64,000 nt of DNA, taken from NCBI GenBank assembly GCA_964524035.1, contig CAZGBP010000006.1, positions 1,773 to 65,772 of the forward strand. Reading direction: 5' to 3'. Position numbers and translations under genes: made by a program. Shown piece by piece: positions 1 through 64,000 of this stretch. The stretch is from an uncultured Bifidobacteriaceae bacterium. Lineage in GTDB: Bacteria; Bacteroidota; Bacteroidia; Chitinophagales; UBA10324. Within the stretch, counting starts at the first letter, position 1, and each line of letters starts with the position of its first letter. A model generated the notes under the pieces. That model had not been told where the DNA came from, did not search any database, and saw only the letters and a program-made list of their open reading frames with translations.

Positions 1-1
1 A

Positions 2-358
2 GCAGCAGATTCCTCCACTCCGGCTATGCATTACATTACCTTCAATGAGTATGTCTTTGACTTCAAAGTGAAAAGAATCAAAGGCGCTCAGAAAATAGGC
101 AACCTGTTCTTTCATTCCTTCAGGGTGATGAGCAAATTGCGGTGCAAACACGTTTTTGAAGTCAGTTCCCCAATACTTGTCGGCATTAGAAAAATCTCTG
201 TTGTTCCAAACTTCTTCTATGTAACTCAGATACCATTGCTTAATGCTGTCCTTTGTCATCAGATTACTGTTTGCTGAGTGCTGCGTTAACGTATTTTCAC
301 AACTGCAAAAAAGCAAGGGAGCTACTGCTAAAGCAAGCAGCAGGTATTTCATTTTCAT
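2..358 (-). CDS. SnoaL-like (NTF2-fold, ester-cyclase type) lipoprotein; 3' end lies outside the window
   Basis: Missing from the ORF track because it runs off the window edge. My reverse-strand translation from the ATG at 358 gives MKMKYLLLALAVAPLLFCSCENT (lipoprotein-type signal). It continues IKQWYLSYIEEVWNNRDFSNADKYWGTDFKNVFAPQFAHHPEGMKEQVAYF, a SnoaL/ester-cyclase-like pattern, and stays open to position 2. Confidence 0.6.
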   Translation of the reverse strand, partial: MKMKYLLLALAVAPLLFCSCENTLTQHSANSNLMTKDSIKQWYLSYIEEVWNNRDFSNADKYWGTDFKNVFAPQFAHHPEGMKEQVAYFLSAFDSFHFEVKDILIEGNVMHSRSGGICC

Positions 359-477
359 ATGATCACAACGATGGGTTCTGTTACCTTTTTCAGAAATTTC
401 TGAATTTGCCTGCTTCACAATCATTACAGCAAATCCGTTTCTTTCCATTCTTAATCTCAGCTATCGGGGCTGTCCCA

Positions 478-756
478 TCAGATAAGTACTTCCCAGATAC
501 AGCAAATCGGAATATCTATTCCTCCCTTCAATTCAATATGGGTATCGGTGGTATCCCATACGGTAGTTTCCACCATGGCAGGTCCTTGCAAGGATTCAAA
601 AATTATTTTAACCTTATGTTTTTCTCCGTTACCCAAAATCATGGCTTCTTCCAGTAATATTTGCCGCAATTCCATTTCATACTGGCTGCTCAGCACTTCA
701 TATTGTACAAACCGATAGTTTACGAGCGCTTCTTTTTCAACTACCGGAATGTTCAT
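478..756 (-). CDS. hypothetical small protein (92 aa)
   Basis: Intact ORF on the same strand as the downstream SnoaL-like gene, with a protein-like composition. It faintly resembles small beta-rich Rof-like proteins, but no motif is secure. Confidence 0.4.
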   Translation of the reverse strand: MNIPVVEKEALVNYRFVQYEVLSSQYEMELRQILLEEAMILGNGEKHKVKIIFESLQGPAMVETTVWDTTDTHIELKGGIDIPICCIWEVLI

Positions 757-893
757 GACGAAAGATTTCGATCAGAAATTTAGTGATTTCAGTTCAAATG
801 CACACACCTTTTTTTTATTGCAGCCATTTGTTAAATGCTAGTTAAAAGGACGGAGCCATGCATCTCGCATCCAATTGTTAACCACAGATGCCC

Positions 894-901
894 TATTTTT
901 G
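894..901 (+). promoter_or_regulatory. Bacteroidetes -7 promoter box TATTTTTG
   Basis: Exact TAnnTTTG match 43 nt upstream of the ATG at 944. It lies inside the track's TTG-extended ORF that starts at 875. Confidence 0.45.
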
Positions 902-943
902 CCACTTACTAAATCTGATTCATCTCGACCCGTATTCGGTTTT

Positions 944-3547
944 ATGAATAGAATCCTTCTCCTGTTTTTCCTACTCCTTTTTACCGTAACCCTGCATGCG
1001 CAAAATCCGGCTGCGGGAAAAAGCGGAAATGGCAGTTCGCGCCAGATGAATACCGGCCGTTTCTATGGAAGAATTCTCGATGAAACTTCAGGCAAAGGTA
1101 TTGAGTTCGCTACCATTCAGCTTTTTGAAACGATTTATGATTCTGTAAAAAAGCAACAGAAAAGAAAATTGATTACCGGTGCTTTAACGGAGGCCAATGG
1201 CGATTTCAGCCTGGAAAATGTTCCTGTAAAAGGCAGTTTTCAGATGCATGTTACTGCCATCGGATATGACTCCCTCAACCAAACCGTAAGATTTGACATG
1301 AAGCCGGGAACAAAACAGCAGATGCTGCTTGCTGATAAGGACCTGGGCAACATAAAACTGAAAGCGCTCGCCATCACACTTTCTGAAGTAGTCGTTACTG
1401 ATGAGGAGCCGATCTTTCAACTGCAGCTTGACAAAAAGGTCTATAATGCAGATAAAGACATCTCCAATGCCGGTGGGACTGCTGAAGATGTTTTAAAGAA
1501 AGTACCTTCTGTATTGGTTGATATTGACGGCAATGTAACCTTGCGCAATGCAGCACCTCAGATTTTTGTTGATGGAAGGCCAACCACACTTACCATCGAC
1601 CAGATTCCTTCAGATGCAATAGAGAAAATTGAAGTAATCACCAATCCATCTGCGAAGTATGATGCCTCCGGAGGACAGTCGGGCATTATCAATATCATTA
1701 TGAAAAAGAGCCGGCGCATCGGATATAATGGCAACCTGAGGGCAGGCATTGATAAACGCGGTAAAGTAAACGGAGGCGGAGACATAAATATTCGTGAAGG
1801 AAAAATCAATGTATTTGCCAACGCCAACTTTAACCAGCGTAAATCCATCAGCTACAGCAATACGGAGCGTTACAACACCTTTGAAGAACCACAAACCAAT
1901 ATTTTCCAGGTAGACACACCTATCAACAATAATCAGTTTCTTTCAGGAAATGCGGGCATCGATTATTTTGTGAACAACAGGAATACCATCACACTCAGCG
2001 GTTCGTATACACAGGGTAAGTTTAATTCAAATGATCAGTTGTTTCTTACCACAGATACGCTTGTTGATGCCGGCATCAGCAGCAGCCAGGCCATCCGAAA
2101 CACCGAAAGTTTCCGTCAGTTTCACAACACCGGCGGTGCATTGCTTTATAAACACCTCTTCCCAAAGGAAGGTAAAACATTAAGCGCCGATTTCAACTAT
2201 AATAAGAGCAAGAGTGACAATAACTCAAACTACCTGACGCAATACTATGATGAACAGGAAAATCCCATTGGCACATTAGGCCGCCAGGAGCAGGAAGGTG
2301 GCGGCAGCAACCGGTATATCACGGTGCAATCAGACTATGTTGATCCTATCTCTGAGGATATGGAGGTTGAAGCCGGCGTACGCGCAGCGCTGCGGAAATT
2401 CGATTCCCGCAATGAGGTATCTGTCTTCGATGATTCACTGAATGAGTTTGTTATTGTACCGGATGTAAATAACTACACGTATAATGACCAGGTATATGCC
2501 GGTTATGCAACCTTTAGCGGCGTGTTTGACAAATTTCAATACAAAGCCGGTTTAAGGGTAGAGAGTTCCTTCTATTCCGGTGTATTGACCGATGCGGATC
2601 AAAGCTATAAAAACAATTTCCCGTTAAGTCTTTTTCCAAGTGGCTCATTAAGCTATGAAGTGAACCAGGAGAATACCTTGCAACTCAACTATAGCCGCCG
2701 CATTGACCGGCCCGGCTTTTTCCAGCTTATGCCATACACTGACTATTCCGATTCACTGAATCTGCAACGAGGAAATCCGGACCTGCTGCCGCAATTTACC
2801 AATACGGTTGAGTTCAACTTTGAAAGAAGCTTTGACAAGTCAAACAGCCTGCTCACATCGGCTTATTTTAAAGGCACTAACAATAAGATTACCCGTTACC
2901 AGGAGTTGGAATATGATTCCATGCTGATGCAAGAAACTATCATCAGCACGTACGAGAATGCCAATTCAAGCTACCTGGTCGGACTAGAACTCACCTCCAC
3001 AAATTCAATAAAAAAGTGGTTCAGCATTTCTACCAATCTCAATCTTTTTCAATCATTTATTGATGGAAGCAATATCGAATCCGGGCTCACTAACAGCCAG
3101 TTTAGCTGGTTTGCAAAAGTAAATGCAACATTTAAGTTGCCTTTGAATTTTACTGTTCAGTTATCCGGTGAATACCAGTCGAAGACCGCCGTACCCCAAA
3201 GCGGCGGCGGAGGTGGTGGTGGCCGCGGAATGGGCGGTGGATTCTTTGGAGCTCCTCCGGCTACCCTGCAAGGTTATGTAGAACCATTGTGGGAGATGGA
3301 TATTTCGGTGAAAAAAGAATTTTTCAAAAACAAAGCCACCGCCACGCTGAGCTTCTCAGATATTTTTGCAACAGACCGGTCTATTACACATTACGATACC
3401 GAGTATTTCACGCAAATTTCTTCACGCATTCGTGACCCACAATTTATTCGTTTGAATTTCAGCTACAAGTTTGGAAAATTTGATTCTTCGATTTTCAAAC
3501 GCAAGAACACCAATGGAGGTGAAATGATACAGGATATGGGTGGTTAG
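944..3547 (+). CDS. TonB-dependent receptor / outer-membrane beta-barrel family protein with an N-terminal carboxypeptidase-regulatory-like domain
   Basis: Signal peptide MNRILLLFFLLLFTVTLHAQ starts at the ATG at 944. FYGRILDETSGKGIEFATIQLFE is a CarboxypepD_reg-like fold. Plug-like segment VPSVLVDIDGNVTLRNAAPQIFVDGRP, a long beta-barrel region, and a C-terminal aromatic-rich strand are present. Confidence 0.85.
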   Translation: MNRILLLFFLLLFTVTLHAQNPAAGKSGNGSSRQMNTGRFYGRILDETSGKGIEFATIQLFETIYDSVKKQQKRKLITGALTEANGDFSLENVPVKGSFQMHVTAIGYDSLNQTVRFDMKPGTKQQMLLADKDLGNIKLKALAITLSEVVVTDEEPIFQLQLDKKVYNADKDISNAGGTAEDVLKKVPSVLVDIDGNVTLRNAAPQIFVDGRPTTLTIDQIPSDAIEKIEVITNPSAKYDASGGQSGIINIIMKKSRRIGYNGNLRAGIDKRGKVNGGGDINIREGKINVFANANFNQRKSISYSNTERYNTFEEPQTNIFQVDTPINNNQFLSGNAGIDYFVNNRNTITLSGSYTQGKFNSNDQLFLTTDTLVDAGISSSQAIRNTESFRQFHNTGGALLYKHLFPKEGKTLSADFNYNKSKSDNNSNYLTQYYDEQENPIGTLGRQEQEGGGSNRYITVQSDYVDPISEDMEVEAGVRAALRKFDSRNEVSVFDDSLNEFVIVPDVNNYTYNDQVYAGYATFSGVFDKFQYKAGLRVESSFYSGVLTDADQSYKNNFPLSLFPSGSLSYEVNQENTLQLNYSRRIDRPGFFQLMPYTDYSDSLNLQRGNPDLLPQFTNTVEFNFERSFDKSNSLLTSAYFKGTNNKITRYQELEYDSMLMQETIISTYENANSSYLVGLELTSTNSIKKWFSISTNLNLFQSFIDGSNIESGLTNSQFSWFAKVNATFKLPLNFTVQLSGEYQSKTAVPQSGGGGGGGRGMGGGFFGAPPATLQGYVEPLWEMDISVKKEFFKNKATATLSFSDIFATDRSITHYDTEYFTQISSRIRDPQFIRLNFSYKFGKFDSSIFKRKNTNGGEMIQDMGG

Positions 3548-3633
3548 GTTGCTTTCAGTACATTCAGCTTCCGGAAGATGACGGTTGTTAGCCGTTTCCG
3601 ATGCAACCATCCTATTCAAAAAAAAACTGTCAT

Positions 3634-4854
3634 TTAATTTCTGACGATCGCTCCGTTTGCAAAAAATGATCCCCACCGTATCCGGTAATGATATATTCCT
3701 GGTAAGAGCATGGGCAGGTGGCAGGTAATTATTCCGGAAGCAAAAAATTCTTCGGTATGCACGATCCTTCCCAATACATCAGCTAACTCTAAATGAATGC
3801 CGGCAACAGGTGCTGGTGAAATCCTGAATTGCAGCAAATCAGAAAAGGGGTTGGGATACGCTTTTACCAATACTGCCTCATTTAAGTTCGCCGTTGTTCC
3901 GGTTGTTTGAAACTCCAGGAAGGCAAGTAATGGCAAATGATCCGACGCTGCATGAAGGGCATTGGCCATTTCATCTCCCACTGCGGTATTTGGCGGCCTG
4001 TTAATAGAATCGTTGTAATGGTTGCCATCGTTGCCAAAGGAAACCGTACTGCCGGCAATATAGGATATCCCTCCCTGCTCCATCACTGCATTGCTGAACA
4101 ACAACATATCAAACCGGTCATCGAGGCCTCCCACTACGCCGCCGCCAAAACTGCGAACCCTTGGAGATTGGGTATGGTATTTCGCATATGACGGGTTGTT
4201 GAATACCCCGCTGATCAGTAAGGGGTCCTGCACATTTCCATCATCGGTTACATTGTTTTGCAGAAGCTTCTGGTAAGCCACTTCATTGGTATTGTAAATA
4301 TTAAAATCACCACATACGATGAAATCGGTACCATCCGGTAACGCATTGGTACGTTTTCGAAGGCTATCCACTTCCGATGCACGTTGCGCTTCATCGCTAG
4401 CGGATGAACTGGCTTTTAAATGTACCGCATACAGTATTAAGGTATCCCCGCTTGCTTTATGCACTACCTTGAATTCGTTAATATCGCGCAGATCCGTTTT
4501 AATGGCGTAGTTGCTGATAAAACTGAACTTTTCCTTTCGGTAGATCAGTGCTTTATTCGTATCAAATCCTGTAATGAATGTACCGAGCGAATAAATATCG
4601 GCTGAGTCATTCATTACATGTGCTACAAATCCGAGTATGCCCTGGTAGGCCTTCACTTCTTCGCAAACCAGTAAGTCAGGCTGAAGTGCCTGCATGATTT
4701 TTCTGAAATGCGGATTGCGTATGGCGGTGTCTGCCTGAATACCTTCATAGTTTAACAGGTTGTAAGCAACAAGCCTTATGGTTTCCTGCGCTTTCGATAA
4801 TCCCGGAAGTAATAGTAACCACAGCAACATAATGCTGACTATCCGCTTTTGCAT
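3634..4854 (-). CDS. endonuclease/exonuclease/phosphatase (EEP) family protein with a T9SS C-terminal sorting domain
   Basis: Signal peptide MQKRIVSIMLLWLLLLPGLSKAQ at the ATG at 4854. EEP motifs are LVAYNLLNY, VCEE, GDFNIY and SDHLPL. The C-terminus AYPNPFSDLLQFRI...GIYHYRI is typical of T9SS cargo. Confidence 0.8.
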   Translation of the reverse strand: MQKRIVSIMLLWLLLLPGLSKAQETIRLVAYNLLNYEGIQADTAIRNPHFRKIMQALQPDLLVCEEVKAYQGILGFVAHVMNDSADIYSLGTFITGFDTNKALIYRKEKFSFISNYAIKTDLRDINEFKVVHKASGDTLILYAVHLKASSSASDEAQRASEVDSLRKRTNALPDGTDFIVCGDFNIYNTNEVAYQKLLQNNVTDDGNVQDPLLISGVFNNPSYAKYHTQSPRVRSFGGGVVGGLDDRFDMLLFSNAVMEQGGISYIAGSTVSFGNDGNHYNDSINRPPNTAVGDEMANALHAASDHLPLLAFLEFQTTGTTANLNEAVLVKAYPNPFSDLLQFRISPAPVAGIHLELADVLGRIVHTEEFFASGIITCHLPMLLPGIYHYRIRWGSFFANGAIVRN

Positions 4855-4967
4855 AAGCGGAAAATTACAGCTTTTATTTTCCGAATGAAGGCATGAGAGT
4901 TTCCGGCTTAGATTCTTTATTGTAAACATCAATTTGTTTGCGAACTTTATACTCCTTATAAATCCCC

Positions 4968-5954
4968 ATGACAGAACCGGATATATCAACCCAGGTTGTT
5001 ACCTATGCCGCGGCGGAGTCACCACCGGCCTTTTCATGGGATGACTGGTATGCATCCATAGGTGGCCGCAAGATTGATATACCGGAAGTAAATGAATACC
5101 TGGATAAAATTTACAACGACCAGTACCTCCGGTTTGAAGGCATTACAGCGCCTCACAAAACCGCCTTCGCAGATACGGAAGCTGCAGCAAAACTCATTAA
5201 AGAAAAGGCGGAATCCTTTGGTGCCGATATTGTCGGTATCTGTGAAATTGAACCTTCCGATATTTATAAAGGAAAAACGGTGACTGAAAAATATGCCATC
5301 GCAGTAGGACAACGGATGCGCTGGAGGGCATTCCAGGTAGTGCCTTCCAAAGAGGCAGCCATTGAATGCCTGCGCATTTATTATACGCTTGGCGAAACGG
5401 TTATTGCATTGGCAAATTTCATCCGCTCGCTGGGATATAACTGCAAAGTGGAGCATCCGATTGGAGACAGTGATGTGCTCCATATACCCATAGGTCTTAA
5501 AGCAGGATTTGGAGAACTGGGGCGTCATGGTTCCATCATCCATCCAAAGCTGGGACCATTGTTTCGCATGGGAAGCGTAATCACTTCTTTACCTATGGCT
5601 ATTGATCATCCGGTTGATGCTGGTATTGCAGCCTTCTGTGATAATTGCAGGGCATGCAGAATTTATTGTCCGGCTAAAGCGATCCCCGACGAACGCAATG
5701 CAGCTTCCGGGAAAGACCATCTGGGCAACGACCGCTACCAGGTAGATACAGGCAAGTGTTTCCCTTACTTTGCAACACATTATTACTGTTCAGCCTGTTT
5801 GCCGGTCTGCGTTTACAATCACAAAGAATGGGCTAAAGACTTTGAAGGATTCGAAACGAAGCTGTTTCCAAAAGTAATTATGGAAGATCCTCCGCCTCCA
5901 GCAGATGATATCGCTGTTGATAAGCGTCATGAATATCCCCGGGTGAAACGTTGA
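4968..5954 (+). CDS. 4Fe-4S dicluster protein of the reductive-dehalogenase / epoxyqueuosine-reductase superfamily
   Basis: Cluster motifs CDNCRACRIYCPAKAIP and CSACLPVCVYN. The N-terminal part AAKLIKEKAESFGADIVGICEI resembles RdhA/QueG-type proteins. No twin-arginine signal is visible. Confidence 0.65.
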   Translation: MTEPDISTQVVTYAAAESPPAFSWDDWYASIGGRKIDIPEVNEYLDKIYNDQYLRFEGITAPHKTAFADTEAAAKLIKEKAESFGADIVGICEIEPSDIYKGKTVTEKYAIAVGQRMRWRAFQVVPSKEAAIECLRIYYTLGETVIALANFIRSLGYNCKVEHPIGDSDVLHIPIGLKAGFGELGRHGSIIHPKLGPLFRMGSVITSLPMAIDHPVDAGIAAFCDNCRACRIYCPAKAIPDERNAASGKDHLGNDRYQVDTGKCFPYFATHYYCSACLPVCVYNHKEWAKDFEGFETKLFPKVIMEDPPPPADDIAVDKRHEYPRVKR

Positions 5955-5988
5955 AGAAATTCGAATAGGTAAAAAGCAAACGGCGTCA

Positions 5989-6267
5989 TCAGTCAAAATC
6001 TATCTGCGTCTTCAGATCAATCTCTTCCAATATTGCACTAACACTCAGGCACTCTTCCATCGGGCCTGCATATACCATGCACTTTCCTTCCGTATGTACG
6101 GTTTGCGCCATCCGTTCGCCCACTTTGTAAGAACAGTTGATCGCAAGGATCAACTGATAAATCACTTCATCGAATGTATGGTAGTCATCGTTAAACAGGA
6201 TTACCCTTGCCCCACCTGTCGTATCCGGACCTGCAACTTTTTCAATGGGAAGTACTTCTGTTTCCAT
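5989..6267 (-). CDS. clpS: ATP-dependent Clp protease adaptor ClpS
   Basis: 92 aa. The core [47 protein letters not shown] is the conserved ClpS core. Confidence 0.9.
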
Positions 6268-6580
6268 GTCAAGAATGCTAATTTAAGCACAAAGCATCAA
6301 CTACCACATAATTTCAGGAATGTAATTCTTTGTATTGGCAGAAATGCATCCCGGTAGTCCTGAAACACATTAAATGTCTGTTGCGCTGCTTACCCTTCGG
6401 TTCCTCACAGCCAACGCTCCTGTATTGAACAAAGTCATTACATTATCCAAACGTCCAGGAATTTTTTTTGTAAAAGTAGCAACACTCTCCTGAAGGTACT
6501 GGGAGGCATTATGAAATTGACCCGGTTTTATTAATTGCCATGCCAATGGTTATCCTGCAAGAACAAATTTTTTAGTTCAT

Positions 6581-6588
6581 TACTTTTG
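6581..6588 (+). promoter_or_regulatory. Bacteroidetes -7 promoter box TACTTTTG
   Basis: Exact TAnnTTTG match 30 nt upstream of the ATG at 6618. Confidence 0.45.
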
Positions 6589-6617
6589 GATTTCCAAAAC
6601 ATTGAAATACAACATTC

Positions 6618-8093
6618 ATGAACCTGAGAAATTTTGCCCTCTGCCTGCTGCTGAATCCGGTACTTTTTTCGCTACCCGCAACCGCCCAGTCGGGTTCATT
6701 GAACGAAGTGGCCGGACTCTATTCAGGCACTATTCCCTGCGCTGATTGTCCGGGCATTCAATACAAGCTCAGTTTGCTGAGGGATGGTACGTATGAAGAA
6801 AGCGCGTTGTATATTGATCGTTCCACAACACCGGTTACGGTCGGCGGAACCTACACCGTAGAAGAACAGTCCATAGTAAAACTGGGGGGCAACCCATACA
6901 GCATGGGGCTCTTCAGAATACTCCCTTCCGGACTTCAAATGCTGGATGCCGGAGGTAACGAGATAACCGGTGCACTGGCAGACCGTTATATGCTTACCAA
7001 GCTTACCCGTTCTATGAAAAATCAGCCGGCAAATCAGGATGCTATCAAAACAGCTCCTTTAGACAGAAAAAAATACCACCAGGGCATTACTTTTTATGCT
7101 ACGGGCAATGAGCCTTCCTGGTCGCTTGATATGACAGCAGGCAAGTCAATCCATTTCAGAACGCTTGAAGGTCAGGAATTCACAACCCCTTTTGCTGAAG
7201 GCATTAAAGCAATGGATCAGAACGTCACTTTATTTGACCTGCAAACCGAAGCGGTAACCATGCGCATACAATTGATTCAGGAATCTTGCACAGACAATAT
7301 GAGTGGTACAGGCTTTCCTTTCCGGGCAATGATTGATGTTCGGCACCACAATGAAAACGAATCACGCCATTACGAGGGTTGTGGAAAGTATGTGCCCGAC
7401 TATGGCCTGGAAGGAAAATGGACATTAAAAAAAATAGGTAGTGTAGATGCAGAAGAGGGCCAGTATCCGCGCGGACTTCCTTTTCTTGAAATCAACATGG
7501 ACAGTTTAAGTTATGCCGGCTTTGCAGGCTGCAACCGGTTTATGGGCAAGATCAGTCATTCAGAAAGAGGATTGATCCGCATTCATGAAGGTGCCATTAC
7601 CATGATGGCCTGCCCGGAAATGGAAGGTGAACAAGCCTTTCTTTCCGCCTTACGAATGACTACACAATACCGGTTTGAGGATGGAGCGCTTGTGTTTTTT
7701 AATCCTGATAAAACCACTATGATTTTGAAGCAAACCCCTCCTTCACTTCCTAAAGGTTACCGTGTGATTGATCTGTGGGTGCTGGAAAGCATCAACGGAA
7801 TAAAAATTGATTCGAAAAACTATCCCAAAGAAATACCGCGGATTGAAATAAACAGTGAGATGAAGCTATTCGGTAATGCAGGTTGCAATACAATAAATGG
7901 CAGCGTGGAAGCGGATGAAAAAAGCATCAGGATCACCGCAGCGCAGATGACCCGTATGGCTTGTCCGGAGGCCGCAAAAGAAAGTGAATTTGTGAATGCG
8001 CTGCAGGTTGCCAACAGCTATCAGATTGCAGATAACCGTTTGACGTTGATGAAAGATGGCCGTGCCATGCTCGTATTCAGGAAAACAGACTGA
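6618..8093 (+). CDS. multidomain secreted protein or lipoprotein: NlpE-N-like domain, COG3650-like domain and two META (HslJ-like) domains
   Basis: Signal peptide present. GLYSGTIPCADCPGIQYKLSLLRDGTYEE is an NlpE N-terminal CxxC motif. YATGNEPSWSLDM is the middle module. Two META-type modules follow: GFAGCNRFMGKIS...ITMMACPE and GNAGCNTINGSVE...QMTRMACPE. Confidence 0.75.
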   Translation: MNLRNFALCLLLNPVLFSLPATAQSGSLNEVAGLYSGTIPCADCPGIQYKLSLLRDGTYEESALYIDRSTTPVTVGGTYTVEEQSIVKLGGNPYSMGLFRILPSGLQMLDAGGNEITGALADRYMLTKLTRSMKNQPANQDAIKTAPLDRKKYHQGITFYATGNEPSWSLDMTAGKSIHFRTLEGQEFTTPFAEGIKAMDQNVTLFDLQTEAVTMRIQLIQESCTDNMSGTGFPFRAMIDVRHHNENESRHYEGCGKYVPDYGLEGKWTLKKIGSVDAEEGQYPRGLPFLEINMDSLSYAGFAGCNRFMGKISHSERGLIRIHEGAITMMACPEMEGEQAFLSALRMTTQYRFEDGALVFFNPDKTTMILKQTPPSLPKGYRVIDLWVLESINGIKIDSKNYPKEIPRIEINSEMKLFGNAGCNTINGSVEADEKSIRITAAQMTRMACPEAAKESEFVNALQVANSYQIADNRLTLMKDGRAMLVFRKTD

Positions 8094-8296
8094 GGCATTG
8101 ATCAAGAAAGTTATGGGCATATGAACGAATGTATCCGTTCCCTTTCCCGTATAAGACTTTGAACTCCCAAGTTCCCTCCTATCTTTGCCGCCGTTTATTT
8201 CGAAGGCAAGCCGGCTGGCAGATAGCAATAAATGCTGACTGATACAGGCTTTACCTCGATATTTTCACACGAGTTCATAATAAACTGATACCATCA

Positions 8297-9103
8297 ATGA
8301 GCATCCTGCAAGCCATCATCCTGGCTATTGTGGAAGGAATTACCGAGTTTCTTCCTATCTCTTCTACCGGGCATATGATCATCGCTTCCACATTCATGGG
8401 GATTCACAATGATGATTTTGTGAAGATGTTTGAAGTAGTTATTCAGTTTGGCGCAATTCTTTCCGTACTGGTACTGTACTGGAGAAAATTTTTACCCGGT
8501 GATAGAGGGGTTGGTGAATGGTTTTCATTTTACCTGAAACTGCTGGTAGCATTTATACCTTCCGCTTTCTTTGGTTTTCTGTTCCATTCATACATAAAGG
8601 AGATGATAGGCAGCGTAACTATCGTTGCCATATCTATGCTGGCAGGCGGAATTGTCCTGCTCTTTATTGATAGAATATTCAAAGATTCGGAAGAGGTTGC
8701 GGAACAACCCATTACCTATCCCATGGCACTTAAAATAGGTTTGTTTCAGGTGATCAGCATGATTCCGGGTGTTTCCCGTTCCGCCGCCACCATTATTGGC
8801 GGCATGAGCCAAAAACTCAGCAGGAAACAGGCAGCCGAGTTTTCCTTTTTTCTTGCCGTGCCAACGATGGCTGCCGCTTCCGTGCTCGACTTGCTGGATT
8901 ACGCACAGCATATTTCTTCGGCAACCCTGGTGCCGTTAGCGGTTGGATTCGTGGTGGCCTTCCTGGTCGCCATGATTGCCATAAAAGCCTTTGTCGGATT
9001 TTTGACCAGGCATGGTTTTAAGTTATTCGGATATTACCGCATTGTGGTAGGTACGATCTTGCTCCTTTTGCTGGCCCTGGGTGTAAACCTTCAAATGATA
9101 TGA
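8297..9103 (+). CDS. uppP: undecaprenyl-diphosphate phosphatase
   Basis: N-terminal motif EGITEFLPISSTGHM, PGVSRSAATI, and an eight-TM-like hydrophobic profile. The stop overlaps the truB start (ATGA). Confidence 0.95.
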   Translation: MSILQAIILAIVEGITEFLPISSTGHMIIASTFMGIHNDDFVKMFEVVIQFGAILSVLVLYWRKFLPGDRGVGEWFSFYLKLLVAFIPSAFFGFLFHSYIKEMIGSVTIVAISMLAGGIVLLFIDRIFKDSEEVAEQPITYPMALKIGLFQVISMIPGVSRSAATIIGGMSQKLSRKQAAEFSFFLAVPTMAAASVLDLLDYAQHISSATLVPLAVGFVVAFLVAMIAIKAFVGFLTRHGFKLFGYYRIVVGTILLLLLALGVNLQMI

Positions 9104-9792
9104 CCCTGGAGGAAATACGTTCGGGCGCGGTACTCTTATTTGACAAACCCTTTGACTGGTCATCGTTTGATGTGGTAAACAAAGTGAAGCGCTGGACCAA
9201 AGCCAAGGTAGGCCATGCAGGTACACTTGACCCCTATGCCACCGGCTTGCTCATATTATGTACCGGCAAGTTCACCAAACGCATCCCTGAATTTCAGGAC
9301 ACTCATAAAGAATACACCGGCACTATGGTACTTGGCGCAACTACGCCTAGCTATGACCTGGAAAAGGAGATAGACCAGCGCTTTGACACAACCTCCCTTA
9401 CTGCCGACATGGTGAAAGCCATGCCACAACAGTTTCTCGGCGACATTATGCAATCTCCTCCTGTCTTTTCCGCAATTTATGTAAACGGAAGAAGGGCATA
9501 CAAGAAAGCAAGGTCAGGCCATGACTTCGAAATTGAAAAAAGAAAAGTTACACTTTATGAATTCGAGCTTACGTCAATCAGGCTGCCGGAAGTAGATTTC
9601 AGGGTAGTTTGCGGAAAAGGCTTTTATGTACGTTCACTGGTGAATGATTTTGGAAAAGCGTTAAACAATGGCGCTTACCTTTCTGCCTTGCGAAGAATCC
9701 GGATAGGCGACTATCATGTAAAGGATGCCTGGACTATTTCGCAATTCACCGCATTTGTACAAGCTGAAGAACAAAAATCACAGATGGATTGA
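9100..9792 (+). CDS. truB: tRNA pseudouridine(55) synthase
   Basis: Catalytic motif GHAGTLDPYATGLL and the PPVFSAIYVNGRRAYKKAR segment. Confidence 0.95.
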   Translation: MTLEEIRSGAVLLFDKPFDWSSFDVVNKVKRWTKAKVGHAGTLDPYATGLLILCTGKFTKRIPEFQDTHKEYTGTMVLGATTPSYDLEKEIDQRFDTTSLTADMVKAMPQQFLGDIMQSPPVFSAIYVNGRRAYKKARSGHDFEIEKRKVTLYEFELTSIRLPEVDFRVVCGKGFYVRSLVNDFGKALNNGAYLSALRRIRIGDYHVKDAWTISQFTAFVQAEEQKSQMD

Positions 9793-9896
9793 TTGCCAGG
9801 TCATACAATACTGCACAGCGGCTGTTTGCTGAAGGTGGTTCCTGGTCAGGAAAGGCGGATGGAATGACGATACATTGATACAATCGAATTGGCCTG

Positions 9897-10103
9897 CTAC
9901 CCTCCTGACTGCAAATACTGGTGTAGCCATTGCCCGGTAAATTTTTTGCGAGTCGTGTACCAGGCGGTTGTTTCTTTATCAGCCGGACATTGATTTTTCT
10001 GGCTGCCATCTGGTTGCTCTCCTTGCCACACGGCAGATAAAAAACCGCTTTCAATGCGGTACTTTTGAGGCAGGATTGCTTCCGTTTGCTGAAATGTTTT
10101 CAT
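9897..10103 (-). CDS. questionable 68-aa ORF in the truB-ribF gap (possible gene remnant)
   Basis: The only sizeable ORF in an otherwise unexplained 348-bp gap. No recognisable motif and no clear promoter. Confidence 0.2.
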   Translation of the reverse strand: MKTFQQTEAILPQKYRIESGFLSAVWQGEQPDGSQKNQCPADKETTAWYTTRKKFTGQWLHQYLQSGG

Positions 10104-10140
10104 GACAAGCCCTGTACATACATAAGCACCTTATACAACG

Positions 10141-11073
10141 ATGCAGGTTCATACCGACATATCAATGCTTCCCTCCTTCAGGAATGCGGTTATTACTGTA
10201 GGCACATTTGATGGCGTACACAAGGGGCATCAGCACCTGATCCACAGAATCAAAGGACTGGCAGCAGCCATTGGCGGAGAAAGTGTACTCATCACCTTTG
10301 AACCACATCCGAGAAGCGTTGTTTTCCCGGATGATCCTTCGTTACGTATCCTTTCGATACTGGAAGAAAAGATTGAACTCCTGCATCAAATGTCGGTTGA
10401 TCACCTGGTAGTGGCACCCTTCACCAAGGCTTTTTCCCGCCTCCCGGCACGTGACTATGTAGAACAGTTCCTGGTGGGGAATTTTCATCCTGCCATTATC
10501 GCCATTGGTTACAATCACCAGTTTGGCCATCACCGCGATGGTAATATTGAATTGTTGCGTAAACTTTCCTCATCCTGCCATTATAAAGTAGAAGAAATAA
10601 CCAAACAGCTGGTTGACGATATTGAAGTGAGTTCTACGCGCATACGTATTGCCTTGCAGGAAGGAGATGTAAAAACCGCTGCGCATTTGCTGGGCCATTA
10701 CTATTCGTTGCAAGGGCCGGTTGTACAGGGAAAACAACTGGGAAGAAAACTGGGCTACCCAACGGCAAACATTGCAGTAGAACATTCCTTTAAACTTATT
10801 CCGGCTGATGGTGTTTACCTGGTTAAAGCGCGTTTGAAACAGGAAGAGCTATACGGGGTTGCAAGCATCGGCTTCAGGCCAACGGTAAATGGTACTCACC
10901 GCACAGTAGAAGCCTTCCTCTTTGATTATGATGATACCGCGTATGGTGAAATGCTGAAACTCGAATTCATAGAATGGTTGCGGCCGGAAGTGAAATTTGA
11001 AACGGTTGACCTGATGATTGCGGCGATAGATCAAGATGTGGCTCTGGCGAAAGAACTGCTTGCAGTAAAATAA
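10141..11073 (+). CDS. ribF: bifunctional riboflavin kinase / FAD synthetase
   Basis: N-terminal adenylyltransferase motif VITVGTFDGVHKGHQ. C-terminal riboflavin kinase segment GKQLGRKLGYPTANI...FRPT. Confidence 0.95.
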   Translation: MQVHTDISMLPSFRNAVITVGTFDGVHKGHQHLIHRIKGLAAAIGGESVLITFEPHPRSVVFPDDPSLRILSILEEKIELLHQMSVDHLVVAPFTKAFSRLPARDYVEQFLVGNFHPAIIAIGYNHQFGHHRDGNIELLRKLSSSCHYKVEEITKQLVDDIEVSSTRIRIALQEGDVKTAAHLLGHYYSLQGPVVQGKQLGRKLGYPTANIAVEHSFKLIPADGVYLVKARLKQEELYGVASIGFRPTVNGTHRTVEAFLFDYDDTAYGEMLKLEFIEWLRPEVKFETVDLMIAAIDQDVALAKELLAVK

Positions 11074-11173
11074 ACGGCAGCGGCTGCTCCATCTGCATAA
11101 CTACTTGAAATGTGCACCCGTGTTTCTACCTCTGATAAATTTGAGTAAATTCACCCCTGAAATTTTAACGTCC

Positions 11174-11710
11174 ATGAAGCCGTCCTTATTAAATTCCCGT
11201 TTTCTGGTATTGACTGTATTGATACTAATTGCAGCATTGAGCAGGTTGCTCACCAACCAACTGCACCTCTGGAACTTTACGCCGATTGCGGCCATTGCTT
11301 TGTTTGGAGCTGCGCATTTCAGCGATAAAAGAATGGCCTTTGTTATCCCCGCTGTTGCCATGCTTATTACCGATGCGATCCTCGGCTTTCATCCGGGGAT
11401 GTGGGATGTTTACCTGGCATTACTCCTGATTACCTTCCTGGGCTTTTCGCTTCGAAATAACATAAAGGTTGTACCGGTCATTGCGGTAAGCTTATTATCA
11501 TCTCTCCTGTTTTTTACTATTACCAATTTTGCAGTTTGGATGGGATCGGGGTATTATCCCTTAGACTGGCATGGCCTGACAACTTGCTTTGCCGCAGGTA
11601 TTCCGTTCTTTGGCAATACGGTTGCGGGCGATTTGTTTTATTGTGGTGTGCTGTTTGGCGGTTATGAATTGATCCTTAAGATGCGGCCTGCATTAGCAAA
11701 ATCCGTGTAG
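11174..11710 (+). CDS. DUF6580-like integral membrane protein (putative transporter component)
   Basis: The start was moved to the ATG at 11174 (MKPSLLNSRFLVLTVLILIAALSRLL). NFTPIAAIALFGAAHFSDKRMAFVIPAVAMLITD matches my memory of the DUF6580 family. About 5 TM segments. Confidence 0.6.
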   Translation: MKPSLLNSRFLVLTVLILIAALSRLLTNQLHLWNFTPIAAIALFGAAHFSDKRMAFVIPAVAMLITDAILGFHPGMWDVYLALLLITFLGFSLRNNIKVVPVIAVSLLSSLLFFTITNFAVWMGSGYYPLDWHGLTTCFAAGIPFFGNTVAGDLFYCGVLFGGYELILKMRPALAKSV

Positions 11711-11803
11711 ATGATGCGCCAAGGCGGTTAAATCCTCTTCACATTAAGCGGCAACTGATGCTCTACTGCTCAATCTGAAGCCAACACACCAATCATTTTG
11801 ATT

Positions 11804-14017
11804 TTAAAATGAACCGGAAACCGAAATGTAAGCGCCAATACCTTTGGTACTAAATCCTCTTATCTCGGTATACGATGCATTAAGCAGATTTTCTACTTTG
11901 AATGCACACGTAAAATGGCTGTTAAAAGTATACCTCATCAACAGATCCACTAAAAAATAGTCTTGCAGCGGAACCGTATTTAGTGCCCCGTAAGGACCCA
12001 AGGCATAGTCGTAGTAAATATCGTCGTAACTGCTTGTCCACTTGCCACTAAGACGAACACTTGCCTTTTTGAAAGGAGTAACCACTACGCCGGCGTTCAC
12101 TGTGCTTGGCCGGCGCACCAGCCCTTCTGTACCTGATTCAGTGGCAGGAAAAGCTCCGTTGCTGTACAGTTGCACATGATTTCCTTCCGTATGCGTGGTG
12201 TCCAGATCATTCGCTGAATAAGACAATTTACCGTTCACATAGCTGAGGTTACCATCAACCGATAGCCACTTTTTCAATTGTGCAGAAAAATAGGCATCCA
12301 CGCCCATGCTCTGTTGTTTGCCGGCATTCACGTAGGTATCGCCCCGGTAATCATCCCTGTAAAAATCCGTACCTAACTCCTCAATCGGAATATTCTTATC
12401 CCACAGGTAAACATACTCAATCGAATTGCTGACGATCGTTGAATACAAGGAAATTCCATAGCTGATTTGTTTGCCGGGGAAAAATTTCACCCCCAATTCC
12501 ATGGCATGCGAATACTCGGGATGCAGGTATGGGTTGCCCCTGGTAATTTCAGAAGTATAATAAAAATCCGGTGCATACAGCTGGTAGAGGGAAGGTGCGT
12601 TAAACCCGGTGGCATACGAAGCAAATACGCGGGCAACGTCACCTATCCTGTAAGATGGATTTAATTCATACACGATCGTGCTTCCAAATAAATCATGATA
12701 GTTGAAACGTGCTCCGGCAATAATGTTCCAGTTCTTCATTGCCGGTGAAATGGCTTTGCCATCCAGATCCAATTGCACAAATGCATTAAACAGGGAGGCA
12801 TTCAATCCAAGGGTATCAAGATTACTTACACTTTCATACTGGAAGGAACCGTTATAGTAATGTGTTCCCGACGTCATCGTCTCCACATCGGCACCAATTC
12901 CGGCAGTGAGTCTCATTTCACTGAACCTGTAATCTCCTGTCAATTCAGTATGGAACTCTGCACCTTCATAGCGGCCATCTGCAAAAGTATGGTCATTGGT
13001 GCCCACAGCATCAATCACCGATGAATCATCAATCGTGCTCCGGTAAAGTGTTGAATAACCTCCTGAAAACTTAAGATCGAAATTCTTTACCGGCATATAG
13101 CCTATATTGAAAACGGCGAAGTTTCTTTTGGTGAAGATGCGTGTGCTGTCGCCATCATACAGGCTGGTGGGTATATCATATGAACGGTATTTATAGCCGG
13201 CCTTGTCAAAATCCGCAGCACTGTTGGTATAACTGTAGGTCCCCACTACATTCCATCGGTCATTGATGAATCCTGCTTTTCCGGAAACCTGCTGCTGGCT
13301 GAAGTCGTCCTGATCGAAACTTCTGAAATTTGCTGATTCATCGGAGGTATCTATTGTCGCATCGAGCCCATGAATACTGCTGTTGAAACCATCAATCATT
13401 GCATAGATGCCATTTTTAAAGGTGTAACTCAGGGATACCTGTTCCTGCAATTGTGAAGTGCCGGAGCCAAACATTCCGCCCAATACCGTTGCCCCTGCAT
13501 GTAACCCTGCGGGTTGTTTTTTCTTTGTAATGATGTTAACGACCCCTCCGATGGCGGAAGATCCATACAACGTGCTGTGCGATCCGCGTACGATTTCTAC
13601 CTGCTCAATATTACTGAGTGGCAGTTCACTCAGATCAACGGCATTGTTGGTCGAAGAAGGGTCGCTGAACGGCACGCCATCAATCAGGATCACCGTTTGG
13701 TTACTTCCGGTTCCACGCATAAACATACTTTGCGTCATTCCGGGGTTCTGATTGGTGCCGATTACTGATATCCCGGCATAGTCGCCTAATAGTTCAGCAA
13801 GGGACTTTGCGCCAGTGCGCTGTATTTCTACGCGGGTTATTACAGTGACCTCTCTACCGATGGTGTTTACTTCCTTTTCCGTGCGTGTTGCAGTTATAAT
13901 CACTTCAGGAATATCCTGAACGGCTATGGTATCCTTGATTTGTGCCTGCAGGGACTGAAACATCCATAACAAACCGATGGTAAGCAGCAATCTTGATGAC
14001 AAAAAAGTTGATTTCAT
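11804..14017 (-). CDS. btuB: TonB-dependent receptor, BtuB-like (vitamin B12 / corrinoid outer-membrane transporter)
   Basis: Signal peptide MKSTFLSSRLLLTIGLLWMFQSLQAQ at the ATG at 14017. TonB-box/plug region IPEVIITATRTEKE and IEQVEIVRGSHSTLYGSSAIGGVVNIITKK, and a terminal F. A cobalamin riboswitch lies directly upstream. Confidence 0.8.
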   Translation of the reverse strand: MKSTFLSSRLLLTIGLLWMFQSLQAQIKDTIAVQDIPEVIITATRTEKEVNTIGREVTVITRVEIQRTGAKSLAELLGDYAGISVIGTNQNPGMTQSMFMRGTGSNQTVILIDGVPFSDPSSTNNAVDLSELPLSNIEQVEIVRGSHSTLYGSSAIGGVVNIITKKKQPAGLHAGATVLGGMFGSGTSQLQEQVSLSYTFKNGIYAMIDGFNSSIHGLDATIDTSDESANFRSFDQDDFSQQQVSGKAGFINDRWNVVGTYSYTNSAADFDKAGYKYRSYDIPTSLYDGDSTRIFTKRNFAVFNIGYMPVKNFDLKFSGGYSTLYRSTIDDSSVIDAVGTNDHTFADGRYEGAEFHTELTGDYRFSEMRLTAGIGADVETMTSGTHYYNGSFQYESVSNLDTLGLNASLFNAFVQLDLDGKAISPAMKNWNIIAGARFNYHDLFGSTIVYELNPSYRIGDVARVFASYATGFNAPSLYQLYAPDFYYTSEITRGNPYLHPEYSHAMELGVKFFPGKQISYGISLYSTIVSNSIEYVYLWDKNIPIEELGTDFYRDDYRGDTYVNAGKQQSMGVDAYFSAQLKKWLSVDGNLSYVNGKLSYSANDLDTTHTEGNHVQLYSNGAFPATESGTEGLVRRPSTVNAGVVVTPFKKASVRLSGKWTSSYDDIYYDYALGPYGALNTVPLQDYFLVDLLMRYTFNSHFTCAFKVENLLNASYTEIRGFSTKGIGAYISVSGSF

Positions 14018-14050
14018 GATGAGTGTTTTCAAAGGTGTTACCCGCACCGG

Positions 14051-14108
14051 AAATAATAAAAACCACAGGAAAAGAAATGAGTAGGTAATGCTCATCGCTG
14101 CTTTTTCC
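14051..14108 (-). terminator. possible riboswitch expression-platform hairpin followed by a T-rich tract
   Basis: The minus strand reads GGAAAAAGCAGCGATGAGCATTACCTACTCATTTCTTTTCC then TGTGGTTTTTATTATTT. It lies between the aptamer and the btuB ATG. The stem is imperfect. Confidence 0.35.
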
Positions 14109-14125
14109 CGAAGCATCAATCAGGT

Positions 14126-14307
14126 GTTGCAAGGCAGGTCTTCTGACTCTTCCGGATTTTAGCGGCCTTCCCATCCCTGCAATCAGGACAGTGGCAGTGG
14201 AGGCTAAAACTTTTACTGGCTGTGCCAGCGGAAATACAGCAGCGGGAACTGTCTCCGGTTTTCACGGAGTTCCCTTTTAATCCCGAAAATTTCGGGAACC
14301 ATGCAAC
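14126..14307 (-). ncRNA. cobalamin (B12) riboswitch aptamer
   Basis: The minus strand reads GTTGCATGGTTCCCGAAATTTTCGGGATTAAAAGGGAACTCCGTGAAAACCGGAGACAGTTCCCGCTGCTGTA...GCCACTGTCC...GGGAAGGCC...AGTCAGAAGACCTGCCTTGCAAC. These are the conserved GGTTCCC / AAAAGGGAA / GTGAAAA-CCGG blocks and the B12 box. GTTGCA...TGCAAC closes P1. Confidence 0.85.
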
Positions 14308-14533
14308 GCTGTGAAGGTATTATTTTTTCATAATAAATAGCAACACCCGGCTATGCCGCATTACTACACCTTAACAGTTTATATGAAAAAAAACCGCCTG
14401 CAACATCCGGTTAATTAAGATGCTTTGCCAATTGTTAAAACGTAACAAATAACGGTAACGGATTTCTGATACCTGCAAAAACGGTGTTTACCTCTCGGCA
14501 TATCAATTGATAGAATTACTTTTAGCCGCTGAA

Positions 14534-15016
14534 ATGATGAACAACGCCTCAGACAAGCCAAACACCATCTTCCTGTTTACCGATGGCGCCTGCAGTGGCA
14601 ATCCCGGACCCGGAGGGTATGGATTGATCCTTAAATCAGGAAAACATGAAAAAGAATTATCGGAAGGATTTGCGCTTACAACCAACAACAGGATGGAACT
14701 GATGGCGGTCATTAAAGGACTGGAAGCCCTTAAATTCAGCAACAGTCATGTTATCGTGGTTAGTGATTCAAAGTATGTTGTCGACGCCGTGAAGCAGGGC
14801 TGGCTATTCGCATGGGAAAAGAAAGGTTGGAAAAATGTGAAAAATCCGGATTTATGGCAACGCTTTCTGCAACTCTACCGTAAACATAAGGTAACCTTCA
14901 AATGGATCAAAGGGCATGCCGGCCATATAGAAAATGAACGTTGTGATGAACTGGCCGTGATGGCTTCGCAGCATGCGCACCTTAAAAAAGATACAGGATA
15001 CATGAATGCAGGATAG
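14534..15016 (+). CDS. rnhA: ribonuclease HI
   Basis: IFLFTDGACSGNPGPGGYG, TNNRMELMAVIKGLEAL, VVSDSKYVV and WIKGHAGHIENERCDELA. The start was moved from the TTG at 14507 to the ATG at 14534. Confidence 0.9.
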   Translation: MMNNASDKPNTIFLFTDGACSGNPGPGGYGLILKSGKHEKELSEGFALTTNNRMELMAVIKGLEALKFSNSHVIVVSDSKYVVDAVKQGWLFAWEKKGWKNVKNPDLWQRFLQLYRKHKVTFKWIKGHAGHIENERCDELAVMASQHAHLKKDTGYMNAG

Positions 15017-15022
15017 CCTTTC

Positions 15023-16069
15023 CTATGCAGTTACCGCAGAAGCAGCCGCCTGCACCACTTTCGAATTCCGCATATAATCATCCAGCAGATCCACCATATC
15101 TTTTGAGCCCAGGAAAACAGGAGACCGCTCATGCAGTTCCGTTGGCTGAATATCAAGAATACGACGGTGGCCATCGGTTGCTTTTCCACCTGCCTGTTCT
15201 ACGATGAATGCCATTGGAAAACACTCATAAAGCAATCGCAATTTTCCCTGCGGAGAAGTTTTGGTTGACGGGTACATGAAGATACCGCCATACATCAGGT
15301 TTCTGTGCACATCTCCTACCAGTGAACCGATGTAACGTAATGAATAGGGACGGTTGGTCAGTTTATCTTCCGACTGGCAATAAGTGATGTATTCCTTCAC
15401 CGGCATCTCAAATTTCAGGAAGTTACCCTGGTTAACCGAATATATTTTGCCCTTATCAGGCGATTTTATGTCGGGATGCGAAAGGCAAAACTCCCCGATC
15501 GACGGATCCAGCGTAAAGCCATTGACGCCATTGCCGGTGGTGTACACCATCATGGTTGACGAACCGTAAATGATATATCCCGCTGCTACCTGTCTTGAAC
15601 CTTTTTGCATGAAGTCTTCCTGCGTGCACGGACCAAAAAACGACTGCCTTCTGTAAATACTGAAGATGGTTCCAATGGCAACATTCACATCAATATTCGA
15701 AGATCCATCCAGCGGATCCAGTGTCACTACATACTTGGCATTCCGCGAGTCTTCCGACACGATGGGAATAAATTCATCATTTTCTTCCGAGGCCAGGCCA
15801 CAGCATTCGCCACTTACCCGCAAAGCGGAGATGAACTGCTCGTTGGCAAACATATCCAGTTTTTTTACTTCATCTCCCGTTGTATTGTTAACTCCGGTGG
15901 TACCCAGAATATCCACCAGTCCCGCTTTATTCACTTCGCGGTTCACAATTTTCGCTGCAAAAGCGATATCCCGTAACAATCCGCTCAATTCGCCGGTGGC
16001 AAACGGGAAGTCCTTCTCATTCTGAAAAATAAATTCATCCAGTGTAATTACCTTTCTTAGGCTTTTCAT
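15023..16069 (-). CDS. fbp: class 1 fructose-1,6-bisphosphatase
   Basis: Starts [15 protein letters not shown] at the ATG at 16069. Motifs [21 protein letters not shown] and [14 protein letters not shown]. The track's 46-codon N-terminal extension overlaps the promoter. Confidence 0.95.
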
Positions 16070-16132
16070 ATCGGTGGTCAGTTGGTGAAAAACAAATGCG
16101 AAGTCCAGTTTCGGAATTCGCATCGGGCATTG

Positions 16133-16140
16133 CAAATATA
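16133..16140 (-). promoter_or_regulatory. Bacteroidetes -7 promoter box TATATTTG for fbp
   Basis: Exact TAnnTTTG on the minus strand, 64 nt upstream of the ATG at 16069. Confidence 0.45.
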
Positions 16141-16248
16141 AAAATAACTTCTTTCGGTTGATACAACAACAAAAATCTTCTGCAACAGAATTTATAGGAG
16201 CATGCATCCTGTTTGCATAAAAAATTTATTGCGTAAGCGGTGGGTAGT

Positions 16249-16256
16249 TACCTTTG
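16249..16256 (+). promoter_or_regulatory. Bacteroidetes -7 promoter box TACCTTTG
   Basis: Exact TAnnTTTG 47 nt upstream of the ATG at 16303, inside the track's longer ORF. Confidence 0.45.
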
Positions 16257-16302
16257 CAGCCGTTTACGCGAATCATCATTTTGCCAATACCGGAAAACTG
16301 AG

Positions 16303-16773
16303 ATGGAAGTTGTTATCAGAACTGCTGAAAAAAGGGATGTGCCCGGCATGCTGGCACTGATAAAAGAACTGGCTGCTTATGAAAAAGCGCCCCGCGAAGT
16401 GACCAATACCCTGGAAAGGATGGAGGAGGACGGCTTTGCAGGACACCCTTCCTTCTTTTCCCATGTAGCAGAATTGGATGGATCTATTATCGGAGTGGCG
16501 GTATATTATAAAGCCTATTCTACCTGGAAAGGAAATTATATTTACCTAGACGACATTATCATAACCGAAAAACATCGCGGAAAAGGTATTGGAAAAAAAT
16601 TGTTTGATGCCGTTGGAGCTTTTGCCAAAGGTTGCAATGCAAACCTGTTGCGCTGGCATGTACTGGAATGGAATGAACCGGCCATCAATTTTTACAGGAA
16701 ATATAATGCGGTACTGGATCCGGAGTGGATTACCTGCAAACTAAGTGAAGAACAGCTGGAACAACTATTCTGA
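16303..16773 (+). CDS. GNAT family N-acetyltransferase
   Basis: Acetyl-CoA binding motif ITEKHRGKGIGKKLFDAV. Size of about 156 aa from the ATG at 16303 (MEVVIRTAEKRD). Confidence 0.85.
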   Translation: MEVVIRTAEKRDVPGMLALIKELAAYEKAPREVTNTLERMEEDGFAGHPSFFSHVAELDGSIIGVAVYYKAYSTWKGNYIYLDDIIITEKHRGKGIGKKLFDAVGAFAKGCNANLLRWHVLEWNEPAINFYRKYNAVLDPEWITCKLSEEQLEQLF

Positions 16774-16867
16774 AAGAACCGTGCAATTCAGGACAAAGCA
16801 ACCTGCCGCATTGAATCAGCCCGTTTTGCTTTATCCGGTTAGCCCTTAAATGATTTATTAAAACAAA

Positions 16868-18157
16868 ATGACTTCAAAAGAATCGGACAGGAAAGTCTTT
16901 AAGTTCGGTGGTGCTTCCATAAAAGATGCAGCGGCTATCCGGAATGTGGCGGAAATTCTTGCTTCCTATAAAGGGCAGCAACTGATGATTGTGGTATCCG
17001 CACTCGGGAAAACTACCAATGCCTTAGAGTTAATTACCGAAGCGTATTACCGGAAGACCGGCACCGCACCCGCACTGCTGGAACAGCTGAAACGTCAGCA
17101 TTTCAATATACTTTCAGAGCTGTTTCCGGAACCGGAGCATCCGGTATTTGCAGAATTAAACAACACCTTCGTTGAAATAGACTGGATACTGGAAGATGAG
17201 CCCGTTGAAAAATATGATTACCTGTACGATCAGATAGTTTCCATCGGTGAAATGGCTGCAACCAAAATGGTTAGTGCCTATCTCAACTACCGCCAGATAC
17301 CTACCCTATGGCAGGATGCCCGCGATTATATCAGAACGGATAACACTTACAGAGAAGCTACCGTAGACTGGCAACTTACCGAACAAAAAATTTTAGCCGG
17401 GATTCCGGGATTGCTGAACAACAGGTTTGTGCTGACACAGGGTTTCCTGGGAGGCACCTCTGAAAACTATACCACCACCCTGGGGCGTGAAGGCTCGGAC
17501 TATACCGCGGCTATACTTGCCTATGCGCTAAGAGCATCGCAGGTAACGATCTGGAAAGATGTGCCCGGAGTGCTAAACGCCGATCCCAGGTACTTTCCCG
17601 GCGCACGAAAGATTGAAAAACTCTCGTATCATGAAGCCATTGAAATGACTTACTACGGTGCTACCGTCATTCATCCGAAAACAATCAAGCCGCTTCAAAA
17701 CCGGAAAATTCCATTGTATGTACGGTCATTTCTTCACCCTGAAGAAGAGGGGACCGTAATTGAAGAATTTAGCGGCAGCAGCCTTTTGCCACCTATGCCT
17801 GTACTGGTGCTCAAGCAAAAACAGGTATTGCTGTCAATGTCAGCAAAGGATTTTTCATTTATTGCAGAAGATAACCTTAGTTACATTTTCGGAATTTTGG
17901 CGGCATACAGAGTTAAGATGAACCTGATGCAAAATGCAGCCATTAGCTTCAGTGTATGCGCCGATCAGTCTGATAAAATCCGGGAAATGATAGCAGAACT
18001 GTCAAATAGTTTTACCGTGAAGATCAATGAAAACCTCACGCTGTTAACCATTCGCCACTATACGGAATCCGTAATCGACAAGTATATTGCAGGTAAAAAC
18101 ATTTTGCTGGAACAGAAAAGCAGGCATACTGTACAGTTAGTCTATCCTGAATCGTAA
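16868..18157 (+). CDS. lysC: aspartate kinase
   Basis: N-terminal KFGGASIKDAAAIRNVAEIL, then GREGSDYTAAILA and VTIWKDVPGVLNADPR, followed by C-terminal ACT-like repeats. Confidence 0.9.
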   Translation: MTSKESDRKVFKFGGASIKDAAAIRNVAEILASYKGQQLMIVVSALGKTTNALELITEAYYRKTGTAPALLEQLKRQHFNILSELFPEPEHPVFAELNNTFVEIDWILEDEPVEKYDYLYDQIVSIGEMAATKMVSAYLNYRQIPTLWQDARDYIRTDNTYREATVDWQLTEQKILAGIPGLLNNRFVLTQGFLGGTSENYTTTLGREGSDYTAAILAYALRASQVTIWKDVPGVLNADPRYFPGARKIEKLSYHEAIEMTYYGATVIHPKTIKPLQNRKIPLYVRSFLHPEEEGTVIEEFSGSSLLPPMPVLVLKQKQVLLSMSAKDFSFIAEDNLSYIFGILAAYRVKMNLMQNAAISFSVCADQSDKIREMIAELSNSFTVKINENLTLLTIRHYTESVIDKYIAGKNILLEQKSRHTVQLVYPES

Positions 18158-18159
18158 GG

Positions 18160-18666
18160 TTACCATTGCGGCCTGTCAAGAATAATTTTTCCGATGATGG
18201 CTTCTCGAAGGTTTATCCTGGCATTTACTTCTTTTGTTTCCTTTTTATTGTAATCATAGCCTATCTTAGAAAACCTCTCCTCACCCATGGGGGTCCAGGT
18301 TCCTTCCGGAGCCACTTCTTCCGTGGTCATATCTATATTCAGGAACGGGGAAGCCGCTTTTTTTGGTGTTGCTTTAACAACAGGCGCCGGTGGCACCTGA
18401 GTTGATATTACCGTTGGAGGCGTGTGCCTTTTAGTAGTTACCGGTTTTTCAGGGCGTGCAAAAGGCTTTTGCTTCATCTCGACCTCCCTGAAAATTTCGC
18501 GCATTTGCTCTTCCATGGTTAAAGGCCGCACCTCCCGGACTTTTCTGCCGTCTTGTTCAACCGGTTGATTTCCCGCATCCCGGTTTGCCTGGCTCTTCTT
18601 TCTTCCCTGCTGCGCCTGCCAGATGAAATAGGCAATCAGCACCAGCAAATAAATGAGATTCTCCAT
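18160..18666 (-). CDS. hypothetical membrane-anchored protein with a Pro/Lys-rich linker
   Basis: Single N-terminal TM segment MENLIYLLVLIAYFIWQAQ followed by a charged, low-complexity region. No recognised domain. Convergent with aspartate kinase, 2 nt apart. Confidence 0.55.
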   Translation of the reverse strand: MENLIYLLVLIAYFIWQAQQGRKKSQANRDAGNQPVEQDGRKVREVRPLTMEEQMREIFREVEMKQKPFARPEKPVTTKRHTPPTVISTQVPPAPVVKATPKKAASPFLNIDMTTEEVAPEGTWTPMGEERFSKIGYDYNKKETKEVNARINLREAIIGKIILDRPQW

Positions 18667-18965
18667 GATCTTAGTTTTACCTCTTCAAAGGTAATGTTTC
18701 GGCCAGTATAAGATACAGGCAAATTGCGATGGCAGGATACTTTGCCCGGATGCGCTAATTCTACTTTGGTATTACCTATAATCCTGTTCAACGCGGCTCA
18801 TACCCGGTTAAGCAGCGGCTTAAGGCATCAGCGGAAAAGTATGCTCCGGAATCATTGAGTCAATTACTTACAAATCTGGCAACGGCTTTTTCCAGGCAGA
18901 TTTCCTTATGGCAATTCCAAAAAAAATATTTTCTGGTAAAATTTGGTTTATAATATAAACTTATT

Positions 18966-18973
18966 TATGTTTG
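18966..18973 (+). promoter_or_regulatory. Bacteroidetes -7 promoter box TATGTTTG
   Basis: Exact TAnnTTTG 23 nt upstream of the ATG at 18996. Confidence 0.45.
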
Positions 18974-18995
18974 CAGCGTCAACAATACATAATTC

Positions 18996-21137
18996 ATGCG
19001 GCAGCTTAGTACCATCGCTCTTCTTATCATGTATACAGGTACCCTTTTTTCACAAACGCTACTGAGCGGAACGGTCAGCGACAAGAAAGGAGAACCGGTT
19101 ATTGGTGTCAACATCTACATTAAAGACAGTTATGATGGCACTACTACAGATGAAAACGGACAATTCAGCTTTTCCACTTTTGAAACCGATACGCAGCTAC
19201 TGGTATTCAGTTATATAGGGTTTGAAACCTTTTTCTCACCCGTTTACCTCAATGGGGTTCCGCAAAACTTAAAAGTTGTACTGACGGAGGTTGTGAATGA
19301 ATTGAACACCGTTGTGATCACCGCCGGATCTTTTGAAGCAAGTGATGAAAGACGTATGACCATTTTGCGGCCGCTGGATATTGTGACTACCGCAGGTGCA
19401 GCGGGTGATACCTATGGGGCATTACAAACATTGCCCGGCACGCAACAGATCGGCAATGAAACGGGTTTGTTTGTTCGAGGCGGAGATGCTTCTGAAACAA
19501 AAACATTTATTGATGGTGTAGCAGTGGCGGATCCTTATTTCACCGGAGTACCTGAAATTCCATCCCGTGGCCGGTTCTCTCCTTTTTTGTTTAAGGGCAC
19601 CTTTTTTAGTACTGGCGGATACTCCGCTCAATATGGAGATGCGATGTCTTCGGCATTGGTACTGGAAAGCCAGGATTTGCCAGACAGATCTGCTACCAAT
19701 ATCGGGTTGATGTCGGTAGGTGCCAGCATCGGCCATCTGCATCGGTGGAAAAATACCTCACTCGGTATTTATGGTTCATACATCAACCTTTTGCCATACA
19801 TCACGATAGTTAAGCAACGGGTTGACTGGACAAAAGCGCCGGAGTCGGCAAACGGATCACTTATTTTCCGGCAAAAAACATCTAAGACCGGTTTGCTTAA
19901 AGCATTTATCAGTTATGCACCTTCCAGCTCTATCATCAATTATCCTGATGTCAACGATACAACCGGATCACAAATACCCTACCATGTTCGGAATCATAAT
20001 CTTTTTGCGAATTCATCATATAAAGAACTCGTAGCTAAAAACTGGACTCTTTTTTCCGCATTATCATATAGCAGCGATTACAATGATATAGTGATTAAAG
20101 AAGCTGATTCCATTAAAAACGACAATACGCTTACACAAGGCAGGATCACCCTGTCTCATCCCATGGGAAATCTTTCGACCTTACGCTTTGGCGGAGAATT
20201 GCAACATGCAGGCTACGCCGATGCATTCAAAAACCAGTTTGTAAATTTTTCAGCAACCAGGAAGAATAACTATGCAGCAGCTTATGCAGAGGCGGATGTA
20301 TATATTTCGCAAAAACTGGTTGCGCGTGTCGGGGGCCGTTTTGAAAATGCATCCCTGCTTAGCGAAATAAATTTTGCACCGCGTACTTCTGTTGCCTATA
20401 AAACAGGTAAAGATAACCAGGTGAGTTTTGCATACGGTCAATTCTATCAGCAACCCGTGCATTACTACAGCTATTCTTCGCACCCGCTTACCTATTCACG
20501 GGCTGATCATTATATCCTGAACTTTCAGAACATCACAGACAAGCAGACTTTCCGTGCAGAAGCATATTACAAATCATATAACAACCTGATCAGCACCAAT
20601 CCGGATACCACCAATGATGGCCAGGGGTATGCCCGTGGACTGGACCTTTTCTGGCGTGATAAAAAATCCATTCCCTATGCTGACTACTGGATCTCCTACT
20701 CTTTTCTTGACACGAAAAGAAAGTACCTGGATTACCCGGTAGAAGCCACACCGACGTTTGCCGCGAAACATACACTGAGTCTTGTTTACAAGCAGACCAT
20801 TCCATCCATCAATGTAACCGTAGGCACCACCTATGTGTTTGCCACCGGAAGGCCATACGAAGATCCCAATGATGATCCGCAGGATTACCTGAGTCAGAGA
20901 ACACCCAACTACCACAACCTGAGCCTGAATGCAAGCTGGCTGACCGCCATTTTCCGAAACTTCACCGTAATTGCCGTATCTGTTAACAACGTACTTGGAT
21001 TCGACAATATTTACAGCTATCAATATCCTTCAGATGGCAGTGAGGAAGGACGCCTTGCCATAAAATCGCCGGCGATACGCTCATACTTTATCGGTGTTTT
21101 TATGAGCATCGGGGAAGACCGGGGCGAAGAGGACTGA
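18996..21137 (+). CDS. TonB-dependent receptor with an N-terminal carboxypeptidase-regulatory-like domain
   Basis: Signal peptide present. LSGTVSDKKGEPVIGVNIYIKDSYDGTTTDENGQFSF is the CarboxypepD_reg part. The plug is VVITAGSFEASDE...LPGTQQIGNETGLFVRGGD, followed by a long barrel. Confidence 0.85.
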   Translation: MRQLSTIALLIMYTGTLFSQTLLSGTVSDKKGEPVIGVNIYIKDSYDGTTTDENGQFSFSTFETDTQLLVFSYIGFETFFSPVYLNGVPQNLKVVLTEVVNELNTVVITAGSFEASDERRMTILRPLDIVTTAGAAGDTYGALQTLPGTQQIGNETGLFVRGGDASETKTFIDGVAVADPYFTGVPEIPSRGRFSPFLFKGTFFSTGGYSAQYGDAMSSALVLESQDLPDRSATNIGLMSVGASIGHLHRWKNTSLGIYGSYINLLPYITIVKQRVDWTKAPESANGSLIFRQKTSKTGLLKAFISYAPSSSIINYPDVNDTTGSQIPYHVRNHNLFANSSYKELVAKNWTLFSALSYSSDYNDIVIKEADSIKNDNTLTQGRITLSHPMGNLSTLRFGGELQHAGYADAFKNQFVNFSATRKNNYAAAYAEADVYISQKLVARVGGRFENASLLSEINFAPRTSVAYKTGKDNQVSFAYGQFYQQPVHYYSYSSHPLTYSRADHYILNFQNITDKQTFRAEAYYKSYNNLISTNPDTTNDGQGYARGLDLFWRDKKSIPYADYWISYSFLDTKRKYLDYPVEATPTFAAKHTLSLVYKQTIPSINVTVGTTYVFATGRPYEDPNDDPQDYLSQRTPNYHNLSLNASWLTAIFRNFTVIAVSVNNVLGFDNIYSYQYPSDGSEEGRLAIKSPAIRSYFIGVFMSIGEDRGEED

Positions 21138-21213
21138 TAAGCAATTAAACCAAACTGTGTGCTTTTTATTTAACCTTAATACAACATAACACTTAATCTA
21201 AAATTCAAAACCC

Positions 21214-21861
21214 ATGAACATGAAAACAACTTTGCTCCTTTTTTCAATGCTGTGCAGTATCAGCGCATTTAGCCAGGAAAATAAAAAGTATACTGAATCG
21301 ATGAAACGAAACATCGCTATGCTGGATACGGCTACCACCATGAATACGCTGCAACTGGCTACCAACTCTTTTGAACGCATTGCGAATGCGGAAAAAGATG
21401 AATGGCTGCCCTTTTACTATTGTGCCTATGGTATTGGCAGAATGAGTTACCTGCTGACAGACAATACCCAGGTTGATCCCATGCTCGACCGTGCTCAGGC
21501 ATTAATAGAAAAAGCCGATTCATTGCAAAAAGACAATTCAGAAATCTACACGGTGAAATCATTCATCCTTTCTGCCAGAATTATGGTTGACCCCATGTCA
21601 AGAGGTGCTCAGTTCGGGCCACAATCGGGCGTACTGCTTGATAAAGCCATTCAACTGAATCCGGAAAATCCGAGGCCGTATATGATGAAAGGCAATGCTG
21701 CCCTTTACACACCCGTTGCTTTTGGCGGCGGCAAAGATAAAGCTGCCGCATTGCTTGAAACGGCTATTGAAAAGTACAAAGCATTTAAACCATCCGGTGA
21801 ACTGATGCCGGCCTGGGGTGAACAACGCGCGGTGCAGCTGCTGGAACAATGCAAGCAGTAA
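21214..21861 (+). CDS. hypothetical secreted helical (TPR-like) protein
   Basis: Signal peptide MNMKTTLLLFSMLCSISAFSQ and a helical, repeat-like composition. It lies immediately downstream of the TonB-dependent receptor. Confidence 0.65.
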   Translation: MNMKTTLLLFSMLCSISAFSQENKKYTESMKRNIAMLDTATTMNTLQLATNSFERIANAEKDEWLPFYYCAYGIGRMSYLLTDNTQVDPMLDRAQALIEKADSLQKDNSEIYTVKSFILSARIMVDPMSRGAQFGPQSGVLLDKAIQLNPENPRPYMMKGNAALYTPVAFGGGKDKAAALLETAIEKYKAFKPSGELMPAWGEQRAVQLLEQCKQ

Positions 21862-21988
21862 TGCTTCCGGGATTCCTTTTGCCGATTCAACATCTTATTC
21901 CTGATGTGCTTTAAGGAATCCATGCTGAATGTTTCAGAAAGAACAACAGTCGATCGCATACTACTCTTCAATTCTAAAAACTCAGAAA

Positions 21989-22585
21989 ATGAACCCTGAA
22001 AAAAATTTGACCGAAAAAGAATCCTTTGAGCTGATCTCCAGGATGATTCAATCTTCGAAAGAAACACTTGGTGATGATGGCACCCACTATATGATTTGGG
22101 GATGGGGCGTACTGATTGCCGCGCTTGCGCAATTTATGATGCTGCGGGCAGATTTTGAATTTGACTGGATGGCCTGGGCAATCTTAATGCCCTTATGTGG
22201 CGTAATTGCACTCATTGCAGGCTACCGAAAAGAAAAAAAAACCAGGGTACGCACATTTGTTGAATCTTACCTGGGTTATCTGTGGCTTTCCTTTATTATA
22301 TCCATGGCCATTATTCTTACATTCCTGCCTTCGATCGGAGCGGCTGCCGTTTATCCTATCATTATCGTGTTGTATGGAATCGGCACCTTTGTTTCAGGAG
22401 GCGCATTGAAATTTATGCCACTTAAAGCCGGTGGGATTATTTGCTGGATACTGGCTTTGATTGCCATCAGAACAACCTTTGAATACCAATTGCTGCTGAT
22501 TGCAGCTTCAGTGGTAGTAGCCTACCTCATTCCGGGTTACCTGCTGAAACAGAAGTATCACAGCCAACTGAATTCAGCTTTGTAA
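21989..22585 (+). CDS. hypothetical integral membrane protein
   Basis: About 5 TM segments follow a short cytoplasmic N-terminus MNPEKNLTEKESFELISRMIQ. It is paired with the downstream winged-helix regulator. Confidence 0.65.
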   Translation: MNPEKNLTEKESFELISRMIQSSKETLGDDGTHYMIWGWGVLIAALAQFMMLRADFEFDWMAWAILMPLCGVIALIAGYRKEKKTRVRTFVESYLGYLWLSFIISMAIILTFLPSIGAAAVYPIIIVLYGIGTFVSGGALKFMPLKAGGIICWILALIAIRTTFEYQLLLIAASVVVAYLIPGYLLKQKYHSQLNSAL

Positions 22586-22656
22586 CAAGATCTCTTCATT
22601 AACGCTCATGTTCAGGCAAACTCTTTTATGATGAACCCTGAAAAAAGGACGTCGCT

Positions 22657-22953
22657 ATGACCACGTATCAAGAACTCGATCCGCTCCTGCATTCGCAGCT
22701 ACGCCTGGCAGTGATGTCATTGCTGCTCTCCGTGGTAGAGGCTGAGTTTACCTATCTGAAAGAAAAAACAGGCTCCACCTCTGGAAACCTCAGCGTGCAA
22801 ATACAGAAACTGAAAGAGGCAGGCTACATTTCGGTAGAGAAAAAATTCAAAGACAATTACCCGCTTACCATCTGCCGTATTACCAAAAAAGGCATTGCGG
22901 CATTTGAACAATATGTAGCAAGGTTGAAACAGTATATAGGAAGCACACAGTAA
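22657..22953 (+). CDS. winged-helix (MarR/ArsR-like, HTH_34-type) transcriptional regulator
   Basis: 98 aa. LRLAVMSLLLSVVEAEFTYLKEKTGSTSGNLSVQIQKLKEAGYISVEKKF is a typical wHTH recognition unit. Confidence 0.8.
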   Translation: MTTYQELDPLLHSQLRLAVMSLLLSVVEAEFTYLKEKTGSTSGNLSVQIQKLKEAGYISVEKKFKDNYPLTICRITKKGIAAFEQYVARLKQYIGSTQ

Positions 22954-23325
22954 TGAATTGCCCCTATTGCCATAACATTTGCTGTTCTGCATACATTAAA
23001 TTGTTGACATCAACATTTCACCATATTCATTTTTCAGCATAAATCGAATGTGCCAGACCGGATGTTTCAACAAAGCCGGTGCTCCTGGTTTGTATGGGTT
23101 GCCAATCAGGTTCTGAAACTGTTCAAAATCATTTTGGCTGAATTAGCCCAAGGCTGATTGTATTCCCATGCTTTTTGACACGGGTACCGGGTTTTCTGTA
23201 TTATGTAAAAAGTAGTCTTTCATTAACAAGATTATCCGTTTCATAAATTGCATTAATAAACATATGAATATATTTCCACGGTAACCCCGTAAAAACCGCC
23301 ATGCAGCAAATTGCCGGTCACTTGC

Positions 23326-23333
23326 TACATTTG
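23326..23333 (+). promoter_or_regulatory. Bacteroidetes -7 promoter box TACATTTG
   Basis: Exact TAnnTTTG 16 nt upstream of the ATG at 23349. It lies inside the track's longer ORF (23301), which argues for the 23349 start. Confidence 0.45.
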
Positions 23334-23348
23334 CAACAAATCCCGTTT

Positions 23349-25541
23349 ATGCATCGTCATCATTTTTTTCTGTTGCTACTGTATTGTGCGCTCAGGATGC
23401 ATCCATTAATGGCTCAAAACTGTAACCTGATTCCACCATCTGATCTGTCAGTTACCGGTACCACTGCCTGCAGTGCCGTTCTTCACTGGACCTCAGCAAC
23501 CACAGTTTCAAAATATTCTGTTTTCTACAGGATTTCCGGAACCGGGCAATGGACATCCGGAATAAATGCGGGAACTGCAACCACTTATGAATTTACCGGG
23601 TTGCTGCCCAATACAAAATATGAATTTGCAGTCACTTCAAAATGCAGCGATGGTACGAAAAGCAAAAAAGTGAAAATTTCTGCAACAACCCTTAAATGTA
23701 CTTTGCCTGAAAGCGTAACCCTTACCGCCATCAACAGCAGCACAGCAAAAATTACGGTAAATACGCTTTGCGCGTTCGATTCACTCACGGTCAAGTATTT
23801 GCCAGTTGGCGGCACACCAAAAACAAAAACATTTGCCGCGTCAGCTTCCTATACGCTGGATGAACTGGTACCCGGTGCGGCTTATCTTATACGCGTTTCA
23901 ACTTGCCCGAAGCCCATCAGCAACTGGTTAATTGCCGACACGCTATTCCTTCCGGGTAAACCGAATATCATCCTGATACTTTTAGACGACAGCCGTTATG
24001 ATTATTTCAGTTGTAACGGAGCACCTTCCTTTGTTCAAACCCCCAACATCGACCGCATAGCGAATGAAGGAGTTAATTTTCAAAGAGCATATGTTGCCAC
24101 CTCCCTCTGCGCACCTAGCAGGGCTACCATCGCCACCGGCCTTTTTACACTTAAAACCGGTGTGAAGGATAACAAAGGAGGTCTCGATCCTTCATTTGTA
24201 ACCATTCCAGAAGTGCTGGGTGCAAACGGATATTATACCGCACTGGTCGGAAAAGACCACCGCACATTTTTTCTGGATGATATTCCTGAATTTGAATACT
24301 TCCTTGAATCGGTAGGATTTGAAGAATCTGATGGCACCATGTATAATTATAATGGCGTGCAGACTTTTATTAATAAAAAAGCGGAACTTACTTTCACCGA
24401 TACAGCACTTGCGCTTATTCAGCGGGTGGAGGATCCCCTTTTTCTCTGGCTGTCTTACAGAATTTCACATATTCCGATAGAACCGCTTCCCGGTTTCGAT
24501 GGTTACTACGATGGCTACCAGATTCCGTGGAAGCCTGATACCGCCAAGTATACCGTCAATTATCCGTCCTATTTGTATGGCGGGCTGTCGCAGGAAGTTG
24601 GAGTATTGCATGGGTATACACTGGACACAACCTATAGAAGCGCATTGGAATCGATAGCCGGTTTGGATAGCCTGATTGGCGAAATTTTTGAATTGCTGGA
24701 GAGCACAGACAAACTGGAAAACACGCTCATCATCTTTATGTCAGATAATGGTTATATGATGGGCAGCCATTGGCTGGAAGGTAAAACGCATGCTTATGAG
24801 CCTTCCATTCGCACGCCGCTGTTTTTACGGTACCCGCAATGGTTTGCACCCGGCAGCACGATCAAAGATCAGTTTGCCACTAATATGGACATTGCGCCTA
24901 CTGTGTATGAAGCAGCCGGAATAAATTATGAAGGTTCCATGGATGGCAAGTCATTGCGTACCTTATATGAAGGAACTTTTTCCAGGCAGGAATTTTATTA
25001 CCTGATGTATCATACCGACCAGGCCGGCGCTCCCATTAAAAGATCTTTTCGTGATCAGTATTATAAATACATTCACTACACCTGTAATGCTGATACGGTT
25101 GAAGAATTCTTTGATATGATCAATGATTCACTGGAAATTAACAACCTGGTAAACAACAGTGCTTACCAGTCCATCCTTTCGCAATACCATATTAAATATG
25201 ATTCTATGCGGATTGCCTGGCAGGATACCATTCCCGGAAATGAGAAAGACTGTTACATCGAAAATCCATTTGTGCTTAAGCAACTTTTTGATGAAGCGGA
25301 AAGCGAGCCCTTGAAGCCTGTTGTTTACCCTACCATTACAAATGCTGAAGTAGAACTATACATTCCATGGAAAAGTGCCGCAATCAGCCTGTATAATAGC
25401 AAAGGAATGTTGCTCAGTTCATGGGTCACTGACGAATCCTACTCCATGTTATCGCTTGGCGACCTGCCTGATGATATTTATATGATCAGTTTCCGTCATG
25501 GCAATCAACAACAAACAGAAAAGGTAGTGGTGGTGCATTAA
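23349..25541 (+). CDS. formylglycine-type sulfatase with two N-terminal FN3-like modules and a T9SS C-terminal sorting domain
   Basis: Signal peptide MHRHHFFLLLLYCALRMHPLMAQ. FN3-like segments are PSDLSVTGTTACSAVLHWTS...YEFAVTS and a second module. Sulfatase core is ILILLDDSRYD...SLCAPSRATIATG (CxPxR). The C-terminus VVYPTITNAEVELYI...IYMISFRHGNQQ is a T9SS-like tail. Confidence 0.8.
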   Translation: MHRHHFFLLLLYCALRMHPLMAQNCNLIPPSDLSVTGTTACSAVLHWTSATTVSKYSVFYRISGTGQWTSGINAGTATTYEFTGLLPNTKYEFAVTSKCSDGTKSKKVKISATTLKCTLPESVTLTAINSSTAKITVNTLCAFDSLTVKYLPVGGTPKTKTFAASASYTLDELVPGAAYLIRVSTCPKPISNWLIADTLFLPGKPNIILILLDDSRYDYFSCNGAPSFVQTPNIDRIANEGVNFQRAYVATSLCAPSRATIATGLFTLKTGVKDNKGGLDPSFVTIPEVLGANGYYTALVGKDHRTFFLDDIPEFEYFLESVGFEESDGTMYNYNGVQTFINKKAELTFTDTALALIQRVEDPLFLWLSYRISHIPIEPLPGFDGYYDGYQIPWKPDTAKYTVNYPSYLYGGLSQEVGVLHGYTLDTTYRSALESIAGLDSLIGEIFELLESTDKLENTLIIFMSDNGYMMGSHWLEGKTHAYEPSIRTPLFLRYPQWFAPGSTIKDQFATNMDIAPTVYEAAGINYEGSMDGKSLRTLYEGTFSRQEFYYLMYHTDQAGAPIKRSFRDQYYKYIHYTCNADTVEEFFDMINDSLEINNLVNNSAYQSILSQYHIKYDSMRIAWQDTIPGNEKDCYIENPFVLKQLFDEAESEPLKPVVYPTITNAEVELYIPWKSAAISLYNSKGMLLSSWVTDESYSMLSLGDLPDDIYMISFRHGNQQQTEKVVVVH

Positions 25542-25670
25542 TAACTGTGCGACAACTACGTAAACGCCTTCATTGTATCTGAGTACCTTGCTGGAACCTG
25601 CCCTGTTGATCACTGTAAAGGTTCCTTTACGCGATGAAATTGATTTGAGTTGTACTCCCGATCATTTAGC

Positions 25671-25678
25671 TATTTTTG
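25671..25678 (+). promoter_or_regulatory. Bacteroidetes -7 promoter box TATTTTTG
   Basis: Exact TAnnTTTG that overlaps the track's TTG start at 25676, so the true helicase start must lie downstream. Confidence 0.45.
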
Positions 25679-25705
25679 CCGAACAACCAATTATCTGCCA
25701 GCATT

Positions 25706-26953
25706 TTGACATTCTCAGATTTTAATCTTTGCGCGCCTCTGTTAGAAGGCCTCGATGCCATGGGTTTCAAAAAGCCCACCCCTATTCAGGAAAAAGTAAT
25801 TCCACTGATACTAAGTGGTAAGGACGTAATTGCAACAGCTCAAACCGGTACCGGAAAAACAGCAGCCTACCTATTGCCGGTATTGCATAATATTTCGCAC
25901 AATGCCATTCCTCATACTTCCGTATTAATTGTCTCCCCTACCCGCGAACTCGCCCTTCAGATTGATCAGGCCTTCCAGGGTCTTGCCTACTTCACACATG
26001 CCAGTTCCATTGCTGTTTATGGTGGAAGTGATGGAGACGTATTTGAAAGGGAAAAGAAGGCCATGAAACATGGGGCTTCCGCAATTATTGCTACACCGGG
26101 CCGGCTACTGAGTCACCTGAATATGGGGAATTCAAAATTTGACCAGCTCGATTGCCTTATCCTCGATGAAGCGGATAAGATGCTGGATATGGGTTTCTAC
26201 GACGACATTATTCGAATCATAAAGTATGTGCCTGCCAAAAGGCAAAACCTGCTCTTCAGTGCCACTATGCCTCCGCGGATGCGTGAACTGGCAAGGCGTA
26301 TCATGAACAACCCGGTTGAAATAAATATTGCCATGAGCAAACCTGCGGAAGGTATTCTGCAGGGGGCGTACCTGGTTAGCGATGCGCAGAAGACCCCGTT
26401 GCTGAAAAAATTGCTTGACCCTGAAAAAGACAATGGCGTCACTAAAAAACCGGCAAGTGTCCTTATTTTTTCCTCCACCAAATCCGGCGTTAAATCGCTC
26501 GAGAAGGAATTACGGGCGATGAAATTACCGGCCAGGGCTATTCACAGCGACCTTACCCAGGAAGAACGTGAAGAAGTTTTACTCAACTTCAGGACCAGGG
26601 CTACACAAATATTGGTTGCTACAGATATTCTGTCACGCGGTATTGATATTGACAGCATTGGGCTGGTTGTCAATTATGACGTACCGGGCGATGCCGAGGA
26701 TTATGTTCACAGGGTTGGCAGAACGGCCCGCGCGGAAACTACAGGTGTAGCACTCACCTTTGTGAATGAACGGGATCAACGGAAATTTGCGCTCATCGAA
26801 ACGCTGATCGAAAAAACTATTCCCAAAATACCATTACCTCCTGAAATAGGTACAAGTCCTGAATGGAATCCCTCGAAACATCATCCAAAGATCTTTCACG
26901 GTAGACCGGGAAAAAGAAGTTCCGGTAAACCACACCGCAGCCACAAGCGATAA
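25706..26953 (+). CDS. DEAD-box ATP-dependent RNA helicase
   Basis: Q-motif FSDFNL...GFKKPTPIQ, AQTGTGKT, PTRELA, DEAD (LILDEADKM), SAT and HRVGRTAR, plus a basic C-terminal tail. The start is uncertain: TTG at 25706 is proposed, and the track gives 25676. Confidence 0.85.
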   Translation: MTFSDFNLCAPLLEGLDAMGFKKPTPIQEKVIPLILSGKDVIATAQTGTGKTAAYLLPVLHNISHNAIPHTSVLIVSPTRELALQIDQAFQGLAYFTHASSIAVYGGSDGDVFEREKKAMKHGASAIIATPGRLLSHLNMGNSKFDQLDCLILDEADKMLDMGFYDDIIRIIKYVPAKRQNLLFSATMPPRMRELARRIMNNPVEINIAMSKPAEGILQGAYLVSDAQKTPLLKKLLDPEKDNGVTKKPASVLIFSSTKSGVKSLEKELRAMKLPARAIHSDLTQEEREEVLLNFRTRATQILVATDILSRGIDIDSIGLVVNYDVPGDAEDYVHRVGRTARAETTGVALTFVNERDQRKFALIETLIEKTIPKIPLPPEIGTSPEWNPSKHHPKIFHGRPGKRSSGKPHRSHKR

Positions 26954-27344
26954 GTTGTCGTACACTGCTGAATCAACCGGGTAGCCATGTCGTGAAATCA
27001 TCCACCTGTTTACACAACAACAGTGCACTAAAAAAGAATGCTGCTTCTGTCTATGCAATGGCAGCTCTTATCAACCTGGCCGTTATTCTGAGTTCATAGA
27101 GAAATTATCCGCCTGACAGCCAGCGAAAATCAGCATTACGATCGGCTCTTGCTTATCCCACTCTCTGCGTTTCAAAAAAGACAAATTTCTGCAGCAGCTT
27201 AAGTTCCGTTTCCTCATGGGTTTGCACCCGATTATTCTATAGCAAAAGTTGCGGTGTATAAGCGAGTTGCTTAAACGTATCATTCATTTTTAAAAAAATA
27301 TTCCTACATTGATTCTTCATTAGCACCAATAAAATTTAAACGTA

Positions 27345-28052
27345 ATGGCATTACAAATTGTCGACAAGATCTTAGAGAAAGGCGAATATGCAGAAGAAAA
27401 AACTGCCAAGAACACCATCTACCTGCACCATACCGCCGGATCGCACCGGGCAGACTGGACCATCGAAGCCTGGAACAAAGACCGCAACACGACTACTAAA
27501 GCCAGGGTGCGGGTTGCAACGGCATTTGTGATAGGCGGATTGGATAAGCAGGGTTCAGACAAGGATGGTATGGATGGAAAAGTGTACCGGGCATTCGATG
27601 AAAGTTACTGGGCTTCACACCTCGGATTAAAGACGCAGAATAGTACATTACTGAACAAACAGTCAGTCGGTATCGAAATTTGTAACTATGGCCCATTGAC
27701 AAAATCAGCTTCCGGGAAGTTTTTCACTTATGTGAATTCAGAAGTGCATCCATCGCAAGCCTGTAACCTGGGTTATACCTTCAGAGGTTATCAGTACCAT
27801 CAGAAATACAGTGACAAGCAAATTGCGTCACTGAAAGAACTGTTGCTTTACCTGAGTGATAAGTTCAAAATCGACCTGAAGAAAGGTTTGTTTGAACTCC
27901 TGGACCTGCCAAAAGGCGGTGGATTTGAAATAAAGGCAGAGGCGCTCAGTGGAAAGCCCGGCATCTGGTCGCATACCAATGTCAGGAAGGATAAATTTGA
28001 TGTACACCCGCAACCTGAATTGACTGCCATGTTAAAATCACTTGGAGCATAA
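27345..28052 (+). CDS. N-acetylmuramoyl-L-alanine amidase (amidase_2 / PGRP, T7-lysozyme-like fold), no signal peptide
   Basis: IYLHHTAGSHRADWTIEAW, then VGIEICNYG, then IWSHTNVRKDKFDVHP. These match the zinc-amidase pattern of phage-type amidases. The N-terminus is hydrophilic. Confidence 0.75.
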   Translation: MALQIVDKILEKGEYAEEKTAKNTIYLHHTAGSHRADWTIEAWNKDRNTTTKARVRVATAFVIGGLDKQGSDKDGMDGKVYRAFDESYWASHLGLKTQNSTLLNKQSVGIEICNYGPLTKSASGKFFTYVNSEVHPSQACNLGYTFRGYQYHQKYSDKQIASLKELLLYLSDKFKIDLKKGLFELLDLPKGGGFEIKAEALSGKPGIWSHTNVRKDKFDVHPQPELTAMLKSLGA

Positions 28053-28247
28053 TGTCAATACCCTTTACCACTATCCGCGCTGATTACTTATATGCAAAGC
28101 TCTTCCGAATCACATTATGTTTCAAGACCCGGTTGGGCATTTTATAGTTAAACTAACCGGAAAGAATATTTATGAATAGTTGGCAATGCATGACCGGTAC
28201 TTGATTGAACTGATGATACGATGAACCAAATAAACTTTTAAAAAGAT

Positions 28248-29189
28248 ATGCCATCACCATTAGAGCTTCGCATTAAAAACATACAGAAGAAATTGCAGGT
28301 ACCACAAACCGGTATTTTTGATTTACCAACCTGCAAGGCGTTTGAAGCACACCGGTCCATAAATGTTGCAGCAGGCGACCTGTTGACCCACCTTAAAGAA
28401 ATTCAAAAATCACTTGGTTTCACCGGAACACAGGTTGATGGGCAGTATGGTCCGGGTACGATTTCGCGTATTGAAATGATCTTTGACACCACCCTGCCAA
28501 CCTTGCCAGCAGGCACTTCAATGGTTGTTTCCCGGAAAGGTTTGGAAGCGATTATTGAATACGAGGTGAGCAGCAAAAAGAATTATAACAACAAATTGAA
28601 AACGCCCATGTGGCCTGGTGGAGAAAGTGGGGTTACCATCGGCATCGGTTATGATCTTGGCCATAACTCCGCTGAAAAAATTACAAACGACTGGAAAAAA
28701 CACCTTTCGGCGGGCGACCTTGCCAAACTCTTAAAGGTTGCAAAAATCAAGGGAGAAAAAGCAAGGTTAGCCGTATCGGATGAAATCAAGAGCGTGAGCA
28801 TACCGTATGAAGCCGCCATTGAAGTATTCAACACCGTCTCAGTACCTGAGTTTGCAAGAAAAGTGGTGGCTATCTATCCCGGTGTTGCCGCATTGCCGCC
28901 TGATGCACAAGCTGCCATCCTTTCCTTGCTATACAACAGAGGCCCTAAACTGGAAGAGGCCATTGATAAGAAAACCGGCAAGCCCGGTACCAGGAGACTG
29001 GAAATGCGGAACCTGGTGCCGCTCGTGAGCGAAAGAAATCTGAAAGCCATTGCAAATGAATTAAGAAAAATGAAAAGGCTTTGGGATGTAAATAAAGCAG
29101 GCGGACTTATCGCCAGGCGGGAAGACGAGGCAAAACTCATCGAAAATGGAACCTGGCAAATCCCCCCTTCTGACTATATTTTCGTATAA
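28248..29189 (+). CDS. peptidoglycan-binding-domain protein with a C-terminal T4-lysozyme/pesticin-like muramidase domain, no signal peptide
   Basis: N-terminal PG_binding_1-like motifs LQVPQTGIFDLPTCKAF and LGFTGTQVDGQYGPGTISRI. The C-terminal part GLEAIIEYEVSS...GVTIGIGYDLGH...ILSLLYNRG resembles GH24/pesticin-type lysozymes. Confidence 0.7.
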   Translation: MPSPLELRIKNIQKKLQVPQTGIFDLPTCKAFEAHRSINVAAGDLLTHLKEIQKSLGFTGTQVDGQYGPGTISRIEMIFDTTLPTLPAGTSMVVSRKGLEAIIEYEVSSKKNYNNKLKTPMWPGGESGVTIGIGYDLGHNSAEKITNDWKKHLSAGDLAKLLKVAKIKGEKARLAVSDEIKSVSIPYEAAIEVFNTVSVPEFARKVVAIYPGVAALPPDAQAAILSLLYNRGPKLEEAIDKKTGKPGTRRLEMRNLVPLVSERNLKAIANELRKMKRLWDVNKAGGLIARREDEAKLIENGTWQIPPSDYIFV

Positions 29190-29254
29190 AGCCTGTTCGC
29201 GGTTATGCTATGACGACCGCTACATTTATCAAAATCCACTATATTTGAACCATC

Positions 29255-29476
29255 ATGACTTACCAAGTTGACATAATAAACCCAAAGGCAACTAAACTTC
29301 TCCAGGATCTTGCGGATCTAAACCTAATTTCTATTAAGCAAAACTCCGAAGACAGTTTTTTGAAAGTCGTAAGCAGACTTCGTGAGAAAGCTTCATCAAA
29401 TCCTCCGTCTTTAGAAGAAATTACAAAAGAAGTTGAGTTAGTAAGAGGAAAACGCTATGCCCAAAAAAAAGGATAG
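29255..29476 (+). CDS. putative type II antitoxin (small acidic/helical protein)
   Basis: 73 aa. It overlaps the start of the downstream PIN gene by 20 nt and is AT-rich. The assignment rests on context only. Confidence 0.55.
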   Translation: MTYQVDIINPKATKLLQDLADLNLISIKQNSEDSFLKVVSRLREKASSNPPSLEEITKEVELVRGKRYAQKKG

Positions 29477-29882
29477 GGTCGTTATTGATACCAATATTTG
29501 GATCAGCTTCTTACTTACCAAAGATATTTCTAAACTTGACAAATTTTTCTCAGACGAATCAATCATTTTGCTATTTAGTCAGCAACTATTGGATGAATTC
29601 ATCGAAGTCGCAAGCAGAGCAAAATTCAAAAAATATTTTACCATTATTGACCTGCAGGATTTACTACAACAAACTAGCTTCCAATCAGAGTTCATTGAAG
29701 TCAACTCAGTAATAACCCTTTCGCGTGATCCCAAAGACAACTTTCTTTTGTCTCTTGCGAAAGATGGCAAAGCTGATTACTTGCTAACTGGCGACAATGA
29801 TCTTTTAGTTTTTAAGAGATTGGGACGAACCAAAATAATAACCCTATCACAATTTCTTGTGGAAAGAAGCACGAACCGCTAA
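29457..29882 (+). CDS. PIN-domain toxin (putative toxin-antitoxin system toxin component)
   Basis: VVIDTNIWISFLL carries the first acidic residue, with later D/E positions in LLDEFIEV and LTGDNDLL. The 141-aa size is typical. Confidence 0.8.
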   Translation: MPKKKDRVVIDTNIWISFLLTKDISKLDKFFSDESIILLFSQQLLDEFIEVASRAKFKKYFTIIDLQDLLQQTSFQSEFIEVNSVITLSRDPKDNFLLSLAKDGKADYLLTGDNDLLVFKRLGRTKIITLSQFLVERSTNR

Positions 29883-30000
29883 CATGGCCTTTCCGTTAGT
29901 GGGCGCAAAATGCAGACAGAAAAAGTACAGCCTTCATTTAACTTTATTGCGGCGACGCTGCTAATGGCTTTAAATGCCCGACAACGTAAAGCCCTGCTCG

Positions 30001-31626
30001 TTAAGTAACCCTGCTGATCTGTAATTCATTGCGGCCTTTATTCAGTTTCCTGCATAATGCTGCTGCGGCATTTTGCCCGTCAATGGCTGCAGATACAATG
30101 CCACCGGCATATCCAGCCCCTTCCCCTGCCGGATACAACCCCTTTACCTCTGGATGCTCGTAGGTAAGCCGATCGCGCGGAATCCTTACAGGAGACGACG
30201 TTCGTGACTCCACCCCATGAATCACCGCTTCGTTGGTAAAGTATCCTTTCATCTTTTTTCCGAAAGCGATAAATCCTTCCTGCAGTCGGTAGGCAATAGC
30301 CATAGGAAGCAATTCATGCAACGGGGCTGGCTGTACACCGGGCAGGTATGACGTAGCCGGTATTGACGAAGATATTTTCCCGTTTACAAAATCAACCATC
30401 CGCTGAGCCGGTGCCGATTGCCTCCGGCCTCCTGCTTCAAAGGCCATTACTTCCAGGCTTTGCTGGTAAGCAAGCCCCGCCAGGCTGCCCTGCCCGGTAT
30501 AGGGCTGCAGGTCCTCCGGTTCCACCGATACGACTATCCCTGAATTTGCAAACGGGTTATTTCTTTTGGATGGTGACCAGCCGTTCACGACCACTTCACC
30601 CGGTGCCGTTGCACAAGGTGCGATGATGCCTCCCGGACACATGCAAAAAGAAAATACGCCACGCCCACCTGATTGATGCACCAGGCTGTAGGAGGCAGCC
30701 GGAAGCAACTTTCGCTTCTGCTTCACTTCTGCAAGGCTCTCACAATGGTATTGCGATCGGTCAATGAGCTCTTGCGGATGTTCCACCCGCACGCCCATTG
30801 CAAATGGTTTTGTTTCAATAAGAATGCCTTTGTTCCGGAGCAGCAGAAAAATATCCCTTGCCGAATGACCGGTTGCAAGAATCAGCTCCGTTGTTTTAAT
30901 CATTGTTTCCTTCCCATCACTGACAGAAACCGTAATTATGCCTTGCAGCTTATGGTCTTCTACCACGAAATCTTTCAGCCTGGTGTTGAAATGCACTTCA
31001 CCCCCGTTTTGAATAATCGTCTCCCTGATACGCTCTATAATTTGTGGCAGGTTATTGGTACCGATATGAGGATGGGCATCGATTAAAATGTCGGGGGCAG
31101 CACCATGTTGTACCAACAACTTCAATATTTTATCTACATCACCCCGCTTGGTACTGCGGGTATACAACTTTCCATCAGAGTAAGTACCGGCGCCCCCCTC
31201 TCCAAAACAGTAGTTGGAATCAGGGTTCACCAGGTGCGCCCTGTTTAAAAGGGCAATATCCCGCCTCCGTTCACGAACAGGTTTCCCTCTTTCAATGAGT
31301 ACCGGCCTGATGCCTTCCTGCAACAACTGTAATGCAGCAAACAGGCCCGCCGGGCCCGCACCAATTATTACAACATGCGGTGCAGGTGCAACCTGTCTGA
31401 ATGGTATAAGCCCTTCATCACCAGCCAGCGCTTCACCATCAAAATATACCCTCACCTGCAAATTGATTTTTACTTGCCGGTTCCTGGCATCAATCGAACG
31501 CCGAAGTATGCTGAATGTTGAAAAATTCTGTACTGCGGGGCCCAGCAATTTGAGGATACACGCTCTCAATAAGGTTTCATCCGCTGCCTGTTCGGGTGTA
31601 ATGGCAAGGTTAATTGTTTGCGTCAT
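30001..31626 (-). CDS. NAD(P)/FAD-dependent oxidoreductase (COG2509-like)
   Basis: Dinucleotide-binding motif VVIIGAGPAGLFAALQL, and a late GEGAGYAGGIVSAAIDG motif. Confidence 0.85.
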   Translation of the reverse strand: MTQTINLAITPEQAADETLLRACILKLLGPAVQNFSTFSILRRSIDARNRQVKINLQVRVYFDGEALAGDEGLIPFRQVAPAPHVVIIGAGPAGLFAALQLLQEGIRPVLIERGKPVRERRRDIALLNRAHLVNPDSNYCFGEGGAGTYSDGKLYTRSTKRGDVDKILKLLVQHGAAPDILIDAHPHIGTNNLPQIIERIRETIIQNGGEVHFNTRLKDFVVEDHKLQGIITVSVSDGKETMIKTTELILATGHSARDIFLLLRNKGILIETKPFAMGVRVEHPQELIDRSQYHCESLAEVKQKRKLLPAASYSLVHQSGGRGVFSFCMCPGGIIAPCATAPGEVVVNGWSPSKRNNPFANSGIVVSVEPEDLQPYTGQGSLAGLAYQQSLEVMAFEAGGRRQSAPAQRMVDFVNGKISSSIPATSYLPGVQPAPLHELLPMAIAYRLQEGFIAFGKKMKGYFTNEAVIHGVESRTSSPVRIPRDRLTYEHPEVKGLYPAGEGAGYAGGIVSAAIDGQNAAAALCRKLNKGRNELQISRVT

Positions 31627-31784
31627 CAGGGAAAGTAGTTTTCTTTCAAAAGAGCAACCCGGGGCAATATTAAATCCTGATTGTTATTCTAAGTGTTGCC
31701 GGGATTATTTATATACCCGGCCATTCCGAATACGATCAACTGCAGCGTCAGGCAAGATTGACCTGCCCAGTTTGCAAGCATTGA

Positions 31785-32810
31785 TCACAACTGCTTAAGC
31801 CCTATCATCATCTGGCGTTCAGGATCCCACAGCTTCAACCGAAAACAAGCGATAATATCGGAAGGATTCAGCGATGTCTTTTTTGCTGATTGCAGTTCCG
31901 GTAATGCTGCCATTACTTCAGGCAGGCGGTAGAAAGGGATGCGTGAATTAATATGATGGATATGATGATAACCGATGTTCGCGGTAACCCATTTCCAGAA
32001 AAAATTCATTTCCATATAGCTCGAAGATTCGAGCGCTGCATGGTCATAACTCCATTCAATATCTTCTTTGAAAGTGACACCGGGAAAGTTATGCTGCGCA
32101 TAAAAAAGGTAAGCTCCCATGGCACAGGCAATGGCAAATGGAATACAGATAGAAAGGAGCCAGACCTGCCAGCCAAAAAAGATTATAGTCAATACGCTGA
32201 TTGCAAAATGGAGTATTACGGCAATCATGGAATCCCAGTGCTTACCGGGGCTGCTTAGAAATGATTGAATGGTCATCCCATATAGAAACACGGAAATATA
32301 GCCCATGAGTATTGTAAGCGGATGGCGGATGGCAAGGTAGCCGATCTGCTGTGGCCTCGAACACTTCAGGTATTTCTCTTTTGTAAAAATCGGGAAAGAA
32401 CCAATGCTTGCGGTATACAACCTTGAATTGTGTGCATGGTGGTAGTCATGTGTTCGTTTCCAAATACTGGTGGGCACTAAAATAAGGATGCCAAAAACGG
32501 TAAATAACCAGTCTGCAGTTATCGATTTGGTAAGTATGGAATGGTGCTGATGATCATGGTAAATTACAAACAAACGCACCAGAACGAAACCCGCCAGGAC
32601 ACTGCAGGCTAATCTTCCCAACAGGTAGGGCACCAGTACCGTGCCTGCAAAAAGCGCGATCAGTATTACGATGGTAGATATGGTGAAATACCAGCTCTTC
32701 CAGCGAATCTCCTTCGCGTATGGTTTAGTGGCCAGTATGAGTTCTTTACCTTGCAGCATTGATTTCAAAGAGCGTGCAAGGTACGAAAAATCCGGCGCGG
32801 GCGGAGACAT
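31785..32810 (-). CDS. membrane fatty acid desaturase
   Basis: Three histidine boxes (HDHQHH, HDYHHAH, HHIHH) with intervening TM segments. Confidence 0.85.
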   Translation of the reverse strand: MSPPAPDFSYLARSLKSMLQGKELILATKPYAKEIRWKSWYFTISTIVILIALFAGTVLVPYLLGRLACSVLAGFVLVRLFVIYHDHQHHSILTKSITADWLFTVFGILILVPTSIWKRTHDYHHAHNSRLYTASIGSFPIFTKEKYLKCSRPQQIGYLAIRHPLTILMGYISVFLYGMTIQSFLSSPGKHWDSMIAVILHFAISVLTIIFFGWQVWLLSICIPFAIACAMGAYLFYAQHNFPGVTFKEDIEWSYDHAALESSSYMEMNFFWKWVTANIGYHHIHHINSRIPFYRLPEVMAALPELQSAKKTSLNPSDIIACFRLKLWDPERQMMIGLKQL

Positions 32811-32823
32811 TGATCTCAGGAAA

Positions 32824-32990
32824 GTGTACGACGAATTGGATATAGATTATAAGGACAATTAAGAAAGTGAGTGAAATAGCATAATAAATACAGTATAGCC
32901 AGTGCTCGGCTTCGCAGCAGCCATTTAACCATTCAGCAATTTAACCCACCAACCAATGCCTGACAAGATGAACGAATTGTCGTACACCCG
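32824..32990. repeat. dispersed intergenic element, copy A: inverted termini plus three 8-bp ATTTAACC-type units
   Basis: Block-by-block homology to 51783-51994. Termini are GTGTACGACGAATT (32824-32837) and AATTGTCGTACAC (32975-32987). Internal units lie at 32923-32946. No ORF. Confidence 0.85.
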
Positions 32991-33192
32991 CTCCGGTAGA
33001 GCAATACATTCCACAGCAGTTAATTTGAATTTTTAAAATGGAGCGTTGCAATTTCCAACAGTTGATTTTCCGTACAACACGAAAGGGCTATTCTGCCATT
33101 TTATGATTCATGCTTAACCTTAACTGCTCTAAAAAATCATGGTAAATTTGAATTGACAGCAGTAACCATGACCGAATGCTTAATCGTCTGTA

Positions 33193-34128
33193 TTAGATAC
33201 CGGATGGCCGCTTATGCTTCCATCTCCGGTGACTCCACAACCAGATAGATGGATATTGTTGTATGTCGCTTTCCAGTTTCCGCGTATGCGCTTCTGAAAT
33301 TTCACCATCCCTGGTATCCTTAGGTGATTCAAAAAGCGTCTCCGCTGCAATCCGGTAATAGCCACGTTTCGCTCTATACACGCTGGCATACACTACAGGA
33401 TAATTCAGCTTTCTAGCTATAGCTTCGGTGCCCCAAAATACAGGAGTATCCTGGTGCAGGAAGGTCGTCCAATAGGCCTTTTCCGGCGATGGCGTTTGAT
33501 CGGCAATAAATGCCGTGCTGCTGATTTCATTACGGTTACGTACCATTTCCTTAAAAGTATCCTGCATGGCAATGAGCTTTGTTCCAAATCGCATCCGCAT
33601 GTCAACAATGAGTTTATTATAGTACGGATTCACCAGCGGATGATAGATCACATACAATTGTTGCCTGCATTGAAGGCTGAAAGCATTACCCGCCCACTCC
33701 CAGTTTCCAAAATGCCCCATCACGATGATGATACTTTTTTTCAATTGAAAATAATGATCGAACAATTGCAGGGCGGAAGCATCGAACGTGCAATGCCTGA
33801 GTGCAAACGATCTGCTCATGGTAAGCGTCTTGAATGTTTCCAGAAAAAGATCGCAGAGGTAATGATAAAAATCGCGCATTACAACAGCACGTTCCGCTTC
33901 GGACTTATCAGGAAATGATTTACGCAAATTTTCTTCTACCACTTTTCTGCGGTAGCCAATTACCCGGAACAACAGAAAACAAATAAAATCCGAAAGTGCA
34001 TACAACATCCATTGTGGCAAAACGGAGATGAGATACAGAAAAGGAAGTGCGAGGTAGAAACCGATGGCTTGCATTACAGCCGCTAAGGTATTGCGAAGAT
34101 TCGAGTTTGAGGCCACACGAGGATTCAT
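33193..34128 (-). CDS. lipid A biosynthesis (LpxL/HtrB-type) lysophospholipid acyltransferase family protein
   Basis: N-terminal TM region, then MGHFGNWEW (the HX4D/E-type acyltransferase motif region). Start is uncertain: ATG at 34128 or 34074. The track's 34149 start is a TTG. Confidence 0.75.
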   Translation of the reverse strand: MNPRVASNSNLRNTLAAVMQAIGFYLALPFLYLISVLPQWMLYALSDFICFLLFRVIGYRRKVVEENLRKSFPDKSEAERAVVMRDFYHYLCDLFLETFKTLTMSRSFALRHCTFDASALQLFDHYFQLKKSIIIVMGHFGNWEWAGNAFSLQCRQQLYVIYHPLVNPYYNKLIVDMRMRFGTKLIAMQDTFKEMVRNRNEISSTAFIADQTPSPEKAYWTTFLHQDTPVFWGTEAIARKLNYPVVYASVYRAKRGYYRIAAETLFESPKDTRDGEISEAHTRKLESDIQQYPSIWLWSHRRWKHKRPSGI

Positions 34129-34200
34129 TGCCTGGCCGGTTTGCACCAAACAGATGGCATCAGCTATCGGTCAAAAACGCTAATCTTACAGAAAAAAAGT

Positions 34201-34827
34201 ATGCGATTCATCTATTCATTACTAGTGGCATTGGTGATCAGCCAGGTTTATGCGTTTGGGCAACAGAAACTCAGTAGCCGTGATCTTGTGATGCTAAAGG
34301 CGTATATGAGCGGCAGCTTCAGCAGTGAACAGCAATCCAAAGAGGACAGCAATTTTTTCGATATCCGTTTGCATATGACTCCTGTCTGGAGTGACCGGAA
34401 AGACGGGTTCTGGCTCTATGTAGAACAGGCCACCGCATCTTCGCAAGACAAGCCGTATCGCCAACGGGTCTATCATGTGCAGCTTCTGAATGACAGCCTG
34501 ATCACCAGTGAAGTTTTTGAAATGAAAAATCCGCTCCGGTTTGCCGGCGAATGGAAAAAAGAAAATCCGCTGGCATCGTTAACACCTGACTCGTTACAGG
34601 CAAGATCAGGCTGCACCATTTTCCTCCGTAAAGACATGCACGACCACTTCTATGGCGAAACACCGGGCAAAACATGCATCAGCAACCTGAAAGGTGCCGC
34701 CTATGCTACTTCTGAAGTTGTTATTCAGCCTTATTTGCTGCTAAGCTGGGACAGAGGCTGGGACGCAAAAAGCAAGCAGGTCTGGGGTTCAGAAAAAGGC
34801 GGCTACCGGTTTGTAAAACAGAAATAA
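34201..34827 (+). CDS. CpcT/CpeT-like (chromophore-lyase fold, lipocalin-like) secreted protein
   Basis: Signal peptide MRFIYSLLVALVISQVYAFGQ at the ATG at 34201. MSGSFSSEQQSKEDSNFFDIRLHMTPVW...GFWLYVEQA...PYRQRVYHV resembles the CpcT/CpeT domain. Confidence 0.6.
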   Translation: MRFIYSLLVALVISQVYAFGQQKLSSRDLVMLKAYMSGSFSSEQQSKEDSNFFDIRLHMTPVWSDRKDGFWLYVEQATASSQDKPYRQRVYHVQLLNDSLITSEVFEMKNPLRFAGEWKKENPLASLTPDSLQARSGCTIFLRKDMHDHFYGETPGKTCISNLKGAAYATSEVVIQPYLLLSWDRGWDAKSKQVWGSEKGGYRFVKQK

Positions 34828-34894
34828 TCCATAGAAACACGATAGGCAAAAGAACAAATCCAGGCAAAACACATTCCACTCATACACCACCTAA

Positions 34895-34944
34895 CAATTT
34901 AACAATGAAGCAATTTAACCATTTTGCCATTTAACCATTTGACC
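34895..34944. repeat. ATTTAACC-type 8-bp microsatellite patch
   Basis: CAATTTAAC at 34895, then ATTTAACC ATTTTGCC ATTTAACC ATTTGACC at 34913-34944. This is the same unit as inside the dispersed element, without its flanks. Confidence 0.8.
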
Positions 34945-35048
34945 AATACTACAAAACCCTTACTACTCAAAAAACTCCCCTTCCCTTTCCCCACCGCCCA
35001 AGTTATCCACACATTGCAAACACCCCTATTTTCATAGAGGAAGTACTC

Positions 35049-35056
35049 TAATTTTG
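35049..35056 (+). promoter_or_regulatory. Bacteroidetes -7 promoter box TAATTTTG for smc
   Basis: Exact TAnnTTTG 26 nt upstream of the GTG start at 35082. Confidence 0.45.
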
Positions 35057-35081
35057 CAATTTATTCTAAATCTGATACCAA

Positions 35082-38000
35082 GTGCGTTTAATCAACCTCG
35101 AGATTAAGGGATTCAAGAGTTTTGCCGATAAAACCGTCATTAATTTCAATGATAATGTAACAGGTGTTGTTGGTCCTAACGGCTGCGGCAAATCCAATGT
35201 GGTAGATGCCATACGCTGGGTGTTAGGTGAACAAAAAACCTCCATGCTCCGGTCGGAGAAGATGGAAAACATCATCTTCAACGGTACTAAAAACAGGAAG
35301 GCCTCCTCCCTCGCAGAAGTTTCGCTTACTTTTGAAAACAACCGCAACCTCCTTCCTACCGAATTTCATACAGTAACCATCAGCCGTCATTACTATCGCA
35401 ATGGTGACAGCGAATATAAACTCAATGGCATCACCTGCAGGCTGAAAGACATCACGTCTCTTTTCCTCGACACAGGCATCAGCAGCGATTCCTATGCAAT
35501 TATTGAGTTGGGTATGGTGGATGAAATTCTAAACGACAAAGATCATTCACGCCGTAAGCTTTTTGAGCAGGCTGCCGGTATTTCAAAGTATAAGGCACGG
35601 AAGAAAGAAACCCTGAACAAACTTGAAGCAACACAGCTGGACCTTAATCGTGTCGATGACCTGTTATTTGAAATAGAGAACAACCTGAAAGCGCTGGAGA
35701 GCCAGGCCCGCAAAACAGAACGGTATTATAAACTGAAAGAAGAATACCGCAACCTGAGCATTGAGTTAGCCCTTTTCACGCTGGAAAGTTTCAAGAAATC
35801 ATTTGATACCCTTCAACTGCAACAGCAACAGGAAGAAGACAAGAAACTGAAACTGGAAACAGATGCTGTCATGCAGGAAGCAACCCTGGCGCAGGAAAAA
35901 ACGGATAACATCAACAAGGAAAAGCAAATGCTTGCCCGGCAGCGCGAACTGAATGTATTCGTTACCGCCATCAAACAAAAAGAAAACGAAAAAAACATCT
36001 TATCTGAAAACCTGAAATTTCAGCGCGACAAAAGAGAAAGCCTGCACGCACAAAATCAAAAGGCGGCCGCCGACCTCCAGGAAATTGCCACCGGCATTGA
36101 AGCCTTTCAGCAACAGAAAACAACGGAGCATACCAACTTCAATTCATTCTCGCAGGAGTTGGATATCGCCAAACAGGTGCTTGAAAATATCCGGGCCGAA
36201 CATGGAGGTATTAAGATCAGGCTCGAAGAACAAACCAATGTGATGCGCGAACTGGATCGCGAGATAGCAGAAACTGAAAAAAACATTACCATACGCGATG
36301 TACAGCAGCAAAACCTGCAGCAGGAAAAGGAACGCGGAGAAATGGAATTTTCCCAACGCCATCAGGAGCATGCTGAATTTCAAAAACAATTACAGTCGTT
36401 ACGGGAAGAAGAACAGTTAAAGAAACAGGTATTACTCGAACTGACAGAAGCAGGTGATACCCTGCAAACTCAAATAAATGCGGTAGCGGAAGAACTGGAA
36501 GGAGCCCGGGAAGAATTGAGAAGCATCCACCGCAACCTCGACGCACGTCAGAATGAATTCAACCTGACGAAGAGTTTTATCGACAATATGGAAGGATTTC
36601 CGGAGTCGATAAAATTTCTGAAACAACATCCGGAATGGGCCACGCATGCCCCGTTGCTTTCCGATATCATTTCCTGTCCCGCTGAATTCAGGGTAGCCAT
36701 TGAAAATTTTCTGGACCAATACCTGAACTTCTATGTTGTGGCTGATATGAATGATGCCATGAATGCAGTGAACCTGCTGAGCGCTTCCGCAAAAGGGCGC
36801 GCTAATTTTTTTGTTTTAAATGATTTTGAAGATACTGTTGCCCGTTCGTTCAATACGCCTCCCTCTGCCATTGCCGCATTGGATATTGTGGAAGCAGAAC
36901 CTAAATACCGCAAACTGGTGGCTTTCCTGCTTTCCGGCGCTTGTATCCTGCGCGATGAGCATCAGACAGAACTGGGACAGTTTGAAAAGGGACTTTCCAT
37001 CATTTCCAGAAGCGGAAAATTCATACGCACGCCCATGGGACTATCGGGCGGACAGGTGGGTTCCTTCTCAGGAAAACGATTAGGACGGATCAAAAATCTC
37101 GCTGCCCTGGAAGCGGAAATTGCGCAGGCAAAAGAAACTGCAGAACGGCTGCAGCTTCGAATTCAAAATCTGCAGGCGGAACTGATCACGCTGAAGAACT
37201 CATCAAAAGATACAGAACTTGACGATGTACGGGAACAGCATAACATAGTTAAAAACCGGTTGGCCACCATTCTGACCAGGATAGAAAATATTGAGCACTT
37301 TTTTGTTACTCATCAATCACGCAGGGAAAATATTGAGGCAAAAATTGAAGAGCTTGAAAAAGAAAAATCGCACTATATCAGTGCACTGAGGATCCATCAC
37401 GACAAAAAAAGCGGCTTGCAGCAATCACTCGATGAGCTAACTGCTGCCTTCAATGCCATTGAACTGAAACTCAGCGAAACATCACAGTCTTATAATGCAA
37501 GCCATATTCAGTTTGTACAACAGCAAAACAAAGTTACGGCCATTGACCGCGAACTGGAATTTAAGACCCAGCAATCTGCGATTACCGAACAGCTGATCAC
37601 GAGCAACCAGGCAGAGTTGGACAGGGCAATTGCTGCCATAGCCGATATCGAACAAAAGCTGTCGCTGTCAGAAACCGCTGTGATACATGATTATGCTGAG
37701 AAGGAAAAGATGGAACAAGAGGTAGCCGCCGCGGAACAGGTTTATTATGAAAGCAGGGCACGAATCAATGACCTGGAAGAGCACCTGAAAAGTATTACAA
37801 AGAGCAAGGAACTGGTTGATGTTTTGCTCGGGCAGATACGTGAGCAAACTACAGAACTGAAACTGCAACTCAATTCGCTTAAAGACAGGCTGGCTATTGA
37901 ATTTAAGGTGGAAATCGAATCACTGATGGACCGCAATGCCAACCCGGATCTGAACCAGGATGAGTTGCTTCAAAAATCAGAGAAGATTAAAAACCGAATT

Positions 38001-38612
38001 GAAACCTACGGCGAAATTAATCCCATGGCCATGGAGGCATTTAATGAAATGAAAGAACGCCATGATTTTATTGTCTCGCAGAAGAACGACCTGATGAATG
38101 CCAAGTCATCACTGTTGCAAACCATTGAAGAAATAGAAACCACTGCCAAAGAGCAGTTCCTGACCGCATTCAACAGCATCAAAGTAAATTTCGTGAGAGT
38201 CTTTAAAGGACTGTTTACAGAAGATGATGAATGTGATCTGATCCTGGAAAACCCGGACAATGTGCTGGAATCGAAAATTCAAATCACTGCCAAACCGAAG
38301 GGAAAACGCCCGCAGATCATTGATCAACTTTCCGGCGGCGAAAAAACATTAACTGCCATCTCGCTGCTCTTTGCGCTGTATCTTTATAAGCCCGCTCCAT
38401 TCTGTATACTGGATGAGGTAGATGCACCACTCGATGATGCCAATATTGAAAAATTCAACCGGATTGTGCGAGACTTCTCGCAGAATTCACAATTCGTGCT
38501 GGTAACACACAATAAGAATACAATGGCTTCGGTAGATGTGATTTATGGTATTACCATGCAGGAAGAAGGTATTTCCAGAGTGGTTCCGGTTGATTTCAGA
38601 AGCTTGAATTAG
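35082..38612 (+). CDS. smc: chromosome segregation protein SMC
   Basis: Walker A GPNGCGKSN, long K/E/Q-rich coiled coils around a hinge, signature LSGGEKTLTAISLLFAL, and Walker B ILDEVDAPLDD. GTG start. Confidence 0.95.
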   Translation: MRLINLEIKGFKSFADKTVINFNDNVTGVVGPNGCGKSNVVDAIRWVLGEQKTSMLRSEKMENIIFNGTKNRKASSLAEVSLTFENNRNLLPTEFHTVTISRHYYRNGDSEYKLNGITCRLKDITSLFLDTGISSDSYAIIELGMVDEILNDKDHSRRKLFEQAAGISKYKARKKETLNKLEATQLDLNRVDDLLFEIENNLKALESQARKTERYYKLKEEYRNLSIELALFTLESFKKSFDTLQLQQQQEEDKKLKLETDAVMQEATLAQEKTDNINKEKQMLARQRELNVFVTAIKQKENEKNILSENLKFQRDKRESLHAQNQKAAADLQEIATGIEAFQQQKTTEHTNFNSFSQELDIAKQVLENIRAEHGGIKIRLEEQTNVMRELDREIAETEKNITIRDVQQQNLQQEKERGEMEFSQRHQEHAEFQKQLQSLREEEQLKKQVLLELTEAGDTLQTQINAVAEELEGAREELRSIHRNLDARQNEFNLTKSFIDNMEGFPESIKFLKQHPEWATHAPLLSDIISCPAEFRVAIENFLDQYLNFYVVADMNDAMNAVNLLSASAKGRANFFVLNDFEDTVARSFNTPPSAIAALDIVEAEPKYRKLVAFLLSGACILRDEHQTELGQFEKGLSIISRSGKFIRTPMGLSGGQVGSFSGKRLGRIKNLAALEAEIAQAKETAERLQLRIQNLQAELITLKNSSKDTELDDVREQHNIVKNRLATILTRIENIEHFFVTHQSRRENIEAKIEELEKEKSHYISALRIHHDKKSGLQQSLDELTAAFNAIELKLSETSQSYNASHIQFVQQQNKVTAIDRELEFKTQQSAITEQLITSNQAELDRAIAAIADIEQKLSLSETAVIHDYAEKEKMEQEVAAAEQVYYESRARINDLEEHLKSITKSKELVDVLLGQIREQTTELKLQLNSLKDRLAIEFKVEIESLMDRNANPDLNQDELLQKSEKIKNRIETYGEINPMAMEAFNEMKERHDFIVSQKNDLMNAKSSLLQTIEEIETTAKEQFLTAFNSIKVNFVRVFKGLFTEDDECDLILENPDNVLESKIQITAKPKGKRPQIIDQLSGGEKTLTAISLLFALYLYKPAPFCILDEVDAPLDDANIEKFNRIVRDFSQNSQFVLVTHNKNTMASVDVIYGITMQEEGISRVVPVDFRSLN

Positions 38613-38623
38613 TCGCAAGTAAA

Positions 38624-38662
38624 GAGTAGTGAGTAGTGAGTAGCGAGTCTTACGTCTTACGT
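38624..38662. repeat. two adjacent 7-bp microsatellites (GAGTAGT x3, CTTACGT x2)
   Basis: Read directly as GAGTAGTGAGTAGTGAGTAGCGAGT CTTACGTCTTACGT. It fills almost the whole 49-bp gap between the convergent smc and glnS stops. Confidence 0.8.
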
Positions 38663-40320
38663 CATTTCTTCCCCCATCCATCCTTAAGCGTTACCGTTCT
38701 GTTAAAAACTAACTGACCCTCTTTCGCCTGCTTATCCAGGCAGAAATATCCTTTGCGTATAAACTGATAGGCCTCTCCCTGTTTTGCTTCTTTCAGTGAA
38801 GGCTCAGCAAAAGCATGCTCAATCACATTCAGGCTACCGGGATTAATATAATCTTTAAAATCTCCGGCTTCTGCATTGGGATCCTCTACATTAAACAAAC
38901 GGTCGTACAGATTTACCGCAACGGTAATGGCATGTTGCGCACTCACCCAATGAATGGTTCCTTTTACATTAATACCACTTTCATCCGATCCGCTTTTGCT
39001 TTCAGGCAGGTACGTGCAATGAATCTCTTTGATGGCACCCTGTTCATCCTTCAGAAAATCTTCACACTTTACAATGTAAGCACTCTTCAAACGAACCATC
39101 AATCCCACACCCAGCCTGAAAAATTTCTTAGGAGGGTTCTCCATAAAGTCTTCCCGCTCTATCCACAATTCGCGGCTGAATGGTAATGCGCGCATACCAC
39201 TTCCGGGTATTTCAGGGTTGTTCTCTCCCGTCAGCTCTTCCATTTTATCTTCGGGGTAATTGGTGATGATCAACTTAACGGGATCAAGTACCACCATACG
39301 ACGAATCGCATTCCGGTTAAGATCTTCTCTTACACAAAACTCGAGTAACCCGATATCAATTGAATTCTCCCTGCGCTGAATACCCACCTTATCACAGAAA
39401 GCCCGGATGCTTGCCGGTGTATACCCCCTCCTTCTGAATCCTGAAATGGTCGGCATGCGCGGGTCATCCCACCCGGTTACAAACTTATCCTGTACCAGTT
39501 GCAGCAATTTGCGCTTGCTCATTACGGTATAGGTCATGTTCAGCCTGGCAAATTCATACTGGCGCGATGGAAAAATCTCCAGCTTTTCAATAAACCATTC
39601 GTACAAGGGCCGGTGCACCTCAAACTCAAGCGTACAGATGGAGTGTGTGATCTGTTCAATGGCATCGCACTGTCCGTGCGCGAAATCATACATCGGGTAG
39701 ATACACCACGCATTACCGGTCCGGTGGTGATCCACATGCTTGATACGGTACATTATTGGATCCCGCAAATGCATGTTAGGCGATGACATATCTACTTTCG
39801 CGCGCAATACTTTTTCCCCTTCCTTAAATTGCCCGTTACGCATGGCTGTGAATAAGTCAATGTTTTCTGCCACACTCCGATTCCTGTGCGGACTTTCTTT
39901 GCCCGGTTCCGTGGGAGTTCCTTTGGTTGCCGCAATCTCTTCCGCTGAAAGGTCATCTACATACGCAAGCCCTTTCCTGATAAGTTTTAGAGCGAAATCA
40001 TACAACTGCTCAAAATAATCTGAAGCATAGAACTCATGGTCCCATTGAAAGCCAAGCCAGAGAATGTCTTCCTTGATACTGTCCACATATTCTGTTTCTT
40101 CCTTCTCCGGATTCGTATCATCAAACCGCAGGTTCGTTTTTCCGCCATATTTATCAGCCAGTCCGAAATTGAGGCAAATGCTTTTTGCATGCCCAATGTG
40201 CAGGTAGCCGTTTGGCTCCGGTGGAAAACGGGTTAGTACCCTTCCGCCATGTTTTCCGCTTGCAAGGTCAGCTTCCACAATTTCCTCCAGGAAGTTCAGA
40301 GGTTTCGATTGCTCATTCAT
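38662..40320 (-). CDS. glnS: glutamine--tRNA ligase
   Basis: HIGH motif [19 protein letters not shown]-type VMSKRKL, and a GlnRS-type C-terminal anticodon-binding region. Confidence 0.95.
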
Positions 40321-40345
40321 ACATTCAAGGCTTGTTTAAGCGCTG

Positions 40346-40353
40346 CAAAGTTA
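40346..40353 (-). promoter_or_regulatory. Bacteroidetes -7 promoter box TAACTTTG for glnS
   Basis: Exact TAnnTTTG on the minus strand, 26 nt upstream of the ATG at 40320. Confidence 0.45.
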
Positions 40354-40478
40354 ATCGCAAAATTTATGAAATGGGATTTGCATGACTATTTGGGTTTTAC
40401 AGATACTATTACCCGTTAACCTATCCAACGTCATATACAACTATGATGGCAATCAGAGGAAAAGCATGTTGCTGATCC

Positions 40479-40486
40479 TAATTTTG
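40479..40486 (+). promoter_or_regulatory. Bacteroidetes -7 promoter box TAATTTTG
   Basis: Exact TAnnTTTG 22 nt upstream of the ATG at 40508. Confidence 0.45.
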
Positions 40487-40507
40487 CTTTAGTTTAATAG
40501 TATATAT

Positions 40508-43393
40508 ATGAAAGCAATTGCTAATTATGCAATATCCATTTTCATTAGTGGTCTTCTATTAATCAGTAAATCTTCAATCGGACAAGTTTCAGATGAACAA
40601 TGGATGAAAAGAGGTTCGCTGGATGTTGCAGGATTCAAAGAAAACAAAGGGCAGATATTAACTACTGACAACCGCATAAGCCAGGAGGTACTGTATATCT
40701 ATTCAGCAAAAGATTTCAACCTGGCCTTAAAGAAGAAAGGGTTCAGCTATGAGTTGACCGGTCACAAAGTACCTCCCTCCATTTCAGAGGCCTATGGAAA
40801 AAAATTAACGGAACCGGATGGTACCCCTTCCCGGGTTTCAGGCGAAGCAGCCACACAGGTTGAGCGGTTTGATGCCACGTTTATTGGTGCATCACAAAAT
40901 TGCACCCTGGTTGCTTCTGTGCAATTACCGGGTTATGCGAATTACTACACAAGCAATCAAACTGCCCCGGTTACCGGTGTACGGTCTTTTAAGGAAATCA
41001 CGTATCACAATCTCTATCCCAATATCGACCTTGTATTTATTGCACCGGCCGATTGTACTGAAACGCTCCGTTATCAGTATGTGGTGTGGCCGGGCGGCAA
41101 CCCAAATCATATCCGTATAAGATACAATACCTTCCATCAGGTTCGCATTGTAAACAATTCGCTTGTGATAGAAGGCAGCCTTGGATTTATTAATGAAGCG
41201 CGGCTATTTGCTTACCAGGAAGATAAGAAACAGGCGATTCAATCTTCATTTAAGCTGAAAGCGAATGAATTATCATTTCAAACAGGGAGATACGACAGCA
41301 AACGAATCCTCATTATTGATCCGGATATTGTCTGGGGTACCTATTACGGTGACGACTTCAGTGATGATAATGCAAAAGAAATTGAAACCGATGCAGAAGG
41401 AAACATCTTGGTTACCGGAGAAACAGCAAGCACCGCAAACTTCACTACGGAAGGCGCATTTCAAACCACGTTCGGAGCCGGGAAATATGATGCCTTTATT
41501 ATGAAATGGAGCCCGGATGGCAACCGAATCTGGGTCACTTATTATGGAGGTAACGACAGGGAATGCGGCTTTGGACTGAAAACGGATGATGAATCAAATG
41601 TGTACTGCACCGGTGATACAAGAAGCATGCATCTTTACCTGCTCAACCCGCACCAACCCACGTTTGGCGGTATAGTAGATGTATTCATGCTCAAGCTCGA
41701 TAAGAATGGACTGCTGCAATGGGCTACCTATTATGGTGGCGCTGCGGAAGATCATAACGACGGGGGCATCTGTCTTGATCAGTTTGAAAACGTCTATGTA
41801 TGTGGCTGGACTGAAAGTTTTGAAAATATCTCCACCCCCGGCTCACATCAACCTGATAAAGGAATGATTATGGACGCCTTTCTTGCAAAATTCAATAGCA
41901 ATGGAACAAGATTATGGTGCACTTATTATGGCGGTGATGATGAGGACCGGGCGCACAGCCTTTCACTGGATCGCGATAACAACGTTTACATGACCGGCAC
42001 TACTCCCAGCTATAACAACATTGCGACACCGGGTACAACACAACCCTATTGCGGCGGGGCACTGGATATTTTTCTTATAAAATTCACTACAGATGGCCAG
42101 CGTATCTGGGGCACCTACTACGGTGGCGCCGATAACGAACATGGAAGAGAATCTGCAATGGATGATGCAGGATTATTTTACATGACCGGTTATACCACCA
42201 GTGAATACAACATAGCAACACCTGACGCCTATCAGCGCAACTGGGCTACCGGTTATACCAATGAGGGTGCAAAGAACCCGGATGCCTGCCTGGCGATGTT
42301 TGATGCCAATGGCATTTTGGTATATGGAACCTACCTGGGCGGAACCGGTGCAGACTATGGAAGGGCATTAAAACTTGAACCGGAGGGTTCGATATTAATG
42401 GTTGGCAGTACACAGAGTACGGGCTTAGGAACTACAGGCGTTTATCAGAAATTAAAATCCAATGGCAAAGATGCCTTTATGGCCAAATTCAGCGGCAATG
42501 GCATGTTAATATGGTTTACGTATGTAGGTGGTAATGGCACCGATGAAGGAGAAGAGATGGCCGTTGACAGCTATAACAACATCTATATTACCGGAACTAC
42601 CAACAGCACACTTGGCATTGCCACACCCGGAGCTTTTAAAGATTCCCTTTCCAACAATACGGTGGATGATGTCATGATCCTCCGGTTTTTTGACCGGTGC
42701 TTTGATAAATTTGAAACAAATAACAGTGCCAAAACAGCGACTGCTCTTACCATCCCGGAAAGTAATTTTCTGCAGGTAAATGCAGAAATTGGTGTAGCAG
42801 GCGACAAAGATTTTTATGCTTTTGGAAATACTGCAGGCAATTCCGCCATACAGATTCAGTTAAGCAACTTACCTGCTGACTACAACCTCTATCTGCTTGG
42901 AACCAATGGGAAGCAGGTAGCTAAATCCGTTTTGCCTGGTGTTGCTGATGAAGAGATACTTTACCAAACCACGATAGTCGGAACATACAAAGTGAAAGTG
43001 CAGGCAGCAAATACGGCCGTATTTAATGATACTGTTTGTTATGATCTTTTAATTTCATTAATCCAGCCCTCACTGCGTGTCGGAATAGAAACAGATGAAA
43101 ATGCAGATACCGCTTCGCCGCATTTTAATTTTGAAAATCCTGAAATTGAAGATGCCTTTCAGGTCTATCCCAATCCTGCCACCTCACAGGTCTATCTTGA
43201 ATCGCAGGAGTATGCGGTTACCGATATGGGCGTCCAGGTTTTTGACATGCTGGGCAGGCTGACCTTTGAAAGACTCAGCATACCGTGTTCTTCACTCGCC
43301 ATAGATGTAAGCGGATGGAGTGAAGGCGTTTACCTGCTTTTGATAAGGCATGATGATAAGAAATTCGCTCAGAAGCTCCTGATCAGCAGGTGA
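40508..43393 (+). CDS. SBBP (beta-propeller) repeat protein with a PPC-like domain and a T9SS C-terminal sorting domain
   Basis: Repeated units of the form W.TYYGG...D.G..I..D..GN.Y.TG.T.S.....T.GA.Q occur about 8 times. GDKDFYAF is a pre-peptidase C-terminal-like domain. The tail is VYPNPATSQVYLE...GVYLLLIRH. Confidence 0.8.
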   Translation: MKAIANYAISIFISGLLLISKSSIGQVSDEQWMKRGSLDVAGFKENKGQILTTDNRISQEVLYIYSAKDFNLALKKKGFSYELTGHKVPPSISEAYGKKLTEPDGTPSRVSGEAATQVERFDATFIGASQNCTLVASVQLPGYANYYTSNQTAPVTGVRSFKEITYHNLYPNIDLVFIAPADCTETLRYQYVVWPGGNPNHIRIRYNTFHQVRIVNNSLVIEGSLGFINEARLFAYQEDKKQAIQSSFKLKANELSFQTGRYDSKRILIIDPDIVWGTYYGDDFSDDNAKEIETDAEGNILVTGETASTANFTTEGAFQTTFGAGKYDAFIMKWSPDGNRIWVTYYGGNDRECGFGLKTDDESNVYCTGDTRSMHLYLLNPHQPTFGGIVDVFMLKLDKNGLLQWATYYGGAAEDHNDGGICLDQFENVYVCGWTESFENISTPGSHQPDKGMIMDAFLAKFNSNGTRLWCTYYGGDDEDRAHSLSLDRDNNVYMTGTTPSYNNIATPGTTQPYCGGALDIFLIKFTTDGQRIWGTYYGGADNEHGRESAMDDAGLFYMTGYTTSEYNIATPDAYQRNWATGYTNEGAKNPDACLAMFDANGILVYGTYLGGTGADYGRALKLEPEGSILMVGSTQSTGLGTTGVYQKLKSNGKDAFMAKFSGNGMLIWFTYVGGNGTDEGEEMAVDSYNNIYITGTTNSTLGIATPGAFKDSLSNNTVDDVMILRFFDRCFDKFETNNSAKTATALTIPESNFLQVNAEIGVAGDKDFYAFGNTAGNSAIQIQLSNLPADYNLYLLGTNGKQVAKSVLPGVADEEILYQTTIVGTYKVKVQAANTAVFNDTVCYDLLISLIQPSLRVGIETDENADTASPHFNFENPEIEDAFQVYPNPATSQVYLESQEYAVTDMGVQVFDMLGRLTFERLSIPCSSLAIDVSGWSEGVYLLLIRHDDKKFAQKLLISR

Positions 43394-43571
43394 AATCCGG
43401 CTGCATACGAAGCTTGCCCGGGCAATTTATTCTTTTGAAGATGGGTGCCTTGAAACAAGGGTATTTTGGAAAATGGATAGTACAAATTGCAATACGAAGC
43501 AAAGCCTTAATTTGCATACCGGCACCGTTGGTGTTATCCCTTTGCAACAGTATTGATAAAAAATTCGCGTT

Positions 43572-45827
43572 ATGAAAAACTCAATCTTTATTGCATTGCT
43601 GCTGTTGAGCAGTTGTTTATATGCCTCTGATGTGACCGGAATAAAAGTAGTGCGCAACAGCGGCCAGGTATTCATTACCTGGAAAGGCGATGTGTCAAAA
43701 GAGTACACAATTTATCGCACTACCTACAAGATTACCGCAACAACAGGGTGGCCCGCTGCCGGCTTTGGCAAGTCTCCGGCTTACTCCACCAAAAATGTAC
43801 GGTTCAGCGAGTTGGTAACAGATGGTACCAGGTACTTCCGGGTGCCTGATGGCAGTTCAGGTGCAACCGTTTTACTGGATCCTGCTGCCGGCTATGGGGG
43901 TCTTTTCGTGTTGGCCTGCACCGGCACCAGCGGAGCAAAATATTTCTATGGCGTTAAGATGACCGGTTCCGCCGATCAGCCTGTTCCCGGAGATAATGTT
44001 ACGGCTGCAGGAACCAAGGATGTCATTGCAACTCCTAAACCCATTTTGCAGGAAAGCCTGAACCTTGACCAGGTTCCCGGAAATGATATGGACGTTTATG
44101 TACATTTTGCAACTGCCGTCGTACCAACCGGTTCGAAGAAAATGATGAATGCCGGATTCTTCGATTTTATTGGATTTAATTTTGGCGTGGTGCCCTTCAA
44201 AAATGTTGGCAGTGTATCTCCGCATCCATTGATTGTTAAACTACATGCCGGAGGTGGAAACTTTATCGAAGATGGCATGAGTGTAAGTAACGAAGCCAAT
44301 TCCGCCTACAAGCTTTGCCTCGACGACTGGTTGCCGAACGGGGAATCTACCTGGTGGTTTGGTTACAACGAAAAGTATGACCTCAGCAAACCACATGTTA
44401 AACTAACCACCTTACCTCCCACCTGCGACGATCCCTGCAGATTGGATGATCCAACCTGTCATGGCAGCAATTATGGCTATACCTTTCAGAGAATACTGTA
44501 TTCCATTGAACAGGTGAAAACGATGTACAATAAATCACCCAATACCAACCCCAATGATGATATCAGCAACAACAAAGTTTCCTTAACAGGACGATCGATG
44601 GGCGGTGGTGGTGGTATGCTGGCAGCCATGCTTGCACCGGATGTATTTTCATGCATAGCGGTCATCGTTCCGAAGATGGATTTCAGTTTTCCTTACGATC
44701 AGTCGCTGGAAATCTGCGCATGGAACTTTGATTTGGAAGCCGAAGCGCTGGCTGCACCGTGCTACGATTTTGACCTTTATTATATTACCCGTGAACGGAT
44801 AAATGCCAAGTGGGGAACTGTTACTGCCAACTGGCCATCGGATGTTACTGATCCAAACAATGCCGGTGTTTATTATTCTACCTATGACCTGCTGAATGCA
44901 GGATTCATGACGGCATCTGTCACGCAGGCAAACAAAGACCTGCCCATCATTTTTGCCTATAGCGGCAAAAATGACAGTGGCCAGGGGTGGGAAGAAAAAC
45001 TTCCTGTCTATGATTCGATGAACACGCACAGGCAGCCCGGAATTTTCTTCTGGGACCAGGGCGAACATAAAAATCCAATGTATTGGAATTTTGGCGAATC
45101 CATCACACTGGAAGATCTTACCAGGTACTCCAGCAAACAAGCTTATCCCGCTTTCAGCAATTGCAGCATCAACGACCTACCCGCAACGGCTCCTGAAGGA
45201 ACCATCAACGGTTTCTTTGACTGGGATGAAAATTCCATCATAGATGAAAAAACAAACTTCAGCATACAGCTGAAATGGAGAACATTGAAAACCATTACCG
45301 GCGCTACGGTACAACCCGACAATGCAACGATGACGACCGACATCAGGCTCAGGCGGCAAAAATTTCCAGGTACCTATGCAGGCCCGGTCTGCTGGACATT
45401 AACAAACCTCACCACTTCCGCATCCGTTAGCGGTGAAAGCTTTGTACCCTATGCAAACGGACCCGTGGATATCAACAACATATCTTTACATTATCCTGAT
45501 AAGTATCAGTTAACAATCACCAATACCTCATGTAAAAGCAGTGAGGTTACCATTGCTGCAAACTATTTCAGTTGCATTCAAAACGTCTATCCGAATCCGG
45601 TAACCAACAGCATTTCCATTGAGTTGCTGGCTATTGAAAAGGAACCGTATCATGTTACCGTGTTTGATATCTATGGAAATAAAATATACCATGCTGTAAT
45701 TCAAAATGAGGAATCGGGACTTACTACCGTGAAGCTAAACAGCGGTGATTGGCAGGCAGGCGTGTATATTCTGGAAGTGAAAACAGCCAATGAAAGGACC
45801 ATTCGGGAACTCGTAAAAGTGGAATAG
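43572..45827 (+). CDS. secreted alpha/beta-hydrolase-like protein with a T9SS C-terminal sorting domain
   Basis: Signal peptide present. Nucleophile-elbow motif in VSLTGRSMGGGGGMLAAM (GxSxG). The C-terminal tail is VYPNPVTNSISIELL...GVYILEVKT. The rest is unassigned. Confidence 0.65.
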   Translation: MKNSIFIALLLLSSCLYASDVTGIKVVRNSGQVFITWKGDVSKEYTIYRTTYKITATTGWPAAGFGKSPAYSTKNVRFSELVTDGTRYFRVPDGSSGATVLLDPAAGYGGLFVLACTGTSGAKYFYGVKMTGSADQPVPGDNVTAAGTKDVIATPKPILQESLNLDQVPGNDMDVYVHFATAVVPTGSKKMMNAGFFDFIGFNFGVVPFKNVGSVSPHPLIVKLHAGGGNFIEDGMSVSNEANSAYKLCLDDWLPNGESTWWFGYNEKYDLSKPHVKLTTLPPTCDDPCRLDDPTCHGSNYGYTFQRILYSIEQVKTMYNKSPNTNPNDDISNNKVSLTGRSMGGGGGMLAAMLAPDVFSCIAVIVPKMDFSFPYDQSLEICAWNFDLEAEALAAPCYDFDLYYITRERINAKWGTVTANWPSDVTDPNNAGVYYSTYDLLNAGFMTASVTQANKDLPIIFAYSGKNDSGQGWEEKLPVYDSMNTHRQPGIFFWDQGEHKNPMYWNFGESITLEDLTRYSSKQAYPAFSNCSINDLPATAPEGTINGFFDWDENSIIDEKTNFSIQLKWRTLKTITGATVQPDNATMTTDIRLRRQKFPGTYAGPVCWTLTNLTTSASVSGESFVPYANGPVDINNISLHYPDKYQLTITNTSCKSSEVTIAANYFSCIQNVYPNPVTNSISIELLAIEKEPYHVTVFDIYGNKIYHAVIQNEESGLTTVKLNSGDWQAGVYILEVKTANERTIRELVKVE

Positions 45828-46005
45828 CATTCCTTCCTTATTCCGGAATGTTCATTAACGTATTTTTCCATTGCAGTTTCTTGTAGGGCATTGTATTTTC
45901 TCCTGAGAAAGTTACCAACTACGTTGTGGAAAAATGTCAAAACTCAAATTACTTTTTTGATTTACATTTACCATTAATAGTAACTATTCCAAAAAAATAA
46001 GTTGT

Positions 46006-47409
46006 ATGAAAACAAGGAAAGAACATGACTTTCTGGGGGAATTAGATATCCCCGATGAAGTATACTATGGTGTACAAACCTTTCGCGCGCTCGACAACTT
46101 TCACATCACCGGTGTTCCGCTCAGCCGCGAACCCTTCTTTATCAGAGGACTGGGCTACGTAAAAAAAGCCGCAGCGCTTGCCAATCGTGATTGCAAGGTG
46201 TTAGATACCAAAATCGCGGAACATATCAGCCTTGCCAGCGACCGGGTAATTGCCGGGGAGTTTGACAGTCATTTCCCAAGCGATCTTATACAAGGAGGAG
46301 CAGGTACCTCCGTAAATATGAATGCCAATGAGGTAATTGCCAATGTTGCGTTGGAAATGATGGGAAAAAAGAAAGGCGAATACGAATATTGCCATCCTAA
46401 TAACCACGTAAACTGTTCCCAATCCACCAATGATGCCTATCCTACCGCTTTCAGAATCGCTCTCATCTTAAAGTTGGGCGATTATGAAAGGTGCATCAGG
46501 GAACTGGCCGGCAGCTTTGAAACGAAAGCCGCAGAGTTTAACAATGTGTTGAAGATGGGACGCACCCAGTTGCAGGATGCAGTACCTATGAGCCTGGGCG
46601 ATGAGTTTCGCGCTTTTGCCACTACACTGCGTGCCGAACTAGCCCGGATTGAGGAAAGCAAAAAATTGATTTCTGAGATTAATATGGGTGCCACCGCTAT
46701 TGGCACCGGGGTAAATGCCCCTGCAGGCTATTCTGAACTGGTAACTAAATATCTTTGCAGCTTAACCGGATTAGAGCTTACGCTTGCCCCTGACCTTATA
46801 GAAGCAACCGTGGATACCGGTGCTTATGTGCAACTGTCCGGGGTGTTGAAAAGAACAGCCGTTAAGATATCAAAGATCTGCAACGACCTTCGGTTGCTGG
46901 CTTCCGGCCCGCGAACCGGATTTGGTGAAATCAACCTGCCTCCTATGCAACCCGGCTCGTCCATTATGCCGGGCAAAGTAAATCCGGTAATTCCCGAAGT
47001 AGTGAATCAAACTGCCTTTTATGTTATAGGTGCTGATCTCACGGTAACCATGGCTGCGGAAGCAGGGCAATTACAACTGAATGTGATGGAACCGGTTATT
47101 GCTTTTTCGCTCTTCACGTCCATTACTTTCATGACCCGTGCCTGCGATACCCTGCGGCTCAAATGTGTAAACGGCATTACTGCTAATCCCGAACATACCA
47201 AACAGATGGTGATGAACAGTATTGGTATTGTTACACAATTGAATCCGATTCTCGGGTATGAAGTAAGTGCATCTATTGCTGGTGAAGCGCTCAAGACAGG
47301 AAAATCAGTTCATGAAATTGTAGTGAAAGAACGGAAGCTGATTACCCAGGAAAAATGGAATGAGATTTACACCTTTGAAAATCTTGTGAGGCCGAAGTTT
47401 ATACAATAA
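46006..47409 (+). CDS. aspA: aspartate ammonia-lyase
   Basis: N-terminus RKEHDFLGELDIPDEVYYGVQTFRALDNF, TNDAYPTA, and the lyase signature GSSIMPGKVNPVIPE. Confidence 0.9.
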   Translation: MKTRKEHDFLGELDIPDEVYYGVQTFRALDNFHITGVPLSREPFFIRGLGYVKKAAALANRDCKVLDTKIAEHISLASDRVIAGEFDSHFPSDLIQGGAGTSVNMNANEVIANVALEMMGKKKGEYEYCHPNNHVNCSQSTNDAYPTAFRIALILKLGDYERCIRELAGSFETKAAEFNNVLKMGRTQLQDAVPMSLGDEFRAFATTLRAELARIEESKKLISEINMGATAIGTGVNAPAGYSELVTKYLCSLTGLELTLAPDLIEATVDTGAYVQLSGVLKRTAVKISKICNDLRLLASGPRTGFGEINLPPMQPGSSIMPGKVNPVIPEVVNQTAFYVIGADLTVTMAAEAGQLQLNVMEPVIAFSLFTSITFMTRACDTLRLKCVNGITANPEHTKQMVMNSIGIVTQLNPILGYEVSASIAGEALKTGKSVHEIVVKERKLITQEKWNEIYTFENLVRPKFIQ

Positions 47410-47531
47410 ATTTTCGCCATCCGGGTAAACAGAATCTTGTATCCGGGTAACTGCTTTCTTGTTTTCAGAAGTTGCCGCTGCTGAAAGATCAGCACGGCAG
47501 AAAAATTTTTCATGCAGCTAAACTCCATCTA

Positions 47532-48881
47532 ATGATCTGGCTACAACTGTTAATTCTGCTTGCGATGATTCTCATTGGTTCTCAGCAGAAAGGCATTGCC
47601 CTGGGCCTTTGGGGAATCGTTGGCGTTTTCATCTTCGTTACCTTTTTCGGCATGCGGCCGGCAGATCCTCCCGGAGACATTATGCTCATCATCCTCTGCG
47701 TTGTTACACTTTCCGCCACACTGGAAGCAGCGGGTGGTTTAAACTACCTGGTAAGTATTGCAGAGAAAATCATCAGGCGTAATCCGAAACGCATCACCAT
47801 CATCGCTCCTATCGTTTCTTTTGTGTTATGCCTTTTTGCCGGCACTTCGCATGTGATCTATTCCTTATTACCCATCATTGCTGATGTTTCGGTTAAAAAC
47901 AGGATCAGGCCGGAACGGCCACTGAGCGCCTCCGTAATTGCCTGCCATGCTGCTCTTACCGGAAGTCCGATGGCCGCCTGCACTGCAGCCCTTGCCGCTA
48001 TTCTTGCATATCCCGGCGCAGCAGCCGATATCATGATGGTTTGCATTCCATCCTGTTTTATCGGTTCAATAGCCGCTGCCCTGGTTATGATGCGCTGGGG
48101 CAAAGACCTCGATGCTGACCGGGAATTCATAGAGAAAATGAAAGATCCTGAATTCGCCGCCGCCATTGATGAGTTATCCCATACTGCCACACCGGATGCC
48201 ACGACATCAAAAAATGCAAAACGTGCCGTAATCATTTTTGCAGCAACCATACTATTGATTGTTCTGAGCGGAACCTTCCCGCAGATTATTCCAAGCACAG
48301 CGGAAGGAGATCCCGGCTTTCATGTTAATGCAGATGGTACGTTGAAGATGGTGACGGTAATTGAAACGATTGCCCTGACGGCAGCCGCATTCATGATGCT
48401 GATCACTAAAACATCTCCGGCCAAAATTGTGAAAGCCAGTTTATTTAATTCTATGGGAAGCGCGCTGATCTCCGTTTTCGGCGTTGTTTGGATGGCTGCT
48501 ACTTTTATGAATGCCAACAAACAGGCTATCTCCGATTCTCTGGGCGTACTCACCGCTCAGTATCCATGGACATTCTCGATCGCCATTTTTGTGATGGGTG
48601 TTTTGATGTTCAGCCAGGGGGCCACCACCAAAGCCATGATGCCACTGGGATTAGCACTCGGGCTTCCGGCCGCTTCCCTGATTGCCATGTTCCCGGCAGT
48701 GAACAGCTTCTTCCTGATACCGGGTTATCCGACACTGCTTTCAGCTATCAATATGGATAGGACCGGTACTACCAGGGTTGGCAAATTTGTTATCAATCAT
48801 AGTTTTGTGGTGCCGGGCTTTGTTGCTACGATTGTTTCCATTGTTACCGGATTCCTTATTGCAAGTTTCGTGGTAAACTGA
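47532..48881 (+). CDS. anaerobic C4-dicarboxylate transporter (DcuA/DcuB family)
   Basis: RRNPKRITIIAPIVSFVLCLFAGT and the C-terminal DRTGTTRVGKFVINHSFVVPG closely parallel E. coli Dcu proteins as I recall them. The start was moved to the ATG at 47532 (MIWLQLLILLAMIL). Confidence 0.85.
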   Translation: MIWLQLLILLAMILIGSQQKGIALGLWGIVGVFIFVTFFGMRPADPPGDIMLIILCVVTLSATLEAAGGLNYLVSIAEKIIRRNPKRITIIAPIVSFVLCLFAGTSHVIYSLLPIIADVSVKNRIRPERPLSASVIACHAALTGSPMAACTAALAAILAYPGAAADIMMVCIPSCFIGSIAAALVMMRWGKDLDADREFIEKMKDPEFAAAIDELSHTATPDATTSKNAKRAVIIFAATILLIVLSGTFPQIIPSTAEGDPGFHVNADGTLKMVTVIETIALTAAAFMMLITKTSPAKIVKASLFNSMGSALISVFGVVWMAATFMNANKQAISDSLGVLTAQYPWTFSIAIFVMGVLMFSQGATTKAMMPLGLALGLPAASLIAMFPAVNSFFLIPGYPTLLSAINMDRTGTTRVGKFVINHSFVVPGFVATIVSIVTGFLIASFVVN

Positions 48882-48937
48882 ACATCACTTTCAGCGAAGC
48901 ACCCTCATACAATATGGCCTCTTTAAAATAACAGAGT

Positions 48938-50032
48938 ATGAAAAAAAAATTTATGCTTCTTCTGGCGTTACTGGCCGCCAACCAACTGTTTGCACAGAAA
49001 AAGCTCGTGCTTGATTCCATTAGTTTTTATGGCAGCTTACGCGCACATGTCGCCCTATTTGATGAACAAATAGAAGTGCAGAATAACTCATCGCGTGTTG
49101 GGTTTTATCTCAACCGTGGCATTGTCAATGGAATCAGCGCATTTGCCAAAATGGAGCTTGGTACAAACCTGGTCCAAAATAACAACTCCTTCAATGCCGA
49201 CGCTGCCACTTTTCCTGATGAATCATTTTATAATGAAACACAACCTCCCTTCACTACCAGGCTCGGCTTTATCGGACTGCAATCAAAGTACGGCTCCCTT
49301 GCAATAGGTAAGCAATGGGGGGTGTACTACGATGTAACTTCATGGACGGATCTCTTTGGAATATTCGGCGGCAAAGCTTCAGGAACCTACAATACCAATA
49401 CCGACGGTGGTACAGAGGGAACAGGAAGGGCTGAAAATGCAGTGATCTACCGCTATGCTGCCGGAAGATTTTCTTTGGGTCTTCAGGCGCAATTTAACGG
49501 CGAAAAACAGAACTATGCTGCAAGCGCGGTTGCAAAAGTTACGGATGAGCTTTCAGTCGGTGCTGCATTTAATACCTATGCCCCGTCACAGGATATTCTT
49601 GACCTCGTAGGCGGTACCAAAACCCATGCTAACTCCTTTGTGGTTGGATTCAGGTATAAGACAGCTAAACTCAACCTGGCTGCCAATTACGATTTCAATC
49701 AGTCGGAATCACAATTCCCGGGAGATACGGTCGTTGCCTTTCCTGCTAATGGCGTTGAATTATATGCCAACTATTTCATACTGCCCAAATTAAGCATGGT
49801 CGGAGGATTCAATTACCTGAAACCAACTTCTACCCCTGATATCATCGACCCCGACTTCAACTTATTTCTTGTCATCATTGGCGCTGCCTATTACTTTGTT
49901 CCCGATTTTTTTGCCTATACAGAATATAAAATTGATCTCGGAACTGACACCGGTGGCAATAAACCGGTAAATGTTTTTGCCATTGGCTTCCGGTACAATT
50001 TTGAATTCGGAAAGTCACAGGTGAAGATATAG
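48938..50032 (+). CDS. outer-membrane porin (beta-barrel)
   Basis: Signal peptide MKKKFMLLLALLAANQLFAQ, alternating beta-strand pattern, and C-terminal FAIGFRYNFEFG-like strands. Confidence 0.65.
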   Translation: MKKKFMLLLALLAANQLFAQKKLVLDSISFYGSLRAHVALFDEQIEVQNNSSRVGFYLNRGIVNGISAFAKMELGTNLVQNNNSFNADAATFPDESFYNETQPPFTTRLGFIGLQSKYGSLAIGKQWGVYYDVTSWTDLFGIFGGKASGTYNTNTDGGTEGTGRAENAVIYRYAAGRFSLGLQAQFNGEKQNYAASAVAKVTDELSVGAAFNTYAPSQDILDLVGGTKTHANSFVVGFRYKTAKLNLAANYDFNQSESQFPGDTVVAFPANGVELYANYFILPKLSMVGGFNYLKPTSTPDIIDPDFNLFLVIIGAAYYFVPDFFAYTEYKIDLGTDTGGNKPVNVFAIGFRYNFEFGKSQVKI

Positions 50033-50057
50033 GGGAAACGCCTGGCTTCGCTACCAT

Positions 50058-50693
50058 TCAAGGTTGCTTCTCGCTGGCTATCAGCCAGCGTGGCAGCGAC
50101 AGGTCGAGCCGGATGGCTGCCACCCGAAAGAAAAATACAAAGCAGACAATACACAGCTGCAATACTGAAGAATCCGGGATAAATTTCAACAACAGCACAT
50201 AAAGCAGTCCGCCCAGCAGAATCGGGGTAGCATACAATTCCCGTGATAGCAGCAGATTCGTTCTGCCTGTTAATACATCCCGGATCAATCCGCCGCCGAT
50301 GGCTGTTAACACCCCTGCTGTAATCGCAATCTCCCAGGAAAATCCTGCTCCGAAAACTTTTTTCATCACACTCATCAGCAACAAAGCATTTCCCAATGCA
50401 TCAAAATACAGCAGCAACGACAGACTTCGTTTCAAACCCGAGCGAAAAAAGAAGGTGAGTATGGAAGCAGCTACCGCAGCAATCAGCATAGAAGGATCAT
50501 ACACCCAAAAAACAGGCAGGTTCAATATTACATCTCTCGCCGTTCCGCCGCCAACCGCTGTCACTACACCCAGGATGATGACGGCTATAATGTCCATTTC
50601 CTTTCTGGATTGAATGGCAGCCAATGCACCGGTGATTGCAAAAACCACAATGGCTGCGATATTCAGGTAGTATGGAAGCGATTGTTGAAGCAA
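50058..50693 (-). CDS. trimeric intracellular cation channel (UPF0126/YadS) family membrane protein
   Basis: Two internal repeats, each with a glycine-rich motif (GGGTARDV and GGGLIRDV), and 7 TM-like segments. Confidence 0.8.
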   Translation of the reverse strand: MLQQSLPYYLNIAAIVVFAITGALAAIQSRKEMDIIAVIILGVVTAVGGGTARDVILNLPVFWVYDPSMLIAAVAASILTFFFRSGLKRSLSLLLYFDALGNALLLMSVMKKVFGAGFSWEIAITAGVLTAIGGGLIRDVLTGRTNLLLSRELYATPILLGGLLYVLLLKFIPDSSVLQLCIVCFVFFFRVAAIRLDLSLPRWLIASEKQP

Positions 50694-50812
50694 GCAATTG
50701 AAAATTTTTCAGGTAGAAAGAACAAGGCAATCAGTGATCCGGGGAAGTGAGTTTTCAGATTCAGATAGACAAGTACTCCTGCAGGACAAGCCATCACGAT
50801 ACCTATTCATCA

Positions 50813-51511
50813 TCACTCTTCCGATATTTCCTCCTGTGCGGAAATGCCTTTTACCAGGTTCTTACTGATGTAAGCCACCGCTTCAACAGGATCATCGGTA
50901 ACCATCATCAGGTTCAGGTCAGCGGGTGATATGGTTTTCATTTCAATCATGGTTTCCCTGATAAATGTTCCGAGATGTTTCCAGTATTCTTTACCCAGGC
51001 AGACCACCGGCCGTGGAGGAAGTTTATGTGTTTGAATAAGCGTTAACACTTCAAAAATTTCATCCATTGTTCCAAATCCGCCGGGCATTAAAACATAGGC
51101 GACAGAATTTTTTCTCAGGATAACTTTCCTGGTGAAGAAGAATTCAAATGATACCATCCTGTCTACATAGATATTGGGTGCCTGCTCAAAAGGAAGAATA
51201 ATGTTACAGCCTACCGATTGTCCGCCTCCTTCCTTCGCACCACGATTTGCGGCTTCCATAACACCGGGGCCGCCTCCTGTCATTACAGTAAATTTATGCT
51301 TTGCCAGCTCTTTTCCCATGGCACGTGCCAGCTCGTAGTAAACATCCCCCTCCCGGAAACGTGCTGATCCATAAACAGTGACACAATTCCTGATGGTTGA
51401 AAAAGCGCTTACACCCTGCCAGAGATCGGCCTGTGCTTTATGGGTGTCCCTGATTTCATCTGCTATGGTTCTTTCCGGATTCAGGAAGTCCTGGTTGTTG
51501 CTCAATTTCAT
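50813..51511 (-). CDS. LOG family protein (nucleotide 5'-monophosphate nucleosidase / lysine-decarboxylase-like)
   Basis: GGGPGVMEAANRGA and PGGFGTMDEIFE motifs. The start was moved to the ATG at 51511 (MKLSNNQDF). Confidence 0.85.
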   Translation of the reverse strand: MKLSNNQDFLNPERTIADEIRDTHKAQADLWQGVSAFSTIRNCVTVYGSARFREGDVYYELARAMGKELAKHKFTVMTGGGPGVMEAANRGAKEGGGQSVGCNIILPFEQAPNIYVDRMVSFEFFFTRKVILRKNSVAYVLMPGGFGTMDEIFEVLTLIQTHKLPPRPVVCLGKEYWKHLGTFIRETMIEMKTISPADLNLMMVTDDPVEAVAYISKNLVKGISAQEEISEE

Positions 51512-51782
51512 TGGTAACAGGTTAAGATGAGGAATGATCACGGCGAAGATAATCTTAGTTACGATGTACACTAACTATTTTCAGTCGAAATGGCTATTAA
51601 GAAATCAAAAAATACCGTAGACGCAGCAAGCAAAATAAACCGGTTCCATTTTGTGTGATGCATGATGCGGTTAGCAAAAATAACGCACGGTCAGTGAGGC
51701 GGCAGATGCGCCAACGCGCGATTTTGATTTTTAAAAAAATCTCATTTTACAGAGAGACCGTTTATAACGGGTTACAGGCTTT

Positions 51783-51994
51783 CCGGGTGTCCGGCAAAAT
51801 GGATATAGATTATTGGGACAAATAAGTAGGCGAGTAAAGTAGCGTAGTGAGTACAGAATAGCAAGTGACCGGCTTCGCCGCAGCAATTTAACCATTTAAC
51901 CATTTAACCATTTAACCATTTAACCATTTAGCCATTTAGCAACTTAACCCACCAACCATTGCCTTACAAGATCAACGAAATGCCCTACACCCGG
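51783..51994. repeat. dispersed intergenic element, copy B, with an expanded 8-bp microsatellite
   Basis: Homologous to 32824-32990. Termini are CCGGGTGT (51783-51790) and ACACCCGG (51987-51994). The internal tract is ATTTAACC x5 plus three degenerate units at 51886-51949. Confidence 0.85.
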
Positions 51995-52067
51995 CTTTCC
52001 TGATTTTATTAAGCAAGCAATCGAATTTAGTACCTTTATCAGGTACATAAAACAACCTGATGTATAT

Positions 52068-53465
52068 ATGAAAATTCGTGTAATCGGTGCTGCCGGCGGG
52101 GAGGTGACCGGTTCTGCCTATCTCATACAAACAGATTCGGCAAATATCCTGGTTGATGCCGGTATGTTCCAGGGTGGTAAGACTTCCGAATCAAAAAACA
52201 GGCTGCCTAAAGGTGCACATGTAACAGAGATAGATGCCGTGCTGCTTACCCATGGGCATCTCGATCATACCGGACGCCTGCCTCTGCTCATCAAATTTGG
52301 ATTCAACAATCCGGTGTATGCCACACAACCTACGCTTGACCTTGCAAAAATTATTTTAATGGATTCTGCCCGCCTGCAATCAGCTGATGCCGTGCGAAAG
52401 AACCGTAAAAAATTCAGGAAAGAGGGTGATCCGGTGGCTGAGCCGCTTTACAACACCGAACATGTTGAATATCTTGATGAACTGGCCAGGCCGGTTGATT
52501 TTCACCAACCTGTTGAAGTAGCAAATGGAATTACAGCCACGTGGATTGAAGCCGGGCACATGCTGGGTTCAGGAAGCATTGAACTGAAGATCACAGAAAA
52601 AAATATCACCAAAACCGTCGTTTTCTCAGGCGATCTCGGACCGCTTTCCTTACCGGTACTCAGGCCCTATGAACAGTTCCGGGACGCCGGCCTGGTATTT
52701 ATGGAATCAACATACGGCAACCGGGATCATAAATCATTAAAGGGAACATTGGAAGAATTTGAGGAGGTGGCTGTAGAAGTAGCGGAACGCGGCGGAAAAA
52801 TTCTCATCCCTACATTCGCCATCGGCCGGGCGCAACAACTTATCTATCATCTTGCGGAAATGTTTCACAAAAAGAAGGTGAAACCCTTTCCAATTTATAT
52901 TGATAGTCCGATGGCAATTGAAGCCGTGAAGGTTTACAGAAAGCATCTTGATTTACTGGATACTGAATTCCAGGATTTAAAAGCTGCCGGTGCTTTCCCG
53001 GTTGATGAGCGCTATTTTATTGCTACTCCTTCCGCTAAGGAATCGCAGGCGCTCAACGAACTGAATGGACCGATGATGATTCTGGCTGGAGCCGGTATGT
53101 GTAACGGTGGCCGCATCCTTCATCATTTTGCACATAATATCGGCAATCCGGATACCCATATTCTCATAGTGGGCTATCAATCATACGGATCCATTGGAAG
53201 AAAGCTGGTTGATGGCGCTGAGACGATCCGGCTATTTGGTAAAGAATATAAAGTGAATGCTAAAGTAAGGACCCTCAATGGATTCAGCGCGCATGCCGGG
53301 CAATCAGACCTAATCAACTGGTTCTCCTCGCTGGCTCCCTCAAATCCGAAACTTGTAATCACCCATGGGGAGGATGAACAGCGTAAAACGCTTGCGGACT
53401 TGCTTAAGAAAAAATTCGGGGTGAAGCCGGTGCTGCCAGAATTGAATGAAGTAGTGGAGTTTTAA
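52068..53465 (+). CDS. MBL-fold metallo-hydrolase of the beta-CASP RNA-metabolising family
   Basis: Motif THGHLDHTGRLP (HxHxDH), the beta-CASP region, and a C-terminal RNA-specificity-like segment NGFSAHAGQSDL. Confidence 0.85.
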   Translation: MKIRVIGAAGGEVTGSAYLIQTDSANILVDAGMFQGGKTSESKNRLPKGAHVTEIDAVLLTHGHLDHTGRLPLLIKFGFNNPVYATQPTLDLAKIILMDSARLQSADAVRKNRKKFRKEGDPVAEPLYNTEHVEYLDELARPVDFHQPVEVANGITATWIEAGHMLGSGSIELKITEKNITKTVVFSGDLGPLSLPVLRPYEQFRDAGLVFMESTYGNRDHKSLKGTLEEFEEVAVEVAERGGKILIPTFAIGRAQQLIYHLAEMFHKKKVKPFPIYIDSPMAIEAVKVYRKHLDLLDTEFQDLKAAGAFPVDERYFIATPSAKESQALNELNGPMMILAGAGMCNGGRILHHFAHNIGNPDTHILIVGYQSYGSIGRKLVDGAETIRLFGKEYKVNAKVRTLNGFSAHAGQSDLINWFSSLAPSNPKLVITHGEDEQRKTLADLLKKKFGVKPVLPELNEVVEF

Positions 53466-53475
53466 CAGTAACAGG

Positions 53476-54132
53476 ATGAAAGATATTCTATTGCGGAAAG
53501 TCACGGGAGCAAACCTGCAGGTGGCTATTCTTATCTGCATCGTCTTCATCATTCCCATGACCGGTTACCATTACCAGCCTGTTGCTTACAAGATTTCATT
53601 TACCTTGCTGATGCTTATATCGGCATTCCTGTTACAGGCCAGACGAAAAACGCTGCTGGCTTTGATTGTGATAGTCCTTATCATACTCGAGTGGCTGGCC
53701 ACAGAATTCAGCAAGCAATTCATACTGCAGTTGTCGCAAATCACAAAGGCAGCCTACTTTGTTTTTATCGTGATCAGCCTCATCAGGCAAACAGCCATGG
53801 CAAAACGGGTTACGGAACGGGTCATTGCAGATGCAATAAGCGGCTACCTGCTGTTGGGCATGGTTTTCAGCATCGGAACCATTATGATTGAGTACGTGTA
53901 TCCCGGGGCATTCAGTTTTACTATAAACAACGATACTCCTGATCTTCATAAAATGAATGACTATATTTATTTTGCATTCACCACGTTCACCACAACCGGT
54001 TATGGTGATATGCTCCCCCTTCATCCGGTCGCCAAATCCTTTTCCATTTTCACCGCAGTATCGGGGCAGTTGTACATCGCCACAATTATATCGCTGCTGG
54101 TTGGAAAATTTGCAAGTGCAGCTAAGGAGTAA
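53476..54132 (+). CDS. potassium channel family protein (minimal, no cytoplasmic regulatory domain)
   Basis: Selectivity filter FTTFTTTGYGDM, flanked by TM helices with additional N-terminal TM segments. It starts 11 nt after the beta-CASP gene. Confidence 0.8.
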   Translation: MKDILLRKVTGANLQVAILICIVFIIPMTGYHYQPVAYKISFTLLMLISAFLLQARRKTLLALIVIVLIILEWLATEFSKQFILQLSQITKAAYFVFIVISLIRQTAMAKRVTERVIADAISGYLLLGMVFSIGTIMIEYVYPGAFSFTINNDTPDLHKMNDYIYFAFTTFTTTGYGDMLPLHPVAKSFSIFTAVSGQLYIATIISLLVGKFASAAKE

Positions 54133-54219
54133 GAAGGATGTTAGCGCCAATTAATTGGCAACAATACGAACCCGAACATTTGTGCAAGAAACGAACGACA
54201 GAAACAAAATAGACTAAGC

Positions 54220-55071
54220 ATGAATAGACCACAGACAATACAAATTTTTCTCCCAGATGGAAATCCAACAAGTATAAAAATTGCCGATCTGACAAATAGA
54301 ATGGTGACGGCAGTTCTCATTCCAAGAAACAAACTTGTAGAAGTCGGTTCAAGGGATGAGGTTAGAAAGTATGGAGTGTATTTTCTCTTTGGCGGTGACG
54401 AGGAAAAAGCTAAACCGATTTCTTACATCGGAGAAACAGAGGACTGCTTTGAAAGAATTAAAACTCACAACAAGAACAAAGAGTTTTGGAATTATGCAGT
54501 TGTCATCTCGTCCAAGACAAACACTTTTACAAAATCTCATGTGAAATACTTGGAGTATTTGTGTATCAAGAACGCAACAGAAATTGGGAGATACGATACA
54601 GATAATCAGTCAACGCCTGCCAAACCATACATTACTGAAAGCATGGAGGCGGACTTGCTTGACAATTATGAAACAATCAAAATTCTTTTAGCAACTCTTG
54701 GCTTTCCAATTTTTGAAGAGATTAGAAAGGCATCGGCAAAGAAAAGTGAGATGCTTTATTGTAAAGGAAAATTAGCGGCTGCTGAAGGTGACATGCTTGA
54801 TGATGGTTTTGTAGTGTTCAAAGATTCAACTGCAAACAAAGAGGAATCACCTTCTGCAACTTCGTGGGTAACAGAAACTCGTAAGAAACTTCGTGACAGC
54901 AATATCTTAGTTGAAAGTGGTAATGTTCTAAAGTTTACAGAGGATTATATCTTTGGTTCTCCAAGCACCGCAGCAGCAGTCGTATTGGGCAGACAAGCTA
55001 ATGGATGGACTGAATGGAAAAATAAATCTGGAAAAACTATTGACGAACTTTATCGCAGCGACAAACTATAG
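54220..55071 (+). CDS. GIY-YIG nuclease family protein with a C-terminal DUF4357-like domain
   Basis: YGVYFLFG...ISYIGETEDCFERIKTHN...FWNYAVV is a GIY-YIG-type core. The C-terminus FGSPSTAAAVVLGRQANGWTEWKNKSGKTIDELY matches DUF4357 as I remember it. The gene is AT-rich relative to its neighbours. Confidence 0.75.
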   Translation: MNRPQTIQIFLPDGNPTSIKIADLTNRMVTAVLIPRNKLVEVGSRDEVRKYGVYFLFGGDEEKAKPISYIGETEDCFERIKTHNKNKEFWNYAVVISSKTNTFTKSHVKYLEYLCIKNATEIGRYDTDNQSTPAKPYITESMEADLLDNYETIKILLATLGFPIFEEIRKASAKKSEMLYCKGKLAAAEGDMLDDGFVVFKDSTANKEESPSATSWVTETRKKLRDSNILVESGNVLKFTEDYIFGSPSTAAAVVLGRQANGWTEWKNKSGKTIDELYRSDKL

Positions 55072-55324
55072 CTTCAATAATGATGAGAACTTCTAACAAA
55101 CTTTTGTGCGGAATTCAAACTACATCGCTTCGACCGAACAGCTTTACTGCCGATAATACATGCTTAAACGATTTTTTAAAATGGGGCTTCAACCGGAATA
55201 CAAACAGTAGTAGTTATACAAACAGTCATGCTTCTAAACCCCCATTTTTATAGCTATCTTTAAGCCATTCTTCGTTGTATGTCAAAACCGCAGTTCAGAA
55301 TAACTCGCTAAGCAGAGGCCGCTT

Positions 55325-56524
55325 TCAGAATCCGAAACGATACTGGAGCCCCGCAATCACCTGAGTACGCGAACCAAGAAATCCTACCTCACCACGCACC
55401 ATAAAATGTTCATTGATCTGAAACTGCGAGCCAATCAGGAAATTCCACATTTGTTTTTGTTTTTTGTCAAGTGAATACTGTACCGTTGATTCACTGATGG
55501 TATTCACGGCCTGGTCGGCACCTGCCAGCAAATTACCTGCCTTTTCCAGTGCGCTGTTTGCCGTTTCATACTTGGCAATGTTTACCGGGTTTTTTTGCTC
55601 CAGTTCCGAAAGATCATTCCACCAGGCATCAATAGCCATTTGCGATTCATCTACTTTCGCCTGACCATTGTCTATTTTTGCCTGGGCTTCATCAAAACTA
55701 AACAGTTCATTCAGGTTCAGTGAGCCGGTGGTTCCCGAATTGAGCTTCAGCCTGAATGCACCGGTCCAGACAGCAATATTCATATCCTTTTTCAATGCAA
55801 AGTTCTTTCCGAACCGCGGATCAAATACAAAAGCGAAAGCGGGTTTTTCCAATTCATCCACATCCGACCAGGTAAAGTTCATATCAAAGGCCAGAAAAAA
55901 ACCGCCTACGCCCATGGTAGGTGTAATTCCAACTCCCATGGTGGTCGCATCAAACTCCGCTTTGGTACTGAAGTTGGTGATCTCTGACCAGGTGCTGTCA
56001 TCTGTCGGAATCCAGATACCGGCATCAATCGCAGTGGAAACTTTCGACTTTGCTAAAATGCCATAAATATTCAGGAATGGAAATAACCAGAAATCAGGCC
56101 TGATATTTACACCACTGGCTGTTGATTCAGCATCATTAAAGCGGACGATCTCATCAATATTGTACAATTCACTGTTGTTAAAACCTACCTGCAGGTTATC
56201 AATAATGAGGTCCGACTTTTGCCCGAGGTAGTTCACACTCAATCCGGCTGGCATCTGCAGCTTAAATCCCTTCTCCGTGGCTTTCTGTCCCCATATCGGC
56301 AAGATGTAAGGGTACTCTGCCTGTTTCAAACTATCAATATATGCCTCATTCTTTTCGCCGATGACTTTATTGGTAGTAACCTGCGCGAAGCCGGGTACCA
56401 TAGAGCAAAGCAGAAAAGCTAATGAGATGCAAACCTGTCTGCATTTTTTCCAGGCAAACCAATTTACCTTAAACGTTACCTGACATGGGCAATCTGCAGA
56501 CTTCAGCAAATAAGATCCGTTCAT
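55325..56524 (-). CDS. hypothetical outer-membrane beta-barrel protein
   Basis: Hydrophobic signal-like segment ISLAFLLCSMVPGFAQ and the C-terminal OMP-type end GLQYRFGF. The start at the ATG at 56524 is supported by a -7 box 36 nt upstream. Confidence 0.6.
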   Translation of the reverse strand: MNGSYLLKSADCPCQVTFKVNWFAWKKCRQVCISLAFLLCSMVPGFAQVTTNKVIGEKNEAYIDSLKQAEYPYILPIWGQKATEKGFKLQMPAGLSVNYLGQKSDLIIDNLQVGFNNSELYNIDEIVRFNDAESTASGVNIRPDFWLFPFLNIYGILAKSKVSTAIDAGIWIPTDDSTWSEITNFSTKAEFDATTMGVGITPTMGVGGFFLAFDMNFTWSDVDELEKPAFAFVFDPRFGKNFALKKDMNIAVWTGAFRLKLNSGTTGSLNLNELFSFDEAQAKIDNGQAKVDESQMAIDAWWNDLSELEQKNPVNIAKYETANSALEKAGNLLAGADQAVNTISESTVQYSLDKKQKQMWNFLIGSQFQINEHFMVRGEVGFLGSRTQVIAGLQYRFGF

Positions 56525-56559
56525 AAGACTTATATTAAACGATGAATTTAATTTGCAGG

Positions 56560-56567
56560 CAAAACTA
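56560..56567 (-). promoter_or_regulatory. Bacteroidetes -7 promoter box TAGTTTTG
   Basis: Exact TAnnTTTG on the minus strand, inside the track's longer ORF (start 56644). Confidence 0.45.
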
Positions 56568-56823
56568 CCTATCAAATGGCATATATTCAAAAAGCAATCT
56601 AAATCATTATATGTAGAGAAATGAAAGATGCTCTTTGGTAGCACGGTAAGTTTTAAGCTGATGGAGGTCCGGTATAACTTTCAGGGAGGTTACTTCTGTT
56701 CATTACCTATATCGTTTTGATTCAACATTTCAAAAAAGCTTTGCTTCGTGAATAGGGGAGATTCATATTGCGACAAAATTATGTTCACTGTACAAAAACG
56801 AAGTGCGCAATTGGGTGTTACTG

Positions 56824-58572
56824 CTACCTTAGCCGGATCGCTTCACTCTGTGCAGAAACCCCAACCTCATCAAATGCTTCTATCGCGAAGTAATAATCCT
56901 GTCCAATAGTTAAAGCCCGCAATTCAAGATCCGTTCCTTCATCTGCAAATACCTGGTAGGTCTGATATAACTTATCCTTTGCAATACCCCACAATACATT
57001 GTAACCTACCACACCGGGTACTTCCTGCCATTTGATATAAGCATTCCGATGGTCCGTATCCCTGGTTGCAGTCAACTTTTCAGGAACGGCGGGTACTTTA
57101 CCGGAACCATTTCCAAATACCCTGATGTCGCTGATCGCCAGGTTTGCCGCTGCAACATAAACATGTTCGTACTTAATATACCGGGCCTTTACCGCATTTG
57201 GCAATTCGATATATGCATTGGGCCGGTCGCGCTTTTCTCCTGTTAAATCAGCTATTTTATTCCAATGAGTTCCGTCTAAAGATGCATACATGCTGAATTG
57301 CGTGTAAACAGTCGAATCGCTTGCAAAAATTCCGGACCGGTAATCGGTAAAATTTACCTGCAATGCTTTTACATCACAGGCTTTTAGTAAATCCAGGGTT
57401 AACCACGTTCCTTCCTTATTTGCTTCTGCAACCCAATAAGTACGCGGGTTTTCATCGGTAATCTTTTCTGCAGAGAAGGTATCCTTTACGGTGGAGGCCG
57501 TGCAGGGCTTACGATACGACAGCAGCATCCAGCCTGTAAACAGATCATTGCTGTTATTCCATTTCCTATCGGGAAGCAACTGCGGGAAATCACCGAACCG
57601 TGTATTGGAATACAGTTGATCATCTTCATCAAAGCCTGCCGGGAACATGGAGATGCGGCGTTCAAAATTCCAGTTTACGGCAACCCAGGGTGTTCCGGTA
57701 TTCCAGTAATTTCCATACACATCCTGAAAAGTATTGCCATGGCCTGCACCCGTCATAAACCCACCGGGCTTATACGACACCGGATTGTAGGGCGCATACG
57801 TGAATGGGCCAAGAGGATCATCAGCAACATAGGTGCCGTTAGCATACACATTATACTCAGTGCCTGGTGCACCATACTGCAAATAGTACCTGTTCTTGTA
57901 TTTCGTCATCCAGGCGCCTTCAATAAATGGCCGTATCGTATCTCTGTGATTACGGCCAAACCTTTCCCATCCATGCTGATCAGGATGCAGGGATATCAGT
58001 CCTTTGTAAGTGGATTTGTAGGTAAGTTGTCTTTCCTTATCCAGCTCGGCGCCATAAATGGGATATACATTGGAAGAACCCCAGTACATATACCATTTAC
58101 CTGTTGCTGCATCATGGAAAATATCAGGATCCCATGGACCTACTTCCTTAGGCAATTGCGGTAACAACCGGTTATAGAAATACAATTTTCCATTTTCAGG
58201 TGTGGTAGTAAAAAATATCGGCCGCTGTCCGAAGGTGGATTGAAACAGGTATAAGGTGTCGCGCACAGACAGTGCCGCCGGAGCACAAATATCTTCCATC
58301 GGCCACTTTGTGGGAGTGATGTAATTCCAGTGCAGCAAATCCTTCGAATGCCAGTAACCACCGGAGATCGTCACAAACAAATAATACTCCCCACTGTGAT
58401 TTACTATTACCGGGTCTGCACCAGAGCGGTAAGATATGTTTTCGTTGAGCTGCTCGAAATTGTATTGATAGTTTATGTCAACCGGATTGCAATACGTGGT
58501 AATGCCTGAAGATTGGGCTATGGATTGAAAACTTATCAGGAGTAAAAAGAAGCTGAGGAAGCAATGCATCAT
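56824..58572 (-). CDS. glycoside hydrolase family 43-like protein with a discoidin (F5/8 type C) domain and an FN3-like C-terminal module
   Basis: Signal peptide MMHCFLSFFLLLISFQSIAQ. YRSGADPVIVNHSGEYYLFVT...WHSKDLLHWNY is a five-bladed-propeller GH43-type pattern. ITDENPRTYWVAE...LQVNF is discoidin-like. The GH family call is from memory only. Confidence 0.7.
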   Translation of the reverse strand: MMHCFLSFFLLLISFQSIAQSSGITTYCNPVDINYQYNFEQLNENISYRSGADPVIVNHSGEYYLFVTISGGYWHSKDLLHWNYITPTKWPMEDICAPAALSVRDTLYLFQSTFGQRPIFFTTTPENGKLYFYNRLLPQLPKEVGPWDPDIFHDAATGKWYMYWGSSNVYPIYGAELDKERQLTYKSTYKGLISLHPDQHGWERFGRNHRDTIRPFIEGAWMTKYKNRYYLQYGAPGTEYNVYANGTYVADDPLGPFTYAPYNPVSYKPGGFMTGAGHGNTFQDVYGNYWNTGTPWVAVNWNFERRISMFPAGFDEDDQLYSNTRFGDFPQLLPDRKWNNSNDLFTGWMLLSYRKPCTASTVKDTFSAEKITDENPRTYWVAEANKEGTWLTLDLLKACDVKALQVNFTDYRSGIFASDSTVYTQFSMYASLDGTHWNKIADLTGEKRDRPNAYIELPNAVKARYIKYEHVYVAAANLAISDIRVFGNGSGKVPAVPEKLTATRDTDHRNAYIKWQEVPGVVGYNVLWGIAKDKLYQTYQVFADEGTDLELRALTIGQDYYFAIEAFDEVGVSAQSEAIRLR

Positions 58573-58856
58573 GTACTGTTTAACGTTTAAACACCCGAAC
58601 AAAGTTGACCTTTTTGGCCGTTACTTCCTACGGTGATTTACGTGGAAACCGATGCCATCGAAAACGATGCTAAATCAAGTCCGGGAAAACCCGCAATAGG
58701 TTGATGAAACAGAGGGCAGCCAATTCAGGTAATACCGGCAGAAAAGAAGGGTAACATTTCATTTCAATTTCACCACTTTTATTTGTGTCTTTGAGTCTTG
58801 CTTTCAGTTTTGCTTTGCATTAAAGAACTACAACTATCCATATTATAAAAACGGAG

Positions 58857-60329
58857 ATGCTGATGATTATCCTGAAAAAGTGCCTGTTGTTAGTTACCTT
58901 ATGCTGGCATACCATATCCTTTGCCGCAACCGCTTATACTGTTGAATCGCTTCCCAATCCCAAATCTTCACCCGGTTTTAATTATGTCAGCAATCCTGAT
59001 AGCGTACTCGCAGTATCTACAGTAACGGAACTTGATTCATTACTCAAAGAACTGGAACTGACTACTACCTGCCAGGTGGCAGTTGTGGTGATCAATTCGA
59101 TCGGCGAAACAATCCCTAAAACCTTTGCAACCAAACTCTTTAACCATTGGGGTATCGGCGATCGCGAAAAAGATAATGGCTTGCTGATACTGATGGTGAT
59201 GGATCAAAGGTCTATTGAATTTGAAACCGGCAAAGGGATGGAAGGAATTCTGCCGGATGTAAGATGTAAGTATATCCAGGAAACCTTTATGGTTCCTTAT
59301 GCCAAAGCCGGAAATTATGATGCCTGCATAGTAGGCGGTGTAAAATCTGTAATCATGTTCATCTCGGATCCGGAAAACGCACCGGAAGTTATGGCTGAAA
59401 ATTCTTCTGCTTTTAGCCGGCCGGCCTCACCCTTTGCGCAACCTGTATCAACAACTGTAATGGGTATTTTGGGAGCGGCTCTCCTGGTATTTACACTTCT
59501 TTTCCGGCCACGAAAGAAAAAATCCACCCAGCCTGAGTATGTAATCAAGAATCGGAATGATGCCCACTGGATTGCAAAAACGCTGCTGATAAATATTGCA
59601 ATCCCTGCTGCCTGGATCTGGTCTCAACTCACCTACGATCCACCCGTGACTGTTGTTGAGCTGCTGATTGCCATGTATATTTTTATCATCATCCTGCTGC
59701 TTGAAAGACGGCTGAGACTAAACCATTACATCGATTCCTTTTTTGGAACGGATCGTCATGCAAAGCACGTAGCTTACTCCAGGTCACATCAATTCTGGAA
59801 GGTGACTTACTTTATCTTTCCTTTTCCTTTCCTGCTGTACAAGTTGTTTAAAGATCAGAAACTGAACCTGCTTCGTAATGCCCCATATGCCTGTAACAGA
59901 TGTAACAACATGATTCAGAAACTCGATGAAAATTCTGACGACCAGTACCTCTCGAAAAGCCAACTCGTGGAAGAGCAACTGCATTCCGTAGATTATGATG
60001 TATGGCATTGTTACCATTGCAGCAACCAGTTTCAGTTCAGCTACATAAACTATTCATCAAAGTATACCGAATGCAAACACTGCAAAGCCAGAACCAGCTA
60101 TATTAAAGGACGGAACACAATCATCTCCCCTACCTATACATCTGCAGGTACCGGAGAAAAAGTAACAGACTGCCTGCATTGCCACGTACAAGACCATGAG
60201 ACCTATACCATTCCCATGCTGCAGCGCAGCAGCAGTTCCGGCGGAAGTTCCGGTTCTTCCGGCAGTAGTGGCGGTTCATCATGGGGCGGTGGAAGTTCGG
60301 GTGGCGGTGGCGCCGGTTCCAAATGGTGA
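58857..60329 (+). CDS. TPM-domain (YgcG-like) membrane protein with a four-CxxC zinc-ribbon-like region and a Gly/Ser tail
   Basis: The TPM part is LLKELELTTTCQVAVVVINSIG...GIGDREKDNGLLILMVMDQRSIEFETGKGMEG, followed by TM segments. CxxC pairs are CNRCN, CYHCS, CKHCK and CLHCH. The tail is SSSSGGSSGSSGSSGGSSWGGGSSGGGGAGSKW. Confidence 0.75.
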   Translation: MLMIILKKCLLLVTLCWHTISFAATAYTVESLPNPKSSPGFNYVSNPDSVLAVSTVTELDSLLKELELTTTCQVAVVVINSIGETIPKTFATKLFNHWGIGDREKDNGLLILMVMDQRSIEFETGKGMEGILPDVRCKYIQETFMVPYAKAGNYDACIVGGVKSVIMFISDPENAPEVMAENSSAFSRPASPFAQPVSTTVMGILGAALLVFTLLFRPRKKKSTQPEYVIKNRNDAHWIAKTLLINIAIPAAWIWSQLTYDPPVTVVELLIAMYIFIIILLLERRLRLNHYIDSFFGTDRHAKHVAYSRSHQFWKVTYFIFPFPFLLYKLFKDQKLNLLRNAPYACNRCNNMIQKLDENSDDQYLSKSQLVEEQLHSVDYDVWHCYHCSNQFQFSYINYSSKYTECKHCKARTSYIKGRNTIISPTYTSAGTGEKVTDCLHCHVQDHETYTIPMLQRSSSSGGSSGSSGSSGGSSWGGGSSGGGGAGSKW

Positions 60330-60858
60330 GTTGCTGATTTTCTTTAATAAAAGATACCTGGTTAACAAAAACATATTCCACGGAACGCGTGAAAGTTCCG
60401 CTTCTTCCGCTCTGAATGCAAGACACCGGAGTTCATCCGGAACGCATGAAAATAAGCCTGTTGAACACCATTCCTGTTAGCACCATTTCCATGTACGTTG
60501 AAGCCAAAAGGAAATCATCTGTAATTTTATTTACATTGCACAAGACAGGTTGCACCATTGCAGTAATGATGGCAATCAACGGTTAGCGGAAGTTGAGCAG
60601 GGCAGCAGATGGTATTTGAGTCATTTTTTTATGGGTAATACCGGTCGGTTCATTATCAGTGGCTTCTTTTGAAAGCGTTGAATTGTTTGCAACATAGCTT
60701 TTGCTGCGCCTGCACCCAGGGTATGCTTTTGCTTCTAATAAATCATAGTAAGAGTGGAGCCCCGGATGAAAACAGTAGGCTCATAATAAATTAACCATTC
60801 CAAACCGTTTCGTAATTACTTAACTCCGTTTCATCAAATAAAATAAATTTATCAACCA

Positions 60859-62355
60859 ATGGCATTCTCAGCACCTGCAAAATCAACAGGCGGTACAGCA
60901 AATACCGGCGACACAAACTACCAACCCGCCCTGGTGGTGCTTACTTCACTTTTCTTTATGTGGGGTTTTATAACCTGTCTGAATGATATCCTGATACCAC
61001 ACCTGAAGACCATCTTCGATCTTACGTATACCCAGGTTATGTTTGTACAGTTTACCTTTTTTACTGCCTATGCCATCGTATCATTGCCATCCGGTATACT
61101 GGTAGAGAAGATTGGTTATAAAATGGGAATCATTGCCGGCCTGCTGACTGCGGCAACGGGGACGGCATTATTCTATCCTGCAGCCGGATACCGTTCCTAT
61201 GAAATCTTTCTCTTAGCACTATTTGTGCTGGCTTCCGGCATCACGCTGTTGCAGGTAGCGGCAAACCCCTACGTAGCCATCCTCGGTAAACCGGAAACAG
61301 CATCCAGCAGGCTCAGTCTCTCGCAGGCATTTAACTCACTTGGAACTACCGTTGCTCCCATTATTGGTTCGATTCTGATACTTTCCGTAGCAGTTAAAGG
61401 TGCTGATGAACTGGCAAAACTTTCATTGGCTGATCAGGAAGCTTACAAGCTGACTGAAGCAACCGCTGTGCAAACTCCTTATTTAATATTGACAGGCATG
61501 CTGGTCCTGATAGCCATCATCATTGCACTCTTTAAGTTACCCAGGATTGAAACGGCATCACCGTCGCCGGGTTTACCCGCAGAAGGAAATTATGAGCATC
61601 AGCAAAAAAGCGCATGGGGTTACCGTCATCTGGTATTAGGGGCCATCGCCATTTTTGTATATGTAGGCGGAGAGGTTGCCATCGGCAGTTTCCTGGTAAA
61701 TTATTTCAAGGAGCTTTTGAATATGCAGGAAGCGGAAGCGGGAACCTACGTGGCTTTGTATTGGGGCGGTGCGATGATCGGGAGATTCTTCGGTTCGATC
61801 ACGCTCTCCGGAATGACCGATAGCAAAAAGAAAAACAGGTATACCGTATTGGTATTTGTGCTGGCTTTTGCCCTTGCCCTGTATATAACAAAAGAGTATC
61901 AAAGCTTTGCCTCCTTTTCATTTGCCGGATTCAGCAAGACAATCACCTTCCTTGTCTTAGTAGCTTTGAATTTCTTCGCATTTAATTTAGGAAAACAAAA
62001 GCCCGGAAGAACACTTGCTATTCTGGCTTTCTGTGCTGCCACCTTAGTCGTTATTTCCATGCTCACAAACGGGCAGTTGGCCATGTGGAGTATCTTAAGT
62101 GTCGGACTATTCAACTCCATCATGTTTCCAACCATTTTTACGCTGGCTATAGATGGACTTGGCAAGCATACAGGACAAGCTTCGGGAATTCTATGCACAG
62201 CCATTGTGGGTGGAGCAATCATTCCGGTTATTCAGGGCGTGTTTGCAGATAACATAGGTATACACCATGCTTTCATATTACCGGTACTGTGTTATCTGTA
62301 CATCGCCTTCTACGGAATCAAAGGACACATTCCGGCAATGAACAAGGCTACCTGA
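60859..62355 (+). CDS. sugar MFS transporter (FucP / glucose-galactose transporter family)
   Basis: The N-terminal region [23 protein letters not shown] is typical of the FucP/GluP subfamily. 12 TM-like segments. Confidence 0.85.
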
Positions 62356-62386
62356 TCAGTTGCATCAACATGTATTTAATTATATA

Positions 62387-62825
62387 GTAACCACAGAACA
62401 CTCCGAGAAAAATACACATAGATCTTGTCTGATGCGACTCCCCCTCTGTGCCCTCTGTGGTTTCAAAAAAGGTAACCATAGCGAGCATCAATAAATATAC
62501 TTATAGATATTGTCTGATGTTATTCCGCCTTTGTGTTCTCTGTGGTTTCAAAAATGATAAACACAAAGAACAGAAAAAAAATACGCATAGCTCTTGTCTG
62601 ATGCAACTCCGACTTTGTGTTCTCCGTGGTTTCAAATATGGCAAACACAGCGAGCATCAATTAATATACCTATAGATATTGTCTGATGTTATTCCGCCTT
62701 TGTGTTCTCCGTGGTTTCAAAAATGGTAACCACAAAGAACAGAAAAAAATACGCATAGCTCTAGTTTGTTGCAACTCCGCCTTTGTATTCTCAGTGGTTT
62801 CAATAATGGTAACCACCGTGCACGC
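62387..62825. repeat. tandem array of five ~85-bp units (two alternating subtypes, effective period ~170 bp) plus a truncated sixth
   Basis: Units read directly at 62387-62471, 62472-62555, 62556-62640, 62641-62725 and 62726-62808. The shared block is TTGTCTGATG..CTTTGTGTTCTCYGTGGTTTCAAAAATGGTAACCACA. Junctions form inverted repeats. Confidence 0.9.
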
Positions 62826-62966
62826 AAAGTTAGCAAAGCACTAAGCTAGTTCACAACCCTGTACCATGTATATGGGATTGACCTGCGCCCTTCTGAGCGC
62901 TATCATTGCATTTTTTCTACCCCTCATAATTCAAACAATCAAACAATGAAACAAAACAACAACTGC

Positions 62967-64000
62967 ATGAAAATGAAACTCAATACGCTGATCGTTACAA
63001 TGCTTTTTACTGTCTTACTTTCTATCCCTGCTGCAAAGCTAATGGCACAAAATGCAAACACGGCCCTTTCCAATCTAGTCTCGCCAACAGCAGTAAATAA
63101 ATCACTGCTACCCAATTCCGACAATACGTTGGATTTCGGTTCTTCCACCAAAGCATGGAAACATATATACCTCGACGGATCAATCTATATGGACGGAATA
63201 CGATTTCTATCCAATGGTGACAATACCAATAACGCATTCGTAGGTTACAATGCAGGGAAGTATACAACAAGTAGTGGAAACTCCTTTATGGGCGCCTACT
63301 CAGGATATTTAAATACAAGCGGTCATGACAATACCGGTATCGGATATTTTTCTCTTTACAACAATGCAATCACCTATCAGAATACTGCTGTTGGATCGCT
63401 ATCCTTATTTACACTATATGGCGGATACTACAATACCGCCATCGGATTCAGTGCCCTGTTTAATAATGCCACCGGTTTTTACAATACTGCCGTAGGTGCA
63501 CAAGCCTTAGAACTAACGGAATCATCAGGCAATACAGCCATCGGTGAACGTGCCGGAGCCATTTATGAAAACGGATGGGGCTGCACTTTTGTCGGACAAC
63601 AAAACTGGGCAAATGCCAATGGCTATGCTTATTCCATGAGCCTTGGATACAATGCCCGCATCACAGCAAGCTACCAGACAAGAATTGGAGATGCAACCAC
63701 TACTTCCATTGGCGGCTATGCCAGCTGGACAAAAATTTCAGACAGTCGTGTAAAAAAAGATATTAAAGAAGATGTGCCCGGATTATCATTCATCAACAAG
63801 TTGAAACCGGTTACTTATCATCTCGATATGAATCAAATTGATGCCTTCATGAATCCTGATAAAGACAAATATCCCGTAAGAGAAACAGCCAAAGAAGAAG
63901 CACTGGCAAAACAATCCGGATATGATGCTAAAGGCAGCATACTGGAAACAGGTTTTCTTGCGCAGGACGTAGAAAATGCCGCCAAAGAACTCGGCTACGA
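62967..64000 (+). CDS. secreted tail-fibre-domain protein with YadA-head-like repeats and an S74 intramolecular-chaperone domain; 3' end lies outside the window
   Basis: Missing from the ORF track because there is no stop in the window. My translation gives the signal MKMKLNTLIVTMLFTVLLSIPAAKLMAQ and repeats of NTAIG/NTAVG/NTGIG type. It then reads SDSRVKKDIKEDVPGLSFINKLKPVTYHL...ETGFLAQDVE, the S74 chaperone-of-endosialidase pattern. An upstream in-frame ATG at 62946 is an alternative start. Confidence 0.75.
   Translation, partial: MKMKLNTLIVTMLFTVLLSIPAAKLMAQNANTALSNLVSPTAVNKSLLPNSDNTLDFGSSTKAWKHIYLDGSIYMDGIRFLSNGDNTNNAFVGYNAGKYTTSSGNSFMGAYSGYLNTSGHDNTGIGYFSLYNNAITYQNTAVGSLSLFTLYGGYYNTAIGFSALFNNATGFYNTAVGAQALELTESSGNTAIGERAGAIYENGWGCTFVGQQNWANANGYAYSMSLGYNARITASYQTRIGDATTTSIGGYASWTKISDSRVKKDIKEDVPGLSFINKLKPVTYHLDMNQIDAFMNPDKDKYPVRETAKEEALAKQSGYDAKGSILETGFLAQDVENAAKELGY

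Follow-up and report, generated by a model that had tools for sequence, protein, structure and literature searches.

The tandem array at positions 62387-62817 of the window, by which we mean the whole 64-kb stretch of DNA analysed here, probably represents one site of a dispersed family of non-coding, palindromic repeats found in Chitinophagaceae. The best reading is an interspersed palindromic repeat similar to BIMEs and REPIN clusters or to BOX elements, which grows and shrinks by recombination or slippage between its units, and judging from the alleles compared, the array is a rapidly evolving minisatellite (VNTR) whose building block is an inverted-repeat module. A comparison of orthologous sites showed that gains and losses of whole units, singly or in blocks, have occurred over short evolutionary distances. 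The array defines a repeat family of Chitinophagaceae which is unannotated and whose members here come from metagenome-assembled genomes (MAGs).

The array consists of five head-to-tail units of 84-85 bp followed by an extra 5′ arm, GTAACCACC at 62809, which corresponds to a sixth start of a ninth of a unit (Table 1). The truncated sixth start and the five units had been described in an earlier note on this DNA, and the five units were recovered both by Tandem Repeats Finder, which reports a period of 85 at 62408-62816 (4.8 copies, 77% matches), and by a repeat search, which found five in-register copies of 74 nt with starts at 62406, 62491, 62575, 62660, and 62743 and thus a spacing of 85/84/85/83. 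The two alternating subtypes with a period of about 170 bp that the note had proposed were likewise confirmed, as a period of 169 at 62408-62803 (2.4 copies) reaches 88% matches vs 77% for 85, and 169 bp is therefore taken as the higher-order A/B period of the array. In pairwise comparison the units differ at 6-24 positions: units 2 and 4 at 6 positions, units 3 and 5 at 12, and unit 1 at about 21 from each other unit, which agrees with the note's ranking of units 2 and 4 as close and units 1, 3, and 5 as more diverged. In the B-type units of the window, most of the 5′ arm has been lost. Within the 64-kb window, the array is the only place in which the 36-nt 3′ block, the 23-nt junction, or TTGTCTGATG occurs, the chance expectations being 0, 0, and 0.19, respectively. 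The claim that no meaningful open reading frame (ORF) is present also stood: ORFs through the array do not exceed 75 aa, the period is not divisible by 3, and the frame changes with each unit. Either strand can be translated into small basic peptides, but a coding function was rejected because neither start codons nor frames are conserved.

Table 1 Features of the array and its flanks in the window
Feature	Position	Strand	Remarks
FHS-family MFS sugar (fucose-type) transporter gene	60859..62355	+	upstream flank
Unit 1, divergent A-type	62387..62473	+	5′ arm GTAACCACAGAACAC, core AAAATACACATAGATCTTGTCTGATGCGACTCC, 3′ arm CCCTCTGTGCCCTCTGTGGTT, linker TCAAAAAAGGT; same sequence in L049, L056, L052
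Unit 2, B-type	62474..62558	+	5′ arm decayed to AACCATAGCGAGCATCAAT
Second junction hairpin, unit 2/unit 3	62530..62576	.	-14.6 / -16.1 kcal/mol (fold of 62527-62579)
Unit 3, A-type	62559..62642	+	
Unit 4, B-type	62643..62727	+	
Strongest junction hairpin	62699..62745	.	unit 4 3′ arm + linker + unit 5 5′ arm; fold of 62696-62748: -17.3 kcal/mol (+), -19.5 (-), z -5.1 and -4.1
Unit 5, A-type	62728..62808	+	core mutated to TAGTTTGTTG
Terminal extra 5′ arm	62809..62817	+	GTAACCACC
Promoter-like TTGACC-17-TATCAT	62878..62906	+	consensus match only; between array and S74 gene
Peptidase_S74-domain gene	62946..64000	+	downstream flank; gene cut by window end

The units of the family are about 85 bp long and are composed of four pieces: a purine-rich 5′ arm, (G)GTAACCAC-RRAG-AACAC..., a conserved core of about 40 nt, AAATAC-CAT-ATCTTGTYTGATGC-AYTCC, a pyrimidine-rich 3′ arm, CCTTTGTGTTCTCYGTGGTT, which is the inverted complement of the 5′ arm, and an A-rich linker, TCAAAAAWGG. 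Within an array the order is 3′ arm, 11-nt linker, 5′ arm, core of about 45 nt, 3′ arm, and so on, i.e. the inverted arms are separated alternately by short (11 nt) and long (about 45 nt) spacers, and the arrays of the family carry a 5′ arm at both their beginning and their end. The whole unit including the core is well conserved between arrays on different contigs, which could reflect constraint rather than youth. The earlier note had also predicted a hairpin of 6 bp, two mismatches, and 6 bp at the junctions. Such a hairpin is indeed predicted at the two B→A junctions (-14.6 to -19.5 kcal/mol, z -3.3 to -5.1), the strongest one containing two C.A mismatches on the plus strand which correspond to G.U pairs on the minus strand, whereas the A→B junctions are weak or no different from shuffles (62611-62663: z -1.4 and -0.3). 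Strong hairpins are limited in the window to the two B→A junctions because the 5′ arm of the B-type units is mostly lost. Over 33 non-redundant units, 74.0% of the cells of the 16-bp junction helix are paired on the plus strand and 81.8% on the minus strand, and since sliding of the partner arm reduces pairing to 31-57%, the inverted repeat is regarded as real. Resemblances to DnaA boxes, IHF sites, attC, parS, CRP sites, and sigma-54 promoters that were noticed by eye were dismissed, as either the spacing or key bases differ from those expected.

Orthologous loci from six other assemblies were found via near-identical transporters, and their flanks are conserved (left 87/89; right 224/263 to 248/249). 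The window (transporter 100%) shares a between-flank length of 423 bp and five units with L049 and L056, whose transporters are 99.8 and 99.4% identical to that of the window. The allele of L050, which belongs to the MAG JADJAG01 (transporter 97.4%), measures 764 bp and comprises nine units in the order A, six B in a row, A′, and a decayed terminal unit. Among the loci with a transporter identity of 95.6%, L052 and L054 have 422 bp and five units (A-B-A-A′-terminal), and L053 has 506 bp and six units, one B unit more than L052; the transporter proteins of L053 and L052 are identical. In L021 (transporter 94.4%) the array is absent, with only a degenerate half-unit in its place (nhmmer E = 0.17), and the downstream gene is another one than at the window locus. 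Transporter orthologues at a greater distance (84-85% identity) lack the array and stand beside other genes, and two short-read contigs (L051, L055) stop inside the array. Close relatives thus carry 0, 5, 6, or 9 units at the same locus, which directly supports the suggestion of the note that the array is a recombination-prone satellite, and gain and loss of this kind between close relatives is what unequal recombination or slippage among the repeats would be expected to leave behind. In the process envisaged, units standing head-to-tail in intergenic DNA, with inverted arms that alternate with short and long spacers, would be gained and lost when they recombine unequally with one another or when replication slips between them, the hairpins probably assisting these events, and the outcome would be a variable-number minisatellite with higher-order periods such as the 169 bp of the window. 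Any effect of the array would presumably be generic, e.g. exerted by hairpins that form towards the 3′ end of the transcript of the upstream transporter gene, as has been proposed for REP/BIME.

Evidence that the family is dispersed came from an exact 20-mer scan with GTGTTCTCYGTGGTTTCAAA of 185,579 species genomes (one genome per species), which yielded four loci (L009, L010, L011, and L013) in a single Chitinophagaceae MAG, JADJAG01. Going by the 97.4% identity of the transporters and by the names in the transporter cluster, this MAG and the window are of the same genus-level lineage; in the 90% identity cluster that contains the window transporter, the named members are MAGs of Chitinophagaceae or Chitinophagales. 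The copy numbers determined with Tandem Repeats Finder are 3.6+2.5 for L009, 2.5 for L010, 9.4+2.7 for L011, where the 2.7-copy array is inverted relative to the 9.4-copy array, and 11.4 for L013, so that at least four further intergenic sites of JADJAG01 harbour arrays, which range from 2.5 to 11.4 copies. A junction-pattern search added five further arrays on short metagenome contigs, the short metagenome contig L029 shows a higher-order period of about eight units, and in total 69 units were recovered with nhmmer. The flanking genes differ at every locus and are unrelated to S74 (neighbours include aldehyde dehydrogenase, DUF1579, LuxE-like, response regulator, SPOR, TPR, and PolB-type exonuclease genes), and the orientation of the arrays relative to the flanking genes is the same in four arrays and opposed in two. 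The unit is thus not restricted to the locus in the window. The statement of the note that no family with this sequence has been described agrees with the Rfam, BLAST, and literature string searches: BLASTN in 'distant' mode gave no match of the array to plasmid and phage records, and literature searches by sequence strings and by Chitinophagaceae/Bacteroidetes repeat families returned nothing relevant. A scan of viral contigs with the 17-mer CTCYGTGGTTTCAAAAA gave single matches only and no arrays; these were not accepted as family members, as their flanks lack the unit or 9-mer repeat context and they apparently arose by chance. The arrays of the family offer ready-made VNTR markers for strain tracking in metagenomes. 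Further tandem repeats occur in JADJAG01 and in the window: a second family in JADJAG01 (L011 246-796; 191 bp x 2.9, 96% matches) has arms of the same style made of other 8-9-nt words (CGCGAAGAC / GTCTTGGCG), and the window contains octamer repeats (ATTTAACC)x8 at 51886-51949 and a weaker copy at 34892-34945, with a related (ATGGTTAA)n run at L052 5504-5557.

The arm motif, TTAACCAC(RRAGNNCAC)n, i.e. TTAACCAC followed by two or three 9-nt words (RRAG-NN-CAC) with a complement ending in GTGGTT(T/A)(C/A)AAA, is also found in many phage contigs as well as in MAGs from at least seven further phyla. It is present as hairpins, solos, or MITE-like elements in MAGs of Planctomycetota (Phycisphaerae, Kuenenia), Thermodesulfobacteriota, Nitrospirota, Anaerolineae, Gemmatimonadaceae, and Kiritimatiellia (L003 6512-6748; L015, L016, L017, L020; L004; L006, L012; L007, L008, L014, L018, L019). 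An inverted ACCAC-RRAG partner was found in Phycisphaerae (L006, L012), Kuenenia (L004), and Thermodesulfobacteriota, and in the last of these the arms form the inner part of terminal inverted repeats of about 30 bp in a dispersed, MITE-like element of about 240 bp. The scan matches L001, L002, and L005 were set aside, as they look like chance matches in coding sequence; all other scan matches in other phyla lie within runs of the 9-nt word CTYYGTG-NN that end in GTGGTTTCAAA. A search of IMG/VR phage contigs with TAACCACRRAGNNCACRRAG (L057-L176) gave at least 120 loci vs 46 for a composition-matched scramble. Among the 134 unique phage matches listed, a third word not requested by the search is present in 97 and a T precedes the motif in 106, whereas the inverted partner occurs in only 13. 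In L120, a lambda-like phage contig, the motif at 3389, 5740, and 8686 lies with conserved flanks in frame (FNHGGHGEHGG) within long ORFs, adjacent to a lambda-type portal gene, whose codon-position GC is coding-like on both sides of the motif. Other tandem repeats of 7-9 nt, e.g. (AACTTAAA)n, often follow the phage motif, and an ORF-distance test for its location upstream of genes was not discriminating in these GC-rich contigs. It is tentatively possible, on the strength of these motif matches, that the arms belong to an undescribed and very widespread sequence class across phyla and phages. If all these sequences were one family, conserved machinery or a mobile agent would recognise the motif or spread it across phyla and their phages, the minisatellite of Chitinophagaceae would be its tandemly amplified form, and the motif would point to a common recognition or mobility mechanism as yet undescribed.

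Several alternative explanations concern the role of the array at its locus and its possible transcription. Of the transporter-S74 gap, for which the note had given 610 bp, both flanking genes were confirmed, but the size is 590-617 bp; the S74 ORF has candidate starts at 62946, 62967, and 62973. The array begins 31 nt after the transporter stop codon and ends about 130 nt before the S74 start codon, and the promoter-like site lies 3′ of it, which would place the array outside the likely transcript of the S74 gene. That its copy number tunes or phase-varies the expression of the downstream S74 tail-fibre-like surface protein, as its variability and its location upstream of this gene might suggest, is therefore very unlikely, all the more as the same unit stands beside unrelated genes in the sister genome and as L052 retains the array although its S74 gene is truncated to about 35 codons. 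The link to the S74 protein made in the note is thus not upheld, and most likely the array has no dedicated regulatory job for this gene. The neighbouring genes in the window are GH43, TPM, MFS, and S74, and at 40508-43393 and 43572-45827 the window encodes two large proteins whose C-termini carry T9SS sorting domains (Por_Secre_tail), which agrees with an origin of the window in Bacteroidota. The region just 3′ of the array is a rearrangement hotspot, and the array marks a synteny breakpoint: L021 has a different secreted-protein gene at the downstream position (4787-5121), and in L052 (5100-6500) the truncated S74 gene is followed by a tRNA-like gene and a 21-bp x 4.9 repeat (5601-5702). An array of small structured RNAs had been proposed as well, and transcription of each unit or of the whole array from the minus strand into small hairpin RNAs would be consistent with the better family-wide pairing of this strand, with one internal stem position that is C.A on the plus strand in 22 of the 33 units and G.U on the minus strand, and with more stable minus-strand folds (family-wide hairpin energy -13.8 vs -11.8 kcal/mol, p = 0.002; whole unit -20.4 vs -15.4 kcal/mol). 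This advantage hints at a single-stranded RNA or ssDNA form, but it was not seen in the window's own array. Covariation and compensatory changes in the junction helix are no higher than in column shuffles (132/500 and 178/500 reach the observed score), an all-against-all screen of column covariation gave uninformative noise, and RNAalifold returned an empty consensus for the 33 non-redundant units on both strands. Rfam, searched at gathering and E<=10 with the array region and at gathering with 15 related loci, produced nothing beyond sub-threshold, miRNA-like hairpin matches, a tRNA, and a cobalamin riboswitch outside the array; no intrinsic-terminator-like site was detected in 62200-63100. 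The near -7 boxes which the note had seen on the minus strand exist as strings, CATTTTTG and CATATTTG, at the junctions and resemble the Bacteroidota -7 box, but their key A is not conserved across the family, roughly half of the units having a T instead. On the minus strand at 62836-62843, a perfect Bacteroidota-type -7 box, TAACTTTG, reads into the array from the right flank; it is kept in L052, mutated to TAACTTTA in L050, and absent beside all other arrays, and was rejected as a family promoter because it is locus-specific. Searches for a promoter box common to the array flanks and for a conserved TAnnTTTG inside the units or in the flanks were negative. The small-RNA interpretation is consequently regarded as improbable. 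A cobalamin riboswitch (Rfam RF00174, 102.8 bits) was identified elsewhere in the window, at 14116-14318 (-), directly upstream of a TonB-dependent receptor ORF (11804-14119, -).

Other alternatives concern the nature of the unit itself. The units might be binding sites for a nucleoid-associated, insulator, or iteron-type protein that the array titrates or organises. Conservation between arrays extends to both arms and to the core ATCTTGTTTGATGC-AYTCC, and the arm motif recurs across phyla, as would suit such sites; E. coli BIMEs bind IHF and gyrase (reviewed in PMC2817692). Copy number, however, varies freely, down to zero, between close relatives, the B-type units are kept despite the loss of their 5′ arm, and neither a candidate protein nor an adjacent regulator or rep gene was found (no rep gene among the window ORFs examined), so that this proposal, too, has a low probability. 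[quoted passage not shown] Its imperfect terminal inverted arms of 16-20 bp, the solo remnant in L021, and the Thermodesulfobacteriota element, which has the same arms inside its terminal inverted repeats and sharp, differing flanks, would be expected for such an element. The arrays, however, end in an extra 5′ arm and not in a 3′ arm, target-site duplications were not detectable, full solo copies and a transposase were not seen, and block duplication accounts better than independent insertions for the higher-order periods and for the series of near-identical B units. Being regular, of short period, and non-coding, the array could in principle also be a CRISPR array, a ToxI-like repeat of a type III antitoxin, or an artefact of assembly, but this has a negligible probability: the units are not identical, the identical 423-bp allele was assembled independently in L049 and L056, related alleles are present in four other assemblies, the 'spacers' are homologous to one another, and an adjacent cas or toxN-like gene is absent. 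The interspersed palindromic repeat that expands and contracts by recombination or slippage thus remains the preferred reading.

To our knowledge, palindromic interspersed repeats are well studied in Proteobacteria but barely in Bacteroidota, and with its conserved core, higher-order periods, and rapid turnover the family represents a new system for studying the spread and the host use of such DNA. Tandem arrays of small RNA genes are exemplified by NsiR1 in Anabaena. With NsiR1-type arrays and ToxI the array shares short tandem non-coding units upstream of a gene, but those units have their own promoter and terminator or are processed by the adjacent ToxN, none of which was found at the array; ToxI/ToxN was also rejected because the downstream gene encodes a Peptidase_S74 protein and the other arrays of the family precede unrelated genes. 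A CRISPR assignment fails because the inter-repeat segments are homologous both within the array, as in units 2 and 4, and between genomes. The MIRU-VNTR loci of Mycobacterium tuberculosis are tandem arrays of 40-100 bp units at many intergenic loci with polymorphic copy number (cited in PMC3184786), and the array resembles them in its tandem intergenic units, in a same-locus copy number that differs between relatives, and in its conserved flanks. MIRU units, however, contain small ORFs which overlap the flanking stop and start codons and are not palindromic, neither of which is true of the array, and membership was rejected in view of its distances from both codons and of a period that does not preserve the frame. 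MITEs such as Chunjie of Geobacter and Correia of Neisseria are small and AT-rich, with terminal inverted repeats and a stable RNA fold (PMC3184786, PMC10969869). The unit is likewise small and AT-rich with terminal inverted repeats, the arms pairing at 74-82% in register, but in contrast to MITEs it forms head-to-tail arrays; target-site duplications and solo full copies were not seen, and the arrays end in an extra 5′ arm and not in a short duplication. BOX elements of Streptococcus pneumoniae are modular non-coding repeats with predicted stem-loops and with one module present in a variable number of tandem copies (PMC3184786); the array corresponds to them in all these respects, whereas sequence similarity and end modules of the boxA/boxC type are absent and it is the whole unit that is reiterated. 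BIMEs of E. coli, which are made of REPs, and the REPIN clusters of Pseudomonas fluorescens are intergenic, dispersed, and hairpin-forming (PMC2817692, PMC3116915). A REP is an imperfect palindrome of 20-40 bp with its own stem-loop and a tetranucleotide GTAG or CGTC at its foot (PMC3733652), whereas the arms GTGTTCTCYGTGGTT and AACCACAAAGAACAC of the array are not self-complementary and pair with each other across the 11-nt linker or the core of about 45 nt, and the tag is GTAA in most units (GGTAACCAC), with GTAG only in a few units of L011 and L027. As the arms are not palindromes, the GTAG/CGTC tag is absent, and no RAYT (TnpA-REP) gene was seen among the window ORFs examined, the family was not assigned to REP/BIME, from which the conserved core of about 40 nt and the Bacteroidota host also set it apart. 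What the array has in common with BIMEs and REPIN clusters is its architecture, i.e. tandemly reiterated inverted repeats with alternating orientation and linker types, two alternating kinds of spacer, hairpins, and two alternating subtypes, and like many of these elements it is located just after a stop codon.
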